Source: an uncultured Ruegeria sp.
GTDB lineage: Bacteria; Pseudomonadota; Alphaproteobacteria; Rhodobacterales; Rhodobacteraceae
Length of the DNA: 64,000 nucleotides
Direction: 5' to 3'
Assembly: GCF_947497005.1 (NCBI RefSeq)
Contig: NZ_CANMFF010000004.1
Location: 252,818 to 316,817 of the forward strand
Shown here: piece by piece, positions 1-64,000 of the stretch
Position numbering within the stretch: the first letter of the stretch is position 1
How the letters are laid out: every line of letters begins with the position of its first letter
Program-made: the position numbers and the translations under genes
The notes under the pieces: model-generated
What the model was told of the DNA's origin: nothing
The model's input: only the letters and a program-made list of their open reading frames with translations
Database searches by the model: none

Positions 1-535
1 CAATCGGCTCGCGGCTGTTGGCACGGATGATGTCCAGCAGCAGCGCGTTGGGGGTGCCTTCCTCGACCAGCTTGCAGGGCGGGACCAGCAGTCCCTCATC
101 ATAGATGTCGGACCCTTCGGGGCCCATGCCTTGCCCGCCCAGATCCACCAGATGAGAGGTGCAGGAGGTAAAGCCCACCACTTTGCCATCCTTGAAAGCC
201 GGCATCATCAACAGGAAGTCATTCAGATGCCCCGAAGCGAGCCATGGGTCATTGGTCATGTAGATGTCGCCGGGTTTCATGTCCTGCAGCGCAAAGCGGC
301 CACGCAGGTGCAGCACTGCTTCGGCCATGGTATTGATATGGCCCGGCGTGCCAGTCACGGCCTGCGCCAGCATCCGGCCGTTGACGTCGAAAATCCCGGC
401 CGAGATATCGCCGCATTCACGCACGATGGGGGAAAAGGCGGCGCGGATCAGGGTCTGGCCCTGTTCCTCGACCACCGCCAGCAAGCGGTTCCACATCACT
501 TGCAGGCGAGCGGGGGGAAGATCGGTCGTCATCAT
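1..535 (-). CDS. Hydantoinase B/oxoprolinase family protein (5' part; runs off left edge)
   Basis: Hand translation MMTTDLPPARLQVMWNRLLAVVEEQGQTLIRAAFSPIVRECGDISAGIFD...GDIYMTNDPWLASGHLND. The ATG overlaps the TGA of the upstream A subunit (ATGA). Confidence 0.9.
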   Translation of the reverse strand, partial: MMTTDLPPARLQVMWNRLLAVVEEQGQTLIRAAFSPIVRECGDISAGIFDVNGRMLAQAVTGTPGHINTMAEAVLHLRGRFALQDMKPGDIYMTNDPWLASGHLNDFLLMMPAFKDGKVVGFTSCTSHLVDLGGQGMGPEGSDIYDEGLLVPPCKLVEEGTPNALLLDIIRANSREPI

Positions 536-2625
536 GCGCCTCCTTTCTGGTCCTGAACCAGGACGAGGTTTCCAATTGCATCCACATGGGCCGAGAAATC
601 GGCTGAGACCAGCGTGGTGGTCTGCGGCTCGTGGATCAGCGCCGGGCCGCAAACGCGGTTGCCGGGTTTCAGGTCAGACCGGGCCACAAAGGCGGCCTGT
701 TTCAGCGTTCCGTCCACATCACAGGTGATCGGGCGGATGTCCGATGCCGCAATTGTGGACAGCGCGGGCGTTTCGGACACCGGAGGCACGGCACTGTCGC
801 GGGTGGCGACGCGCACGGCCCAGTTGAGGATCTCGATCTGCATCCCCGGCACCGGGCGCGAGAATTGCTTACGGTATTCCTCTTCAAACGCGGCGGTCAG
901 CGGGGCGATGTCGTCTGCTGTCAGATGCCGGTCGGGCAAGGCGATCTCGATCTCGTGGCCCTGTCCGTTGTAGCGCATGAAAGCGGTGCGCAGCGTCTCG
1001 GTAGGGGCATCGCCCGCACCTTGGACGACCACATCCTTTGCTTCAGTGATCATGGCGTCGAACAGTGCGTTGATCTCGTCCATGTCCATGCTGTCCAACA
1101 GCGAATAGCGCGAGCGGACGATTTCGAACGACACTGGCGCGAACAGGAAACCCACCGCCGAGCCGACGCCTGGATTGGGCGGGATCACGATGCGGCTGAC
1201 TCCGGCAGATCGCGCCACTCGGCTGGCATGCAGCGGCCCGTTGCCGCCAAAGGCAATCATTGTGCGCGGTCCAAGATCCTTACCCGATTCCACCGCGTGC
1301 ATCCGACCCGCGCTGGCCATGCTTTCGTCAACGATGCGGCTGACGCCATCGGCTGAGCCAACGGCATCCAGATCAAGCTCTGATCCGATCACTTTCGCCA
1401 GAACCTGTTTCGAACCTTCGGGATCAAGCTGAATATGTCCCTCGGCGAAAATGTCAGGCACGATATAGCCCAGTGTGATGTCACTGTCGGTTACAGTAGG
1501 ATCGATGCCGCCGCGCATGAAAGCGACCGGCCCGGGCTCGGAACCCGCCGATTTTGGCCCGACAGTCAGGCGCCCCAACCGGTCGACCCCTGCGATGGAG
1601 CCGCCACCGGCGCCGATCTCGATCATCTCGATCACCGGAATACGCACCGGCATTCCCGATCCTTTGATGAAGCGCGCGGCGCGGGCGATCTCGAATGAGC
1701 GCGAAGTCTGCGGGCGGGCCTTGTCGATCAGACACAGTTTGGCGGTGGTGCCGCCGACGTCAAAAGACAGCACCTCGTTCAGCCCGGTTCGGGCGGCGAT
1801 GTGGGCGGCCAGAATGGCCCCACCGGCCGGGCCGGATTCCACCAGCCGGATCGGAAAGCGCGCAGCGGTACGCACGGTGCACATGCCGCCACCGGCGGTC
1901 ATCATCAGGATCGGACAGGTCACGCCCTCTGCCTCGAAGCGATCAACGAAGCGGTTCAGATAGGTCTCCATCAACGGTTGGATATAGGCGTTGGCGATGG
2001 TGGTGCACAGCCGGTCGAACTCGCGCGCTTCGGGGCTGACATCGGACGAGATCGATACAGTCAGATCCGGGCGGTGTTCAACCAGAAGATCCCGCAGGCG
2101 TCTTTCGTGGGCCGGGTTGGCGTATGAATGCATCAGACAGATGGCAACAGCCTTGGCTTCGCAGGCGTCGATTTCAGCCAGCAACCGGTCGAGCTGCGCC
2201 TCGTCCAGTTCAATCAGCACCACACCTTCTGCCGACATACGTTCGCGGATGCTCAGAGAACGCTCGCGCGGCACCAGCAGGTCTGGCTTCTCGAGGTTGA
2301 TGTCGTATTGGGAATACCGCCGTTCATATCCGATATCGAGGATGTCCCGGAACCCTTCGGTACAGATCGTGGCGACAACCGCGCCCCGCCGTTCGATCAG
2401 CGCGTTGGTCGCAAGTGTCGTGCCATGGATAAAACCGGTGACGTCCTCCAGCGCCCGTCCGGATTGCGCCATCACACGTTGTGCGCCCTCCATGGCACCT
2501 TCCGCTGGGTTTTGATGGGTGGTTAGGGTTTTGGTCGAAGCCAGTATTGTCTCTTCGCCAGAGACAAGTACCGTGTCGGTAAAAGTGCCGCCAATATCAA
2601 TGGCGAGGCGCAAAGCAGTTGTCAT
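532..2625 (-). CDS. Hydantoinase A/oxoprolinase family protein
   Basis: 697 aa; motifs IDIGGTFTD, HGTTLATNAL, ESGPAGG, FDVGGTT, GAGGGSIA. Confidence 0.93.
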   Translation of the reverse strand: MTTALRLAIDIGGTFTDTVLVSGEETILASTKTLTTHQNPAEGAMEGAQRVMAQSGRALEDVTGFIHGTTLATNALIERRGAVVATICTEGFRDILDIGYERRYSQYDINLEKPDLLVPRERSLSIRERMSAEGVVLIELDEAQLDRLLAEIDACEAKAVAICLMHSYANPAHERRLRDLLVEHRPDLTVSISSDVSPEAREFDRLCTTIANAYIQPLMETYLNRFVDRFEAEGVTCPILMMTAGGGMCTVRTAARFPIRLVESGPAGGAILAAHIAARTGLNEVLSFDVGGTTAKLCLIDKARPQTSRSFEIARAARFIKGSGMPVRIPVIEMIEIGAGGGSIAGVDRLGRLTVGPKSAGSEPGPVAFMRGGIDPTVTDSDITLGYIVPDIFAEGHIQLDPEGSKQVLAKVIGSELDLDAVGSADGVSRIVDESMASAGRMHAVESGKDLGPRTMIAFGGNGPLHASRVARSAGVSRIVIPPNPGVGSAVGFLFAPVSFEIVRSRYSLLDSMDMDEINALFDAMITEAKDVVVQGAGDAPTETLRTAFMRYNGQGHEIEIALPDRHLTADDIAPLTAAFEEEYRKQFSRPVPGMQIEILNWAVRVATRDSAVPPVSETPALSTIAASDIRPITCDVDGTLKQAAFVARSDLKPGNRVCGPALIHEPQTTTLVSADFSAHVDAIGNLVLVQDQKGGA

Positions 2626-3369
2626 GGAGTATTCCGAATATTCGTGATCGCAGCGTGATACAGAAGGGCAAACGCCCGCGATCAGGCAGCGATCACCAGA
2701 TCACAGCCGGTGGCACGGCGATCCAGACGGTTGGGAATACACAGACAGTTCATACCGTTTTTTCTCTTACAGTGATTCAGGTCACAAGCCAATTTACGAC
2801 AAGTTAGCCTGCAAGCGACACAATTATTGCTGCACGTCAAATTTCTGCCGACTACCGGGTAGTCAGACGCGGATCATGAAATCAGGCAACTCACCAACGC
2901 TCGTGTGCCTTGGCGCAGTCCGTTTCTTAGGTTGCCGCGACCTGTCTTTGGGTAGACGTGTTTGCAATGCCCATGATGAGGTCGGCGAACACCGGGAGAC
3001 CTCCGTAATCTATGACACTGATGGTCGTCGTCTAACCTGAAGCAACCTACCGATTGACGAGTGCCTCTTTTAGTTCAGTACTGGGATGAAGCAAGTAGCA
3101 AGTAGAATGGGCCGAAATGTTCCAGATCCGCTATAGCGACGCAGCAAGGAACCGCCTGCCTCTGTTAATTTGACAATTTCTGAGAGCGGGCTTCGATATT
3201 CACGAATGGATGCCGATATCAAGCTGCGTTTGACGACACGTGAAGCCACTATTTTTAGTTGCGTTTCGTAGCCAGCCTGAAACAGGATCGCGCATTGATT
3301 TTTTTGGACTATGCCCGCAAGCCATAAATGCTGGCCCGCGGACTGTGTTTATGCCGTCTAGTCCCGTAG

Positions 3370-4010
3370 TCAGAACTCGACGACGGCGCGGATGCTTTCG
3401 CCTTCGTGCATCAGATCAAGCTCGTGGTTGATCTCATCCAGCAAGAGCTTGTGGCCATCGGGTCGATTTCAATTTTGCTGTCAATGAACCAGTCAACGAT
3501 CTTTGGCACGTCCGTACGGCCTGACGCGCCGCCAAAGGCCGTACCGCGCCAGCTACGGCCGGTAATCAACTGGAATGGGCGGGTCGGTATTTCCGCCCCA
3601 GCTGGTGTCACGCCGGTGATGATCTATTCACCCCAGCCTTTGTGCGCAGCTTCCAGCGCGGTGCGCATCACTCCAACATTGCCAGTCGCATCAAACGTAT
3701 AGTCGGCACCGCCGCCGGTCAGGCCCACCAGATGCGCGACAAGGTCACCGTCGATCTTGGACGGGTTCACGAAATCTGTCATGCCGAACTTCGTGGCCAT
3801 CTCAGCCTTACCGGGGTTCAGGTCGACACCGACGATCTGGTCGGCTCCCGCCAAGCGTAAGCCCTGAATCACATTCAGCCCAATGCCACTCAGACCAAAC
3901 ACAATGCCTCGGTTGCCGATTTCGACTCTGGCGGTATTGATCACCGCGTCAATGCCGGTGGTGACGTCGCAGCCGATGTGGCGGATCTTGTCGAATGGCG
4001 CGTCAGGACA
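3370..4010 (-). pseudogene. frmA: S-(hydroxymethyl)glutathione dehydrogenase (class III ADH) pseudogene, 3' half only
   Basis: Fragments DAPFDKI..., GIGLNVIQG, GRSWRGTAFGGASGRTDVPKIVDW and terminal LDLMHEGESIRAVVEF*. In-frame TAG at 3624-3626, frameshifts near 3420-3460, N-terminal half absent. Confidence 0.88.
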
Positions 4011-4166
4011 GTCCGGTCGAAGATCTTACATTCGACTGAGAATTTGAAAGCTGCGACCCTTCAAGGCGGCTTTGCCACGGGCAACGAATGACCCTGAAAA
4101 TCTTGGAATTAAGTCCGGATGAGCGCCCTATGGGACGCTGGGACCAGATTTTTCAATTGTCGCCGT

Positions 4167-4946
4167 CTATGCGATCGTTCTTTCCATCAGACGGTAAAAT
4201 TCGTCACTTGCGTATTTTTCCTGCCAGGGCTTGTGCCCGCATCGTTTGATTTCAACAAATTCTGCCGAAGGAAGTGCCGCTTGCAATGGCAGCCGCACGC
4301 CTTCCGAAGGCCTTGGATCGTGATCTCCATGGATTGCTATGACAGGGCAACGAATGGTAGAAATCGCATCAAGAAGCGCGCCATCTTTGCGCATGCCATC
4401 TGCTTCGCGCCACACCGCCTGATGTATCGCTCCGTCAAACATAACTTTGGGTTGCGGGGACATGTCTCGTGCGTAGGTATCTGCCAGATCGCTGAGTTCG
4501 ATAAAGCGTGCAACGTGAGTGGGGTCTCCTGCCATGGGACGCAGAGCCTTCAGTTCGGTCCGTTCATCGTTTGTCAGGCGAGAGCTTTTCGTGGTTTGGA
4601 TTGCTCTGGCGTAATTCGCTTCGAGCGGTCCGCTGCCGACAAGGATGAGCGTTCTCACTAAAATTTCGTGTTGCGCGGCGAGTAAACATCCGAGCCAGGC
4701 ACCCCACGACCAACCGATGACAACAACGGGTGGCTTGCAATATTGTTCAATTTGCGATCTGAGTTCGTTCACCTGTCCATTCGCTGACCGGCGCGACTGA
4801 AAGGGTTCAAGTACGTCAAAGCCCCTGCAACCGAGTTCACGCGCAAACGGTTCGACCTCTCCGGCGCCGCCAGGCCCGCCGTGAAGCACGACGACGCGAG
4901 AGGGTTTTTTGCCGTACTGGCGAACTTCTTCTTGTAGTTTAATCAT
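4167..4946 (-). CDS. Alpha/beta fold hydrolase (proline iminopeptidase-like HGGPG motif)
   Basis: LHGGPGG oxyanion motif, GWSWG nucleophile elbow, HGDHD and GHKPW triad candidates. Start uncertain (4946 or 4994). Confidence 0.82.
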   Translation of the reverse strand: MIKLQEEVRQYGKKPSRVVVLHGGPGGAGEVEPFARELGCRGFDVLEPFQSRRSANGQVNELRSQIEQYCKPPVVVIGWSWGAWLGCLLAAQHEILVRTLILVGSGPLEANYARAIQTTKSSRLTNDERTELKALRPMAGDPTHVARFIELSDLADTYARDMSPQPKVMFDGAIHQAVWREADGMRKDGALLDAISTIRCPVIAIHGDHDPRPSEGVRLPLQAALPSAEFVEIKRCGHKPWQEKYASDEFYRLMERTIA

Positions 4947-5029
4947 TCCGCAATCGTCATCTACAGGACGCCGCATTGTCAAATCGAACGGCAAACGAAT
5001 ATCGGATTAGAAGGCCTGGGAGACTTCAG

Positions 5030-5641
5030 ACAATTTCTGCTTTCACCTGTCGCCACCTGTGTTCGCATGTGAAGATTATTTTCGCCCGACCAGGGAGTGA
5101 GATGTGTAAGAGGAGTTAACCCGGCGCATCCTTTCCGGCCTTCTTCTGCTGCGGGACAACGAGGTCAAGTTGCTCGATATTCCAGGAATTGATGATGGCT
5201 TTAAACAAGTTCATCCCGGCGATAGGGAAGTGCTGATCTCCTGCAGGCTGGCCCAGGATTTTCCTCGGCTGATCAATCCGCAATCTGTTCCACGATGCAC
5301 GATGTGCCTTACCCTTGTTAAACCCAAAATTAGCGCGACGCTGCATATCGGTGTCAAGCTGCCAATCATTGATAAATAATGTAAGTTCACCCCACCGCTT
5401 TCCTGAAGGGATATGGCCAGATCATGCTGCAAGGCCCGCGTTTCCAGTTTTTTCAGAAGCTGACGGGCTGCATCACGCGAAAGAGCATCGTTGCCATGCG
5501 ACACAACACATCCGGCTAATTAGCGATGAACGTATTTCTCCAGGTCCTGTCACCGGTCAACCCCTTCAACTCTACGGGCACAGCCATTGTGTCAACAACA
5601 TGCAGCCGTTTGGAACGCAGGTCCCTGGTGCACGGAAGGAA
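5030..5641 (-). mobile_element. Degenerate Tn3-family transposase C-terminal relic
   Basis: Frameshifted pieces DLRSKRLHV...IAN*PD, QLLKKL...HDLAISLQE, DMQRRANFGFNKGKAHRA, QHFPIAGMNL...IINSWN and LLLHISLPGRAKIIFTCEHRW match the Tn3 TnpA C-terminus pattern. Confidence 0.75.
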
Positions 5642-5751
5642 TACCCAGAAGATCAGCGTGCCAAGCGTCGCAAAGCCAAGTGTCATTGACCTTTTTTTCA
5701 GCATAGCTGGTTGGGCTTTCAGGCTGTTCAAAACTTGGCTTTCAGGGTCAT
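5642..5751 (-). pseudogene. Possible N-terminal stub of an AbrB-family membrane protein, fused to the Tn3 relic
   Basis: KKRSMTLGFATLGTLIFWVF resembles the first TM helix of AbrB-like proteins that I recall divergent from gntR-tcuAB in alphaproteobacteria. The match is short. Confidence 0.4.
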
Positions 5752-5761
5752 TGACTCGTTA

Positions 5762-5803
5762 TGTATCCAAGTGTATACAAATGCACGCAATATACAAGTG
5801 TAC
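5762..5803. promoter_or_regulatory. Putative GntR operator(s)
   Basis: Palindrome TGTATACA at 5772-5779 and a TATACAA repeat at 5774 and 5791, directly upstream of the gntR start. Confidence 0.55.
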
Positions 5804-5808
5804 GCGCT

Positions 5809-6489
5809 ATGACCGTCCAGGACGACCCAATACAGCCCGGCCCACAAGGCAATTCCGCGTATCAGCGCATGCTGGAGCAGATCCGCGACGGCACGCTCTT
5901 GCCTGGCGATCGCTTGCGCGAGATCGAGCTGTCTGAACGCTTGGGTGTCAGCCGCACACCAATCCGCGAAGCGATCCGACAGCTTGAAGCGGACGGGCTG
6001 GTAATGCATGTGCCAAGGCTGGGCGCAACGGTCCGCAGCCTCGACTACGCTGAAGTGATGGAGCTTTATGAGATGCGTGCCGTGCTTGAAGGCACCGCTG
6101 CGCGGTTGGCGGCACGGGCAGCCTCGGATGTTGAACTTGATGAGTTGGAAGTTTTAAATGATCGGCTGGCTGAGGCCGGCACAGGTCCGGATGCAGCTCG
6201 AATCAACCGGATTTTTCACGCCACTTTGCTGGATGCAGCCAAGAACCGGTTTCTGGCGAAGTCCATGCTGTCCCTGCAAAAGGCGCTGCTGATCCTTGGG
6301 CCGTCACAGCTGTTGGACAGTGATCGGGCAGAAACTGCAGTGGTCGAACATCGGCACATCATGGCTGCCCTGAAATCGCGCGACGGTGCCGCAGCAGAAA
6401 CCGAAATGCGCGCGCATATCCAGGCGGCCCAACGCATGCGCATCCGCGCGCTGCAGGAACGTGACCGCACAAGCGATCAGAGCCAGTAG
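5809..6489 (+). CDS. GntR/FCD family transcriptional regulator
   Basis: wHTH LPGDRLREIELSERLGVSRTPIREA followed by an FCD domain (NRIFHATL, EHRHIM). Start placed at ATG 5809. Confidence 0.93.
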   Translation: MTVQDDPIQPGPQGNSAYQRMLEQIRDGTLLPGDRLREIELSERLGVSRTPIREAIRQLEADGLVMHVPRLGATVRSLDYAEVMELYEMRAVLEGTAARLAARAASDVELDELEVLNDRLAEAGTGPDAARINRIFHATLLDAAKNRFLAKSMLSLQKALLILGPSQLLDSDRAETAVVEHRHIMAALKSRDGAAAETEMRAHIQAAQRMRIRALQERDRTSDQSQ

Positions 6490-6500
6490 GACCACGTTAC

Positions 6501-7895
6501 ATGGCCGCTCAAATGGAATTGTATGATATCGCGGTGATCGGAGGGGGTAACGCGGCCCTATGTGCGGCAATGACAGCTGCCGAAGCGGGTGCGAAGGTCC
6601 TGATCCTGGAAACCGCGCCAAAACCGTATCGCGGGGGAAACTCACGTCACACGCGCAACTTTCGCTGTATGCACACAGGTCCTCTGGGCCCATTGGTCGA
6701 GGAGTACAGCGAAGATGAATACCTGTCCGACTTGCTGAAAGTCACGGGTGGCAAGACTGACGAACGCCTGGCACGTTTGGCGATCCGAACCTCGGAAGAT
6801 TGCTTGCCGTGGATGGAAGAGCACGGGGTCCGCTTCCAACCGTCTCTTTCAGGTACTTTGTCCCTTGCTCGGACCAATGCGTTTTTCATGGGGGGCGGCA
6901 AATCTCTGGTGAATGCCTATTACCGGACGGCCGCCGGGTTGGGTGTCGACGTCCGGTACGAAGCCGCAGTCACGCATCTGGAGCTGAATGGTGATCAGAT
7001 CGAATGGGTCGATTTCACCTATGCGGGGCAAGAACATCGCGTCTCTCCCAAGGCAGTTATTGTCGCCTCGGGCGGGTTTCAGGCCGATACCGATTGGCTG
7101 ACCCGCGCCTGGGGCGAACCTGCAAAGAACTTCCTGATCCGCGGCACGCCGTACAACCGAGGTGTGGTGTTGGCCGACCTTCTGGATCAAGGCATTGAGC
7201 GCGTCGGCGATCCAACCCAGTGCCACGCCGTTGCCATCGACGGGCGTGCGCCCAAATTCGATGGCGGGATTGTCACCCGTCTGGACTGCGTTCCGTTTTC
7301 CATTGTCGTGAACAAAGAAGCCGAGCGGTTCTATGACGAGGGCGAAGATGTCTGGCCCAAGCGCTATGCGATCTGGGGACGTCTGGTGGCGGCCCAGCCG
7401 GATCAGGTGGGCTACGTGATCATCGATAGCAAATCACTGAACCTGTTCATGCCGTCAGTATTCCCGCCGCTTAAGGCGGGTACGCTGGAGGAACTGGCGG
7501 CGCTGATGGGCCTGTCGCCCGACAAATTGACGGCGACCGTCACCGAGTTCAATGCTGCGTGCGGTGATACCGGCGGGTTTCACCCGACTGAACTGGATGG
7601 GGTAGCCACTTCGGACCTTAGTCCACCCAAATCCAACTGGGCGCGCCCGATCACCGAGCCGCCTTTCTACGGGTATTTGTTACGAACCGGTGTGACGTTT
7701 ACGTATCTGGGCCTGAAAGTCGACGACACGGCACAGTGCTCAACCGCCTCAGGCAAGATCAAAAACCTCTGGGCTGCCGGGGAAACCATGGCCGGCTCGA
7801 TCCTTGGACAGGGCTATCTGGCGGGCTTCGGCATGACTATCGGGACCGTCTTCGGTCGCATCGCAGGGCGCGAGGCCGCCGCCTATGCAAGCTGA
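6501..7895 (+). CDS. tcuA: FAD-dependent tricarballylate dehydrogenase
   Basis: VIGGGNAALCAA, RGGNSRHTRN, DGGIVTRLDC, GYLAGFGMTIG; adjacent to tcuB. Confidence 0.92.
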   Translation: MAAQMELYDIAVIGGGNAALCAAMTAAEAGAKVLILETAPKPYRGGNSRHTRNFRCMHTGPLGPLVEEYSEDEYLSDLLKVTGGKTDERLARLAIRTSEDCLPWMEEHGVRFQPSLSGTLSLARTNAFFMGGGKSLVNAYYRTAAGLGVDVRYEAAVTHLELNGDQIEWVDFTYAGQEHRVSPKAVIVASGGFQADTDWLTRAWGEPAKNFLIRGTPYNRGVVLADLLDQGIERVGDPTQCHAVAIDGRAPKFDGGIVTRLDCVPFSIVVNKEAERFYDEGEDVWPKRYAIWGRLVAAQPDQVGYVIIDSKSLNLFMPSVFPPLKAGTLEELAALMGLSPDKLTATVTEFNAACGDTGGFHPTELDGVATSDLSPPKSNWARPITEPPFYGYLLRTGVTFTYLGLKVDDTAQCSTASGKIKNLWAAGETMAGSILGQGYLAGFGMTIGTVFGRIAGREAAAYAS

Positions 7896-8952
7896 CCTGA
7901 TACAAGAAGCGCGCCGTCAGGCCGAGATCTGCAATGCATGCCGCTATTGCGAAGGCTATTGCTCGGTCTTTCCGTCGCTTAATGCCGAACGCGCGTTTTC
8001 GGACGGTGCAATAACGCAACTGGCAAATCTCTGCCACAACTGCCGGGGGTGTTACTATGCCTGCCAGTACACGGCTCCGCACGAGTTCGACCTCAATCTA
8101 CCGAAAGCTTTGGCTGAAGTGCGACGTGATAGCTGGGAAAGCTTTGCCTGGCCGCAGCCACTGGCGCGCCGATTTCACACGCATGGTGGTGCCATAGCTT
8201 TGGCGCTTATGATCGGGTTTGCGCTGCTGTTCTGGGCCGTTCGCGTCATTGGATCCAGCGGAGGGGAGGGTTTCTACGCCGTCCTGTCGCATAATGCGAT
8301 GGTCGCGATCTTCGCCCCTGCGTTTGTGCTGCCGCTCTTTAGTATATTCCTCAGCCTAAGGCGCTATTGGGTTAAGGTTGGCGGCAAACCTCTCCAAGTG
8401 GCTGACGTGACGGCTGCTTTCAAACGCGCTGGTCAAATGCAGGATCTCGCCGCAGGGCACGGTGAGGGCTGTAATTTCGAGGACGAAGACCGCTTTAGCC
8501 AGGCGCGACGTCACACTCACCAAACCATCATGTATGGATTCCTGCTGTGCTTTGCGTCGACCTCGATCGCGACTGTTTTGCATTACGGCTTCGGAATGCA
8601 TGCGCCCTACGGGTTATGGTCATTGCCCAAGCTGTTCGGGATTTCTGGTGGTGTTTTGCTGACGGTGGGTTGCGGCACCATGGTGTACCTTAAACAAAAA
8701 TCTGACCGTGATCTCGGTGACCCTGCTGCATGGGGAGGTGATATCGGTTTTATCCTGCTGCTTGGGTTTGTTGGGCTGAGCGGGCTTGTTCTCTACGTCC
8801 TCGGCTCATCTGCATTGATGCCTGCACTGCTTGCCATCCATTTGGGTTCGGTTCTGACATTCTTCTTGCTCACTCCCTATACCAAGATGGCTCATGGGTT
8901 TTATCGCCTCGCCGCACTCGTTCGGGATGCCCAACGGAAAAGAGGCATGTGA
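7885..8952 (+). CDS. tcuB: Tricarballylate utilization 4Fe-4S membrane protein
   Basis: CNACRYCEGYC and CHNCRGCYYAC clusters followed by multiple TM helices; overlaps the tcuA stop. Confidence 0.92.
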   Translation: MQADLIQEARRQAEICNACRYCEGYCSVFPSLNAERAFSDGAITQLANLCHNCRGCYYACQYTAPHEFDLNLPKALAEVRRDSWESFAWPQPLARRFHTHGGAIALALMIGFALLFWAVRVIGSSGGEGFYAVLSHNAMVAIFAPAFVLPLFSIFLSLRRYWVKVGGKPLQVADVTAAFKRAGQMQDLAAGHGEGCNFEDEDRFSQARRHTHQTIMYGFLLCFASTSIATVLHYGFGMHAPYGLWSLPKLFGISGGVLLTVGCGTMVYLKQKSDRDLGDPAAWGGDIGFILLLGFVGLSGLVLYVLGSSALMPALLAIHLGSVLTFFLLTPYTKMAHGFYRLAALVRDAQRKRGM

Positions 8953-9169
8953 GTATTATCGGCACATGACTTGGTGCGCTTTTTGCATACAGGGCCATAA
9001 ACGCGTCATCCAGGCGTCAGGCCACCAGAACAGATTGAGCAACCCCTATCTCATGAAAATCGGCACATCTTCGGCAGGGAAAGTGCGCATTCGGCCGTCA
9101 ACTTGGCGGTTTGACAAAGACTTTCAAAGAGTCCCTGACATGGGCCGTGATGGCGGCAGCGTCTGCGAT

Positions 9170-9512
9170 ACTTGCCGCCCAGCCGCCATGGCCAACAAGG
9201 CCGCGCGGGCCATCTGGGCGATGCTCACGAAGAAACAGGAATACCGGCAGCCTGCGTTCTAACCGGGCCGACTGCCCGCAAGATGCAAGACGTTGAAGTG
9301 GTGATGCGGAATTAAGTCAACCAAGAGCAAGGACACTCTGGGAACGGCAGCGACCCTCGGACGTCGATAAGCCGGTTGGAACCTCGCTTGCGGAAGTCAT
9401 CAAGGCCAGTGGCGACAATGTCGCCACGCAAACAGGCCGGACAGACGAAAGTACTGACAAAATACCCGCAAACATTACCAAAAAGTTCTTGCAATGCAGG
9501 GGCCACCCAAAG
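9170..9512 (+). mobile_element. IS110-family (IS1111-like) relic: transposase tail plus downstream non-coding end
   Basis: AAMANKAARAIWAMLTKKQEYRQPAF* matches the ANKxARxxWAML C-terminus of IS110 transposases, followed by about 250 nt of non-coding sequence. Confidence 0.72.
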
Positions 9513-9723
9513 GGGTCGTTCGCTGCACTTGCCCCATTCGCGGCTATTAATACATCGTGTCTGTCACAAAGTGAACGAGGCAAAACTGGATACAGGCCAA
9601 TCACTTCGGTCAAATTGAAACGGGTTACCCGGTGTTTGGTCAAGTCGACGCCGGATGAACTTACTGCTTTGAAGCTAGGATTTTGTCGAAATTGGTAGAG
9701 AGCTTAGTACCAGAACCGCGTCT

Positions 9724-10782
9724 CTAATTGTCGAAGCTAATGCTCAGTTCATCTGAGGTAGCGACACTCTGGCAGGATAGTATTTCTCCGCGGGTGACAT
9801 CGCTGTCTTCAAGTGCCATTCGAGCATGCATATGGACCTGTCCCTTTGTTAGACGCGCTTTGCAGGCGCCGCATACTCCGGACTGGCAACTGAAAGGTGG
9901 CGTCAAGCCAGCCGCCAGTATCGCATTCAGTAGGGTTTGATCTGCAGAAACAGGAACCTCGTATGTCGACCCTCCCAGATTAACTTGTGCTTTGGCGGCG
10001 ATACCCGTCACGCTGGAAGCTGTCATTGTAGCCCCTCCGAAGCTTTCCATATGAATTCGGTTCGCAGGTACATCCAGTGCCATCAGCGCGTTGCTCACGT
10101 CCTTATTCATAGCTCCGGGTCCGCAAATCCAGTATTGGACATCTTGCGCCACAGGTGGGGTTTCCGTCACGGCGATCTTTATGGCTTCGGCATCCACGCG
10201 GCCTTTTCGCCATGGGCTTATCCAACTCCACAGCGAGGGTGCCGACAGGACATGGCGCAATGTGAACCGGGCGGCATGCTCAATTTTCAATTTGTCCAGT
10301 TCTTTGCCAAAGATAGTGCTTTCGCCATCGGCGTTGCCATAAATCAGATGAGCCACTGAATGAGTTTCTTCTTTGAGGACAGCGTTGATCATTGCGAATA
10401 GCGGCGTGATGCCACTGCCTGCACCAAAGAAATAGTGGGTGCGACGTTTCAGTGGATCCGGCGTCAGGGAGAACTGACCGAATGGCGGCATGACGTCGAC
10501 CATATCGCCGGGCTTTAGGTGGTCTCCGATATGATTGGACACAAGCCCACCGGCGACCCGTTTTACCGTGATACGCAGAGGGGCACCTGGTGGGTTGGAA
10601 ATGGTGTAGCTGCGACGTTGCTCTTTCTCGTTGAAATGGAATCGCAGAGTGACATGCTGACCGGCTTGCCAGCAAAAGGTTTCTGCCAGATTGGTCGGTG
10701 TATCAAAGGTCACGCTTGTGGCTTTGCCTTTAATCTCAGGCCGGATTTCAGAAACTTTCAGGGAAAAGAAATCTGGGTTCAT
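9724..10782 (-). CDS. Ferredoxin-NAD(P)H reductase with C-terminal 2Fe-2S domain (PaaE/KshB type)
   Basis: RRSYTIS, GLVSNH, GAGSGITP, CGPGAM, PFSCQSGVCGAC...LSCQ. ATG 10782 follows a GAGGA RBS. Confidence 0.92.
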   Translation of the reverse strand: MNPDFFSLKVSEIRPEIKGKATSVTFDTPTNLAETFCWQAGQHVTLRFHFNEKEQRRSYTISNPPGAPLRITVKRVAGGLVSNHIGDHLKPGDMVDVMPPFGQFSLTPDPLKRRTHYFFGAGSGITPLFAMINAVLKEETHSVAHLIYGNADGESTIFGKELDKLKIEHAARFTLRHVLSAPSLWSWISPWRKGRVDAEAIKIAVTETPPVAQDVQYWICGPGAMNKDVSNALMALDVPANRIHMESFGGATMTASSVTGIAAKAQVNLGGSTYEVPVSADQTLLNAILAAGLTPPFSCQSGVCGACKARLTKGQVHMHARMALEDSDVTRGEILSCQSVATSDELSISFDN

Positions 10783-10789
10783 GGTTTCC

Positions 10790-11275
10790 TCAACGATAAT
10801 CAAACGTGGTGTCAAGAGCTCGGATTGCCAGCCGACCAGCTTGGGGGACGATGAAAAAACTGTCCGTCTGGTTCATCGTTCCAGTTGTGTCGTCCCAGAT
10901 GTAATCGACACGTGTCTTGGCGATGACACGCGTGCCGCCGTCGGTGAATTCCGAGGAAATCCTGGGCGCCTCGCGCCTCGTTTCACTGTATCCCTGCATC
11001 GCGTCGGCCAATGTGGGATCCTGATGCCAATCAGGAAGTGTTTCCCAATCGGCCACCGGATAGGAAAACTTCTCATCTGGCTGCCCCAGCCCGAATTTGA
11101 TTGTGACGGTATGCACCGCCTTCGGGTGCCAGTCTTTCCACGTCGCAGCGATTGCTGCCTCTTCTGTTGCATTGAGATAGCGCGCCGCCAAGTCCTTGGG
11201 TTCGTCTGACGGGCTGGCCAAGACCAGTCCAGTTGCCAGGATCGTACCGATAAAGGTTGCAAAAATGCGTTTCAT
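10790..11275 (-). CDS. Hypothetical exported protein (possible NTF2/SnoaL-like fold)
   Basis: 161 aa; signal-peptide-like MKRIFATFIGTILATGLVLA. The helix-then-strands pattern suggests NTF2-like (inference). Confidence 0.75.
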   Translation of the reverse strand: MKRIFATFIGTILATGLVLASPSDEPKDLAARYLNATEEAAIAATWKDWHPKAVHTVTIKFGLGQPDEKFSYPVADWETLPDWHQDPTLADAMQGYSETRREAPRISSEFTDGGTRVIAKTRVDYIWDDTTGTMNQTDSFFIVPQAGRLAIRALDTTFDYR

Positions 11276-11359
11276 TTACTTTCCAAATTCAGCGTAGCGG
11301 AGGGAGTTGTACGAACAAGCAATTGAAGGAGCGATTCGATATTGACCCAAGGCATCTGG

Positions 11360-12523
11360 CTAAGTTCCGGCCTCTTGTGTCTCGAGGAAGTCCAGGATTG
11401 CTTGTTGGTGTCTGACAACCGGGCTTTCTCCGTTGGCGGCAGGGCCGACCTCAAAATACGGGCTGGTCAAAGACTTTTGCTGTTGTTCACAGGCGTAAAT
11501 ATCCTCGGCTGTGAAATCACCTGACGCCATTGGATCATCTTCGCTGATTGCGTCGCTGTCGGGATATTTCGGGCCGCCGAAATCCTTCCAGAAACTCCAA
11601 CTGCTCCATTCCTGTTTCTGAAACTCCCACCCTGAGGCATTCGCCAGCTTGGTGCGGTTTTCCACGCGCGTCAGATCAGGCCCCAAGGGCGTGATAATGA
11701 AGATGTTCCAGCTATCTTCGCCCGCGCCAAGCCCTATACCGGGAAACAGCATTGGCACCCAGGCCCCAATATGGGGTTCCGGTATTGCCCGCGGTGTAGG
11801 CAGGTTTTTCTCCAAATCCTTTGCATAATCAGGCGCCGGCGGTTCCCAGAAGTGATAATGCGGACCTTTCCAGCCGTATTCCGCCCGCGCATGATCATAC
11901 ATGTGGAGCGTGTTGGAATGAAGATGGCTCAGGTGATAGACGTCGATATAATTCTCGACCACGATCTTCCAGTTGGCCTTGATCTCATAGCTTTGCCGCG
12001 CATCGGGATATTCCACCAGCTCTTCCGGTTTGTGTGGTCCCAACAGCGGATCAACCGCACCGAACCACTCAACAAGGCTGGGCGGATTTGGATCAGGATG
12101 CACAAAAAGCATACCACGCCAGATATCGACACTGGCGGGTTTCAAGCCGAGGCAGGATTTGTCGACCCCATTGGGATACTCCTTTGCTTCATCGGGAATA
12201 GAAATCAGGTTGCCCTCGAGGTCGTATGTCCAGTCATGGTAGGGGCACGTCAGCGCCTTTTGCGTTTTCCCGACAGCCCGGATCAACTGTGTACCACGGT
12301 GACGGCAGATGTTATGAAATGCCCGCAGACGGTGATCGCGCCCCATCACGATAAAGATGTTGTTCAGCCCGGCCTGTATCGACACAAAATGACCGGGCTC
12401 CGGCACATCCTCGGCCAAACCTGCGTAGCGCCAGGTGCGTGAAAAAACCTGCCTTTGTTCGCGCTCAAACCAATCTTGGGACGTATAGGCGTCAACGGGA
12501 AGGCGGTGGTACATTCGGGTCAT
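11360..12523 (-). CDS. Rieske non-heme iron oxygenase alpha subunit (choline monooxygenase/CntA/GbcA-like group)
   Basis: Rieske motif CRHRG...CPYHDW; mononuclear Fe motif ENYIDVYHLSHLH and EDIYACE. Confidence 0.92.
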   Translation of the reverse strand: MTRMYHRLPVDAYTSQDWFEREQRQVFSRTWRYAGLAEDVPEPGHFVSIQAGLNNIFIVMGRDHRLRAFHNICRHRGTQLIRAVGKTQKALTCPYHDWTYDLEGNLISIPDEAKEYPNGVDKSCLGLKPASVDIWRGMLFVHPDPNPPSLVEWFGAVDPLLGPHKPEELVEYPDARQSYEIKANWKIVVENYIDVYHLSHLHSNTLHMYDHARAEYGWKGPHYHFWEPPAPDYAKDLEKNLPTPRAIPEPHIGAWVPMLFPGIGLGAGEDSWNIFIITPLGPDLTRVENRTKLANASGWEFQKQEWSSWSFWKDFGGPKYPDSDAISEDDPMASGDFTAEDIYACEQQQKSLTSPYFEVGPAANGESPVVRHQQAILDFLETQEAGT

Positions 12524-12532
12524 GGCAACCTC

Positions 12533-12796
12533 TTAAACAAGCCAGATGGCATAGGAGGGAAACAGGCTGGCCGCGATCATCATCAGGCCGAATACAGCCC
12601 AAAGGATCGCTACTGCCCAGAAAAGGATCGGATCGTGTTCGCGCGAGATATCAAATACAAGTGCAGTCTGGCCCGTCATAATCGATGGCACCAACCACCA
12701 CAGAAACAGCAGACCCCAAACCCAGTAGAGCCCCAGTACAGCCGCAACCAAAAGAACTGGCAAAGCCATGTAATTGACAAGGCGCTGGGTGCTCAT
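12533..12796 (-). CDS. Small hydrophobic membrane protein (87 aa)
   Basis: Two to three hydrophobic Trp-rich segments. Start overlaps the TetR stop (ATGA); 9 bp before the Rieske gene. Confidence 0.75.
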   Translation of the reverse strand: MSTQRLVNYMALPVLLVAAVLGLYWVWGLLFLWWLVPSIMTGQTALVFDISREHDPILFWAVAILWAVFGLMMIAASLFPSYAIWLV

Positions 12797-13383
12797 ACGG
12801 TCGCCTCCAGGCTGGCGGCAAGGATCGTTGCAGCCTGTTTCAGCTCTTCGCGCCAGACCTCTGGCGGATTAAGCGGGGTCAGAGAATCCAGGTTCACATA
12901 TGTCGCAGAAATCCCCTGCGAAACCGCGCGTATATGGGCAGCAGGGGCGTTCGGGGAGGCCCGTTTCAACACGGCTTCGATCACCTCAAAAAACTCTTCC
13001 AAGCTATCGACGAGGGGCTGTCGCATTGACGGGTGATCAGCGACGGATGTGACAAGCGACTGGTAGGCCAGCATTACGCGCGGATCATTGGGGACAGATT
13101 TATCAAACAGCAGGTCGATCAGATCAGCTGTCGTGCCCGTTGGTTCCAACGCGCCCCGAAGGGCGGTTGTCGCCTGTGCAAACCTGTCTACGACATGGTT
13201 TATAAGGGCCCCGGTCATCTGGTCCTTGTTACCTAAATAGTGGCGCAGGATGGGTCGTTTGACCCCGGCCTCAGCTGCGACGCGCTCTTGGGTTGCCCCC
13301 TCCAATCCGAAACGGGACACACAGGTGAGATATGCATCAAGAATCTGTTCTGATCGCTGGTCTTTAAGACTGGGACGGGGCAT
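12793..13383 (-). CDS. TetR family regulator (BetI-like N-terminus)
   Basis: MPRPSLKDQRSEQILDA...GATQERVAAEAGVKRPILRHYLGNKDQM HTH. Confidence 0.9.
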   Translation of the reverse strand: MPRPSLKDQRSEQILDAYLTCVSRFGLEGATQERVAAEAGVKRPILRHYLGNKDQMTGALINHVVDRFAQATTALRGALEPTGTTADLIDLLFDKSVPNDPRVMLAYQSLVTSVADHPSMRQPLVDSLEEFFEVIEAVLKRASPNAPAAHIRAVSQGISATYVNLDSLTPLNPPEVWREELKQAATILAASLEATV

Positions 13384-13398
13384 CGTTTCTCTCGTTTA

Positions 13399-13449
13399 TT
13401 GTCACATCTGACAAATAACTATTCAAAGTATATTGTCAATAATGACAAT
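13399..13449. promoter_or_regulatory. Two TTGTCA-N4-TGACAA palindromes, putative TetR operators
   Basis: TTGTCA-catc-TGACAA at 13399-13414 and ATTGTCA-ataa-TGACAAT at 13432-13449, 34 bp apart in an AT-rich region just upstream of tetR. Confidence 0.75.
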
Positions 13450-13496
13450 TAATAAATCTCTGCTAGAGCGGTGCGCCACAGCCCCGAGAAGTTGTT

Positions 13497-14603
13497 TCAA
13501 TGCACTAAGGTTTCAGCGTTTGTTGCCGCTTCCGGTATCTTTCGCCGCATTGAATCGGTGTCGACTTCAAGATTGCCAAATAGTTTTCCGGCCCAATGGA
13601 CGGCCCCGGATGTCAAAAGAAAAACCTCTGGCACCACAATCCACTCGCCGATCCAGACACCGCCGGAACGCTCGTGCTGGTGCAAGGTCAATTCGCCAAT
13701 CTGCTCGGCGCGTTGGCGTCCCAGTCTTCCGACAGCCTCGCCAAACTCGGACGCCCGTTGGTTCTGTTTATGCGCCATTGCAGATGAGGCGCCTCGACCC
13801 GTTTCATGAGTTTCAGTAATTTCGGCGATGTCCGTTGAGGACAACAAATTCACGTTGTGTGAGATCTTGCAGATCGTCGCGCAAAGCGCGCCAAGCGCCG
13901 TCACGATGTCTGATATTCCATCCCTTGCATTTTGCCAGTGTGGGTCTACGACCCTCAGTCCCAACGCCTGTGCAACAGCCCGTTTGATCTGTGGACCATC
14001 GTCTTTGTCGTACCCCCGCAAATCTCCAACCGGCCCTCCAATCTGAACGTTCAACCCTCGCTTTGCGGCGTCGTCGATTGCTTTCTGGCGACGCGACAAT
14101 TCAGACCTCCAAACCTGCAATTTGGTAGCGAAGCAGATTGGCACGGCGTGCTGACCGTTGGTGCGCCCGATCATCATTGTGCCCCGGTGTTGGTCCATAT
14201 GGCTTTCCAAAATCGCGGCAAGCCGCTGCAATTTCAGTTCGATCTCTTCGAGCCCGGCCTTCATTTGCATCGCAAGAGCCGTGTCCATGATGTCTTGCGT
14301 CGTTGCACGGAAGTGAAAGTATTTCGCATGATCGCCAAGCGCTTTACGCATCTGCTGAATAAGCCCAACGATAGGTCGACCCACAGTCAGCATGTCTGAT
14401 TGCATTTGATCCTTGTCGAGCATCTGGGGCGACAAAGCCTCAATCGCACGGGCTGCATCGCTGGGAATAAGCCCCGCCTCGGCCTGACATCGAGCCAGGG
14501 TTTGCTCGACCTTCAGCCAGGCTGAGATCGTGCTGTGTTCTGACCAGATAACCCGCATGTCGAGGGTCGAGAAACAGTCGCGGTAAAGACCAAACTCAAG
14601 CAT
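13497..14603 (-). CDS. Fumarase/aspartase-superfamily lyase (adenylosuccinate lyase/PcaB-like, short form)
   Basis: HFRATTQDIMDT, GRTNGQHA, SSAMAHKQN, HQHERSGGVW. ATG 14603 overlaps the tctA stop. Confidence 0.85.
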   Translation of the reverse strand: MLEFGLYRDCFSTLDMRVIWSEHSTISAWLKVEQTLARCQAEAGLIPSDAARAIEALSPQMLDKDQMQSDMLTVGRPIVGLIQQMRKALGDHAKYFHFRATTQDIMDTALAMQMKAGLEEIELKLQRLAAILESHMDQHRGTMMIGRTNGQHAVPICFATKLQVWRSELSRRQKAIDDAAKRGLNVQIGGPVGDLRGYDKDDGPQIKRAVAQALGLRVVDPHWQNARDGISDIVTALGALCATICKISHNVNLLSSTDIAEITETHETGRGASSAMAHKQNQRASEFGEAVGRLGRQRAEQIGELTLHQHERSGGVWIGEWIVVPEVFLLTSGAVHWAGKLFGNLEVDTDSMRRKIPEAATNAETLVH

Positions 14604-16110
14604 CACCCAGCCCCCCCGGCGCAAGCTTTCGGTCTTTTAGGACACCCCGGACACGGAACGCTATCGCGCCTGCACCGATGATTATGAAAGCCAGCGCGAT
14701 TGGACGCTCGACAAATATCAGAGCGCCCCCATCCGACATCAAGAGCGATTGACGAAATGTCTCTTCAGCCCCTTTTGCCAGCACAAATGAGATAACGAAG
14801 GCGGCTATGTTGAAGTCGTGCTTTCGCATCAACCAACCAACAAACCCCGCCACGGTCATCACGGTCACATCAAACATCGACCCACTTGCAGAGTAGGCGG
14901 CGACAAAGGCGGTCATGAAGATCATCGGATAGAGGACGTTGGTCGGGATTTTCAGAATTAGCCGAGCGACTTGTGTCGCCCCGAAATAGCCGATCAAGCC
15001 ATACGCAATGATCCCCAGCATGCCGCAAGCGAACAGCTTATAGACCAATTCCTTGTCCGTCAGAAAAAGTGTTGGTCCAACCTGAATGCCATGGATCAGG
15101 AAGACACCAAGTAGGATGGCGCCAATGGTCGACCCGGGTATTCCTAGCGTTAACAGTGGTGCCATCGAAGGGCCGGACACCGCATTATTTGCCGCTTCGG
15201 GTGCGGCAACACCTTCCAACGCGCCTTTGCCCCATTGTTCAGGGTTTTTCGCCCGGCGTTTCCCTTCACCGTAGGATATGAAAGCCGCAATTGCTGAGCC
15301 CAGCCCTGGCAAGACACCAATACCTGCGCCGATGAATCCACCGCGCAAGGCGTGCGGCAGGCAAGGTTTGTATTCTTCCCAAGTCAGATTATTCCCGTCT
15401 TGTGTGCTGTCGTTCTCTTTGGTCTCTCCCTGGGTTTTCCGGCGCTCTTCTAGCTGGGCAAACACTTCGCCCAAAACAAATACACCGATCATCAGGGGAA
15501 CGAGACCGATACCGTTGGACAGGTCAAAAGAACCGAAAGTGTAGCGTTCTTCGCTCGAAATCGGATCAAGCCCAACCATGGCGACCAAAATGCCCATCAG
15601 GGCCGAGGCCAACCCCTTGACTATGGATTTACCGATGACCGATCCGATCACAACGAAGGCGGCAAAGTAGATTGCGAAGGTTTCCGGCGGCCCCAGTTTC
15701 AATGCGATGGACGCAATGAACCCAACACCAATGACCAACAGGATATCACCCATCATGTCGCCAATAATCGACGAAATAGTGGCGACCTTCATCGCCTTGC
15801 CCGCTTTGCCTGCGCGGGCCAGCGGATAGCCATCGATCTGCGTGGCAGCACTGGCGGCTGTGCCCGGAGTGTTGAACAGAATGGCCGCAATAGACCCACC
15901 ATAGCGCCCGGATTTTCCAATCACGTAAAGAAACGCCAAGGCGAAAAGGGGCGACATATAGAAAGTGATCGGCAACAGCATTGCGATCGCGGCTGATGCG
16001 GTCAAACCGGGGGTCGCACCCACGATCATGCCAACAAACGCTGCCAATACGATGGCGAAAAGCAGCATCGGATCTGTAATCACGGAAAGAAGAGCGGGAA
16101 AGATTTCCAT
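14596..16110 (-). CDS. tctA: Tripartite tricarboxylate transporter large permease
   Basis: GATPGLTASAAIA, NTPGTAASAATQIDGYP, GVAAPEAANNA, LTLGIPGS. Confidence 0.93.
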   Translation of the reverse strand: MEIFPALLSVITDPMLLFAIVLAAFVGMIVGATPGLTASAAIAMLLPITFYMSPLFALAFLYVIGKSGRYGGSIAAILFNTPGTAASAATQIDGYPLARAGKAGKAMKVATISSIIGDMMGDILLVIGVGFIASIALKLGPPETFAIYFAAFVVIGSVIGKSIVKGLASALMGILVAMVGLDPISSEERYTFGSFDLSNGIGLVPLMIGVFVLGEVFAQLEERRKTQGETKENDSTQDGNNLTWEEYKPCLPHALRGGFIGAGIGVLPGLGSAIAAFISYGEGKRRAKNPEQWGKGALEGVAAPEAANNAVSGPSMAPLLTLGIPGSTIGAILLGVFLIHGIQVGPTLFLTDKELVYKLFACGMLGIIAYGLIGYFGATQVARLILKIPTNVLYPMIFMTAFVAAYSASGSMFDVTVMTVAGFVGWLMRKHDFNIAAFVISFVLAKGAEETFRQSLLMSDGGALIFVERPIALAFIIIGAGAIAFRVRGVLKDRKLAPGGLGDA

Positions 16111-16116
16111 AATTTG

Positions 16117-16584
16117 TTACCCCTGAATCCAGTTCAGCAGATCAAAGACCTCGCCGTAGGGTGGGAATACGCCGAGCAGCACGAAGAAGATGACGTGAAA
16201 GACCAGCGGGCACAGAACGACTGACAGCGCCAATCCAATCCGACTACGGACGCCGAAAATGTAGAGAATCAGCGGAGCAACAATCGCGGTCGGAACAAGA
16301 TATCCGAACCATCGGAAAGATTGCTGATAGATCAGCGCAATGATGAAAAGACCGACTATCTCCAGCGTGGCCCCATTGTCAGGTTCGCTTTGTGCTTCAC
16401 CTGCGCTCTGACGCGTGGCCCCAATGATTAGGAACCCGGACAGAGCAAGCAGCGCAACAGCAGCAGCAAAAGGTACAATGCCTGCCCATGTATCACCGGG
16501 CGAGGCCGCTGGCACTTGCCAGGCACCCCAGATGGCAACACATGAAATGGCTGTCAGAACAAGACCTTCGACATAAGTACGCAT
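16117..16584 (-). CDS. tctB: Tripartite tricarboxylate transporter small permease
   Basis: About four TM helices, lying between tctC and tctA; ATG 16584 follows a GGAGGG RBS. Confidence 0.85.
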   Translation of the reverse strand: MRTYVEGLVLTAISCVAIWGAWQVPAASPGDTWAGIVPFAAAVALLALSGFLIIGATRQSAGEAQSEPDNGATLEIVGLFIIALIYQQSFRWFGYLVPTAIVAPLILYIFGVRSRIGLALSVVLCPLVFHVIFFVLLGVFPPYGEVFDLLNWIQG

Positions 16585-16654
16585 AATTCCCTCCGTCACA
16601 CATTGGTCGTTGAGAAAGATCGGGTGGCGATATCGCCACCCGATCCTGTCAGTC

Positions 16655-17614
16655 TCAGTTCGTCAGGCTTTCCACCAAAGGTGCGGCGTCCTCTTTCATT
16701 GCCGACAGAGTTGCCTTGGCATCTGCACCGCTCTGATAAACCGGGCCGGTCCCGCGTGAGGCCAGAAGTTCGGCAAACTCGGGTTTCGCTACGATTTGTT
16801 CCAGCGCGGCTTCCATCGCCGTAACCACCTCGGGTGGCGTATCCTTTGGCGCGAACACAATCACCGGGGACGAAACTGCGGCAAAAGGTATTCCGAGCTC
16901 ACCAAAGGAAGGCACATCCTTCATGATGCCATCACGGTCCTGACTGTTGACCGCCAATGCACGCAGCTGGTCTTCAAATCCCGCCAGTTGCTGTACACCA
17001 AGGAAGCCGAAGTCCGCCTGTTCGCCGATCAGTGCTGCACGGGTTGGTCCGCCACCTTTGAATGGTACATCCTGTGCCTCGATGCCGTTGCCGGCCAGAA
17101 AGCCCATACCACCGACATGGTGAAAACCGCCGCGTCCCGAATGCGCCCAACGGAGCGATCCTGGGTCAGCTTTTGCTGCATCGATTATGTCTTGTACGTT
17201 TTCGAATGGGCTATCCTTTGGCACCATCAGCGATGTCTGTAACTGACCGACCTGAGCGACAAATTTGAAACTGTCCAGCGCGTCAATGTCTGTGTCCCGC
17301 GTCATGGTCGACAAAAGAAACGACCCGCCCGACGTCATCATCATCGTGTATCCATCTGGACGTGCACCCACAACAGAGTTGGCGCCGTTCAAACCACCTG
17401 AGCCGGGCTTGTTTACAACAACGACTGGTACATCCAAAACGCCTTCAGCTGCCGCCGAGATGGCGCGGGCATAGGCATCTGTGCCACCACCCGCCTTGTA
17501 TGGCACGATCAAGTTGATAGGGCGCTTAGGCCAGTCAGCGGCAAAGCTGGCTGTGGCTGAAGTGGCTACGGCAATGGCGGCAATGGCCGTGTTTAGTAGT
17601 GTTCTACGTTTCAT
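16655..17614 (-). CDS. tctC: Tripartite tricarboxylate transporter substrate-binding protein (Bug/TctC)
   Basis: Signal peptide MKRRTLL...SFA; WPKRPINLIVPYKAGGGTD, VVVNKPGSGG, VPFKGGG. Confidence 0.93.
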   Translation of the reverse strand: MKRRTLLNTAIAAIAVATSATASFAADWPKRPINLIVPYKAGGGTDAYARAISAAAEGVLDVPVVVVNKPGSGGLNGANSVVGARPDGYTMMMTSGGSFLLSTMTRDTDIDALDSFKFVAQVGQLQTSLMVPKDSPFENVQDIIDAAKADPGSLRWAHSGRGGFHHVGGMGFLAGNGIEAQDVPFKGGGPTRAALIGEQADFGFLGVQQLAGFEDQLRALAVNSQDRDGIMKDVPSFGELGIPFAAVSSPVIVFAPKDTPPEVVTAMEAALEQIVAKPEFAELLASRGTGPVYQSGADAKATLSAMKEDAAPLVESLTN

Positions 17615-17659
17615 TGGGTCCTCCCATAAGCTCGACCCTAAACTATCCAAGTTTGGGAA

Positions 17660-17704
17660 TTGATAAAAATGCAAAGATCGTATCTACTCTTGCAAAAAAT
17701 GAAA
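17660..17704. promoter_or_regulatory. Candidate LysR T-N11-A sites
   Basis: TTGATAAAAATGCAA (17660-17674) and TTGCAAAAAATGAAA (17690-17704) in the divergent tctC/lysR gap. Confidence 0.4.
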
Positions 17705-17714
17705 GCCAGCAGCG

Positions 17715-18635
17715 ATGAACATCAAAGCCTTGCGCGCTTTTAGTATCACTTTGTCCGAAGGCTCTCTGATTGCCGCATCGGAAATCCTGCACCTGAGCCA
17801 GCCTGCTGTCAGCCGATTGATATCGGGATTGGAAGCAGAACTAAGACTTACACTATTTGATCGAAGCGGCCGCAACCTTACACCTACGCCGGAAGGGTTT
17901 GCCTTCTACCGCGAGGCAGGGCGAATTCTGGAAAATCTGGATGAAGTGCCGAGGATCGCGGCGGAAATTCGTGCTGGGCGAACGGAATCACTACGTATTG
18001 TCACGATGCCCAGAATTGCACAAACCTTGTCGGCCCGCGCAGTAGCAAGGTTTTTCAAAGAACATTCCAACATCAACATCAGCCTGGATGTCCGGGCGCG
18101 GCGCGAAGCTGGAAAGTGGTTAGCAGGGCGCGAATACGACATCGGTATTGGAGCATTGCCCGTTGAACATCCGGGAATTCGCACACAACCGTTATTGAGA
18201 GTTAGGGCGCAGGCGATATTGCCTGCTGATCACAGACTTGCCAAGCGACAGGAACTCGCAGCGACCGAGCTTGTGAATGAACCTATCATCCGTTTGATGC
18301 AGGGATTGTTACTTCGAGACCAACTGGATGATATCTTTCATTCCGCTGGCGTATCTCCTGGCCAGTCTTGCGAAGTTGCATCTTCCCAACTGGCTTGCTC
18401 GCTTGTTGCGGAAGGGGCGGGCATCACAATCGCAGATGAATTGGTCTCAGCTCAGATTGGTCTTGAAAACTTGATCCTGGTGCCGGTTGTTCCCGAAAAA
18501 TGGATGACATTCGGGTTGTTGTACCCCGTCTCGCAGGACAGAACTGAAGCTCTTTGCCGCTTTGAAACAGTTTTGCGGGACGTGGTTCAGGAACTGGCAG
18601 GTCAAAGCCCAACCTTGGAAGTGGCCCTGGATTAA
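17715..18635 (+). CDS. LysR family transcriptional regulator
   Basis: HTH GSLIAASEILHLSQPAVSRLISGLEAEL; divergent from tctC. Confidence 0.93.
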   Translation: MNIKALRAFSITLSEGSLIAASEILHLSQPAVSRLISGLEAELRLTLFDRSGRNLTPTPEGFAFYREAGRILENLDEVPRIAAEIRAGRTESLRIVTMPRIAQTLSARAVARFFKEHSNINISLDVRARREAGKWLAGREYDIGIGALPVEHPGIRTQPLLRVRAQAILPADHRLAKRQELAATELVNEPIIRLMQGLLLRDQLDDIFHSAGVSPGQSCEVASSQLACSLVAEGAGITIADELVSAQIGLENLILVPVVPEKWMTFGLLYPVSQDRTEALCRFETVLRDVVQELAGQSPTLEVALD

Positions 18636-18929
18636 GACCGTTCGATGACCCGATGCTCCGGGTTCCATCGCCATTGAATGCAGAAGGCTCTATGCTGACG
18701 CACTAGCAGAAATGATCCATGTCGCATTGTCGAGAAGCGCGGCCAAGGTTCGTTCATTTAATAGGCAATGGCAGCTTGGGGAACTTACCCCCATTTGTGG
18801 CGCGCGCAACATCCGTTAATATAGGCTATTCGCAGCTATTCTCTGCGTACGCACATCAAGTTAGTATGATCTTTCGTCAACGTCGGGTTGGCGTTGAGGC
18901 GGGGTGTGGCGGATTGGAGGATTTACCAT

Positions 18930-19140
18930 GCATATCACAAACTTAACCGTCTATGCGTCGGCGCAGACGTAGCGTATCAGGATCGACCGCGTCAGCGGTT
19001 TCGACCGGGTCAAACTCGGATAGCTTTTCCCCGGTTCAGCTTGATCCTTGGTACCTTTGACTATGCGCTTCTTCTTACCCGTATTGGGGTCGTCGTAAAT
19101 GATTTCCCATTAAGAATCAGACCGTTGGCGCGCATATGGA
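18930..19140 (-). pseudogene. Probable decayed tyrosine integrase N-terminal remnant
   Basis: Minus-strand WEIIYDDPNTGKKKRIVKGTKDQAE...(frameshift)KLSEF resembles integrase arm-binding N-termini. It lies about 100 bp beyond the tRNA 3' end; no catalytic domain follows. Confidence 0.5.
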
Positions 19141-19238
19141 ACAGGGTTCTTCACAAGAACATCCTCGCGATTTTGTGCAGCCCGTGCAAGATTGCACAAG
19201 TTGCAAGTTTCAATTTTCGTGTAAGTTCCTGATTTTAT

Positions 19239-19315
19239 TGGTCGGAGTGAGAGGATTCGAACCTCCGACCCCTGCCTCCCGAAGACAGTGCTCTACCAGG
19301 CTGAGCTACACTCCG
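19239..19315 (-). tRNA. tRNA-Pro (anticodon CGG)
   Basis: CGGAGTGTAGCTCAGCCTGGTAGAGCACTGTCTTCGGGAGGCAGGGGTCGGAGGTTCGAATCCTCTCACTCCGACCA; 77 nt with encoded CCA. Confidence 0.97.
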
Positions 19316-19432
19316 ACCGTGGCCGGTGATCTATACGCGACGTTTCCGATGCGCAAGTGGATTCTATAGAGCGGTCACCTGAATCCTGTGGCGAAAAACC
19401 TTAAGGGAATGCGCTTCGAACCCAGGCTTCGA

Positions 19433-20548
19433 TCAGTGCAATGTGTCTGTTTTGTACAGGCGGATCTTGGTGCCGCCGTGGTCCACCACCGGGCCTGGTG
19501 CCAGTAAAGGCAGGCGAGTCGCCCGAGCAAGAGCGGGGGTGCTGGTTATTACTCCGACACGCCATCCCTGAAACCGACTCATAAGGGCTTTGCCCAAGGC
19601 TCCATAGACAGAACGCAAGCGTTTTTCGTCCCCAATTCGCGCTCCGTAGGGCGGGTTCACGATGACCAATCCTGCGGGACCTTCAGGGGGTTTGATGTCA
19701 CTGACAGAACGTTGTTGAAATCGTGTCCAAGCGCTGACTTGTGCCCTCTCGGCATTGGCAGTTGCTGCATCAATTGCACCGGTGTTTCGGTCCGAGCCGT
19801 GAAAGGTGACAGGACATTCTGCCGTTGTCGTTCCCCTTCGCATCGCTTGCCACTGGTCAGGATCGAAGCCAGCCAGCTGTTCGAATGCAAAACTGCGGGA
19901 CCGGCCGGGGCGCAGACCCAATGCGATCTCGGCGGCCTCGATCACGAATGTGCCCGACCCGCACATCGGATCCAGTACGGGTTCGTCGCCGCTGTAGCCG
20001 CAATCCCTAAGGAACATTGCGGCCATAGTCTCGCGCATCGGAGCTTTGGCAATCGCTTCTTTATGACCGCGCTTGTGTAAAAGCTCACCAGAGCTATCGA
20101 CCGAGATTGTGCAAATGTCTTTCTCGATTCGCAGCAATATCCGAATGTCGGCGTCGGCCGAGATCGGAGCGCCCAATGTCTCGGAAATTGCACGCTCGAT
20201 CCTCTGACGGGCCGCGCCAGCATGGTAAATTCTGGATTTTCGGCTGGTGGCTTCGACTTTGACCGGAACATCTGGAAGCAAGACATCGCTCCAGGGAAAC
20301 TTACGCGCGCGTTTATCCAGTTGGGCCAGATGCACAGCCGGGAATCTGCCCAGACGGACAAGTACCTTGTTGGCACCTCGCAACGTCAGGTTGGCGCGCC
20401 AGACTTCGGGCCAGGGTCCCCGGCACGTCACGCCACCCTGTATGGTTTTGACCTCTGCGAACCCGTGGGATTGCGCCTCGGCACTAAGAGGTGCTTCAAG
20501 GCCTGGCGTAGCCACCAGAAAGATTTCCAAGTCTGTGTCTTTTTCCAT
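19433..20548 (-). CDS. THUMP-domain class I SAM-dependent RNA methyltransferase (RlmL-like)
   Basis: LHKRG, APMRETMAA, DPMCGSGT, NPPYG. Confidence 0.9.
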   Translation of the reverse strand: MEKDTDLEIFLVATPGLEAPLSAEAQSHGFAEVKTIQGGVTCRGPWPEVWRANLTLRGANKVLVRLGRFPAVHLAQLDKRARKFPWSDVLLPDVPVKVEATSRKSRIYHAGAARQRIERAISETLGAPISADADIRILLRIEKDICTISVDSSGELLHKRGHKEAIAKAPMRETMAAMFLRDCGYSGDEPVLDPMCGSGTFVIEAAEIALGLRPGRSRSFAFEQLAGFDPDQWQAMRRGTTTAECPVTFHGSDRNTGAIDAATANAERAQVSAWTRFQQRSVSDIKPPEGPAGLVIVNPPYGARIGDEKRLRSVYGALGKALMSRFQGWRVGVITSTPALARATRLPLLAPGPVVDHGGTKIRLYKTDTLH

Positions 20549-20846
20549 TCCGGTTGCTTACACTGGAAGTTCGGTGGGCGCGACACGCAATTTTACAGGG
20601 CGGATTTGGGGGATATGATCGATAAATCGCAGAAATGTGTGACTCATTCTTAACTTTTGGCGGTAACAGGTTTGCGTTTGTGACCATCCCCGCGTAAAGG
20701 GTCCATGATCGGAAATACGCCTGCGGATTTTGGACCGTTTTCGACGCTTTTGCGACGAAGGCTTGAAAAAACCGGGCTATTGCATAACCCCGAAAGGGCG
20801 TTGGCAAAGCTGGCGCAGACAAAGAGGCTTGGAAGAACGTAGCGAC

Positions 20847-22190
20847 ATGCAAACTTTCAAACTGAAAAAAGGGCTGGATCTGCCCGTGGAAGGCGCTCCT
20901 GACCAGACCATTCACCCGGGTCCGAAATATACGACGGTTGGCGTGCTAGGTGGTGATTACATCGGCCTGAAACCAAAGATGTTGGTGCAGGAAGGCGACA
21001 GTGTAAAACGTGGTGCGCCGTTGTTCTGTCACAAGGACGCGCCCGACGCGATGATGGTCGCACCGGTCAGTGGAACGGTAATCGCTATCAACCGTGGTGC
21101 CCGCCGAGTGCTTCAAAGCGTCGTGATCGAGGTTTCCGACGTCAACGACACAGGCATGGATTTCTCGGGCGTTGGCGATGCGGACAGCGCTGAAGGCGTG
21201 ACCGCCAAACTGTGCGCTGCAGGCTTGTGGACCTCGTTCCGCACGCGGCCATATTCGAAAATGCCTGAACCTGGCGCTAAGCCGAATGCGATATTCGTAA
21301 CCGCCATGGATAGTGATCCTCTGGCCGCCGACGCCGCCGTGATCATCGCCGCGGCAACCGAGGCCTTTGCCGCCGGACTGACGACGATAAGCAAGTTGAC
21401 CGATGGTAAAACCTATCTCTGCCAGAAAGAAGGTGACGCACTCCCCGGTGCAGACGTAGCCGGTGTTGAAGTCGCGGCATTTGCCGGTCCTCATCCATCG
21501 GGCTTGGCCGGAACCCATATTCACTTTCTTGAACCGCTTGCGGGTGACAAACAGGTCTGGACCATCAGTTATCAGGACGTCATCGCAATTGGCCGCCTGA
21601 TGCAGACCGGACATCTGGACCCAAATATTGTGGTCGCTCTGACCGGCCCCGGTGCGCGTCAGCCGCGTTTGATCCGCACCGTCATGGGCGCATCGACCGA
21701 CGAACTGACCCGAGACGAAATCAACTTGGATGGCACCCCCCGTATCATTTCGGGCTCGATCCTGTCTGGCCAGAAAGCAGACGGCCCTACCGCCTATCTG
21801 GGCCGGTTTGCCCGCCAGATCAGCATCATCCGGGAAGATCCCGACCAAATTCCGATGGGCTGGATTCGTCCGATGCCGTCGAAGTATTCGGCCCAACCGG
21901 TTTTGGGTTCGGCATTCGCAAAGAAGCTGTATGCCTTCACATCAAACTTGAACGGCGGACGCCGTGCGATGGTGCCGACGGGTATCTTCGAAGAGTTGAT
22001 GCCGCAGGATTACTTGCCAACTCAGTTGCTGCGGGCGTTGCTGGTTATGGATACCGATACAGCACAGGCACTGGGTGCGCTGGAGCTGGACGAAGAGGAT
22101 TTGGGCCTTGCGGGATTTGCCTGCCCGGCAAAATATGAATACGGGTTGGCGCTGCGCGACTGCCTGACCAAGATTGAAAAGGAGGGCTGA
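20847..22190 (+). CDS. nqrA: Na+-translocating NADH:quinone reductase subunit A
   Basis: 447 aa from ATG 20847 (MQTFKLKKGLDLP); GPHPSGLAGTHIHF, ALGALELDEEDL, CPAKYEYG. Confidence 0.96.
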   Translation: MQTFKLKKGLDLPVEGAPDQTIHPGPKYTTVGVLGGDYIGLKPKMLVQEGDSVKRGAPLFCHKDAPDAMMVAPVSGTVIAINRGARRVLQSVVIEVSDVNDTGMDFSGVGDADSAEGVTAKLCAAGLWTSFRTRPYSKMPEPGAKPNAIFVTAMDSDPLAADAAVIIAAATEAFAAGLTTISKLTDGKTYLCQKEGDALPGADVAGVEVAAFAGPHPSGLAGTHIHFLEPLAGDKQVWTISYQDVIAIGRLMQTGHLDPNIVVALTGPGARQPRLIRTVMGASTDELTRDEINLDGTPRIISGSILSGQKADGPTAYLGRFARQISIIREDPDQIPMGWIRPMPSKYSAQPVLGSAFAKKLYAFTSNLNGGRRAMVPTGIFEELMPQDYLPTQLLRALLVMDTDTAQALGALELDEEDLGLAGFACPAKYEYGLALRDCLTKIEKEG

Positions 22191-22195
22191 TCCAA

Positions 22196-23404
22196 ATGGG
22201 TTTGCGCAGCTTCTTCGATCGGATCGAGCCGAACTTTACCAAGGGCGGCAAGTACGAGAAATATTTCCCTATCTACGAGATGGTGGAAAGCTTTATCTAC
22301 ACTCCGAAAACTGTGACCACCGTCGCCCCTCATGCGCGATCTTACGTGGATATGAAGCGAATCATGACTTATGTCGTGATCGCGACGATCCCCTGCATTC
22401 TGTGGGGCATGTACAATACCGGCTACCAAGCCAATTCGGCTATAGCTACGCTGGGGCCTGACTCGGCCACCGGTTGGCGGATTGCCATTCTGCAGACATT
22501 TGGCATCTCACTGAACCCTGACAGCATCTTTGCCAACGTCATGCACGGGCTGATGTACTTCCTGCCGATCTATATTGTCACGCTGGTGGCGGGTGGCATC
22601 TTCGAGGTCATTTTCGCGACCGTTCGCGGACACGAGGTAAACGAAGGCTTCCTTGTTACATCAATGCTGTACACACTGATCATGCCCGCAACCACGCCCC
22701 TGTGGCAGGTTGCTTTGGGGATTATCTTCGGAGTCGTGATTGGTAAGGAAGTGTTCGGCGGCACCGGAAAGAACTTCCTCAACCCGGCGTTGGTCGGGCG
22801 TGCCTTCCTGTACTTCGCTTATCCGGCGCAAATGTCAGGCGATGCGGTCTGGACTCCGGTTGACGGGTTCTCGGGCGCAACAGCTTTGGCCGTATCGGCA
22901 GCTGACGGTGTTCAGGCATTGGCCGCCGAAGGCATCACCTGGTCGAGCGCGTTCTTCGGCCAAATTCAGGGCAGCTTTGGTGAAACGTCAACACTGGCCT
23001 GCATGATCGGTCTGGCCTTCTTGCTGATGACCAAGATCGCCAATTATCGCTTGATCGTTGGCTGTTTGGCCGGAACGATCGGCTTTACTCTGCTTCTGAA
23101 CCTGATCGGATCGGACACGAACCCGATGTTTGCGATGCCATGGTACTGGCATATTGTACTGGGTGGTTATGCTTTCGGACTGGCCTTTATGGTGACCGAA
23201 CCGGTCTCGGCCAGCCACACCAATGTGGGTCGCTATATCTACGGCGCTCTGATTGGTGTCATGGTTGTGATGATCCGCGTGATCAATCCGGCTTTCCCTG
23301 AAGGCATGATGCTGGCAATCCTGTTCGGGAACGTCTTTGCACCGCTGATCGACTATTTCGTCGTGCAAGCCAACATCAAACGGAGGGCGCGTCGTCATGT
23401 CTGA
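22196..23404 (+). CDS. nqrB: Na+-NQR subunit B
   Basis: GKEVFGGTGKNFLNPAL and FMN-Thr motif DGFSGAT. Confidence 0.96.
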   Translation: MGLRSFFDRIEPNFTKGGKYEKYFPIYEMVESFIYTPKTVTTVAPHARSYVDMKRIMTYVVIATIPCILWGMYNTGYQANSAIATLGPDSATGWRIAILQTFGISLNPDSIFANVMHGLMYFLPIYIVTLVAGGIFEVIFATVRGHEVNEGFLVTSMLYTLIMPATTPLWQVALGIIFGVVIGKEVFGGTGKNFLNPALVGRAFLYFAYPAQMSGDAVWTPVDGFSGATALAVSAADGVQALAAEGITWSSAFFGQIQGSFGETSTLACMIGLAFLLMTKIANYRLIVGCLAGTIGFTLLLNLIGSDTNPMFAMPWYWHIVLGGYAFGLAFMVTEPVSASHTNVGRYIYGALIGVMVVMIRVINPAFPEGMMLAILFGNVFAPLIDYFVVQANIKRRARRHV

Positions 23405-24212
23405 TACGCAATCCCCAGAACCAAAAGGCGCACTGGCCAAATTCCTGGCGGCCTCACCGGATTCGGTTGGCAAAACAATCTTCGTCGCCGTTGCCGTTTG
23501 CCTCGTTGCCTCAATGGTCGTGTCCGCCGCTGCAGTCAGCCTGCGCCCGGTGCAGGAAGCTAACCGCCTGAAGGACAGGCAGGTCAACGTACTTCAGGTC
23601 GCCGGAGTGTTCGAGCCTGGCATTGACGTGACCGAAGCGTTTGCCGCGTTCGAGCCCCACGTGCTGGAGCTGTCCACTGGTGAATTCGTCGATGATCAGT
23701 TCGATCCGACTACGTTCGACGACACCGCCGCCGCCAGCGACCCTGAGCTGAGCGTTGCACTGGACAACGATCCAGCAGGCATTGGGCGCAAGTCGAAATA
23801 TCGCGTTATCTATCTGTTGCGAGATGACACGGGCGGGTTGGATAAGGTGATCCTGCCGCTACACGGTTATGGCCTTTGGTCCACGCTTTACGGGTTCATT
23901 GCGCTGGAAAACAACGGCAACGACATTTTCGGCCTGCAGTTTTACCAGCATGGCGAAACCCCCGGTCTTGGCGCCGAGGTGGACAACCCACGCTGGAAAG
24001 CACTGTGGAGCGGTAAGAAACTGCGCGACGACGCGGGCGAGTTGCAGATCACCGTCGCCAAGTCGCAACCCGCCGCAGGGCCAGACTTCTATGTCGATGC
24101 ACTGGCGGGTGCCACGCTGACTTCCGTTGGTGTCGACAACCTGGTGAAATTCTGGATGGGTGATGCGGGCTACGGTCCTTTTCTGGCCAACCTGCAAGCA
24201 GGAGATTTCTGA
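23397..24212 (+). CDS. nqrC: Na+-NQR subunit C
   Basis: [23 protein letters not shown]. Confidence 0.96.
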
Positions 24213-24865
24213 TGTCTCAGACCAAGAAAGAGCTGTTGGTCGACCCGCTTGTCGACAACAACCCGATCACATTGCAAGTGCTGGGCATCTGTTCAGCATT
24301 GGCGGTCACCTCGTCGCTGCAGGTGTCGATGGTGATGGCACTGGCGGTGATCTTCGTGACTTCGTTCTCGTCCTTCTTCATCTCGTGCCTGCGCAACCAG
24401 ATTCCGGGTTCGATCCGGATCATTGTGCAGATGGTGATCATCGCCTCGCTGGTGATCCTGGTGGATCAGATACTCAAGGCTTACGCGTTTGAGATCTCGA
24501 AAACCTTGTCGGTTTTCGTCGGCCTGATCATCACCAACTGTATCGTGATGGGCCGCGCCGAGGCGTTTGCCATGAAGAACCCCCCGGTCGCGTCCTTCAT
24601 TGACGGGATGGGCAACGGGATGGGCTATGGCCTGATCCTTCTGCTGGTCGGCTTCATTCGCGAGCTTTTCGGTGCCGGATCTCTGTTTGGCGTCACCATT
24701 TTGGAAACCGTTAACAACGGTGGCTGGTACGTGCCCAACGGTATGCTGCTACTACCGCCCTCAGCTTTCTTCATCATCGGCCTGATCATTTGGGCCTTCC
24801 GTACATGGAAGCCGAGCCAGGTCGAAGACCGTGAATATAAAATCCAGCAGGCAGAGGCACACTGA
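24212..24865 (+). CDS. nqrD: Na+-NQR subunit D
   Basis: [31 protein letters not shown]. Confidence 0.96.
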
Positions 24866-25473
24866 TGGAAGGGCTTATCTCTCTGGCCGTAAAGGCCATC
24901 TTTGTCGAAAACCTCGCGCTTAGCTTTTTCCTTGGCATGTGTACCTTCATCGCCGTGTCGAAAAAGATTTCGACCGCGCTGGGTCTGGGAATTTCCGTGA
25001 TGGTCGTGCAGGCGATCACTGTTCCCACCAACAACCTTCTGCTGACCTATCTGCTGAAGCCGGGCGCGCTGGCATGGGCTGGCTTTCCGGATGTTGATCT
25101 GACCTTCCTTGGCCTGATCTCGTATATCGGCGTAATCGCGGCGATGGTTCAGATCCTCGAGATGATCCTGGATAAGTACTTCCCGCCGCTTTACAATGCA
25201 TTGGGGATTTTCCTGCCGCTGATCACCGTGAACTGCGCTATTCTGGGTGGTTCGTTGTTTATGGTCGAACGCGATTACAACTTTGCCGAAGCGACGACCT
25301 ATGGCCTGTCTTCCGGGTTCGGTTGGGCGCTGGCGATCACCGCGATGGCGGGCGTGCGCGAAAAACTGAAATATTCGGATATTCCGGACGGCTTGCAGGG
25401 TCTGGGCATCACTTTCATCACCGCGGGACTGATGGCGATGGCCTTCATGTCCTTCTCGGGCGTGAAACTGTAA
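24865..25473 (+). CDS. nqrE: Na+-NQR subunit E
   Basis: [27 protein letters not shown]. Confidence 0.96.
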
Positions 25474-25483
25474 GGAGGCGTCA

Positions 25484-26707
25484 ATGGAAACGTTTAGCCT
25501 GGGCGTCGTCCTTTTCACCCTTATCGTTCTGGCGCTGGTGGCCATCATCATGGCCGCGCGCTCGAAACTGGTCTCGACCGGAAATGTGAACATCACCATC
25601 AATGGTGAGAAAACCATCGCCGTGCCAGCGGGCGGCAAGCTACTGCAAACACTGGCGGCTGAAAAATTGTTTGTACCTTCGGCCTGTGGCGGCGGCGGCA
25701 CTTGTGCGCAATGCCGTGTACGTGTGCACTCCGGTGGTGGGTCGATCTTGCCGACCGAAGAAAGCCATATCACGAAACGCGAAGCGTCGTGCGGTGATCG
25801 CCTGTCCTGTCAGGTTGCTGTGAAGCAGGATATGGACATCGAAGTTCCTGAAGAAGTCTTTGGGGTCAAGAAATGGGAATGTACCGTCCGCTCGAACGAA
25901 AACGTGGCGACTTTCATCAAGGCGCTGACTCTGGATTTGCCCGAGGGCGAGGACGTGAACTTCCGCGCCGGTGGTTATATCCAGATCGAGGCCCCGGCGC
26001 ACCAGTTGAAATACACCGATTTCGACGTTGAGGCAGAGTACCGCGAAGATTGGGACCGGTTCAATCTGTGGCAGTATGAATCGGTCGTGAACGAACCGAT
26101 TGAGCGGGCCTATTCGATGGCCAACTACCCAGACGAGAGGGGCATGATTATGCTGAACGTCCGGGTTGCCTCACCGCCACCGGGGTCCGAAGGTATCCCG
26201 GCCGGTCAGATGTCGTCGTATATCTTCAATCTGAAACCGGGCGACAAAGTCACGATCTCGGGCCCGTTTGGTGAATTTTTCGCCCGCGAGACGGGAAAAG
26301 AGATGGTGTTCATCGGTGGCGGTGCTGGCATGGCGCCGATGCGCAGCCACATATTCGATCAACTCAAGCGTCTTGAGAACCGTGATCGCAAGATCAGTTT
26401 CTGGTACGGTGCGCGGTCGAAGAAAGAGATGTTCTTCGTCGAGGACTTCGACACGCTGGCCGAAGAGTTCGACAATTTCGAATGGCACGTGGCCCTGTCG
26501 GATGCCCAGCCTGAGGATGACTGGAAAGGCTATACAGGCTTCATCCACAACGTTCTGTTCGAGGAATACCTCAAGAACCACCCGGCGCCAGAGGATTGCG
26601 AGTTCTACATGTGTGGTCCGCCGATCATGAACCAGTCGGTCATCAACATGCTGCTGGATCTGGGTGTGGATCGCGAAGACATCATGCTCGACGATTTCGG
26701 CGGGTAA
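25484..26707 (+). CDS. nqrF: Na+-NQR subunit F
   Basis: [36 protein letters not shown], terminal LDDFGG. Confidence 0.97.
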
Positions 26708-26713
26708 GAAACG

Positions 26714-26743
26714 AAAAACCGGCGCTGAATGCGCCGGTTTTTT
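26714..26743. terminator. Bidirectional intrinsic terminator
   Basis: AAAAACCGGCGC-tgaat-GCGCCGGTTTTT between convergent nqrF and the epimerase. Confidence 0.85.
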
Positions 26744-26763
26744 CACTTGGTGACCTGCCAGCG

Positions 26764-27777
26764 CTATTTTCCGTAATAATCCCGATACCACGCGACGAAC
26801 TGGGCAATACCGTCTTTCAGGTCTGTTTGCGGGCGATAATTCGTCAGTCGCTGCAGCAGACGATTGTCAGCCCAGGTGGCATGAACGTCCCCCATCTGCA
26901 TCGGCATGAAGTTCTTAATGGCTTTCTGCCCTACGGCCTCTTCGATGGCTTCTACGAAATCCATCAGACGCACTTTTTCGCCGTTGCCAATATTGACGAT
27001 GCGATAAGGTGCAACGGGTGACAGGCTGTCTCCGTCCTCGATGTCCTCACGGCTGGATGGCCGCACCGGCGGCACGTCGATCAGCAATCTGATCCCCCGC
27101 ACGAGGTCTTCCACATGAGTGAAGTCGCGATACATGTCGCCGTGATTGTAGATATCAATCGGTCGGCCCTCCAAGATCGCGGCAACAAACTTGAAATATG
27201 CCAGATCAGGTCGCCCCCACGTGCCGTAGACCGTAAAGAACCGGAACATGGTTGTCGGCAAATCCCACAGATGGGCATATGAATGCCCCATTGCCTCATT
27301 CGCCTTCTTTGTAGCGGAATAGATGGTCAGTTGGGTGTCGGCCTTTTCCGTCTCGATGAACGGCATCTCTTCGTTGGCACCATAAATAGACGAGGTTGAC
27401 GCCATCAACAGGTGATCGACCTTATGTTGGCGAGCAATTTCCATCACGTTGAACGTCCCGACGACGTTCGATTCAATATAACTGCGGGGAAATTCCAAGC
27501 TGTGTCGTACGCCCGCCTGGGCCGCCAGATGGACGATGACTTGCGGCTGGAATTCCTCGGCGACCTGTAATAGCCGGTCGTCGTTTTCCAATCGATCCTC
27601 AGTTGCGGTAAATTGCGAATTCTGAAGCAGAATCTGGTGTCGCCGCTGTTTCAGGACCACGTCATAATAGTCTGTCATCCCATCATAGCCGTGCACGCGG
27701 TACCCGTCCGCCAAAAGCAGCTTGGCCAGATGGAACCCGATGAAGCCTGCAGAACCCGTAATCAAAACCCGTTTCAT
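26764..27777 (-). CDS. NAD-dependent epimerase (UDP-glucuronate 4-epimerase-like)
   Basis: ITGSAGFIG, HLAAQAGVR, YSATKK, FFTVYGTWGRPD, MQMGDV. Confidence 0.92.
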   Translation of the reverse strand: MKRVLITGSAGFIGFHLAKLLLADGYRVHGYDGMTDYYDVVLKQRRHQILLQNSQFTATEDRLENDDRLLQVAEEFQPQVIVHLAAQAGVRHSLEFPRSYIESNVVGTFNVMEIARQHKVDHLLMASTSSIYGANEEMPFIETEKADTQLTIYSATKKANEAMGHSYAHLWDLPTTMFRFFTVYGTWGRPDLAYFKFVAAILEGRPIDIYNHGDMYRDFTHVEDLVRGIRLLIDVPPVRPSSREDIEDGDSLSPVAPYRIVNIGNGEKVRLMDFVEAIEEAVGQKAIKNFMPMQMGDVHATWADNRLLQRLTNYRPQTDLKDGIAQFVAWYRDYYGK

Positions 27778-27961
27778 AATACCCTCAGAACACGTTTAAC
27801 TCTCATCGTTGATCGAAGGGCACCGCCCCAGACGTTTGCACGACTGTTGTCGAACACTTTGATTGTCATATCTGACATATAGAGGTCTTTGGTCAACACT
27901 CTGCCTATTCAACCAGTTGTTGATTGCTGCCGACGCGCGGGCCGGGTAGGGAACGTGAGAT

Positions 27962-28726
27962 ATGATTACCGATTGGATCAGACGACAGTTCCGGCCCTCC
28001 ACAGACCAGAACACCGATCTTGTGTCGTGCGACATCGCGCCGGCAGAGCAGCTGACGGCTGTCGGCGACATCCATGGGCGTCTCGACCTGCTGCAAGCAT
28101 TGCTGCCGCGGCTAAACGATCAGCGACCTTTGGTTTTCGTCGGTGATTACATTGACCGCGGGCCTTACAGCGCCCAAGTATTACGCCAGCTGCATCATCT
28201 GAGCAAAACATCAGAAGGGCGTGTTCAGTGCCTTCTTGGCAATCACGAAGAAATGCTGTTGCGCTTTGTCGATGATCCTCAGCGTTATATTAATCTTTGG
28301 TTTCACAACGGAGGTTTGCAAACCCTGGCATCTTTCGGAATTCCATTGCCAAGTGAAACCGAGATCAGCGAACACGGGCCTGAGCTTGCCAAACAATTGC
28401 GCCGTGCGATGGGAAAGGATTTGCTCACATGGCTTGCAGATCTGCCGTTGACCTGGACCAGTGGCAATGTTGCACTTGTTCACGCCGCACTGGACCCTAG
28501 GCAACCTCTGAATGAACAATCACGCCAAATCTGCTTGTGGGGACACCCAATGTTTCCTCGGCTTTCACGCTGCGACACCCAATGGGTCGTACACGGTCAT
28601 ACGATAGTAAACCGCCCCCGGATTAGAAATCGGGTCGTATCCATTGACACTGGTGCTTTCGCCTCAGGCCGTTTAACGGCCGTCGAAATCCAAAGCGGGA
28701 GCGTTCGGTTCCTTTCGACCGTGTGA
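27962..28726 (+). CDS. Metallophosphoesterase (PPP Ser/Thr phosphatase-like)
   Basis: GDIHG, GDYIDRG, GNHE, VVHGHT, IDTGA. Confidence 0.9.
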   Translation: MITDWIRRQFRPSTDQNTDLVSCDIAPAEQLTAVGDIHGRLDLLQALLPRLNDQRPLVFVGDYIDRGPYSAQVLRQLHHLSKTSEGRVQCLLGNHEEMLLRFVDDPQRYINLWFHNGGLQTLASFGIPLPSETEISEHGPELAKQLRRAMGKDLLTWLADLPLTWTSGNVALVHAALDPRQPLNEQSRQICLWGHPMFPRLSRCDTQWVVHGHTIVNRPRIRNRVVSIDTGAFASGRLTAVEIQSGSVRFLSTV

Positions 28727-28737
28727 ACGCAAGGGCC

Positions 28738-29262
28738 TTAACCTACGATCATTTGCTTCATGCGAAGGGCTTCGTATTCCAGCTCTTTCAGGCGGAAATG
28801 GACAACGTCTCCGATGGTGATGACACCGCACAAATTGCCGTCGCGCAGCACCGGCATATGGCGAAAACGGCCTTCAGTCATTGTTTTCAGAACGCCATTC
28901 AACAGATCTTCAGGCGTGCAGGTCTTTACATCCTTGGTCATCAGGTCTTCGACCGATTGTGGCAGGGTCTGGCCGGGAGTGTCCGCCATCCGCCGAACGA
29001 TGTCGCGTTCCGACAGAATTCCTTGCAATGCGCCATTCTGATCCGTCACAAGTACGGCACCAATCCGCTTTTCCTTGAGCGTGTTGACCACCGAATGGAT
29101 GGTATCAGTTGGTCGTACCGAAAAAACCGAGTCCCCTTTACCCTCAAGCAGCTTTGCCACGGTTGTTTGCGAGTGCGACAGGTTCGATTCCGTCGATTGG
29201 CTGTACGTCGTTTTGTCAGCCTTGTCGCCGCGCGACGGCGACTGGTATGAGGTTGGAGCCAT
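28738..29262 (-). CDS. CBS domain-containing protein
   Basis: GILSERDIVR, FRHMPV, GVITIGDVV. Start placed at ATG 29262. Confidence 0.9.
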   Translation of the reverse strand: MAPTSYQSPSRGDKADKTTYSQSTESNLSHSQTTVAKLLEGKGDSVFSVRPTDTIHSVVNTLKEKRIGAVLVTDQNGALQGILSERDIVRRMADTPGQTLPQSVEDLMTKDVKTCTPEDLLNGVLKTMTEGRFRHMPVLRDGNLCGVITIGDVVHFRLKELEYEALRMKQMIVG

Positions 29263-29385
29263 GGGCAATCTCCTTATGGTTCTTGCAAAGTCTTTCCCTT
29301 TCACCTTAGCGCAGCTAAACGACCTGTATAGGGTGGAATTGTACGGATCGGCGAAATCGCGGGCGCGGAAAGGAAGTTTGAGCTT

Positions 29386-29571
29386 TTGAGTGAACTCTAT
29401 CTTACTCCGCCCATAGCTGCGTTGATCTTTTTTGCAGTTGTTGTCAGCGGTCACAATTTTCGCATGGCGTGGAAACAACAATCGCCAGGTTGGCAAAAGC
29501 GTGCGTGGTTGTTCGGTGTACCTGCGGGGATTGGTCTTTTGATGTTGGGCTTTCTACCGCTTAAGATGTGA
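29386..29571 (+). CDS. Small two-TM hypothetical protein (61 aa)
   Basis: Two hydrophobic helices around WKQQSPGWQKRAW; non-ATG start; 65 bp before apbE. Confidence 0.55.
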   Translation: MSELYLTPPIAALIFFAVVVSGHNFRMAWKQQSPGWQKRAWLFGVPAGIGLLMLGFLPLKM

Positions 29572-29636
29572 TCGCAGTTTGACTCTGGCGAGGGCCACTG
29601 GCATATGCCGGGCACAGAATTTCCCGGAGATCGCCC

Positions 29637-30662
29637 ATGCGTCTTTTGCCTGTACTGGCTCTTTTCACCCTTCTTTCCGGCTGTCTGTTCGAGAAGGAAC
29701 CCGAGGTGGTTCGTCTGTCGGGCGAAACAATGGGCACGACCTTCAATATTACCGCGATTGGCGAAGATCTTGATGAGGTTGCATTGGCCGCGGCTGTCGA
29801 AGAAACATTGGCTGAGGTTAACACCAAAATGTCCAACTGGGATCCGAATTCCGAGGTCTCTGTCTTTTCGGGATCAACCAGCACTGACCCGATGCCTGTT
29901 TCGGACGAATTTGCGCTGGTTCTTTCGGCAGCGAATGACGTGCACAAAAAAACCGGGGGTACTTTTGACGTAACTCTGGGGCCGCTGATCGAACTTTGGG
30001 GCTTTGGCCCGCGCAAGCCCGAGGACCCGGTGCCATCAGATGCTGAAATTGAGGCCGCGCTAGCCAGCGTAGGGCAAAACCGTCTGCTGAAGCTCGACAC
30101 TGATGCCGGCACTCTGTCGAAGTCCGACGCCAAGGTTGGCATCAACCTGTCCGCGATTGCCAAAGGCTATGGCATCGATGCCGTGGCCGGAACTTTGAAG
30201 GATACCGGGATAGAAGATTATCTAGTCGAGATTGGCGGTGATCTTGTCACCAAAGGTCAGAACGAGCAGGGCGAAGCCTGGCGCATCGGCATCGAAAAAC
30301 CTGAAACGGGCGCTCAGAGCATCCAATTGATTGTTTCTCTGGATGACCGCGGCATGGCCAGCTCGGGCGACTACAAGAATTTCTTCGAACAGGATGGCGT
30401 GCGCTATTCACATATCATTGACCCGACTACTGGCCGACCGATCACGCATCGAACAACCTCCGTCACGGTTCTGGCCGAAAACGCAATGATGGCAGATGCC
30501 TGGGCAACAGCCATGCTTGCTTTGGGTCAGGAAAAGGGAATGGAGATCGCGGAAGACCATAAACTTGCCGTGTATTTCATCTCGCGGGATGTGACAGGCG
30601 GCGAAAATGCCTATATCACTACGCATAGCACTGCGTTCAAAGACGCGCTGGGATCAAACTGA
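29637..30662 (+). CDS. apbE: FAD:protein FMN transferase
   Basis: Lipobox LLSGC, GETMGTT, LSAIAKGYGID, ASSGDY, YSHIIDP, ADAWATA. Confidence 0.94.
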   Translation: MRLLPVLALFTLLSGCLFEKEPEVVRLSGETMGTTFNITAIGEDLDEVALAAAVEETLAEVNTKMSNWDPNSEVSVFSGSTSTDPMPVSDEFALVLSAANDVHKKTGGTFDVTLGPLIELWGFGPRKPEDPVPSDAEIEAALASVGQNRLLKLDTDAGTLSKSDAKVGINLSAIAKGYGIDAVAGTLKDTGIEDYLVEIGGDLVTKGQNEQGEAWRIGIEKPETGAQSIQLIVSLDDRGMASSGDYKNFFEQDGVRYSHIIDPTTGRPITHRTTSVTVLAENAMMADAWATAMLALGQEKGMEIAEDHKLAVYFISRDVTGGENAYITTHSTAFKDALGSN

Positions 30663-30676
30663 CTGTTGGAGCTTAA

Positions 30677-30913
30677 ATGAGCACCTTTATTCTGGCCTTC
30701 ATTCTTCTCGCTCTTGTCATGGTGGGCATGTCTCTGGGCGTCATGCTGATGGGTAAGACCATCAAGGGCAGCTGCGGTGGTTTGAACGCGATCTCGGGTG
30801 CGGATAAATGCGTTGTGTGCCAAAAGGACGTCGATCCCGACAGCCCACTGCGCGATCAGTTGCAGTGCAAACGCGCCAAGAAGATGTTGGAACAGATGGA
30901 ACGTCAGGCCTGA
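30677..30913 (+). CDS. nqrM: Na+-NQR maturation factor
   Basis: One N-terminal TM, then IKGSCGGL...CVVC...C; directly after apbE. Confidence 0.9.
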   Translation: MSTFILAFILLALVMVGMSLGVMLMGKTIKGSCGGLNAISGADKCVVCQKDVDPDSPLRDQLQCKRAKKMLEQMERQA

Positions 30914-30984
30914 AACAAGTTTTGCTTCGTTCTGCGGATGGAAATGGCTAATGAAGACCCCATGACTTTCGTGGAGGCGTTGCG

Positions 30985-32655
30985 TTGGCCAAGGCAAAGA
31001 ATATTCTGTTCATCATGTTCGACCAGCTGCGCTGGGATTACCTGAGTTGTTACGGGCATCCGCATCTGCACACCCCAAACATCGATCTCTTGGCTGCCAA
31101 GGGCGTCCGTTTCAACCGCGCTTATATCCAGTCGCCGATCTGCGGTAGCTCGCGCATGTCCACTTATACTGGGCGCTACGTGCACTCGCATGGGGCGTCA
31201 TGGAACGGTATTCCATTGAAGGTCGGCGAGATCACGATGGGCGATCATCTGCGCAAAGCTGGGATGGATTGCTGGTTGGTCGGCAAAACCCACATGCGGG
31301 CAGATGCTGAGGGGATGGCCCGGCTTGGGTTGGAGCCCGACAGCCTGATTGGTGCCCGGGTCGCCGAATGCGGTTTTGACGTGTTCGAACGGGATGACGG
31401 TATGCTGCCCGAAGGGCCGGATGGGTATTACGATCCGGACGGCGCGAAGGAATACAACAAGTTTCTGAAAGCCAAAGGATATGAGAGCGACAACGCTTGG
31501 CACGACTTTGCCAATTCGGGATTGGATGAAGATGGAAACGTTCTGTCCGGCTGGTTTCTGAAAAACTCGCCCGAAGCGGCAAACATTGCCGAGGAAGACA
31601 GTGAAACACCATACCTGACCGGTCGTGGTATCGAGTTCATGGAAACGCATGATGGTCCGTGGTGTTGCCACTTGAGTTTTATCAAACCACATTGGCCTTA
31701 CATCGTACCCGAACCGTACGCCTCGATGTACGGACCGGAACATGTGCTGCCCGTGGTGCGCTCTGAGGCAGAACGCCAGAATGCGCACCCAGTGCTCAAA
31801 GCCTTCATGGACACAAAAATCGGTCAAACCTTTTCGCGGCAGGACGTTCGTAATGCGGTGATCCCGGCCTATATGGGTCTGATCAAGCAAGCCGATGACC
31901 AGATGGGCCGCCTGTTCAACTGGATGGAGAAAACCGGACGAATGGACGACACGATGATCGTGTTGACATCGGATCACGGCGACTTTCTGGGCGATCACTG
32001 GATGGGCGAAAAGACCTTTTTTCACGATGCTTCGACCAAGATGCCGCTGATTATCTATGATCCATCACCTGAGGCTGACGCGACGCGTGGCACAGTTAGC
32101 GATGCATTGGTGGAGTCCATTGATCTGGCACCTACCTTTGTCGACTTCGCCGGAGGTGAAGTGGCGACACATATCCTTGAAGGCCATTCGTTGCTTCCGA
32201 TCCTGCATGGGACGACAGAGGTGCTGCCGCGTGACATCGCGATCTGCGAGTATGATTATTCGGCCTCGCCCATCGCGGATATATTGGATGCCTCCGTACG
32301 TGATGCTGTGATGTTCATGGCCGCAAACAAGAAATGGAAACTGATCCATTGTGAAGGTGGTCATCGGCCGATCCTGTTCGATCTGGAAAACGATCCTGAG
32401 GAATTGAACGATCTTGGCGACAGTGCTGATCATGCTGACGTGATTGCCGAAATGTATGATCATCTGTTCGCATGGACTCGCCGGGCGTCACAGCGCACCA
32501 CTCGTTCTGAACAGCAGTTGATCGAAATGCGTACCAAGAGCCGGGGCCGGGGGGTTGTTTTGGGTGTTTACGATGAAAATGACGCTCCGCTGGATTTGAC
32601 GGTCAAGTATCGCGACCGCAAGGCGCGCCCTTACAAGAGCTATCTCAAGGATTAA
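30985..32655 (+). CDS. Sulfatase/phosphonate monoester hydrolase family enzyme
   Basis: NILFIMFDQLR, formylglycine motif CGSSR, KPHWP, TSDHGD. TTG start; no signal peptide seen. Confidence 0.88.
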   Translation: MAKAKNILFIMFDQLRWDYLSCYGHPHLHTPNIDLLAAKGVRFNRAYIQSPICGSSRMSTYTGRYVHSHGASWNGIPLKVGEITMGDHLRKAGMDCWLVGKTHMRADAEGMARLGLEPDSLIGARVAECGFDVFERDDGMLPEGPDGYYDPDGAKEYNKFLKAKGYESDNAWHDFANSGLDEDGNVLSGWFLKNSPEAANIAEEDSETPYLTGRGIEFMETHDGPWCCHLSFIKPHWPYIVPEPYASMYGPEHVLPVVRSEAERQNAHPVLKAFMDTKIGQTFSRQDVRNAVIPAYMGLIKQADDQMGRLFNWMEKTGRMDDTMIVLTSDHGDFLGDHWMGEKTFFHDASTKMPLIIYDPSPEADATRGTVSDALVESIDLAPTFVDFAGGEVATHILEGHSLLPILHGTTEVLPRDIAICEYDYSASPIADILDASVRDAVMFMAANKKWKLIHCEGGHRPILFDLENDPEELNDLGDSADHADVIAEMYDHLFAWTRRASQRTTRSEQQLIEMRTKSRGRGVVLGVYDENDAPLDLTVKYRDRKARPYKSYLKD

Positions 32656-32847
32656 ATTTTCCGGGATTTTCAATGAATACGCCAAACCACCTGTATCTCG
32701 AATGGTTCAGCGGTGTGATGTCTTCCGGCGAAAGACCTTCGTTGCCTGACTTCTTGATTAATTCTGCATCAATTGCTGCAAAGACGGTTCACCCCTTGCC
32801 AGCCAGACGCTAGAAGGTGACCCAAGAGCAGTAATCGGAGAATTTCA

Positions 32848-34365
32848 ATGTCCACCCCCAAACCGGTTGTCCTGTGCATTCTTGATGGGTGGGGCCTGTC
32901 CGACGACACACAGGCGAACGCGCCCTACCTGGCGCACACTCCGACCTTTGACGCGATCATGACCGAATGCCCGCACGCCACGCTGATAACGCACGGCCCC
33001 GATGTGGGTTTGCCCAGCGGGCAGATGGGCAATTCCGAAGTCGGCCACACAAATATCGGTGCGGGCCGCGTTGTTGCCATGGATTTGGGTCAGATTGACC
33101 TGGCCATCGAAGACGGTTCTTTTTTTGACAATGAGGAGCTGCAGGCTTTCATTTCCAAGGTTAAGTCCTCCGGTGGAACAGCTCACCTTATGGGGTTGGT
33201 CTCGGACGGCGGTGTCCACGGGCACCTGAACCACATCATTGCGGCAATCAAGGCCATTACGGATGCCGGCGTTCCGGTCGCCCTTCATGCCGTAACGGAC
33301 GGGCGCGATGTGGCCCCTAAATCGGCACTGTCCTATTTTTCCGAACTGAACGAGCAGTTGCCCGAGGGGGCCCGTATTGCCACGGTGAGCGGTCGCTATT
33401 TCGCTATGGATCGCGACAATCGCTGGGAAAGGGTTTCCGAAGCTTATGACGCGATGATCAACGGCAAGGGCAGGGCGGCCAGCACCGCGCATGGTGCCGT
33501 GGACCACGCTTACAACCAGTCTGAGTCTGACGAATTCATCACACCCACTGTACTGGATGGTTACGAGGGTGTCGTCGATGGGGATGGCTTTTTCTGCCTG
33601 AATTTCAGGGCAGATCGCGCGCGCGAAATCCTACGCGCGATCGGTGAACCGGACTTTGCGGAATTCGAAACCGGGCCGCGGCCAAAACTGTCGGCGCTGT
33701 TGGGTATGGTCGAGTATTCGGACGGCCACAAAGCTTACATGACAACGGTTTTTCCGAAACGGGAGATTGTGAACACATTGGGCGAATGGGTGGCCAAACA
33801 GGGTTTGCGTCAATTCCGGCTGGCTGAAACGGAAAAATACCCCCATGTCACTTTCTTTTTGAACGGGGGTAAGGAAACCCCGGAACAGGGTGAAGATCGC
33901 TTTATGCCCAAATCCCCCAAAGTCGCGACCTATGACTTGCAGCCTGAAATGTCCTCGGCCGAGGTCACGGCCAAGTTTGTCGAGGCGATAGAGGAAGGTT
34001 ATGACCTGATCGTCACCAATTATGCCAACCCCGACATGGTCGGGCACACCGGTGATCTGCAAGCTGCGATCAAGGCATGTGAGGCTGTCGATGCGGGGCT
34101 GGCTCAGGTCGTTGCCGCCTTGGACAAGGCGGGCGGCGCAATGATCATTACCGCCGATCATGGAAACTGTGAGGTGATGGTTGATCCTGAAACCGGCGGC
34201 CCACATACGGCGCACACGCTGAACCCTGTGCCCGTTGCGTTGGTTGGAGGACCTGAAGGGGCGCAATTGCGTCAAGGTCGGCTGTCCGATCTGGCTCCAA
34301 CTCTTCTTGACCTGATGAACCTGCCCAAGCCGACCGAAATGACCGGAGAAAGCCTTTTGTCATGA
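32848..34365 (+). CDS. gpmI: 2,3-bisphosphoglycerate-independent phosphoglycerate mutase
   Basis: ILDGWG, MGNSEVGH, AETEKYPHVT, DMVGHTG, TADHGN. Confidence 0.96.
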   Translation: MSTPKPVVLCILDGWGLSDDTQANAPYLAHTPTFDAIMTECPHATLITHGPDVGLPSGQMGNSEVGHTNIGAGRVVAMDLGQIDLAIEDGSFFDNEELQAFISKVKSSGGTAHLMGLVSDGGVHGHLNHIIAAIKAITDAGVPVALHAVTDGRDVAPKSALSYFSELNEQLPEGARIATVSGRYFAMDRDNRWERVSEAYDAMINGKGRAASTAHGAVDHAYNQSESDEFITPTVLDGYEGVVDGDGFFCLNFRADRAREILRAIGEPDFAEFETGPRPKLSALLGMVEYSDGHKAYMTTVFPKREIVNTLGEWVAKQGLRQFRLAETEKYPHVTFFLNGGKETPEQGEDRFMPKSPKVATYDLQPEMSSAEVTAKFVEAIEEGYDLIVTNYANPDMVGHTGDLQAAIKACEAVDAGLAQVVAALDKAGGAMIITADHGNCEVMVDPETGGPHTAHTLNPVPVALVGGPEGAQLRQGRLSDLAPTLLDLMNLPKPTEMTGESLLS

Positions 34366-35492
34366 GGCTGATCGCCCTTGCGATATATCTGCTGTCAGCC
34401 TTGCAGGCCTTGGCCCAGACTGATTCGTCCCAAGCAGCGCTGGAAGCGGCAGAGATGCTGGAACAGGCGTCTATCTCGCTGACCGAAGCTGAAAGTGCCC
34501 GGGATCGGGTGCGGGCGCTGACCGAAACGATACAGGCCTATGAGGCCGGGTTAAGCGCCATGCGGTCCGGGCTGCGCAAGGCCGCAACACGCGAAGCGCA
34601 GTTGAGCGCGGAACTAAGAGCGCGCGAAAAGGATGTCAGGCAATTGCTCGGCGTTTTGCAAACCATCGAAACAACCGCCCCACCGGTGCTGATGTTGCAC
34701 CCTTCAGGCCCGTTGGGCGCGGCGCGGACCGGAATGATACTGTCCGAGGTGACACCCGGTCTCAACGCCAAAGCACAAGCGCTGGCACAAGACCTGAACG
34801 AAGTTCAGACATTGCGGATTCTGCAGCAAAGCGCCTCGGAAACTCTGACAGAAGGGCTGAGCGGTGTGCAAAACGCCCGCACGCGTTTGAGCGAAGCGAT
34901 CGCGGACCGCACGGATTTGCCGCGTCGGTTTGTTGAAGACCCGGTGCGCACGGCCATTTTGATATCTTCGACCGAGACTCTGGATGGGTTCGCAAGCGGG
35001 CTGTCCGAAATCTCGGAGGGCGAGATCATTGAAACCAACGCCAGCGTCTCGGACCAAAAAGGGCAGATTACTTTGCCCGTGCAAGGCGTCCTGTTGCACA
35101 AAGCCGGTGAATCGGATGCCGCAGGGGTCGCTCGTGCAGGACTGGTTATGGGAACCCGGTCCCGTGCGCTTGTAACATCACCCACTGCAGCAACGATCCG
35201 CTACCGAGGGCCCTTGCTGGATCTGGGAAACCTGATCATTCTGGAGCCGCAACCAGGCCTTTTATTCGTGTTTTCGGGCCTGCAAGAGATTTATGGCCAG
35301 CCCGGGCAGGTGATCCCCGAGGGCACTCCGGTCGGCCTGATGCCCGGTGAAACGCCAGAAATAGGCGCAATATTGTCAATAAGCGGTGATCGCACTGGAA
35401 CTGACCGCCCAGAAACGCTCTATATAGAGGTAAGAGAAGATAATAGCCCCGTGGACCCGGAATCGTGGTTTCGGACCGACAAGGATGGATAA
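34362..35492 (+). CDS. envC: Murein hydrolase activator EnvC family (coiled coil plus M23-like domain)
   Basis: Signal peptide, long coiled coil, C-terminal LYIEVR...PVDP; conserved position between gpmI and ctpA. Confidence 0.85.
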   Translation: MRLIALAIYLLSALQALAQTDSSQAALEAAEMLEQASISLTEAESARDRVRALTETIQAYEAGLSAMRSGLRKAATREAQLSAELRAREKDVRQLLGVLQTIETTAPPVLMLHPSGPLGAARTGMILSEVTPGLNAKAQALAQDLNEVQTLRILQQSASETLTEGLSGVQNARTRLSEAIADRTDLPRRFVEDPVRTAILISSTETLDGFASGLSEISEGEIIETNASVSDQKGQITLPVQGVLLHKAGESDAAGVARAGLVMGTRSRALVTSPTAATIRYRGPLLDLGNLIILEPQPGLLFVFSGLQEIYGQPGQVIPEGTPVGLMPGETPEIGAILSISGDRTGTDRPETLYIEVREDNSPVDPESWFRTDKDG

Positions 35493-35498
35493 ACGAGT

Positions 35499-36839
35499 AT
35501 GAAGAAATTTGTGATGGCCGGTCTGGCCGGAACTGTGGCAGGTATTCTTGCGACAACTCAGATCGCAGGTCCCCTGCTGGCGCAGGAGGCCGTGAACAAG
35601 GCCAGCGTCTATGAGCAGCTTGATCTGTTTGGTGACATTTTCGAACGCATCCGCGCACAATACGTCGAAGAGGTTGAGCCCGAAGAACTGATCGAGGCTG
35701 CAATCGATGGCATGCTGACCTCGCTTGATCCGCATTCCAGCTATCTTTCACCTGACGATGCCGAGCAGATGCGGGTTCAGACCAGAGGTGAGTTCGGTGG
35801 GCTGGGAATTGAAGTCACACAAGAAGATGGCTTTGTCAAAGTCGTCTCACCGATCGACGACACCCCAGCTGACGAGGCCGGGATCGAAGCCGGGGATTTC
35901 ATCACACATGTTGATGGCGAAAGCATCCTGGGCCTGACGCTGGACAAAGCGGTTGATCTGATGCGCGGCCCGGTCGGGTCCGAGATTGTCATTACAGTCG
36001 TGCGCGAAGGCGAGCCAGATCCCTTCGATGTCCCCATTATCCGCGACACAATCAAGCTGACCGCTGTTCGCGCACGCACCGAAGGGACAAGCGTGGTTCT
36101 GCGCGTGACTACTTTCAACGATCAGACATTCCCCAATCTACAGGAAGGGCTGCGGGAGCAGATTGAAGAAGTCGGCGGCGTCGACAAGGTCAATGGTGTC
36201 GTTCTGGATTTGCGCAACAACCCCGGCGGTTTGCTGACGCAGGCCATCAAAGTTTCGGATGCGTTTCTGAACGAAGGTGAAATCGTCTCGACCCGTGGAC
36301 GTGACCCGGAAGAAGGTGAGCGGTTCAACGCAACCCCTGGCGATCTGGCCGAAGGCAAACCAATTGTCGTGCTGATCAACGGTGGTTCGGCCTCGGCATC
36401 CGAGATCGTGGCTGGTGCTTTGCAGGATCACCGTCGCGCTATCGTGGTCGGCACCAAAAGCTTCGGTAAAGGTTCGGTTCAGACGGTCATGCCGCTGCGT
36501 GGCGACGGGGCCATGCGCCTGACCACGTCGCGATATTACACCCCGTCAGGACGGTCGATTCAGGCTCTTGGCGTCAGCCCGGACATTATCGTGGAGCAAC
36601 CACGCCCGGCGCCTGAACCGGAAGAAGAAGAAGCCAACGCCCGCACCCGGTCCGAGGCCGATCTGCGCGGTAGCCTTAACAATGACAGCCTGAGTGAAGA
36701 TGAGATCCGTCAGATCGAGGAAGATCGTGCCAAGGCTGAGGCGACAGCAGAGCTGCGGGAGGAGGATTACCAGTTGGCTTATGCAATAGACATCCTCAAA
36801 GGGCTGTCTGCCTTCAATCCGAACGGGCCATCCCAATAA
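35499..36839 (+). CDS. ctpA: S41 carboxyl-terminal processing protease
   Basis: LDPHSSY, PDZ GGLGIEV, DLRNNPGG, SASASEIVAGALQD, GKGSVQ. Confidence 0.93.
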   Translation: MKKFVMAGLAGTVAGILATTQIAGPLLAQEAVNKASVYEQLDLFGDIFERIRAQYVEEVEPEELIEAAIDGMLTSLDPHSSYLSPDDAEQMRVQTRGEFGGLGIEVTQEDGFVKVVSPIDDTPADEAGIEAGDFITHVDGESILGLTLDKAVDLMRGPVGSEIVITVVREGEPDPFDVPIIRDTIKLTAVRARTEGTSVVLRVTTFNDQTFPNLQEGLREQIEEVGGVDKVNGVVLDLRNNPGGLLTQAIKVSDAFLNEGEIVSTRGRDPEEGERFNATPGDLAEGKPIVVLINGGSASASEIVAGALQDHRRAIVVGTKSFGKGSVQTVMPLRGDGAMRLTTSRYYTPSGRSIQALGVSPDIIVEQPRPAPEPEEEEANARTRSEADLRGSLNNDSLSEDEIRQIEEDRAKAEATAELREEDYQLAYAIDILKGLSAFNPNGPSQ

Positions 36840-36846
36840 AGCAATC

Positions 36847-36874
36847 AGGGCCGCAGATAACGCGGCCCTTTTTT
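36847..36874 (+). terminator. Intrinsic terminator after ctpA
   Basis: AGGGCCGC-agataac-GCGGCCCT followed by a T run. Confidence 0.8.
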
Positions 36875-36878
36875 GGCT

Positions 36879-38405
36879 TTAGCTTTCGATCTTGTGCAGT
36901 TTCTTTTCATCGAGAAGCAATGCCAGGACGATCCCAACCGAGACTGAGATTGTCGCAAAGATGAAAGCCATGCTCATGCCGCTGTCGAACGCTGCCGACA
37001 ACGCCTGTTGAACCTTTTCCAACTCACTGGGTGACAACCGGCTGATAACTGCTTTGGCAGATTGTGTGTCAAGCGTACCGCCATTGATCGCCCGCAGGTC
37101 TGCGTCCGTCAGCTTGACGCCTGCAGCGGTCAGCCCTTCGCGCAGTTTTGACAGGCTGACGACGTACATGATGGCCGTAGCGCAAGCAACGGAAATAGCT
37201 CCATAGACCAGATGGGTCATAAAGCTTAGTCCGCCGACCAAGCCGGCCCGTTCCGGCTTCACCGCACACATTGCCGCGGTACCGGACGGCCCCACTGTCA
37301 GAGTCGCGCCCAGCCCGATCATCGCCATGCCGGGCAGGATACGGACGTACCCCAGATCGCTTGGCATCACGACAATCGTTGCTGCCCCGATTGTGGCAAT
37401 CAAGTAACCCCAGAACAACAAGCGCTTGGGACCGAAATCATTGTAAAGCGTGCCCGAAATTATCGACGCCACGGCCAGCAGCACCGTTAGTGGCGCCAGC
37501 CCCAGTGCGGACTCAAATGTCGACCAGCCCAGCACTTTCTGCATGTATTGGGGGAAATAAAACAGCCCTACAAAAGCCGCTGACACGTTGAACATGTTCA
37601 GGCCCAAGGTGATGCGAAACTCGCGGTTTTGCATCATCTGCGGCAGGAGCAAAGGTTCCGCCACACGTTTCTCGACTTTGGGGAACAGAATGAAAAGCAC
37701 AGCGCTGACGAAAAACAGCATCAGCAACGGAACGGATGTCCATCCCCAATCCGCACCCACATCCAGACCATAAAGCAGCAACAACACGGCAAAAGACAAA
37801 ACGCCCATCCCGGCGAGGTCCAGATGCTCATCCCGTTGGTTCTGGGTTTCGCGTTCCATCAGGATCAGCGCGGTCGCCATCGAAATGCAGGAAAAGACGA
37901 CATTGGCGAGGAAAAAGTACCTCCACTCTCCCAGGTTCACGGCCAATCCACTGATCATCGGGCCAAACACATTTCCGGTGGTCACCCCTGCCAGAATGAG
38001 CCCCATCACCAGAGCCCGATGTTCAGGTTTCGAGATTTTTGTTGCGCCGAAGGCAAGGGTACAAGGCCAGACGCAACCCGCGCCAACACCCTGCAGCGCA
38101 CGTGCAATGATCAGGAAATCGAGGTTGGGCGAAACAAAACACATAACCGACGAAAACAGAAAGATCGACAGGCCAAAGATCATCATTCTGCGGTGGCCAT
38201 ACATATCGCCAAGCCGCCCGCCTGCGACCATGGTCATAGCAAAAAATAACGCATAGATGTTCAGAACCCATTGGGTGCTGGTGATATCGGCGTCAAAGCT
38301 GTTTTCGATTGCAGGCACCAGCATGAGGGCACCAGTAAAGTCGATACCGATGCCAAATCCTGTCACCATCAACGCGATGACTTTGATAATACTGCTACGA
38401 TCCAT
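36879..38405 (-). CDS. MFS transporter, DHA2 (14-TM) family
   Basis: TQWVLNIY, GGRLGDMYGHRR, ARALQGVG; about 14 hydrophobic segments. Confidence 0.88.
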   Translation of the reverse strand: MDRSSIIKVIALMVTGFGIGIDFTGALMLVPAIENSFDADITSTQWVLNIYALFFAMTMVAGGRLGDMYGHRRMMIFGLSIFLFSSVMCFVSPNLDFLIIARALQGVGAGCVWPCTLAFGATKISKPEHRALVMGLILAGVTTGNVFGPMISGLAVNLGEWRYFFLANVVFSCISMATALILMERETQNQRDEHLDLAGMGVLSFAVLLLLYGLDVGADWGWTSVPLLMLFFVSAVLFILFPKVEKRVAEPLLLPQMMQNREFRITLGLNMFNVSAAFVGLFYFPQYMQKVLGWSTFESALGLAPLTVLLAVASIISGTLYNDFGPKRLLFWGYLIATIGAATIVVMPSDLGYVRILPGMAMIGLGATLTVGPSGTAAMCAVKPERAGLVGGLSFMTHLVYGAISVACATAIMYVVSLSKLREGLTAAGVKLTDADLRAINGGTLDTQSAKAVISRLSPSELEKVQQALSAAFDSGMSMAFIFATISVSVGIVLALLLDEKKLHKIES

Positions 38406-38483
38406 GACGGCGCGCGATCCGTTTCGAATGCGCTCATGATGCACGAAATCGTCAATAAAGATAGGAATACCAATCCGAAGGGA

Positions 38484-38843
38484 TCAGGAGTCGTCCCGGC
38501 AGATCCGACGGAATGCGCGTTTCAGCATATCAAGTTCTGCCCGTAGCAAGTTTACTTCGACCCTGAGGTCATCCGCGGCCGGCTCACCCGCGATTATGCT
38601 GAAGCTGCCAAGTTTCTCGGTCGTTGCTGCGTCTGCAATGACGAAAGTATGCACACCTTCAGATAGCGCAGCAATGGGTACTTGAACGCTCAGATCCCAG
38701 CCGTTTTCTGTAGGTGACAATTCAACACCATCCAGCGTTTCACCCATGTACCGTACATCCAGCCTCGGCTCGGTATTGGCCTGAATGTGACCCTGCCAAA
38801 TACTGTTTTCGAACCGAATGAAGGTTAACGTGATTTGCGTCAT
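38484..38843 (-). CDS. Conserved hypothetical protein (beta-rich, C-terminal coiled coil)
   Basis: 119 aa; ends LRAELDMLKRAFRR; 11 bp downstream of the DUF6478-like gene. Confidence 0.8.
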   Translation of the reverse strand: MTQITLTFIRFENSIWQGHIQANTEPRLDVRYMGETLDGVELSPTENGWDLSVQVPIAALSEGVHTFVIADAATTEKLGSFSIIAGEPAADDLRVEVNLLRAELDMLKRAFRRICRDDS

Positions 38844-38854
38844 GTCTGATCTTC

Positions 38855-39616
38855 TCACAAGTCGGCACGGTGAAAACGGCAAAACGTAAGATCCCGCACG
38901 ACTATACGGTTCATCTCGGGATTCTCAAAAATCAGGTCCAGCCAGATTTTTTCGATCCGGCGTTCATTCAGCGGGAGGTGGGCCAGGTCAAAGTCAACAG
39001 CACTTGACGCCTCAGATGGATCAAGACTTCGCAGTACCTTCTCCATATTTGGGCCATGTTGAATGTTAAGTCGTGCGAACACTTGCGATGGGTTTTCGCA
39101 TTCGATCAGGGTTTCCACCCGCATCAGGTGCTCGCGCGTCAGGTTTAAGGCCGCATTACCCGGCAATTCGACCGACACTGAAAGAAAAGAGCCCTCGAAA
39201 CTGAACGCTTCGACCATCAGGCTGAACGGGGCCAGATCGCTTGCGCCCCGGTTCCGGATCTGCCGCACGGCAATTTGTGACAACGGGCAGTCGTGGAACA
39301 GGCTGACCTGATCATCCACAACAGTCTTGCGCGGAGCCGAGGCCGCGCCGGGTTGCGTCAGAGGGCCACGCCATAAGTCAGGCCGCCAGCTCCAGTCCGT
39401 GCCAACAGGTTTGGAAAACTGTACAGATCCGATCTTCGGCCGCAAAAGGCGGGTGTCAGCCTGCTGGATCAAACGATCCAGATGCCCGCGCAAATTGCGT
39501 GCCTGTTCCCGTTGTTGCCGCAATTCCGATTGCGTGGCATTCGGAGCCTGTTGCGCGGCCCGACGCCAACGCCCCAGAGTCTTGCGATGAAGATAGCGAT
39601 CCAGAATCCTGCCCAT
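38855..39616 (-). CDS. DUF6478-like Rhodobacteraceae protein
   Basis: DWSWRPDLWRGP, LFHDCPLS, FARLNIQHGPN, WLDLIFENP, recognised from memory of this family. Confidence 0.72.
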   Translation of the reverse strand: MGRILDRYLHRKTLGRWRRAAQQAPNATQSELRQQREQARNLRGHLDRLIQQADTRLLRPKIGSVQFSKPVGTDWSWRPDLWRGPLTQPGAASAPRKTVVDDQVSLFHDCPLSQIAVRQIRNRGASDLAPFSLMVEAFSFEGSFLSVSVELPGNAALNLTREHLMRVETLIECENPSQVFARLNIQHGPNMEKVLRSLDPSEASSAVDFDLAHLPLNERRIEKIWLDLIFENPEMNRIVVRDLTFCRFHRADL

Positions 39617-39868
39617 GACCTCGTCGTCCGATAATGCCCTTCTTTAGTCAAGAAGAAGAGTATGGACAAACCCGCAATAACAAAATTGCTATCGAAAGCG
39701 TGCGTTTTTCTGTTGGGGCCAGCGCATAAATTAGATAGGCGCGCTGTGCCGGAACTGAAGCGGTCTATTCTTGCAATGCACCGGGTCAGTGCTTACCGTC
39801 AGGTACCTGCAAAATGGGTCATCCCAAATACAGCCACACGATAGTTTAGCTAATAATAAGGCCATGTT

Positions 39869-42800
39869 ATGGAGCCCACTTTATTTTCCTTCATTTGGAA
39901 ACATTCGAAGAAACAGCAACTTGTTCTGTTGGTGCTGACGGTCCTATCCTTCCCGTTTCTCTATGCCTCGTTGGAATTACCCAAACAAATCATCAACGAC
40001 GCCATTGGCGCACCGGGCGACACGGTAGTGATCTGGGGGATCACCGTGACGCAGGTACAGTATCTGCTGGTATTGTGCTTTGCATTTCTGGCTACAGTGA
40101 TCGCCAGCGGCCTGATGAAGATGCGCATCAACACTATGAAAGGTGTTCTTGCCGAACGTATGCTGCGGCGCCTGCGCTTTACGTTGATTGAGCGTTCGAT
40201 GCGCTTTCCGAAATCCTATTTCGCCACCACCAGCCAGGGTGAGCTGGTTTCGATGATCACGTCCGAAGCCGAACCGATGGGTGGCTTGATGGGCGACGCC
40301 ATCGCGCAGCCGGTTTTCCAGTTCGGCCAGATGATGACCATCGTGACCTTTCTGTTCATGCAGAGCGTTTGGTTTGGCCTGGCAAGTATCGCGCTGATCC
40401 CGCTTCAGGCCTGGCTAATTCCCAAACTTCAGCGGCAGATCAATCTTCTTAACAAGGATCGCATTCAGGAAGTTCGGCATCTGAGCTCGGAAATCGGTGA
40501 AAGCGCCGCGGGAATCAGCGATTTACGTACCAATGGTGGCTGGCGCTATCGACTGGCGCAATTCAGCCATCGACTGGGGACCTTGTTCGAGATCCGTTTC
40601 AAGATCTACAACAAGAAATTCTTCATGAAATTTCTCAACAATCTGATCACTCAGATGACGCCCTTTCTGTTTTATTCCGTGGGTGGGTATCTGGCGATTA
40701 CAGGTGAGGTGACCGTGGGTGCCTTGGTCGCCGCATTGGGCGCCTACAAGGATCTGAGCGGTCCGTGGAAGGATCTGCTGACCTACTACAATCAGGTGCA
40801 GGACATGTCTTTGCGGTGGGAGATTGTCACGGAAAGGTTTGCACCGGACAACATGATACCGGAAGAGCTGTTTGAGGGTGAACCCGAATCCATCCCGCGT
40901 CTGAATGGCAATATCGAGCTGCGCAATGTGACGGTCCGCGACAATGATGGTAAAACCATTCTGGAAGACCTCGATCTGACTATTCCTCGCGGTGCGCGAG
41001 TCGCAATTCAATCCACACATGCGTCGGAACGCAGTGCGTTGGGCCAGCTTCTGACTCGCGAGGTGTTGCCGGTGCAGGGTGACGTAATCATGGCTGGGCA
41101 TAACCTGCACGGCCTGCATCAATCCGTTATCGCAGCTCGGATCGGCTATGCTTATTCACGCCCTTACCTGTTTGACGGAACGCTGGGCGACAATCTCATG
41201 ATGCCTCTGCGCACGCATCCGCGACGTGAAGCAGACACGCTTAAGGCGCCAACAAAAAGGCAAATCGAAGCTGTCCGTGCAGGTAATCCACCCGATCCTC
41301 TGGACGAAGAATGGATCGACCCCGGCCTCGCCGGTCTGGATGATGTTGAAGACATACGCGACTGGTGGTTCCAACTGGTGGAAGCGATGGGCATTGATGA
41401 ATTCATGTTCCGTCGTACTTTGCGAACGCAGTTTGACCCCGAGATCCACCCTGTACTGGCGCAGGAAGTTGTCAATCTGCGAGAGACCATCGCCAAACGT
41501 CTGATGGAAAAGGGGCTCGACCGCTATGTTTATCGGTTTGACCCTGATCACTTTAACCCGGCAGTCCCGTTGGGTGGCAATCTGTTGTTTGCCGCCCCGT
41601 CGCGGGACATTTCCCCTGACATTCTGGCCGGTGACGAACGGTTCGTTCAGATGCTCAGCACCCATGATCTGGCGGATGACGTGATCAGTATTTCTAATGC
41701 TGTTATGGACACGCTGGAAAAAACATTTGGACGGGACGGTGCGGATCACCCACTTTTCCTGAGGCTTGGCATGTCAAAGGACATGTATCACCAACTTCTG
41801 GATATCGAGGATCGTCGCAAAGCCAAAGGTGACATCGCTCTGAGTGATCAGGAGCGTGCCATGTTGCTGACGGTGCCATTCCTGCTGACAGCTGAGCAGA
41901 TCGGTCCTGATTTCCCAGAGGAATACAAAGACAAAATCCTGGCCATCCGCAAAAGTCAGGCCAACAGGTTGAGGGATGCGATGGGTGGTATGTTCATGTC
42001 AGTGGCTCCGGATATCTATGTGCCTCGACTGACGGTGATGGAAAATGCGATCTATGGCCGGGTGTCATTGATGGCAGGCGCATATGCGGACGACATCGAA
42101 AACGTCGTGGCCGAAGCCATGAACGAAGCCGGTCTGCGCCGTCGGGCGGCGGCCATCATCTATGATCTGCCGTCAGGTTTGGGCGGGAACAACCTGCCCA
42201 CCGTCTTTCAGGAGCGCGCAGCGTTTTCACGCGCGGGAATCAAGCGTCCTGATGTCCTGATTTTGGACAAGGCTCTGGCCAGCCATGATTCTGAAAGTCG
42301 GCTGCGTACCCGCTTGAAACTGCGGGAATTACTGCCCGATTCCATCATGATCTTCATGGAGGATCACTTTGCCCATCCCGAAGCCTATGACCTGTTTGTG
42401 GAAATCAAGGACGGTCGCATTGATGGCGTATCTCGCAGCAAACCCGAGCAAGAGGACAGCGTGCCGGATGATCTGAGTCGCAAGCTTGAGATTTTGTCTG
42501 CCACCGCGTTGTTTTCCGGTTTGGACGGTCGAAACCAGCGACTACTTGCCTTTTCGGCACAATGGTACGAAGCAGCAACGGGGCAAGTCATCTTCTCGCG
42601 TGGTCAAGCGCCTGATGCTGCTTATTTGTGCATCTCGGGTCAGGCCAGGCTGGACTGGTCCAACGAAGACGGAACAAAACGCCCAATCTCAATCATTGAA
42701 CCGGGGCGGCTGATCGGAGATTTGTCCATTATCACTGGAGAACCAAGACAATTGGATCTGGTCGCTATCGAAGATTGCAGTTTTCTGCGCATCGGCGCAG

Positions 42801-42976
42801 AAGAGTTGCGGGCCGTCGTTGAAAGCGATGCTACTGTTGCGATCCAACTACTGCAGACCGTTGCAGGGTATCTGACGACGCTTTCCAACAGAATTAACAT
42901 AGCACAGAACCCTGAGGAAATGTTGCCCTCCGTGACTGACGAAGTGAAACCGGAAAGCCAGGGAAATGATGCCTAG
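39869..42976 (+). CDS. ABC exporter TMD fused to a degenerate NBD and a C-terminal cNMP-binding domain
   Basis: N-terminal six-TM ABC membrane domain; NBD with degenerate motifs; C-terminal IFSRGQAPDAAYLCISG...PGRLIGDLSII cNMP fold. Confidence 0.85.
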   Translation: MEPTLFSFIWKHSKKQQLVLLVLTVLSFPFLYASLELPKQIINDAIGAPGDTVVIWGITVTQVQYLLVLCFAFLATVIASGLMKMRINTMKGVLAERMLRRLRFTLIERSMRFPKSYFATTSQGELVSMITSEAEPMGGLMGDAIAQPVFQFGQMMTIVTFLFMQSVWFGLASIALIPLQAWLIPKLQRQINLLNKDRIQEVRHLSSEIGESAAGISDLRTNGGWRYRLAQFSHRLGTLFEIRFKIYNKKFFMKFLNNLITQMTPFLFYSVGGYLAITGEVTVGALVAALGAYKDLSGPWKDLLTYYNQVQDMSLRWEIVTERFAPDNMIPEELFEGEPESIPRLNGNIELRNVTVRDNDGKTILEDLDLTIPRGARVAIQSTHASERSALGQLLTREVLPVQGDVIMAGHNLHGLHQSVIAARIGYAYSRPYLFDGTLGDNLMMPLRTHPRREADTLKAPTKRQIEAVRAGNPPDPLDEEWIDPGLAGLDDVEDIRDWWFQLVEAMGIDEFMFRRTLRTQFDPEIHPVLAQEVVNLRETIAKRLMEKGLDRYVYRFDPDHFNPAVPLGGNLLFAAPSRDISPDILAGDERFVQMLSTHDLADDVISISNAVMDTLEKTFGRDGADHPLFLRLGMSKDMYHQLLDIEDRRKAKGDIALSDQERAMLLTVPFLLTAEQIGPDFPEEYKDKILAIRKSQANRLRDAMGGMFMSVAPDIYVPRLTVMENAIYGRVSLMAGAYADDIENVVAEAMNEAGLRRRAAAIIYDLPSGLGGNNLPTVFQERAAFSRAGIKRPDVLILDKALASHDSESRLRTRLKLRELLPDSIMIFMEDHFAHPEAYDLFVEIKDGRIDGVSRSKPEQEDSVPDDLSRKLEILSATALFSGLDGRNQRLLAFSAQWYEAATGQVIFSRGQAPDAAYLCISGQARLDWSNEDGTKRPISIIEPGRLIGDLSIITGEPRQLDLVAIEDCSFLRIGAEELRAVVESDATVAIQLLQTVAGYLTTLSNRINIAQNPEEMLPSVTDEVKPESQGNDA

Positions 42977-43853
42977 CGCCTATTCCGCTCATATGCATCT
43001 GATAAAAAGCGCACGTGCTAGACCCGAAATCTGGCGTTTGTTGCTTGGGTTGTTGTTGATTGCGGTGTTGGTCAGCATTCTGAACATGGCGTTTTTCACC
43101 TTGATCGCCGGTATGGGCCCCGAAAGTTGGGCTCAGAACCTTGTGCTGGGCAACTCACCCTTGGCGCTGTTGTTGTTATTGGCCAGCTTCGGGTTTATTT
43201 TTCTGAGCGTGGCTGTCGCCGCACGGCACGTTCAGCACCGATCTTTGCGATCCATCATCGGCGAGCGCAGCTTGGCATTGGCCCAGTTCTTGAAGGTGTT
43301 GAAAGCACTGCTGATTCTGGGTGTCGTCGGCGTCGTGCTACCCCCCTATAGCGTAGGGGGTGCTCTGATTCAGAATCTGCCATTGTCAACTTGGCTTCTT
43401 CTGTTGCCTGTCTCGGCCTTGGTTGTCCTGGTGCAGACCAGCGCCGAAGAAGTGTTGTTTCGAGGGTATATCCAGCAAACTCTTGCGGCCAGGTTCAAAT
43501 CCCCCATCATCTGGATGGGTGTGCCGTCCATCCTGTTTGCCGTCGGCCACTACACTCCAGACATGGCAGGGGAAAATGCGCTTCTGATTGCACTGTGGGC
43601 TTGCGTTTTTGGTCTGCTGACGTCGGATCTGACCGCGAGGGCCGGAACACTTGGGCCCGCTATTGCCCTGCATTTCTTCAATAACGTCATCGCGTTACTA
43701 TTTTTCTCTTTGCCGGACAACCTGAATGGGTTGGCGCTGTACGTTTTGCCGTTCGATGCGTCGGATGCCGAACAGCTTCGCCCTTGGTTGATGGTGGATT
43801 TGGCGGTGATGCTTGTTTGCTGGCTGGCAGCACGGCTTGCGCTCAGGCGCTGA
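42966..43853 (+). CDS. CPBP (CAAX/Abi) intramembrane glutamic protease
   Basis: AEEVLFRGY, FAVGH, AIALHFFNN. Confidence 0.9.
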   Translation: MMPSAYSAHMHLIKSARARPEIWRLLLGLLLIAVLVSILNMAFFTLIAGMGPESWAQNLVLGNSPLALLLLLASFGFIFLSVAVAARHVQHRSLRSIIGERSLALAQFLKVLKALLILGVVGVVLPPYSVGGALIQNLPLSTWLLLLPVSALVVLVQTSAEEVLFRGYIQQTLAARFKSPIIWMGVPSILFAVGHYTPDMAGENALLIALWACVFGLLTSDLTARAGTLGPAIALHFFNNVIALLFFSLPDNLNGLALYVLPFDASDAEQLRPWLMVDLAVMLVCWLAARLALRR

Positions 43854-43913
43854 TTGCATTTCCTTCCATAGCGTCTTATTTGACGTCAACACCGCACAAG
43901 CCAAGGTTCCGAC

Positions 43914-44843
43914 ATGAACTGGATCACAAACTACGTCCGCCCCCGGATCAACTCGATCTTCTCACGCCGCGAAGTGCCGGAAAATCTCTGGCACAAATGT
44001 GATGAGTGCGGAACGATGTTGTTCCACCGGGAACTGGCGGAAAACCAGAATGTCTGCACCCAGTGCGACCACCACATGGCGATCACACCGCGCGACAGAT
44101 TCAATCATCTTTTTGACGGTGGCATATTCACCGAGGTCGAAGTTCCGGCCCCCAAGGACGATCCGCTGCATTTCCGCGATCAGAAGAAGTACCCTGATCG
44201 CATGAAAGCGGCGCAGAAGAAGACCGGCGAAAAAGAAGCGATGCTGGTCGCCTTGGGTGAAATCGGGCGCACACCGATTGTAGCCGCCGCGCAGGACTTT
44301 TCGTTCATGGGCGGATCAATGGGCATGTATGTGGGCAATGCGATCATTGCCGCCGCTCAGGAAGCGGTCAGGCTCAACCGCCCGCTAATTCTGTTTTCGG
44401 CGGCCGGTGGCGCGCGAATGCAGGAAGGTATCCTCAGCCTGATGCAAATGCCACGAACCACGGTGGCTGTTGAAATGCTGAAAGAGGCGAACCTGCCTTA
44501 TATCGTCGTGTTGACCCACCCTACTACCGGGGGAGTGACCGCGTCTTATGCAATGTTGGGAGATGTCCATATCTCGGAACCCAACGCGCTGATCTGTTTT
44601 GCCGGTCCCCGCGTGATCGAGCAGACAATTCGTGAAAAACTGCCCGAAGGTTTCCAACGGGCTGAGTATTTGCTGGATCACGGGATGCTGGATCGTGTCA
44701 CCAAACGCACCGAAATGCGCAACGAACTGATCACCATTACGCGGATGCTCATGAACCAACCACCTGCTATCAAAGGTGAACTGCCAGCGCCGGAGCCCAA
44801 AGAAGCAGCGGATGCCGCTGCTGAAGAGACAGATCAGAAATGA
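43914..44843 (+). CDS. accD: Acetyl-CoA carboxylase carboxyltransferase beta subunit
   Basis: Zn finger CDECG...[26 protein letters not shown]. Confidence 0.97.
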
Positions 44844-46114
44844 CGGCCCGGACATCTGACGCCATCCTGGACCGGATGATGGCGCTGCATCCCAAGATCA
44901 TTGATCTGACCTTGGATCGTGTCTGGCGTTTGCTGGCGGCGTTGGAAGCCCCTCAGCTCAACCTGCCTCCTGTCATTCATATTGCGGGAACCAACGGCAA
45001 GGGCTCAACCCAGGCCATGATAAGGGCAGGGCTTGAAGGGGCAGGGCGCTCGGTACACGCCTATACCTCGCCTCATTTGGCACGCTTTCACGAACGAATC
45101 CGTCTTGCCGGAGAATTGATTTCGGAACCGGATCTGATGGCGGTTCTGGATGAGTGTTACGCCGCCAACGGTGGCGAGAATATCACGTATTTCGAAATCA
45201 CCACATGCGCTGCGCTGCTGGCCTTCGCCCGTGCGAAAGCAGACTACACGTTGCTCGAGGTCGGTCTGGGCGGCCGTCTGGACGCAACCAATGTGATCGA
45301 AATGCCTGCGGTGACTGTGATTACGCCCGTTTCAATCGATCACGAACAATTCCTGGGCGATACACTGGGCAAGATCGCCGCGGAAAAAGCCGGTATCATC
45401 AAACCTGGTGTTCCTTGCATTGTTGGTCCGCAGCAGGACGAAGCGCTTGAAGTCATCGAATACACAGCCGCCCGATTGGGTGCGCCGTTGCTGGTTCATG
45501 GTCAGCACTGGCACGTTCATGAAGAAAACGGGCGTCTGATCTACCAGGACGAAACTGGCCTGCGTGATCTGCCTCTGCCAAACCTTCTGGGCGCACATCA
45601 GTTTCAGAACGCGGGGGCTGCGTTGGCAGTCCTGCGCCATCTGGACATGGGCGATGAAGCTTATGAAGCCGCCGTGTCCAAAGCCAGATGGCCTGCCCGC
45701 ATGCAATGTCTGAAATCTGGTCCGCTCATCGATCAAGCTCCGCAGGCTGAGCTGTGGCTGGACGGTGGTCATAACGCTGCTGCAGGTATCGCGCTGGCGG
45801 ATGTGCTGACGAAACTGCCACAAAAGCCCACGCACATGATCTGCGGCATGCTCAACACCAAAGATGTGACAGGGTACCTCGCACCACTGGCAGAGAAGGC
45901 CGCAAGCCTTACCGCCGTCTCGATTCCGGGTGAATCAGCGACGCTCAGCGCAGAAGAAACCGCTGCTGCTGCCGCCAAGGTCAACCTTCCGGCATCCACC
46001 GCAGACAGCGTCTCGGATGCATTGAAAGGGATCATGGAAAAAGACCCGCAAGCGCGCGTTCTGATTTGTGGTTCGCTCTATCTGGCTGGGAATATCCTTC
46101 GGGAAAACGCATAG
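44840..46114 (+). CDS. folC: Folylpolyglutamate synthase/dihydrofolate synthase
   Basis: [42 protein letters not shown]. Confidence 0.96.
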
Positions 46115-46128
46115 ACGCGTCCCAACCC

Positions 46129-46190
46129 CTTCACCTGGCTGAAAATACCTCGGGGGAGGCGCGCGCAGCGCGACGGGGGCAGCGCCCCCT
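46129..46190. repeat. Short palindromic intergenic element (REP-like)
   Basis: cttcacctggctgaaaatacctcggggga...GGGGGC-agc-GCCCCC (hairpin at 46175-46189). Resembles a dispersed Rhodobacteraceae repeat recalled from memory; single copy in this window. Confidence 0.6.
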
Positions 46191-47247
46191 AATTCCCCCA
46201 ATCCTGATCCTGCATCTCCCGCAGGCGCGAGGCGGTGCGCTCAAACTCGAACGTTCCTTCACCTTCTACATACAGCATCTCAGGCTCGGCTGCCGCGGAA
46301 CAGATCAAACGCACCTTTGCTTCGTAGAGTGCATCGATCAAGGTGACAAACCGCTTGGCCTCATTGAAGTTGTTCCGGGACAAGCGTGGAATGTCCTCAA
46401 GCACCAGCACCTTCACTTCTTCCGCAATCGCAAGATAATCTCCCGGTCCCAACATGCGACCGCACAGGTCATAGAAGGAGGCCCTTGCCACCCCGTTGCG
46501 AAAGGCGGGCAATTCAACGGCGCGCCCTTTGACCTGCAAGACCAGCGGGCTCGCGGGGCCACCTGCAAGATCTACCCAGACCTCCCGGATTTTCTGCCGG
46601 GCTTCCGGGCCAATCGGTGTGAAGTAGACCGGTGCGCCTTCCAGCCGGTTTTGCCGATAGTCGGTCGGTGATACCAGTTCCCACACCTGCAACTGCTCTT
46701 TGATATGCGCGATGAATGGCAAAAACAGCTGCCGGTTCAACCCGTCCTTATACAGATCATCAGGATGTCTGTTTGACGTTGTCACTACGACCACGCCGCC
46801 CTCATGCAGCAGGTCAAACAAGCGCCCTACAATCATCGCATCGGTAATGTCGGAAATCTGCATTTCGTCAAAGGCGAGCAGGCGAACCGAATTGACTACG
46901 TCTTTCGCCACCGGCGCCAGGGCATCCTCAACATTCTCCTGTCGAGCCTTGTGCATTCCAGCGTGAATTTCCTGCATAAACGCATGGAAATGTACGCGCC
47001 TTACCGGGATATCACCCAGCGTATCGACAAACATATCCATCAGCATCGATTTTCCACGTCCAACACCGCCCCATAGATACAATCCCTTGGGTGGTGGGGG
47101 AGCCTTGCGGAAGAACCCGCGCTTGACCGGTTCAGACAACGCGGTACGGATACGTTCAAAATGGGGTAGAACGGCCTCTTGTGCGTCGTCGCGGGTCAGA
47201 GTTCCATCCGCGATGCAGGCCTCGTAGAGAGAAATAAGATCCGTCAT
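46189..47247 (-). CDS. zapE: AFG1/ZapE family ATPase
   Basis: GGVGRGKS, FDEMQISDITDAM, TSNRHP, RFVTLIDALYE, RTASRLREM. Confidence 0.93.
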   Translation of the reverse strand: MTDLISLYEACIADGTLTRDDAQEAVLPHFERIRTALSEPVKRGFFRKAPPPPKGLYLWGGVGRGKSMLMDMFVDTLGDIPVRRVHFHAFMQEIHAGMHKARQENVEDALAPVAKDVVNSVRLLAFDEMQISDITDAMIVGRLFDLLHEGGVVVVTTSNRHPDDLYKDGLNRQLFLPFIAHIKEQLQVWELVSPTDYRQNRLEGAPVYFTPIGPEARQKIREVWVDLAGGPASPLVLQVKGRAVELPAFRNGVARASFYDLCGRMLGPGDYLAIAEEVKVLVLEDIPRLSRNNFNEAKRFVTLIDALYEAKVRLICSAAAEPEMLYVEGEGTFEFERTASRLREMQDQDWGN

Positions 47248-47396
47248 GAATCTGAGCCTTACCTGTCACCTCGCCCGTTGAAAAGAAGCCATTTTTGACG
47301 ACACATCAAATTTGCTTATCCGTTACCACAAATCTGCTGGATTGACGCTTGCCAAAAAGGCGATACGGTCCTTCGGGCGAAATTTCCGAGGTTTCA

Positions 47397-48632
47397 ATGC
47401 CCCAACCCGCCCGCCTGTTGAATCCGATCCTGATCGTCGGTTGCGTCATCATCACGGTCAGCTTCGCGGTGCGCGCCTCGTTTGGCGTATTCCAGATTCC
47501 GATCGCGGATGAGTTCGGCTGGTTGCGCACAGATTTCTCACTGGCAATAGCAATCCAAAACCTCGCCTGGGGCATCGGTCAACCGATCTTTGCCGCCATC
47601 GCCGAAAAGGTGGGTGACCGCCGGGCAATCGTCCTCGGCGCTCTGACCTATGCTGCTGGCATGGTGCTGTCTGCGTGGTCCGTCACGCCGTTCGAGCATC
47701 AGATGTATGCATGGCTGGTGGGTTTCGGCATCGCGGGAACAGGGTTCGGTGTCGTTTTGGCAGTGGTCGGACGCGCGTCATCCAACGAAAACCGGTCCAT
47801 GTCTCTGGCAATCGTTACGGCCGCGGGCAGTTTTGGCCAGGTTCTGGGCGCGCCAACAGCCGAGTGGTTGCTGTCTTTCCTGCCATGGCAGCAGGTCTTT
47901 ATCGTGTTTGCCGTGGCAATTCTTGCGCTTGTACTGACCTTGCCCTTCATGCGGGCTCCTCAGCCTGTCTCCAAGGCCGAGCTGGAAGAAAGTATGAGCG
48001 AGATTCTGGGTAAGGCGTTCCGCGACCCGTCCTACGCACTGATTTTTCTGGGTTTCTTCAGCTGCGGATATCAACTGGGCTTTATCACTGCGCATTTCCC
48101 TGCTTTTGTGACCGAGATGTGCGGCCCGATCCAACCTGGCGGTGTCCTGCATTCCATCGGAATCACCTCCACGTCGGCGCTTGGTGCTGTATCGATTTCC
48201 CTGATCGGTCTGGCCAACATCGGCGGCACGCTGTTGGCGGGCTGGGCGGGCAACCACTTCCCCAAGAAATACCTGCTGGCCGCAGTCTATACCGGTCGGA
48301 CGCTTGCTGCGGCATTGTTCATCATTTTCCCGATCACACCACTTTCGGTCATCGTGTTCTCGCTGGTGATGGGGTCGCTTTGGCTGGCCACTGTACCGCT
48401 GACCTCTGGCCTCGTCGCGCACCTGTACGGTCTGCGCTACATGGGAACGCTTTATGGCATCATCTTCTTCAGCCATCAGATCGGCAGTTTCCTTGGCGTC
48501 TGGCTGGGCGGGCGCATGTATGACCAATATGGCGACTACAGCATGGTGTGGTGGATCGGGGTCGCAATCGGAGCCTTCAGCGCCATCGTTCACCTTCCGA
48601 TCCGTGAGAATCGCTCAACAGTTCCCGCCTGA
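47397..48632 (+). CDS. MFS transporter
   Basis: About 12 TM; LAIAIQNLAWG, GFFSCGYQLGF, FFSHQIGSFLG. Start placed at ATG 47397. Confidence 0.88.
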   Translation: MPQPARLLNPILIVGCVIITVSFAVRASFGVFQIPIADEFGWLRTDFSLAIAIQNLAWGIGQPIFAAIAEKVGDRRAIVLGALTYAAGMVLSAWSVTPFEHQMYAWLVGFGIAGTGFGVVLAVVGRASSNENRSMSLAIVTAAGSFGQVLGAPTAEWLLSFLPWQQVFIVFAVAILALVLTLPFMRAPQPVSKAELEESMSEILGKAFRDPSYALIFLGFFSCGYQLGFITAHFPAFVTEMCGPIQPGGVLHSIGITSTSALGAVSISLIGLANIGGTLLAGWAGNHFPKKYLLAAVYTGRTLAAALFIIFPITPLSVIVFSLVMGSLWLATVPLTSGLVAHLYGLRYMGTLYGIIFFSHQIGSFLGVWLGGRMYDQYGDYSMVWWIGVAIGAFSAIVHLPIRENRSTVPA

Positions 48633-48680
48633 GGCGCGCCTTGACGCACTAGGCAGGAAATCAATTCGATAGGACAGGGC

Positions 48681-50720
48681 TTATCGCAGTTCGGCTTCGG
48701 TATTGCCGCCATCCACAGTCACGACATGCCCGGTGGTGCGTTCCATCAGCGCCAAAGCCACAAATGCACCTGCCACATGCGTGGCTTCGACTTCACGGCC
48801 CAACAGGTTGCCTGACATATATGTTTCCTCAGACACCCCGCGTGCAGCGGAGCGTTCTTGGATGAACCCATCTGTCAACAGACCAGACCGAATGCGGTCT
48901 GCATTCACTCCATTCACACGAATACCATGTTCGGCCAGTTCAAGCGTCAACTGGCGCAACAAAAATAGAGTAGCGGCTTTTGGCGTGCCATAAGCCCCCA
49001 TGTTGCGGCCTGGATTGATCGCCTGCTTGGAGATATTGAACAAAATCTGTCCGCCCCGGCCCTGTGCTTGCATCACCTGCGCAGCCCGCGTTGCAAAAGC
49101 CTTGTGCGCAAAGAAATTTAGCTCGAAAGCAGAGCGGAATTCCTCGTCGCCCAATTCCAGCAACGCGCCGGACGTCGCAGACCCGGCGTTGGATACCAGC
49201 ATATCAAGACCACCAAACCGGTGAATCGCGGCAGCGACCGCGGCATCTGCGGCGCCACTCTCGGTCACGTCGCAGGCAAATATCGAATGCCAAGGGCCAA
49301 GGGCCAGCTTTGCCTTTTCCAACGCCGTCTCATCCAGATCTACCAACGCAACGTTTGCCCCGGCATCCGCAAATGCCTTGGCGGTTGCCAGACCAATTGC
49401 ACCTGCTCCACCGGTAACCATCACTATCTTTCCCTGAAGCGGGGGCGGAGAGCTTTTGCCCAGCTTCGCCTGCTCAAGCGACCAGTATTCGCAATCGAAA
49501 CGGTCCTTTTCATTGGTCGGATAGAAGCCGCCCGCATCTTCGCCCACCGATCGAACCCGAAGGTTTTGTTCGGCGAGGTCCGCTGCTATCGAGGCAGTTT
49601 TTGCATTCGTACCAATGCCAAGGATCCCGACACCTTCGATCCAGGCGTGCTTGGGGTCTTGAGGCAGCAGTTTCTTGGGCTCATCAGCCTGCGGTGCCTG
49701 CCGTTCAAAATATGCTCGATAGTCGTCGGCAAATTCCTCGACTTTTGCCTTGATCTGAGACCGCCCCCCGGCCAAATCCGAAGTGCGCAAAACAAGTGGG
49801 CAGCCTTTTGTTCGCAAAACGTGGTCAGGCGACGCCATGCCTCGTTGCGCCAGGGTGTCAATGTCGGTCCGGTCAAAAAACCTCATGACGTCCGGCCCGT
49901 TTCGAAGATCGAAGACAGGCATCGGATCATCCTGCCGGGTCGCAACTTCGGCGATGACCCCGCGCAGAATTGGCAATATATTTAGACCTTGGGCACGATC
50001 ACGACGTCCAATCGTCGTTAGATCCTTCATACCAAAATAGGCAGCGACTTCGTTGGTATGCGCCACGATCCGGTCATAGCTTTCCTGCGCCGTCGAACCA
50101 AAGGTAAAGTGCCCATGCTGCAGCAGCAGAAGTCCTTCGACATTCGGGTTTTCGTCAAATACCTCTGCCGCTTTCTTGGCCAGCCCGAAGCCTGGCATGA
50201 TATAGGGCACGATGCCCAGCCGGTCGCCAAAAATCTCGCGGCAGATATCCTCGGCATTGGGCAGGTTGGCCAGCACCAGAAACGGGGTCGCATGTGTATG
50301 GTCGACATATTTATGCGGAAGAAACGCGTGTAGCAGTGTTTCCACAGAGGGGTTCGGCGAACCTGAGTCCAGCAGATTGGCACGCTGAACATTGACCATC
50401 TGGAAATCTGACAACTGCTCCAATGCACGCAGTTTCATCAAAGGATCGAGCCATACGCCCGGCAGGCCCGGTGCCTCAATGCTGTCCAGATCCCACCCGG
50501 ACCCTTTGACATGAAGAACGCGCTGCGGCTCGCCAAAGAGATCATTGCGTTCCAGCTTGACCGAGGTATTGCCCCCGCCATGCATCAGTAAGTCTGGATT
50601 CTGGCCGATGAGCCGGGAAGTATAGACACGCTCACCCAGTTCCTGATCTGCCGGATCAACACCAGCCTGATCCCGCCAATTCCGTGCCTCATCGGCCTTG
50701 TACCAGTTTTTAATCATCAT
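48681..50720 (-). CDS. Bifunctional class II aldolase / short-chain dehydrogenase (RhaD-like fusion)
   Basis: GGGNTSVK, PSVETLLHA...HTHA, QHGHF (Zn aldolase); VTGGAGAIG, SNAG, YGTPK (SDR). Confidence 0.9.
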   Translation of the reverse strand: MMIKNWYKADEARNWRDQAGVDPADQELGERVYTSRLIGQNPDLLMHGGGNTSVKLERNDLFGEPQRVLHVKGSGWDLDSIEAPGLPGVWLDPLMKLRALEQLSDFQMVNVQRANLLDSGSPNPSVETLLHAFLPHKYVDHTHATPFLVLANLPNAEDICREIFGDRLGIVPYIMPGFGLAKKAAEVFDENPNVEGLLLLQHGHFTFGSTAQESYDRIVAHTNEVAAYFGMKDLTTIGRRDRAQGLNILPILRGVIAEVATRQDDPMPVFDLRNGPDVMRFFDRTDIDTLAQRGMASPDHVLRTKGCPLVLRTSDLAGGRSQIKAKVEEFADDYRAYFERQAPQADEPKKLLPQDPKHAWIEGVGILGIGTNAKTASIAADLAEQNLRVRSVGEDAGGFYPTNEKDRFDCEYWSLEQAKLGKSSPPPLQGKIVMVTGGAGAIGLATAKAFADAGANVALVDLDETALEKAKLALGPWHSIFACDVTESGAADAAVAAAIHRFGGLDMLVSNAGSATSGALLELGDEEFRSAFELNFFAHKAFATRAAQVMQAQGRGGQILFNISKQAINPGRNMGAYGTPKAATLFLLRQLTLELAEHGIRVNGVNADRIRSGLLTDGFIQERSAARGVSEETYMSGNLLGREVEATHVAGAFVALALMERTTGHVVTVDGGNTEAELR

Positions 50721-50795
50721 TCATTCTCAGCAAGTTAAGCGAGCCTACGACCCATAAGATCGGTTGCACAATCGTTGACGGTGCTAAACAAAGTA

Positions 50796-51890
50796 TTAAT
50801 CATTCCGGTCCGGAAACAGTCCGGCAAGGCCTTCTGCAGAGGCCTCGCAAACGCCACGCTCGGTTATAAGTCCGGTGACCAGCCGGTTTGGTGTGACATC
50901 AAAGGCGGGATTGGCACCTTCCGTGCCATCTGGCGTCACGCGAACATCTGAGATGTTCCCCTGCCCATCAACACCCATGACATGGGTCACTTCCTTTGCA
51001 TCGCGTTCTTCGATCGGTATTTCTGCAACACCGTCGCGAACCGTCCAATCAATCGTAGGCGAGGGCAGGGCGACGTAAAACGGGACACCGTTGTCCCGTG
51101 CGGCCAGAGCTTTCAGATAGGTGCCGATTTTGTTGCAGACGTCACCTTGTGCCGTGGTTCGATCCGTTCCTGTAATGACCAGGTCAACCAACCCGTGCTG
51201 CATCAGGTGCCCCCCCGCATTGTCCACGATATAGCGATGGGGAATCCCGTGTTCGCCCAGCTCCCAGGAAGTCAACGCGCCCTGGTTGCGCGGCCTGGTC
51301 TCGTCTACCCATACGTGAAGCGGAATGCCCGCGTTAAGCGCGTGATACATGGGGCTTGTCGCCGTGCCCCAATCCACTGTCGCCAGCCACCCCGCGTTAC
51401 AATGGGTCAACAGACGCACCGGCTCGCCCTCTGGTTTTCGCGCAGCAATGTCCTTGATCAGCTCCAGCCCGTGACGGCCAATAGAGGCGTTGATTTCGAC
51501 ATCTTCGTCCGCAATCTCCTGCGCTAACGCCCAAGCGCGTTCAGCACGATCATCCGGAGCGAGTGACATCAGTGCTTCACGGCATCTGTCCAATGCCCAA
51601 CGTAGGTTGATTGCCGTGGGCCGGGTCGCATGCAGTACGTCATACGCACCGTCGAACGAAGCTTCGGAACTGTCACGAGACATCTGCTCGGCAATCCCAA
51701 ACGCAGCGGTTGCACCAATCAGTGGCGCACCCCTGACCCACATATCCCGTATAGCTGCTGCGAATTCATCCAGAGTTTTCAATGTCACAATCTGGAAATC
51801 ATGCGGCAACCATCGTTGATCAATGATCCGAACTTCACCTGCTGGTTTGTCCCACCATATCGACCGGTAATGGGTGCCTTGTACTTTCAT
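50796..51890 (-). CDS. mtnA: S-methyl-5-thioribose-1-phosphate isomerase
   Basis: [47 protein letters not shown]. Confidence 0.95.
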
Positions 51891-52012
51891 AATGCGGTCT
51901 CCGTATTCGAATGGCCTGATCAGAATTCAAATACAGGGTGCGTTCTTATGAAGAACTTGTAAACGGGCGTTTCTGATTTCGCGGCAGTATTTTGGGGTGA
52001 CTAGAGGTGCAG

Positions 52013-52468
52013 CTAGTGCCGCATGGCGGCACGGATTTCCCGCTCCAAAGCGTCCAGAAACCTCGAGCGGTCTGCTTTGCCGAAAGGTCTACCACCGCCG
52101 CCCGTTCCCATTGGATTGGCCGCGCGCAGGTCAGCCATCAAATCACGCATTGCCAATTGCTGGCCTATATTTGCTGCGGTAAAGGCTTCGCCGTTCGGGC
52201 GCAAAACACGTGCGCCCGCTTCGACACATTTCGCAGCCAAAGGGATGTCGGACGTAATGACGACATCCCCCGCGCTGCAGCGTTCGGCAATCCACTTGTC
52301 AGCTTCATCAGCGCCTTCTGAAACGATGACAACTTGCACCAATGGGTTGGCTGAAGGCCGTAGGCCGCCATTGGACACCAGCACCATAGGCACCTTGTGT
52401 CGCGTCGCGACTCGCTCAGCCTCGGCTTTGACAGGGCAGGCGTCGCCATCGATGTAAAGCGTGGTCAC
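52013..52468 (-). CDS. YaiI/YqxD family protein
   Basis: [23 protein letters not shown]. Confidence 0.92.
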
Positions 52469-53922
52469 GCCCTTTTAGCCTCTTTCTTGGCCGGTTCTGC
52501 AGGTTTCTTGCGCACTTTGAACTCTTCAGGAATCGGCATCCGATTGAACGCGTCCAGACCAGCGATCTTGTAGGCTTCGGCCAGAGTTGGATAGTTGAAC
52601 GTATTCTGTACGAAATAGTCTACCGTGCCCTTCAGATTCAGCACAGCCTGCGCAATGTGGATCAGCTCGGTCGCGCCCTCGCCGACGATCTGCACGCCCA
52701 ATACCCGGCGAGTTTTTAGCGAGAACAGCATTTTCAACATGCCGTGCTCGAGCCCCATGATATGCCCGCGTGAGGTTTCGCGGAACCGGGCAACGCCAAC
52801 CTCATAGGGGATGCCACGCTCCTGCAGTTCTTCCTCGGACATGCCGCAAGTCGAAATCTCGGGTACGGAATAGATGCCATAGGGATACCATGGGCTTTCC
52901 GGCAGGGTGGGGGTTTCAAGCGCGTGACATGCCGCGACACGCCCCTGTTGCAGCGAGGTCGAGGCCAACGAAGGGTGCCCGATTACATCACCGGTTGCAT
53001 AGATGTGAGGAACCGTAGTTTGATATGTCTTGCGATCGACCTTGATCCGGTTGCGATGATCGACTTCCAACCCAACGGCATCCAGATTGAGTTTTGACGT
53101 TGCGCCCATGCGCCCGGCAGCAAACAGCAACATTTCGGCCCGTACGTGGCGTCCGTTTTCAAGGGTCACTTCCACATGACCGCTGGCATCTTCAATTTTC
53201 TCAACGGCCGAGCCCAAACGCAAGTCAACACCGTTTTCCCGGATCTGGTGGGTGAAGTCGTGGATAAGTCGACTGTCAATGAAGTCCAGGAAGGTATCCC
53301 GCGGTTCAATCAGCGTTACCCGCACATCCAATGCCGAAAACATCGTAGCGTATTCGACACCAATGACCCCGGCACCGATAACAACCAGCGAGCGTGGAAT
53401 TTCCGCCATTTCCAGAAACTCGTCGCCATCGACCACGGTCTTGCCATTGAACGGAACATAATCCGGACGATAGGTTTTGGTGCCGGTCGCAATTAGGAAT
53501 TTGGCAGCGGTTACGCGCGTGGTCTCTCCTGCGTCGGTGGCGACTTCGACCTCATCCGGTCCGACAAACCTGGCCAATCCATCCAATGTATCCACGTGGT
53601 TGCGGTTGAACTGATGCTCCAACACGTCAACCTCATGATCGAGGGTCATATGCAAACGGGCTTTCAGATCTTCGGCGCGGATCTGATCTTTTACCCGGTA
53701 TGAACGACCGTAAAAACTGCGCTCTCGCCAGCCTGACAGGTTCAGAACCGTTTCGCGCAGGGTCTTGGATGGGATGGTGCCTGTATGGACAGAAACGCCA
53801 CCAAACCGATCTTTACGGTCGATTACCAATACGCGCCGTTTCAGTTTGCCCGCCTGAATCGCGGCTGAACGCCCTGAAGGTCCTGACCCGATGATGATCA
53901 GGTCATAATCGTATTTGCTCAT
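52465..53922 (-). CDS. sthA: Soluble pyridine nucleotide transhydrogenase
   Basis: [41 protein letters not shown]. Confidence 0.92.
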
Positions 53923-53925
53923 CCT

Positions 53926-54759
53926 TCAGTCTCCGTACAGAGCCTCGGCATGAAAGACGACGTGATCTTCCATGAAGGTCGACACAAAGTAGTACGAGTG
54001 ATCGTAGCCCGGCTGGAAGCGATAACTCGCTTGCTGCCGGCGCAGTGCGACGGCTTGTGCCAGTGCTTCGGGGCGCAGCAAGTCCATGAACTGATCATCA
54101 GAACCAGTGTCGATCAGAACGGGGCCGTCGAACCCTTTTTCCTTCATCAACAGGGACGCATCATGTTTGGCCCAAAGAGACTCATCGTCTCCGAGGTATG
54201 CGCTCAGTTGTTTGCGGCCCCAATCCGCACCGGTCGGGTTTGAGATCGGTGCAAAGGCCGAAACCGAACGGAAACGACCTGGCAAGTTCATCGCCAGTGT
54301 CAAAGCGCCATGCCCGCCCATGGAATGACCGGTAATGGCCTGGCGTTCGCTGTCGATAGAGAAGTTTTCGAACAGCAGGGTGGGCAGTTCTTCGGCAATG
54401 TAGTCCCACATCTGGAAATGCGGAGCCCACGGTTCTTGTGTTGCGTTCACATAGAACCCTGCGCCTTGACCCAAATCATAATCCTCGTGATCTGCGACGC
54501 TTTCACCGCGCGGTGACGTATCGGGGAATACGACTGCAATCCCTTGTTCCGCCGCCCACGCCTGTGCACCAGCCTTGGTCATTGCGTTTTCGTGGGTGCA
54601 GGTCAGACCTGACAGATACCATAAGATCGGAACCGGACCGTCCTTAGCCTCGGCTGGAAGAAACAGGCCGAAAGTCATATCACATTGGCACACCGAGGAG
54701 GCATGGCGGTATACGCCCTGCACTCCACCAAAACAGGCATTTTCCGAAAGGGTTTCCAT
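53926..54759 (-). CDS. fghA: S-formylglutathione hydrolase
   Basis: YLSGLTCTHEN, GAGFY, GHSMGGHGA, YDHSY. Confidence 0.94.
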   Translation of the reverse strand: METLSENACFGGVQGVYRHASSVCQCDMTFGLFLPAEAKDGPVPILWYLSGLTCTHENAMTKAGAQAWAAEQGIAVVFPDTSPRGESVADHEDYDLGQGAGFYVNATQEPWAPHFQMWDYIAEELPTLLFENFSIDSERQAITGHSMGGHGALTLAMNLPGRFRSVSAFAPISNPTGADWGRKQLSAYLGDDESLWAKHDASLLMKEKGFDGPVLIDTGSDDQFMDLLRPEALAQAVALRRQQASYRFQPGYDHSYYFVSTFMEDHVVFHAEALYGD

Positions 54760-54862
54760 CAGGCACCGTCCTTATTTTAGAGTCGCAACATGGCTAACGA
54801 TCCACGGACCCGGCGTAAAGTCCGAGCGCCTTCGACGAGAGTATTTTTCGAAAAGGTGAAGA

Positions 54863-55792
54863 TCAGAGGGTGCTTACCCAGGCGATCACCGGCGGTACGG
54901 TCAGAATGCTGACGATTGTGGACAAAAGGATGGCTGCTGATGCGCGTTGAGGGGCGGTTCCGAAATGCGCGGCCAGCATGTAAACATTGCCCGCAACTGG
55001 CAAAGCGGCCGCGGCAATCGCCACGGTTGCCGGAAAAGTTTCAATCGGTATCAGCCATATCAATGCGACAGCAACGCATGCCGGGTGGATCACCAGTTTG
55101 CAAAAACTCAGCCACGCGGCGATCTGGATACGCTCCGCCGATTTGCCTGCCAGTGATGCGCCAATGGCGAACAATGCCCCCGGGGTTGCGGCACCCCCGA
55201 GAATGGTCAGAAAGTCACCAAGAGGTTCAGGAACAGGAATTTGGAGCGAAGACCAGATGAGACCGGCTGAGATGGATACGATCATGGGGTTCTTAACCAA
55301 ACCTAGTCCGATCAGCCTGAATGTGGCCGGGGTCAGTTTACCGTCACGGCCACCATTGATCAGGATCACGATCAAGGAAGAAAACACCACCAGATCGACA
55401 GTCAGAACCAGCATGACAGGCCCAATTGCCGCCTCAGTGAACAAGAGCGCCAGCATCGGGAGGCCAAGAAAACCGACGTTGCCGATAGCGGCACATTGCG
55501 CTTCGACCGCTGCGGTTGGGATATCGAGACCGCGCAGCCAGGCGACGCAGGTCGCCAGCGCATAAACTGTCACGGTTCCCAGAAGATATCCAAGGATCAG
55601 CCGGATGTTGAAAATCTCGGCAAAGGGTAGGGTGGCTGCAAAGCGAAACAACATCGCTGAAAGCGCAAAGTAAAAGACGAACTTGGTCAGATATGCTGTG
55701 GCTTCGGCAGTGAAAAACCGCGTGCGTCCCGCCCAAAAGCCCAGGCCGATAATCGCGAAAAACGGAAGGGTGCGCAGAAAGATATCGACCAT
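54863..55792 (-). CDS. AEC (auxin efflux carrier) family transporter
   Basis: GNVGFLGLP, KNPMI, LFAIG, KLVIHP, LPVAGNV; about 10 TM. Confidence 0.9.
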   Translation of the reverse strand: MVDIFLRTLPFFAIIGLGFWAGRTRFFTAEATAYLTKFVFYFALSAMLFRFAATLPFAEIFNIRLILGYLLGTVTVYALATCVAWLRGLDIPTAAVEAQCAAIGNVGFLGLPMLALLFTEAAIGPVMLVLTVDLVVFSSLIVILINGGRDGKLTPATFRLIGLGLVKNPMIVSISAGLIWSSLQIPVPEPLGDFLTILGGAATPGALFAIGASLAGKSAERIQIAAWLSFCKLVIHPACVAVALIWLIPIETFPATVAIAAAALPVAGNVYMLAAHFGTAPQRASAAILLSTIVSILTVPPVIAWVSTL

Positions 55793-55938
55793 GGGCCAAG
55801 TCCTAGCACGGTTTGAACCCGCCGCAAGTACGCGGCATCAAAGCAATTGCACCGCCGTATTTGATGAAATACCTGAGAATCGTTGTATCTAAACCGAACA
55901 GTTTATAATCTGACGCGATTATCGATCAAGGAAGCGAC

Positions 55939-56556
55939 ATGACCCAGACCGCCACCATCCTGCGCACCGGCCGAAAATTCGACCAGGTTTTACGCGGGGC
56001 CCGAGAGGTTTTCATGGCGGACGGGTTTGAAGGTGCAAGCGTGGACGACATTGCCCGCGTAGCTGGAGTATCAAAGGCAACATTGTACAGCTACTTCCCG
56101 GACAAGCGCCTTTTGTTCATGGAAGTCGCGCAAACGGAATGCTGCCTGATGGCCGAGCGGATCATCTCGATGATCGACGAAACCAAACCCGCCCGCGAGG
56201 TGCTGCAGATCACAGCGACACAGCTGACTGCTTTTCTTGTGTCGGATTTCGCGCAGCAGGTTTTCAGAATCTGTGTCGCCGAACGAGACCGGTTCCCCGA
56301 ACTTGGCCGTGCGTTCTATGAGGCTGGGCCACAAAATGGCCAGCGACAGATGGCCGAGTATTTGGAAAAAGCGGTAGCCAAAGGCGAACTGGCTATTGAA
56401 GATGTACATATCGCAGCCGAACAGTTTTCCGAATTGTGCAAGGTGCGGATCTGGACCCGGGCGGCATTCGGCATTCAGAACTCGTTCAGCAAGGACGAAA
56501 TAGATCTGGTCGCCGCTCAGGCTGTTGACATGTTTCTTGCCCGATATGGGGTATGA
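55939..56556 (+). CDS. TetR/AcrR family regulator
   Basis: GFEGASVDDIARVAGVSKATLYSYF; ERDRFPELGRAFYEAGP. Confidence 0.92.
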   Translation: MTQTATILRTGRKFDQVLRGAREVFMADGFEGASVDDIARVAGVSKATLYSYFPDKRLLFMEVAQTECCLMAERIISMIDETKPAREVLQITATQLTAFLVSDFAQQVFRICVAERDRFPELGRAFYEAGPQNGQRQMAEYLEKAVAKGELAIEDVHIAAEQFSELCKVRIWTRAAFGIQNSFSKDEIDLVAAQAVDMFLARYGV

Positions 56557-56664
56557 TCCATAAAAGTGATGGCCCGCGCCCTAAACAGGGGCGCAGACCA
56601 TCGCTCACTCACCAAGACACTCGATACAGAACAGTTTAAGGCAATAAGTCTTGTGTGAATCCCT

Positions 56665-58035
56665 TTACTCAATGAAAGTTCGGGCCAGGCGCTCGCTGAC
56701 AGGCTGTGCCAGATAAGCAATCACTGCGCGTTCACCGGTGCTTACGAACAGGTCTGCGGGCATCCCGGGGACCAGGTCCAAAGCCGCCACCTCTTCGGAT
56801 TGCTGTTCATCCAGTTTGACCCGTGCCTTGTAGTAGGCCTCGCCCGTACGTTCGTCCTCCAATGCGTCAGCCGAGATATCAAAGATTGCACCTAGGGCCT
56901 CGGGCACATCGGCTTGGGCAAAAGCGGACAGGCGGATACGTGTGGCCTGACCGATTTTCAGCTTGTCGATGTCGCCGGGTTTAACCCGGGCTTCGACAAT
57001 CAACTCCTGGTCGGCGGGCACGATTTCCATGATGTGCTCGCCAGGTCTTATCACTCCACCTGTGGTCGAAGCGGCCAGATTGACAACGCGGCCACTGGTT
57101 GGGGCCAGAATCTCGATTCGTTTGCGGCGTTCTGCGGCGCCTGCGTATTGCGGACGGATCAGATCAAGCTGCGCGTCAACAACGGCCAGCTCTCCGGCGA
57201 AAACTTCATCCCGCAGTTTTTGCTGGCTGATCAGCGTCAGTTTCAACTCGCTGACCTGATTTTCCGCCTGCGCAATTTGCGTCCGAAGCGAAGCATCAAC
57301 GCCTGAAAGCCGTTCAACTTCGATCTGCCGGGTACTGACACGCGTAGCCGCGACAAGGCCCTTTTTCAGCAGGCTTCGCAAGTTGTTCAGTTCCTGTACA
57401 GTAATGTCCATCTGATTTCGCGCGCTGACACGCTGCTCATTCAGGCCTGCGATCTGGTCCCCCAAGGCTGAAATGCGCTGGGAATTGATTTCTACCTCGG
57501 TCGCGCGGGCGCGAAATTCAGCGTCAAACAACTGCTTCTGAGTCAGATAGGCCGAATACCAGTGCAATCTGTTCATTCCTTCTTTGAAGTTCTCAAACGC
57601 GGTGGCCTCGACAAATTGTGTCCGCCCCCGCATTTGCGCCAGCAGGCGCGCGCGGCGCACGGACAGTTCTCCGAGCTGACTGCCGAGCACGCTGAGGTCA
57701 ACGTCAATGTCGGTGCTGTCCAACCGGATCAGTGCTTGCCCCTGTTCGACAAATTCGCCGTCTGTAACCAATATGGACCGCACGATGCCGCCATCGAGAT
57801 GCTCGACTGTCTTTCGGTCGCCTTCCACCACAAACGACGCTGGCGCCACAACAGCCCCATCCAGTCTTGAGGCGAACGCCCAGTAGACACTGCCACCGAC
57901 GAAAGCCAGAAGGGTGATCAGACCAAGCAGAACGTACATCCTGATGCCGGGTGTGACATCGGTGACGTCAACGATCTTTACGTCATTGAGAGTCAGGGCA
58001 TCGTTGATCGGGGTATGGGGAACGATCCGGGTCAT
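56665..58035 (-). CDS. HlyD-family type I secretion membrane fusion protein (PrtE-like)
   Basis: One N-terminal TM, VEHLDGGIV, coiled coil, APTSGRV, LVPGMPA. Confidence 0.93.
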   Translation of the reverse strand: MTRIVPHTPINDALTLNDVKIVDVTDVTPGIRMYVLLGLITLLAFVGGSVYWAFASRLDGAVVAPASFVVEGDRKTVEHLDGGIVRSILVTDGEFVEQGQALIRLDSTDIDVDLSVLGSQLGELSVRRARLLAQMRGRTQFVEATAFENFKEGMNRLHWYSAYLTQKQLFDAEFRARATEVEINSQRISALGDQIAGLNEQRVSARNQMDITVQELNNLRSLLKKGLVAATRVSTRQIEVERLSGVDASLRTQIAQAENQVSELKLTLISQQKLRDEVFAGELAVVDAQLDLIRPQYAGAAERRKRIEILAPTSGRVVNLAASTTGGVIRPGEHIMEIVPADQELIVEARVKPGDIDKLKIGQATRIRLSAFAQADVPEALGAIFDISADALEDERTGEAYYKARVKLDEQQSEEVAALDLVPGMPADLFVSTGERAVIAYLAQPVSERLARTFIE

Positions 58036-59792
58036 TGAGCAGCTCCTGTGATAAGATTGTCGTCCCGAAGGTGCAGGGCAGGGTTTCTCGCCGATGCCCG
58101 TTGCGTCGGCGATTTCAGCACGTTGCGGCTGTTGACCTTGAGCACGTCGTCCTTGTCGCCAAACTGGGTTTGTGACCCGTTGCGTAAGACCATGACCTTG
58201 TTTGCCGCTTGCAATGTGGCGGGGCGATGCGTCATGACAACAGTTATCGACCCTCGGGCCTGGGCTGCAAGGATGGCGTCACGCAGGGCTTTCTCACCTT
58301 CGGCATCCAGATCCGAGTTCGGTTCGTCCAACACCATTACGAATGGATCGCCATAGAGCGCCCGGGCCAGGGCAAGACGTTGCCGCTGACCGCCGGACAG
58401 GAAAAAACCCTGACCGATACGCGTTTCATACCCGTCTGGCAGGCTGCTGATCAGTTCATGTACGCCAGCCTCTCGCGCGGCGCGCAGCACTTCGGCATCG
58501 TCAATGGCAACGGAAAACCGACCGATGTTTTCACGTATCGTGCCGTCAAACAACTCAACGTCCTGCGGTAGATAGCCGATTTGTTTGCCCAGATCCTCGT
58601 GATTCCATTTCGACATCGGACTGCCATCCAAAAGAACCTCGCCCCGCTGCGGGTGCCAGATTCCGGCCAGCATTTTGCCCAGCGTTGTCTTGCCAGATCC
58701 ACTTTGGCCGATGATTGCCAGCACATCGCCTGCGGTCAGGCTGAAATCGATGCCGCGAAGGGTGGCGTTGAGTGCACGGGGCGGCCCCGCCTGCGCGATT
58801 TTCACATCCAAAGACTTGAACGCGCGGGGCAAGTGGAGGTTGGGCGGTGTCTCAGCATATTCCTCGGTCAGCGATTTGATCTTGGCATAAGAGCCTCGCG
58901 CAGCCAAAAAGGTACGCCATTGCCCGATCAGTTGATCGATGGGTGCAAGAGCGCGTGCCAGAACGATGGTTGCAGCAATCATGACGCCCGCAGTGGTTTC
59001 GCCAGTGATAGCCAGCGCTGCGCCCAATCCAAGCGCGGCGGATTGTAGCCCCATACGCACGGTCTTGGACATGACCGAGAAGCTGGCGATCCGGTCCGCA
59101 GCACGGCTCTTATGGTTATGGGCATCCACTTGCAAAGCAGTCCAACGGCGCACCAGATCGGATTTCATGCCCAACGCATGGATCAGCTCGGCATTGTTGT
59201 CGCCGGTTCGGAACAATGCGTCCGAACGCCCGCGGGCCTGTGCGGCCTGCTGCATCGGCTGATGTGCGCGAGTGTTGTTGATCAGTGCCATAGCCGTCAG
59301 CATCAACGCACCTGCCAGTCCGAGCAGGCCGAGCAGAGGATGAAGAACATAGAGCATCAGCAAATAGATCGGTATCCAGGGCGCATCGAAAAATGCTGTC
59401 AGGGTTGTGCCGGAGATGAATTCGCGAAACCCGTTCACGTCTTCGACCAGGTTTTCACCCGTGGCGGCTTCGCCCTGCACCCGGCGCTGCATGGCCGAGG
59501 CAAGGACGGGGGTGCCGACAGTCATTTCAAACCGTGCGGCAAGGCGGCCCAGAATGCGCATTCGTATCAGATCAAGACAGGCGATTACCACAAAGACACC
59601 CGCCAATAGCAGAGACAGGGCGATCAGCGTGTCAGAATTCTGACTGGTCAGGACGCGGTCATAGACCTGCAGCATGTAGATCGGTCCGGCCAGCATCAGC
59701 AGGTTCAGAAACAGACTAAAGAAGGCGACCGCGACAAAACCTTTGCGCAGCGACCTCCAGGCGGCTTTGACGGGATTGGTTTTCTGCAACAT
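58032..59792 (-). CDS. Type I secretion ABC permease/ATPase (PrtD/AprD-like, no C39 domain)
   Basis: YMLQVYDRVL, FFDAPW, Walker A GQSGSGKT, LSGGQRQR, Walker B VLDEP. Confidence 0.94.
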   Translation of the reverse strand: MLQKTNPVKAAWRSLRKGFVAVAFFSLFLNLLMLAGPIYMLQVYDRVLTSQNSDTLIALSLLLAGVFVVIACLDLIRMRILGRLAARFEMTVGTPVLASAMQRRVQGEAATGENLVEDVNGFREFISGTTLTAFFDAPWIPIYLLMLYVLHPLLGLLGLAGALMLTAMALINNTRAHQPMQQAAQARGRSDALFRTGDNNAELIHALGMKSDLVRRWTALQVDAHNHKSRAADRIASFSVMSKTVRMGLQSAALGLGAALAITGETTAGVMIAATIVLARALAPIDQLIGQWRTFLAARGSYAKIKSLTEEYAETPPNLHLPRAFKSLDVKIAQAGPPRALNATLRGIDFSLTAGDVLAIIGQSGSGKTTLGKMLAGIWHPQRGEVLLDGSPMSKWNHEDLGKQIGYLPQDVELFDGTIRENIGRFSVAIDDAEVLRAAREAGVHELISSLPDGYETRIGQGFFLSGGQRQRLALARALYGDPFVMVLDEPNSDLDAEGEKALRDAILAAQARGSITVVMTHRPATLQAANKVMVLRNGSQTQFGDKDDVLKVNSRNVLKSPTQRASARNPALHLRDDNLITGAAQ

Positions 59793-59853
59793 CGTGTTGA
59801 TCCTTTCCGGTTTTGAAAGCGGGGCGACCCGGGCCGCCCTGCCACTGGATCCC

Positions 59854-64000: not shown

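Follow-up and report, generated by a model that had tools for sequence, protein, structure and literature searches.

A small predicted membrane protein is conserved beside an alpha-only Rieske oxygenase in Ruegeria and across bacterial phyla

Introduction

Rieske oxygenases are usually regarded as soluble two- or three-component systems. KshAB, the 3-ketosteroid 9-alpha-hydroxylase, combines an alpha-only oxygenase with an FNR/2Fe-2S reductase, acts on a lipophilic substrate and has no membrane subunit; it is under TetR-type control (KstR). Plant and cyanobacterial PAO, Tic55 and CAO are Rieske oxygenases with lipophilic substrates that are anchored by transmembrane helices, the anchor being part of the same polypeptide. 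CntAB, the carnitine monooxygenase of Acinetobacter, also consists of an alpha-only Rieske subunit and one flavin/2Fe-2S reductase, and we know of no small membrane partner or TetR regulator for it. The alpha-only architecture is shared by the glycine betaine monooxygenase GbcAB/BmoAB and the stachydrine demethylase Stc2 of group Vb. CntA itself falls, with plant choline monooxygenase (CMO) and the benzalkonium oxygenase OxyBAC, among the group Va quaternary-ammonium Rieske oxygenases, which are defined by an aromatic residue, Tyr203 in CntA, that makes a pi-cation contact (PMC7948474). Some group V enzymes carry a Cys-X-X-Cys pair near the iron (PMC10952381).

Here we describe a locus in a 64,000-nt stretch of DNA from an uncultured Ruegeria sp. 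(the window), at which an alpha-only Rieske oxygenase is encoded with both a TetR regulator and a small membrane protein, m87, each of them conserved. Unlike the anchors of PAO, Tic55 and CAO, to which it is not known to be related in sequence, m87 is a separate 87-aa protein; fusion is confined to rare relatives, P0308 among them.

Results

Direct reading of the sequence gave five co-oriented ORFs, all on the minus strand, in the order tetR, m87, alpha, p161 and reductase, with intergenic gaps of -4, 9, 84 and 7 nt (Table 1). The genes, gaps and twin palindromes were thus confirmed as an earlier sequence-only reading of this DNA had given them. No convincing intrinsic terminator was found inside the five-gene operon. 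A longer reading of the reductase gene, from a TTG start at 10815, would overlap p161.

Table 1. Features of the locus and its neighbour, in window coordinates
Feature	Position	Strand	Remark
TetR-family repressor gene, 196 aa	12793..13383	-	stop overlaps m87 start by 4 nt
m87, 87-aa predicted integral membrane protein	12533..12796	-	charge, hydropathy, conservation
Alpha-only Rieske non-haem-iron oxygenase, 387 aa	11360..12523	-	domains and motifs
Spacer, 84 nt, alpha to p161	11276..11359	-	position of PF13748 gene in related loci
p161, 161-aa predicted exported NTF2-like protein	10790..11275	-	signal peptide and fold model
Reductase, 352 aa from ATG	9724..10782	-	FNR-type FAD and NAD(P) domains, C-terminal plant-type 2Fe-2S
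Putative twin operators, TTGTCA-N4-TGACAA	13399-13414 and 13433-13448 (span 13399..13448)	.	conserved palindromes
Lyase (PcaB/adenylosuccinate-lyase-like), TctA, TctB, TctC operon	13497..18635	-	neighbour, outside core
LysR gene, divergent from the TctCBA-lyase genes	within 13497..18635	+	neighbour operon

The palindrome TTGTCA-N4-TGACAA is present in two exact copies 16-65 nt 5' of the tetR ATG, with centres 34 bp apart, and the distal copy contains a TTGACA hexamer. When one mismatch or fewer was allowed, four copies were counted in the window against 0.23 expected, a number that 0 of 100 shuffles reached. The exact palindrome was found again in 53 of 92 loci, including some from other phyla (Thermodesulfobacteriota and Dadabacteria MAGs), and where its position was checked it lay 5' of tetR, or 5' of m87 if tetR was divergent. 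Pfam search assigned TetR_N and TetR_C_31 domains to the repressor (PF00440 at 23.5 bits, slightly below the cut-off of 24; TetR_C_31 at 24 bits), and ten NCBIfam TetR models match it. It has the features of a TetR-family repressor: a predicted N-terminal HTH, a TetR-type C-terminal domain and a putative palindromic operator at its own promoter. The likeness to the choline sensor BetI is weak: two models score 45.9 and 45.7 bits against NCBIfam equivalog cut-offs of 118 and 201.3, matching residues 1-98 and 2-118, which confines the likeness to the N-terminal half with its DNA-binding domain.

The alpha subunit has Rieske and Ring_hydroxyl_A domains by Pfam. Its Rieske motif, C73-x-H75-x17-C93-x2-H96, is intact (PF00355 at 65.7 bits; cut-off 20.3), and none of the 46 alpha sequences departs from the iron motif D194-x2-H197-x4-H202 (PF00848 at 78 bits). 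D341 is the probable third iron ligand, the F337-D341 spacing being that of F319-D323 in CntA. With its Rieske motif and 2-His-1-carboxylate site the protein is a Rieske non-haem iron oxygenase. The best match in both sequence and fold is CntA, with a common N-[Y/F]-x-[D/E]-x-Y-H spacing and an aromatic residue at the Tyr203 position (PMC7948474). At this position, residue 192, 41 of the 46 orthologues have Tyr and five have Phe, so that the alpha orthogroup shows the group Va feature, whereas group Vb enzymes (GbcAB/BmoAB, Stc2; fold TM ~0.67-0.70) have Asn. The Cys-X-X-Cys pair and bridging Glu of group V are absent from the alpha subunit, which has V195, L198 and D194 instead; the bridging residue is Glu in CntA (PMC10952381).

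These likenesses are distant. CntA and Stc2 are the nearest solved relatives, at 20-23% identity over the fold, and the CntA match (E 1.5e-31) covers residues 9-255 only. The top NCBIfam match, GbcA (NF058607), reaches 132.5 bits against a cut-off of 670, and we rejected assignment of the alpha subunit as a GbcA equivalog or a CntA orthologue. Separate paralogues, at 31-37% identity, occur in the genome, and KshA is very distant (E ~1e-7) with another type of C-terminal domain. The orthogroup is isolated, with at least 69% identity within it. Our searches found no characterised orthologue, and among characterised enzymes none is closely orthologous to the alpha subunit. Databases label its members 'aromatic ring-hydroxylating dioxygenase', 'biphenyl/naphthalene dioxygenase' or 'SRPBCC family protein'; the labels are unsupported because the gene context has no beta subunit and no ring-cleavage genes. 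The reductase has FAD_binding_6, NAD_binding_1 and Fer2 domains in that order (Pfam). It shares this domain order with PaaE, although assignment as PaaE (TIGR02160) was rejected at 282.4 bits against a cut-off of 420.8. The analysis supports the proposal of an alpha-only Rieske monooxygenase system with two redox components under a TetR repressor.

The m87 protein has a strongly hydrophobic sequence that begins with a positively charged segment, and we infer a two-helix transmembrane hairpin with both ends in the cytoplasm. W27, G28, W60 and W66 are invariant; these tryptophans, together with a conserved outer loop, suggest that the protein does more than anchor. The window protein has no family match in Pfam, NCBIfam or the PDB; 33 members of the family gave only scattered weak DUF matches, and their profile search of the PDB gave no meaningful match. 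A profile search returned 400 representatives; clustered at 50% identity, the module numbers at least 400 clusters. In 74 of 79 informative loci the m87 gene immediately precedes alpha; two loci (L063 and L076) have no m87 at all. The expectation that this small gene belongs with the oxygenase was borne out: m87 is kept beside it across phyla and is in one case fused to a Rieske protein.

Elsewhere the m87 module is fused to Rieske alpha, GyrI-like/Cass2, VOC/bleomycin-resistance-type (glyoxalase) and radical SAM domains. Among the fusions tested, those with m87 at the N-terminus carry GyrI-like/Cass2 domains in 10 of 10, and in VOC fusions m87 is C-terminal in 6 of 6. In P0308, the only Rieske fusion seen, a Rieske alpha subunit is followed by a linker of ~45 aa and then m87; this alpha subunit belongs to a different family, with 36% identity in the N-terminal half. 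GyrI-like/Cass2 and bleomycin-resistance-type proteins bind or modify drugs and lipophilic cations. They are not encoded in the window, and their likeness to this locus lies in the shared membrane module only. The m87 partner of the oxygenase is itself labelled 'hypothetical' in databases. Our reading is that m87 tethers cytoplasmic domains that handle small molecules to the membrane, or gives them a portal there. With cytoplasmic tails of only ~8 residues on stand-alone m87, non-covalent docking of the alpha subunit is a conjecture.

The N-terminus of p161 is typically Sec-type and the signal peptide is conserved; the AlphaFold model shows no structure for residues 1-22. The AlphaFold2 model (pLDDT 83.4) gave 36 Foldseek matches at E <=1e-3, nearly all NTF2-like, SnoaL or ketosteroid-isomerase-like, with NTF2-like folds at E ~1e-4, and it predicts an NTF2-like alpha-plus-beta cone. 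No Pfam or NCBIfam match was found for p161, Ring_hydroxyl_B (PF00866) included. The protein is no constant partner of the oxygenase: it occurs in only 28 of 80 loci, all in one roseobacter clade barring two weak matches, and is an optional, clade-restricted accessory and not a beta subunit. A PF13748 (ABC_membrane_3) gene lies directly 3' of alpha in 13 related loci, before p161 in 11 of them, at the position of the 84-nt spacer here. The accessory genes of the module (p161, PF13748, DUF2141 and a 178-aa membrane protein) encode envelope proteins. In one genome, DUF2141 and PF13748 also lie 3' of genes for a TetR-regulated RND efflux pump; the neighbours of two other PF13748 loci differ from this arrangement.

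Loci joining m87 to the oxygenase were found in Pseudomonadota, Acidobacteriota, Rhodothermota, Gemmatimonadota and Thermodesulfobacteriota, and at least 441 of 185,579 species searched carry the alpha orthogroup. The conserved core is tetR, m87, alpha and reductase, inherited as a unit: a tetR homologue adjoins the module in 66 of 80 loci, the reductase gene follows alpha, directly or past accessory genes, in 78 of 80 (the exceptions being L083 and L084), and pairwise identities track those of alpha (r = 0.83 for m87, 0.76 for the reductase and 0.84 for TetR). The 4-nt overlap of the tetR stop with the m87 start recurs in most roseobacter loci; tetR is divergent in Hoeflea, Rhizobiaceae and Arenicellales loci. 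The tree intermixes phyla, and copies lie on megaplasmids and beside repABC. The alpha gene occurs in 44 of 70 Ruegeria species, invariably as a single copy, and in only 1 of 200 genera of the family other than Ruegeria. No conserved catabolic follow-up genes were found around the module across the loci examined.

Discussion

On balance, we think that the locus encodes a mobile, TetR-repressed, three-component Rieske monooxygenase acting on a membrane-partitioning compound, with the alpha subunit held or fed by m87. The m87 hairpin would keep the alpha trimer on the inner membrane, at its inner face, or supply it with compound from the membrane. Electrons from NAD(P)H would run through the flavin and then the 2Fe-2S centre of the reductase, on to the Rieske cluster and finally the mononuclear iron. 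The compound would be hydroxylated or oxidatively dealkylated, and the same compound would release TetR from its operators. This would make it a one-step detoxification or scavenging system rather than a full catabolic pathway, to which p161, PF13748, DUF2141 and the 178-aa membrane protein could be added in particular lineages as interchangeable envelope accessories, with binding or transport of the compound in periplasm or membrane as a plausible role. The substrate is most likely amphiphilic and membrane-partitioning, and possibly cationic.

A role in nutrient catabolism is the alternative that the neighbouring genes bring up, and we consider it unlikely though worth keeping in view. The oxygenase would act in the manner of CntAB and GbcAB, demethylating or cleaving a small polar metabolite (betaine-like or a carboxylate) from marine hosts; TctCBA would import it, the lyase would process it, and m87 would have a minor or unrelated role. 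The quaternary-ammonium oxygenases are indeed the closest in fold and sequence, the group Va aromatic residue is conserved, and many carriers come, by name, from marine invertebrates. The statement that the operon has no transporter overlooked the LysR-TctCBA-lyase operon immediately upstream, which co-occurs with the module in Ruegeria. It adjoins the module in ~12 roseobacter loci from two alpha clades, in L044 with no tetR in between, and the alpha gene is present in 28 of 29 lyase-bearing Ruegeria species, frequently at unlinked positions. However, 16 alpha-bearing Ruegeria species have no lyase, no locus outside the roseobacters has the lyase beside the module, and the co-occurrence test overstates the link, since related species do not count as independent cases. 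Across phyla the module has no conserved transporter or downstream enzyme, and m87, its fusions and the envelope accessories are left unexplained. The TctCBA-lyase operon may be a functional partner, outside the core; such a link would fit carboxylate nutrient catabolism better than detoxification.

Less probable still is endogenous envelope chemistry, in which a tethered oxygenase would hydroxylate or desaturate the cell's own lipids, quinones or pigments and TetR would sense lipid state, as in DesT/DesCB. The membrane-protein partner and the envelope location of all accessory gene products would suit it, as would the reductase, whose order of FNR then 2Fe-2S resembles that of DesC. DUF2141 is co-located with the carotenoid hydroxylase gene crtG in Sphingomonadales (PMC5989583). 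A patchy, strain-variable distribution with transfer across phyla is nevertheless seldom what one sees for housekeeping lipid chemistry, no lipid or pigment biosynthesis genes are linked to the module, and the fusion of m87 to GyrI-like and bleomycin-resistance-type domains suggests that the molecules handled are foreign. We give little credence to m87 as a membrane sensor or anti-repressor serving TetR instead of the oxygenase. The tetR/m87 overlap and the parallel tracking of alpha by both proteins speak for it, but m87 stays 5' of alpha where no tetR is adjacent (Acidobacteriota, Rhodothermota, Gemmatimonadota, Granulosicoccaceae) and where tetR is divergent, and its observed fusions are to enzyme or ligand-binding domains, none to DNA-binding domains. 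Hardly tenable at all is the idea of a classical aromatic ring-hydroxylating dioxygenase in which p161 would be the beta subunit in diverged form. Database names read that way, the p161 gene is 3' of alpha, and p161 shares the NTF2-like fold of beta subunits, one of which (8h2t_A) is at Foldseek rank 25; the conserved Sec signal peptide, the lack of a PF00866 match and the absence of p161 from 52 of 80 loci led us to reject an alpha3-beta3 enzyme, and neither dihydrodiol dehydrogenase nor ring-cleavage genes were found nearby.

Returning to the membrane-associated monooxygenase, a broader version of it is conceivable, and we put it forward tentatively: m87 may be a widespread two-helix portal module coupling cytoplasmic small-molecule domains to the membrane and passing them compounds dissolved in it, and the locus may represent a new, horizontally spread, marine and host-associated class of three-component Rieske monooxygenases that neutralise a natural amphiphilic, possibly quaternary-ammonium compound. 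A dedicated, conserved small membrane subunit, if real, would alter views on substrate access in Rieske enzymes and on their expression as biocatalysts. Through the m87 module one can also recognise a set of membrane-tethered proteins, GyrI-like and bleomycin-resistance-type, with a possible part in drug and toxin tolerance. Carriers of the oxygenase are mostly marine bacteria, and many take their names from, or were isolated from, invertebrates such as squid, ascidians, molluscs and corals, so the substrate may be an ecologically interesting metabolite of hosts or algae.

Operon structure and candidate operators

The sequence-only reading had described five co-oriented ORFs behind twin palindromes, and our ORF and domain reading confirmed the genes, their domains, the gaps and the repeats (Table). 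From tetR to the reductase gene the intergenic gaps are, in order, -4, 9, 84 and 7 nt, and a scan of the operon yielded no convincing intrinsic terminator inside it. With at most one mismatch allowed, the palindrome has four matches in the window against 0.23 expected. Its exact form was found again in 53 module loci, and in those with a divergent tetR it lies directly before m87.

Table. Genes and candidate operators of the Rieske module and its neighbours
Feature	Position	Strand	Description
GntR-type regulator, then TcuA and TcuB	5761-8952		tricarballylate dehydrogenase and its 4Fe-4S partner
reductase	10782 (ATG)-9724	-	352 aa; FAD_binding_6, NAD_binding_1, Fer2
p161	11275-10790	-	161 aa; no Pfam/NCBIfam match
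Rieske alpha subunit	12523-11360	-	387 aa; Rieske, Ring_hydroxyl_A
m87	12796-12533	-	87 aa, hydrophobic; no Pfam/NCBIfam match
tetR	13383-12793	-	196 aa; TetR_N, TetR_C_31
TTGTCA-N4-TGACAA, two exact palindromes	13399-13414 and 13433-13448		just 5' of tetR
tctC, tctB, tctA, lyase	13497-18635	-	immediately upstream of tetR; 368-aa PcaB/adenylosuccinate-lyase-like lyase
LysR gene, divergent	within 13497-18635	+	faces the tctC, tctB, tctA, lyase operon

Constant and optional genes of the module

The five window proteins were compared by tblastn with the 80 best alpha-gene loci, 79 of which were informative for m87. In 74 of these 79, m87 directly precedes the alpha gene, at a distance of -4 to 32 nt; the exceptions are three loci in which it is displaced or truncated and two (L063 and L076) from which it is absent. 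The reductase gene follows the alpha gene, directly or past accessory genes, in 78 of the 80 loci, and a TetR gene is adjacent in 66, being divergent in Hoeflea, Rhizobiaceae and Arenicellales. The pairwise identities of the alpha subunit correlate with those of m87 (r = 0.83), the reductase (0.76) and TetR (0.84). In contrast, p161 was found in 28 of the 80 loci, with clear matches confined to roseobacter clade A; a weak, broken match in L050 and a homologue about 20% identical in L067 are the outliers. The earlier interpretation, an oxygenase operon with two small envelope proteins that could handle substrate capture or delivery, is supported in part: m87 is a constant partner of the oxygenase, whereas p161 is not. 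In two Ruegeria loci (L038 and L042), at least 2.6 kb parts tetR and m87 from the alpha gene, a gap that points to an insertion into, or a rearrangement of, the module.

Accessory genes differ between lineages. A gene for a PF13748 (ABC_membrane_3) membrane protein lies directly 3' of the alpha gene in 13 loci, and clade C roseobacters instead encode a signal-peptide DUF2141 protein ahead of tetR (14 loci) and a 178-aa multi-pass membrane protein past the reductase gene (6 loci). Across phyla, the neighbourhood comparison turned up neither a catabolic enzyme nor a transporter that stays with the module; CN_hydrolase was seen twice near module loci, a recurrence that we treat as chance.

The p161 homologues share a Sec-type signal peptide with, for example, a conserved Ala-x-Ala preceding the mature protein. 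A structure search with the AlphaFold2 model of p161 (pLDDT 83; residues 1-22 disordered) pointed to an NTF2-like fold. A Rieske beta subunit is among the fold matches, at rank 25 and amid generic NTF2 folds, and a beta-subunit role for p161 is excluded because of its predicted export and patchy distribution. On the simplest reading, p161 would be a periplasmic ligand-binding accessory.

The alpha subunit and its relation to group V oxygenases

The alpha subunit carries a Rieske motif, C73-x-H75-x17-C93-x2-H96, and an invariant iron motif, D194-x2-H197-x4-H202. By sequence, the nearest solved proteins are CntA (E 1.5e-31) and several aromatic dioxygenases. The best fold matches of its AlphaFold2 model (pLDDT 79; one of five models confident) are CntA, the Silicibacter TM1040_3219 protein and Stc2, with TM-scores of 0.64-0.70 and 20-23% identity, and these rank only slightly ahead of aromatic dioxygenases. 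The enzymes of clade Va (CntA, choline monooxygenase and the benzalkonium oxygenase OxyBAC) are recognised by an aromatic residue, Tyr203 in CntA, that provides the pi-cation contact (PMC7948474). Among 46 orthologues, the equivalent position 192 holds Tyr (41 sequences) or Phe (5), and the spacing resembles that of CntA. Some group V (quaternary-ammonium) members have a Cys-X-X-Cys pair beside the iron (PMC10952381), but in the alpha subunit studied here these cysteines are replaced by Val and Leu, and the bridging residue is Asp rather than Glu. The GbcA model scored 132 bits against a cut-off of 670. The alpha subunit thus shares its architecture and one diagnostic residue with group Va, and it belongs to no characterised family. 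Membership of the module proteins in BetI, CntA, GbcA, PaaE or KshA was rejected, as all scored below the cut-offs.

m87 as a membrane module

In an alignment of 33 diverse m87 copies, W27, G28, W60 and W66 are invariant and F31, W34, G42, R52, P56 and L58 nearly so. Searches of Pfam, NCBIfam and the PDB gave no match for m87. When 1.84 billion representative proteins were searched with a profile, 400 relatives emerged at E<=1e-3 (245 at E<=1e-10), mostly of 75-135 aa. A spurious ORF or a leader is ruled out by the amino-acid conservation across phyla together with the 400 profile matches, and m87 is a real, constrained gene. A class of about 200 aa (P0287, P0292 and P0362) has an N-terminal part without a Pfam match.

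About 34 of the best 150 relatives are fusions, exemplified by the proteins P0261, P0244, P0308 and P0332 and some 30 further representatives. In those with a GyrI-like/Cass2 partner, m87 is N-terminal and a small-molecule-binding domain follows (10 of 10 tested); three of this set belong to a 461-476 aa class, long enough for two such domains. In the VOC fusions (6 of 6 tested), one or two glyoxalase/bleomycin-resistance-type domains precede m87, and in one fusion a radical SAM enzyme does. GyrI-like and bleomycin-resistance proteins typically bind or modify drugs and lipophilic cations. P0308 consists of a Rieske alpha subunit, a linker of about 45 residues and then m87; the N-terminal half of that alpha subunit is 36% identical to the one in the window. 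Since this order is the reverse of that in the operon, P0308 is no read-through artefact, and it lends Rosetta-stone support to the idea that m87 physically associates with a Rieske alpha subunit.

The N-terminal tail of m87 is basic and its central loop acidic, and cytoplasmic-type domains attach at either end in the fusions. Because of this charge pattern and the fusions at both ends, m87 is predicted to cross the membrane as a two-helix hairpin, its N- and C-termini cytoplasmic and its conserved loop on the outer side. The literature search found no description of the module, of a small membrane protein paired with a Rieske oxygenase or of membrane-anchored GyrI-like proteins, and we consider this undescribed membrane module the most interesting part of the system.

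Distribution and mobility

Close homologues point to Ruegeria as the source genus of the window. At E 1e-30 or better, alpha homologues fall into 989 clusters (90% identity), more distant Rieske homologues included. The best 120 of these clusters are 69-86% identical and carry generic names throughout; the next-best plasmid-borne homologue is under 30% identical, and the four paralogues that the genome itself encodes show 31-37% identity. By these sequence comparisons the alpha subunit belongs to a tight, isolated orthogroup. With one genome scanned per species, a relative is encoded in 441 of 185,579 species. The alpha tree has three well-supported clades with phyla mixed: one of roseobacters, Hoeflea and other Rhizobiaceae, one of Granulosicoccaceae, Arenicellales and Thiotrichaceae, and one of Acidobacteriota, Rhodothermota, Gemmatimonadota, Chloroflexota and Thermodesulfobacteriota/Dadabacteria. 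Binning errors cannot account for every copy outside the proteobacteria, since several are on contigs 2-5 Mb long.

The alpha gene is present in 44 of 70 Ruegeria species, always as one copy that belongs to clade A or to clade C; among other genera of the family it occurs in only 1 of 200 (sampled at one genome per genus). This sole copy (G151, C32:37778-38932) has an in-frame TAG and may be a pseudogene. The module adjoins repABC-type replication/partition genes on a metagenomic contig (L003:1-3450) and is carried by replicons of 743 and 811 kb (NZ_CP031947.1 and NZ_CP045385.1; Ruegeria sp. AD91A and THAF33). These neighbours and the Ruegeria megaplasmid copies fit plasmid-borne spread, and the module is an accessory, horizontally moving unit.

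Proposed model and neighbouring operons

The model best supported by the sequence evidence is that of a putative TetR-repressed, horizontally mobile, three-component Rieske monooxygenase. In this model m87 would anchor the catalytic alpha trimer at the inner membrane or feed it from there, and the oxygenase would oxidise a compound that partitions into the membrane and is probably amphiphilic, possibly cationic. Such a model fits the lineage-specific envelope accessories, the TetR control, the absence of follow-up enzymes and the patchy distribution, as well as the other fusion partners of m87 and the group Va aromatic residue.

For roseobacters we keep alive a catabolic reading, in which the module is linked to the LysR-TctCBA-lyase operon. 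About 12 roseobacter loci, from both clades, have this operon beside the module, and the alpha gene is present in 28 of the 29 Ruegeria species that encode the lyase, in many cases on a different contig (Fisher p = 3e-7, with related species not independent). In L044, a locus of this kind, no tetR separates the two. However, 16 alpha-carrying Ruegeria species are without the lyase, and the link is seen in no other lineage. The lyase falls under all NCBIfam cut-offs, its best matches being XcbD and PcaB at about 253 bits. Lyase homologues of the Ruegeria genomes G237, G211 and G220 (59-61% identity) have one in-frame TGA each; that of G233, beside its own alpha gene, has four stops and is likely a pseudogene.

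PF13748 occurs in 3 of 81 genera of the family, versus 13 of 80 module loci. In the genome studied (C13:24700-31000; L096:6729-12998), a divergent TetR faces genes for a membrane-fusion protein, an AcrB-type RND pump, DUF2141 and a PF13748 paralogue. Two other PF13748 loci outside this genome have unrelated neighbours and show no link to an RND pump, and an efflux link of the DUF2141/PF13748 accessories is only a hint. Downstream of the reductase gene lies the separate Tcu cassette, whose TcuA and TcuB score above the TIGRFAM equivalog cut-offs, TcuB being below the PRK15033 subfamily cut-off.

What the first reader, a model, noticed from the sequence alone, without database searches (positions are those of the whole stretch)
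48681..51890. mtnA paired with an aldolase-SDR fusion: possible one-enzyme variant of the DHAP shunt
Seen: mtnA is followed 75 bp later by a class II aldolase/SDR fusion, with no rhamnose isomerase, kinase or transporter and no mtnB/C/D in the window. Established: in the DHAP shunt and 5-deoxyribose disposal routes, MtnA products are cleaved by a class II aldolase to DHAP plus (methylthio)acetaldehyde. Inference: the fused SDR processes the aldehyde, giving a compact SAM by-product salvage route potentially releasing a volatile organosulfur compound in a marine bacterium.
Basis: partly seen in the sequence, partly recalled or inferred. Interest (0 to 1): 0.65.

Follow-up and report, generated by a model that had tools for sequence, protein, structure and literature searches.

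The report
Fused aldolase-dehydrogenase variant of DHAP shunt
This marine Ruegeria-type bacterium places a two-domain aldolase-dehydrogenase directly behind mtnA, where related bacteria carry the small aldolase of the DHAP shunt, so this one protein probably finishes the breakdown of the S-adenosylmethionine by-products methylthioadenosine and 5'-deoxyadenosine in a version of the pathway I found in no paper.

Summary
mtnA lies at 50796-51890 (-). After a 75-bp gap comes a 679-aa class II aldolase/SDR fusion at 48681-50720 (-). It scores over the cut-off of NCBIfam NF006192 and under that of the rhamnose model.

The same genome has a separate true rhamnose fusion (RhaEW) in a rhamnose locus on another contig. 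It has MtnP, but I found no MtnK, Pfs, MtnB, MtnC, MtnD, RuBisCO-like protein or FucA/Ald2-type aldolase.

In 401 sampled Alphaproteobacteria genomes, 75 carry NF006192. In 46 of them the gene lies beside mtnA and/or mtnP, always on the same strand. In the fusion's own subclade, 39 of 46 named loci have mtnA just upstream.

Genomes with mtnA but no fusion often carry a small FucA-like aldolase in that position.

Best reading: a DHAP-shunt variant in which the fusion replaces Ald2 and also processes the aldehyde. The tested relative RhaEW oxidises its aldehyde with NAD+. The product is therefore more likely (methylthio)acetate or acetate than a volatile alcohol.

No biochemistry or transcript data were available. 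This scan had already noted the same pairing on at least 12 other genomes. I found no publication describing it.

The parts
50796..51890 (-). mtnA, S-methyl-5-thioribose-1-phosphate isomerase (364 aa). It would make 5-methylthioribulose-1-P, and by analogy with the published shunt 5-deoxyribulose-1-P.
   Evidence: TIGR00512 412.7 bits (cut-off 279), NF004326 471 bits, Pfam IF-2B. GGAGA lies 8 nt before the ATG.
50721..50795 (-). 75-bp spacer between mtnA and the fusion gene
   Evidence: No terminator-like or promoter-like site on the minus strand and no Rfam match. In 28 of 35 sampled relatives the equivalent gap is about 100 bp or less. Co-transcription is inferred, not shown.
50061..50651 (-). 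Class II aldolase domain of the fusion (about residues 24-220)
   Evidence: Pfam PF00596 67 bits. The phosphate loops GGGNTS 48-53 and KGSG 72-75, Glu127 and the metal triad His141/His143/His202 are (near-)invariant in the family. In the AlphaFold model this domain superposes on PDB 3m4r, a class II aldolase domain (TM 0.90 on the target, 36% identity).
49440..50060 (-). Middle, largely helical region of the fusion (about residues 221-427), also present in RhaEW
   Evidence: It aligns collinearly with this genome's own RhaEW. The model is confident, mostly pLDDT above 85. It has no separate Pfam family.
48681..49439 (-). Classical SDR domain of the fusion (residues 428-679, plus the stop codon)
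   Evidence: Pfam adh_short 125.7 bits and adh_short_C2 130.7 bits. TGGAGAIG 436-443, Asp461 (NAD preference), NAG 511-513, Ser564 and Tyr577-x3-Lys581 are conserved in 97% or more of the family (Asn511, Ser564, Tyr577 and Lys581 invariant in alignment A1). Foldseek matches classical SDRs with TM 0.81-0.90.

Best explanation
[quoted passage not shown] MtnP, encoded on another contig, would phosphorolyse the nucleoside. MtnA would isomerise the ribose-1-phosphate to 5-methylthioribulose-1-P or 5-deoxyribulose-1-P. The metal-dependent class II aldolase domain of the fusion would cleave this into DHAP plus 2-(methylthio)acetaldehyde or acetaldehyde. The fusion would thus take the place of the stand-alone FucA-like aldolase Ald2/DrdA used in the published shunt. 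The fused NAD-type SDR domain would then convert the reactive aldehyde without releasing it. By analogy with the tested paralogue family RhaEW, I judge oxidation to (methylthio)acetate or acetate with NADH formation more likely (about 60:40) than reduction to the alcohol.

Shown here: the gene identities, intact catalytic motifs, conserved operon-like linkage, the equivalent position of Ald2-like genes, and that no alternative enzyme was found in this genome. Inferred: the substrates, the order of the two reactions, the redox direction and co-transcription.
For: 1. Linkage in a class-wide sample. NF006192 is over its cut-off in 75 of 401 sampled Alphaproteobacteria genomes. mtnA lies in the fetched flank of 36 of the 75, always upstream and on the same strand. 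Of 35 measured gaps, 28 are about 100 bp or less. mtnP lies beside the fusion in 27, and either gene in 46 of 75. 70 of the 75 genomes have mtnA, against 190 of 401 overall.
2. The linkage is spread over the whole family tree and many taxonomic families.
3. Own subclade. 39 of 46 named loci have mtnA within 2 kb upstream on the same strand, and 24 of them also have mtnK. The window's protein sits in a 10-member clade (SH-aLRT 100) in which every member is mtnA-linked.
4. Equivalent position. In genomes with mtnA but no fusion, about half of the listed mtnA genes are directly followed by a 220-260 aa FucA-like class II aldolase. One example is G093, of the same family: a 223-aa protein scoring 226 bits to NF005984. 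No fusion-bearing genome whose places were listed showed this (tallied by hand).
5. Own genome. MtnP is present (NF006492, 529 bits). No MtnK, Pfs, MtnB, MtnC, MtnD or RuBisCO-like protein was found, and there is no FucA/Ald2-like aldolase (best NF005984 hits 33 and 26 bits).
6. A separate true RhaEW (NF006189 1212 bits, TIGR02632 1052 bits) sits beside rhaA, a rhamnose ABC transporter and a DeoR regulator on contig 13.
7. The catalytic residues of both domains are intact and conserved. The structure model is confident: pLDDT 87.8, pTM 0.88.
8. RhaEW biochemistry (aldolase plus NAD+-dependent aldehyde oxidation, no activity with NADH) comes from PMC3870299.
Against: There is no enzymology, genetics or transcript evidence for any member of NF006192. 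About 39% of family members in the class sample (29 of 75) are not next to mtnA or mtnP. Four members nested in the window's own subclade sit in a different sugar-type cluster without mtnA (FGGY and PfkB kinases, a 2-hydroxyacid dehydrogenase, a small class II aldolase). Specificity may therefore be broader, or may have shifted in some lineages. Six sampled genomes carry both the fusion and a true MtnB. The published DHAP shunts end in the alcohol 2-methylthioethanol, not the acid (PMC5893883, PMC10986504). No conserved neighbour points to the fate of an acid product.
Confidence: 0.72

Rival explanations
1. Same fused DHAP-shunt module, but the SDR reduces the aldehyde with NAD(P)H to 2-(methylthio)ethanol or ethanol, as in the published shunts. 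The route would then end in a volatile sulfur compound. It differs from the best explanation only in redox direction.
For: In R. rubrum, R. palustris and E. coli the observed product is 2-methylthioethanol, and the reductase is still unidentified (PMC5893883; PMC10986504; PMC13474568). SDRs are usually alcohol/ketone oxidoreductases. The top structural matches are such enzymes.
Against: RhaEW, the only tested relative, was inactive with NADH and produced the acid. Asp461, typical of NAD rather than NADP preference, is invariant. This aerobic genome has no known consumer of methylthioethanol that I looked for, and methylthio-alkane reductase was not searched.
Confidence: 0.28
2. The fusion acts on MtnA's product but by a different chemistry. 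One option: the SDR first oxidises the C4 hydroxyl of the ribulose-1-phosphate, and the aldolase-like domain then performs a hydrolytic C-C cleavage, giving DHAP plus the acid with no free aldehyde. Another option: the N-terminal domain is an MtnB-like dehydratase.
For: In RhaEW assays neither DHAP nor lactate appeared without NAD+. That is unexpected for an independent aldolase step. SDRs normally oxidise secondary alcohols. L-2-keto-3-deoxyfuconate 4-dehydrogenase is among the closest structural matches. MtnB shares the class II aldolase fold and metal site (established knowledge).
Against: This is pure inference. The authors of the RhaEW work read their data as aldolase followed by aldehyde dehydrogenase. 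SDR structural similarity is generic. A dehydratase route would need MtnC and MtnD, which were not found, and the protein does not match the MtnB model.
Confidence: 0.1
3. The fusion cleaves some other (deoxy)ketose phosphate, and its position behind mtnA reflects co-regulation or history rather than a shared pathway.
For: 29 of 75 family members are unlinked to mtnA or mtnP. Close relatives in Hoeflea, Nitratireductor and two MAGs sit in FGGY/PfkB sugar-kinase clusters without mtnA. One MAG carries both kinds of copy (L098 and L102).
Against: The order and strand of mtnA and the fusion are conserved across many families. Those other contexts are small offshoots nested inside the mtnA-linked clade. 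Nothing else found in this genome could use MtnA's product.
Confidence: 0.1
4. It is an ordinary rhamnose enzyme (RhaEW: rhamnulose-1-P aldolase / L-lactaldehyde dehydrogenase), as JGI names its homologues.
For: It has the same two-domain architecture and aligns end to end with RhaEW (31% identity, E 7e-88). JGI calls its homologues 'rhamnose utilization protein RhaD'.
Against: It scores below the TIGR02632 and NF006189 cut-offs. The genome has its own high-scoring RhaEW inside a complete rhamnose locus. No rhamnose gene lies near this copy or near the 154 related loci inspected. The two families are separated by a branch of about 3 substitutions per site.
Confidence: 0.03

Closest known systems
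DHAP shunt (MtnP or MtnN+MtnK, MtnA, Ald2/DrdA, EC 4.1.2.62) of Rhodospirillum rubrum, Rhodopseudomonas palustris, extraintestinal E. coli and Bacillus thuringiensis
   Same: The same upstream enzymes (MtnP here; MtnK in many relatives; MtnA), the same operon position for the cleaving enzyme, and the same expected products, DHAP plus a C2 aldehyde.
   Different: The cleaving enzyme is not the roughly 220-aa FucA-like Ald2. Against an Ald2-like protein from a same-family genome, the fusion shows no BLASTP similarity (E 1.1). It is a 679-aa RhaEW-type protein carrying its own dehydrogenase. In the published shunts the aldehyde-processing enzyme is separate and still unidentified, and the end product is the alcohol.
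RhaEW (B. subtilis YuxG, Chloroflexus aurantiacus Caur_2283): L-rhamnulose-1-P aldolase fused to L-lactaldehyde dehydrogenase (Rodionova et al. 2013, PMC3870299)
   Same: Full-length collinear homologue with an aldolase domain, a helical middle region and an SDR. It has the same metal-binding His triad, SDR catalytic residues and NAD-type Asp. It probably shares the logic of cleaving a 1-phospho-ketose and oxidising the aldehyde.
   Different: Only 31% identical to this genome's own RhaEW. It is a separate NCBIfam family (NF006192, against NF006189/TIGR02632). It has Glu127 where this genome's own RhaEW has Asp, and a different SDR substrate loop at 562-571. It is never found in rha loci; it is linked to mtnA, mtnP or mtnK instead.
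Fusion enzymes of methionine salvage built on the class II aldolase fold (Tetrahymena MtnBD, Arabidopsis DEP1)
   Same: A class II aldolase-fold domain acting on 5-methylthioribulose-1-P is fused to the enzyme of a following step.
   Different: Those are dehydratase fusions (to a dioxygenase or an enolase-phosphatase) that regenerate methionine. Here the partner is an SDR, and the rest of that pathway was not found.

Membership tests
NCBIfam NF006192 (PRK08324.1-6, bifunctional aldolase/short-chain dehydrogenase) | Full-length match over the curated cut-off (639 bits) | tested here: met
   821.2 bits over residues 4-679. It is a divergent member: most sampled members score above 1000 bits.
RhaEW / TIGR02632 RhaD_aldol-ADH (rhamnulose-1-P aldolase + lactaldehyde dehydrogenase) | Score over the curated cut-off (567.75 bits; NF006189 634 bits) | tested here: not met
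   422.8 and 393.9 bits. This genome's true RhaEW scores 1052 and 1212 bits.
RhaEW / TIGR02632 RhaD_aldol-ADH | Encoded within a rhamnose utilisation locus (stated for all orthologues in PMC3870299) | tested here: not met
   There is no rhamnose gene within 8 kb. The rha locus is on contig 13.
RhaEW / TIGR02632 RhaD_aldol-ADH | Two-domain architecture: N-terminal class II aldolase, helical middle region, C-terminal SDR | tested here: met
   Pfam domains, end-to-end alignment with RhaEW, single confident model with pTM 0.88.
DHAP shunt (pathway) | MTA phosphorylase MtnP, or nucleosidase MtnN plus kinase MtnK | tested here: met
   MtnP at G000 C14:40980-41690, with TIGR01694 298.8 bits and NF006492 529 bits. 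No MtnK, and no MtnN over its cut-off.
DHAP shunt (pathway) | MtnA isomerase | tested here: met
   TIGR00512 412.7 bits.
DHAP shunt (pathway) | Ald2/DrdA-type (FucA-like, about 220 aa) 5-methylthioribulose-1-P / 5-deoxyribulose-1-P aldolase | tested here: not met
   The best genome hits to the FucA-like model NF005984 are 33 and 26 bits, both PRK07490-type proteins. The fusion has no BLASTP similarity to an mtnA-adjacent Ald2-like protein (E 1.1).
DHAP shunt (pathway) | Cleavage of 5-methylthioribulose-1-P or 5-deoxyribulose-1-P to DHAP plus aldehyde | not testable with these tools
   This needs an enzyme assay. It is supported only by gene context.
Class II (metal-dependent) aldolase/adducin superfamily, PF00596 | Fold plus the His-x-His...His metal site, catalytic acid/base and phosphate loops | tested here: met
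   PF00596 67 bits. His141/His143/His202, Glu127, GGGNTS and KGSG are conserved in 97% or more of the family, most of them invariant in A1. TM 0.90 to 3m4r.
Classical SDR | TGxxxGxG, NAG and Ser-Tyr-Lys catalytic residues; Asp after strand 2 for NAD preference | tested here: met
   TGGAGAIG 436-443, Asp461, NAG 511-513, Ser564, Tyr577 and Lys581 are conserved in 97% or more of the family (Asn511, Ser564, Tyr577 and Lys581 invariant in A1).
MtnB (methylthioribulose-1-P dehydratase, TIGR03328) | Match to the MtnB model | tested here: not met
   The genome-wide search with TIGR03328 does not hit the fusion. The best hits elsewhere are 36.9 and 26.6 bits, against a cut-off of 137.

The most novel reading that the evidence does not exclude
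NF006192 defines a widespread, undescribed 'oxidative' DHAP shunt. It occurs in about one in five sampled Alphaproteobacteria genomes, including marine Rhodobacterales. A single polypeptide would turn MtnA's product into DHAP plus (methylthio)acetate or acetate and NADH without releasing an aldehyde. This might proceed by SDR-first oxidation followed by hydrolytic C-C cleavage rather than a true aldol cleavage. If so, these bacteria would send the sulfur of methylthioadenosine to a non-volatile acid rather than to methylthioethanol or methanethiol.
Probability: 0.4. Interest if true: 0.75.

Novelty: new variant of a known kind. Interest (0 to 1): 0.62.

Why it matters
Every cell that uses S-adenosylmethionine must dispose of methylthioadenosine and 5'-deoxyadenosine.

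- **Where it fits.** In this genome, no other enzyme that could use MtnA's product was found. The same is plausible for the many relatives that carry this fusion beside mtnA, mtnP or mtnK.
- **An open question.** It offers a candidate for a step still called unknown in 2026: which enzyme handles 2-methylthioacetaldehyde in the DHAP shunt.
- **End product.** It predicts a different, testable end product, an acid rather than a volatile alcohol. That changes what such marine bacteria would release from this sulfur pool.
- **Annotation.** It would correct a common mislabel, since JGI names these proteins 'rhamnose utilization protein RhaD'.

The test is simple: one recombinant protein plus MtnP and MtnA.

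Tried and rejected
- **Triple fusion.** A 1056-aa open frame in G275 suggested an mtnA-aldolase-SDR triple fusion. I rejected it: mtnA is in another reading frame and the long frame is a high-GC artefact.
- **MFS transporter at 47349-48632 as part of the system.** Rejected. It is conserved only in close Ruegeria relatives (L092, L097) and in 1 of 74 class-wide loci.
- **In-place replacement of Ald2.** G093, of the same family, has mtnA followed by a FucA-like aldolase, but its flanks are not syntenic with the window. The position in the operon is equivalent; the genomic site is not.
- **Conserved extra neighbours.** Clustering of all flanking ORFs gave only housekeeping genes of the mtnP region (cytochrome b and c1, YchF, Pth, L25) and sporadic genes for a dienelactone hydrolase, a glyoxalase-like protein and a zinc alcohol dehydrogenase. 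None informs the fate of the product.
- **RNA element or terminator.** None was found around the pair.
- **Is R. palustris Ald2 (RPA4655) itself this fusion?** That would make the finding already known. I could not settle it. The 2017 PNAS paper is not held. A search from a candidate family turned out to be Reyranella. Indirect evidence argues against it: the authors call it a homologue of the small R. rubrum Ald2, and in 2026 still describe the aldehyde reductase as unknown.
- **Literature.** Searches combining the fusion's names with MTA, 5-deoxyribose or methionine-salvage terms found no paper.
Full report
**What is there.** On the minus strand, 50796-51890 encodes a 364-aa protein. It matches the MtnA equivalog TIGR00512 at 412.7 bits (cut-off 279). 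After a 75-bp spacer, 48681-50720 encodes a 679-aa protein with an N-terminal class II aldolase domain and a C-terminal short-chain dehydrogenase (SDR) domain. It passes the cut-off of NCBIfam NF006192, 'bifunctional aldolase/short-chain dehydrogenase' (821 bits against 639). It fails the cut-offs of the two rhamnose models, TIGR02632 (423 against 568) and NF006189 (394 against 634). The nearest named protein is from Ruegeria atlantica, at 91% identity. The neighbours are unrelated housekeeping genes: yaiI, sthA, fghA and a membrane transport gene upstream; a convergent MFS transporter, zapE, folC and accD downstream.

**Internal control: the genome has its own rhamnose enzyme.** A second fusion lies on contig 13. 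It scores 1212 bits to NF006189 and 1052 bits to TIGR02632. It is followed by L-rhamnose isomerase and preceded by a DeoR regulator, a rhamnose ABC transporter (RhaS-type binding protein, ATPase, two permeases) and a sugar kinase. The window's protein is only 31% identical to it, although the two align end to end. In trees they are separated by about 3 substitutions per site. The window's copy is thus not needed to explain rhamnose use.

**What else the genome offers for MtnA's product.** The assembly is rated 100% complete. It encodes MTA phosphorylase MtnP on contig 14 (TIGR01694 298.8 bits, NF006492 529 bits). None of the following was found:
- MtnK, or MtnN over its cut-off;
- MtnB, MtnC or MtnD;
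- RuBisCO or a RuBisCO-like protein.

Its only stand-alone class II aldolases are two PRK07490-type proteins beside LysR regulators. They score 33 and 26 bits to the FucA-like model NF005984. A typical mtnA-adjacent aldolase scores 226 bits to that model. MtnP and MtnA would therefore make 5-methylthioribulose-1-P, with the fusion as the only visible enzyme able to take it further.

**Synteny survey across the class.** In 401 evenly sampled Alphaproteobacteria genomes, NF006192 is over its cut-off in 75 and MtnA in 186. 70 of the 75 fusion-bearing genomes have mtnA. I fetched the flanks of all 74 foreign fusion genes and searched them with this genome's proteins.
- mtnA lies in the flank of 35, or 36 of 75 counting the window. 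It is always upstream and on the same strand. In 28 of the 35 the gap is about 100 bp or less.
- mtnP lies beside the fusion in 27, always on the same strand and upstream in 26 (upstream of mtnA where both are present).
- 17 loci have the full order mtnP-mtnA-fusion.
- 46 of 75 have at least one of the two genes.
- The linked loci are scattered over the whole family tree and over some twenty taxonomic families.

Other recurrent neighbours are housekeeping genes of the conserved mtnP region: cytochrome b and c1, YchF, Pth and L25.

**The fusion's own subclade.** A scan of one genome per species returned 80 named loci. The window's subclade has 46 loci at 56% identity or more, mostly Rhodobacterales with some Hyphomicrobiales. 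In 39 of them mtnA lies within 2 kb upstream on the same strand. 24 of these also have the methylthioribose kinase gene mtnK, often with a SorC-type regulator in between and an ABC transporter nearby. Two of the remaining seven lack upstream DNA. The window's protein sits in a 10-member clade (SH-aLRT 100) in which every member is mtnA-linked. Two Ruegeria relatives share the whole yaiI-mtnA-fusion-MFS arrangement.

Four members lie in a different cluster without mtnA: Hoeflea, Nitratireductor and two MAGs. That cluster holds FGGY and PfkB kinases, a 2-hydroxyacid dehydrogenase and a small class II aldolase. These are small offshoots nested inside the mtnA-linked clade. I read them as later changes of context. 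They are a caveat on substrate range.

**The fusion occupies the Ald2 position.** A class-wide search with the MtnB model found true MtnB in only 17 of 401 genomes. It also picked up many sub-threshold FucA-like class II aldolases of 220-260 aa. I compared their coordinates with those of mtnA by hand. About half of the roughly 90 listed mtnA genes in genomes without the fusion are directly followed by such an aldolase; in a few cases it precedes mtnA. This is the arrangement of the published DHAP shunt. One example is G093, in the same family as this organism. None of the fusion-bearing genomes whose places were listed showed it. The fusion's aldolase domain has no BLASTP similarity to that Ald2-like protein (E 1.1). 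This is therefore a displacement by a very distant member of the same superfamily, not a domain added to Ald2.

**Is the protein competent?** Alignments of 71 sampled family members and of 33 sequences including the window's own protein (A1) show the following residues conserved in 97% or more of the family, most of them invariant in A1:
- Aldolase domain: the phosphate loops GGGNTS (48-53) and KGSG (72-75), Glu127, and the metal triad His141, His143 and His202.
- SDR domain: TGxxxGxG (436-443), Asp461 (typical of NAD preference), NAG (511-513), Ser564, Tyr577 and Lys581.

An AlphaFold model built on the alignment is confident (pLDDT 87.8, pTM 0.88). Its N-terminal domain superposes on the class II aldolase domain 3m4r (TM 0.90), and its C-terminal domain on classical SDRs (TM 0.81-0.90). 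No solved structure covers the whole architecture.

**Mechanism and direction.** The published shunt (MtnP or MtnN+MtnK, MtnA, Ald2) gives DHAP plus 2-methylthioacetaldehyde or acetaldehyde. The aldehyde is then reduced by an enzyme that a 2026 review still calls unknown (PMC13474568; PMC5893883; PMC10986504).

The only tested relative of the fusion is RhaEW. It converts rhamnulose-1-P to DHAP and L-lactate with NAD+. It showed no activity with NADH, and it formed no DHAP when NAD+ was omitted (PMC3870299). By that analogy, and given the invariant Asp461, I favour oxidation, about 60:40. The products would be (methylthio)acetate from MTA and acetate from 5'-deoxyadenosine.

The NAD+ requirement for any DHAP in RhaEW also leaves room for a dehydrogenase-first mechanism. 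I list that as a rival. All of this is inference; none of it was tested here.

**Co-transcription.** No terminator-like or promoter-like site and no Rfam element lies in the spacer on the coding strand. The same-strand order with short gaps is conserved.

**Novelty.** Full-text searches combining the fusion's names with MTA, 5-deoxyribose, methionine salvage, DHAP shunt or (methylthio)acetate found no paper linking this protein family to SAM by-product metabolism. The main reviews and primary papers I read do not mention a fused form. I could not verify that R. palustris Ald2 is a stand-alone protein, but the published descriptions argue that it is.

Within this scan the same pairing has been reported at least 12 times on other genomes, with follow-ups reaching the same reading. 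My survey is an independent test and agrees with them. It adds four things: the class-wide counts, the comparison with the Ald2 position, the internal rhamnose control, and the whole-genome search that found no alternative enzyme. I rate it a new variant of a known kind.

Noticed in passing
G000 contig 13, L078:1612-12272: A complete rhamnose locus in the same genome: sugar kinase, two permeases, ATPase, RhaS-type binding protein, DeoR regulator, true RhaEW (713 aa) and L-rhamnose isomerase.
   Followed up: yes
L086:1-12037 (Hoeflea sp.), L091 (Nitratireductor sp.), L099 and L098 (MAGs): A 67-70% identical copy of the fusion lies in a different cluster without mtnA. The cluster holds an FGGY kinase, a PfkB kinase, a SorC regulator, a 2-hydroxyacid dehydrogenase and a small class II aldolase overlapping the fusion's start. 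In Hoeflea these are followed by an SBP56-family protein (the family of methanethiol oxidase), a ferredoxin, a ribulose-phosphate 3-epimerase and a DeoC-like aldolase. The substrate is unknown.
   Followed up: partly
L087:2200-3717 / L093 (Roseovarius aestuarii): An AMP-binding acyl-CoA ligase gene lies directly upstream of mtnA-fusion on the same strand. That would fit an acid product. It recurs in only one other locus (L107, opposite strand), so it is no more than a hint.
   Followed up: partly
L084:9430-11541 (G164): A fusion of another subfamily (NF006194, 831 bits) lies 3 kb from mtnA and convergent to it. Linkage to mtnA may therefore extend beyond NF006192.
   Followed up: no
L071:3323-4887 and about 10-16 other loci of the class sample: Genes for a dienelactone-hydrolase-family protein and a 289-aa Glyoxalase_3/VOC protein recur just beyond the fusion in loci of the mtnP-mtnA-fusion type. 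A zinc-type alcohol dehydrogenase recurs in 8 loci (e.g. L041:8045-9082).
   Followed up: partly
G000 contigs 30 and 18 (L080:6325-7113, L081:5727-6488): Two paralogous PRK07490-type class II aldolase/adducin proteins (409 and 389 bits to NF005689), each next to a divergent GcvA-like LysR regulator. Their function is unknown.
   Followed up: partly
L098 and L102 (Rhizobiaceae MAG PL25b_bin.41): One genome carries two copies of the fusion, one behind mtnK-mtnA and one in the FGGY/2-hydroxyacid-dehydrogenase context. This is a natural pair for testing divergence in specificity.
   Followed up: no
L171:3904-5928 (uncultured Thiotrichaceae MAG): A gammaproteobacterial MAG carries the fusion 315 bp downstream of mtnA, so the pairing is not confined to Alphaproteobacteria.
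   Followed up: no
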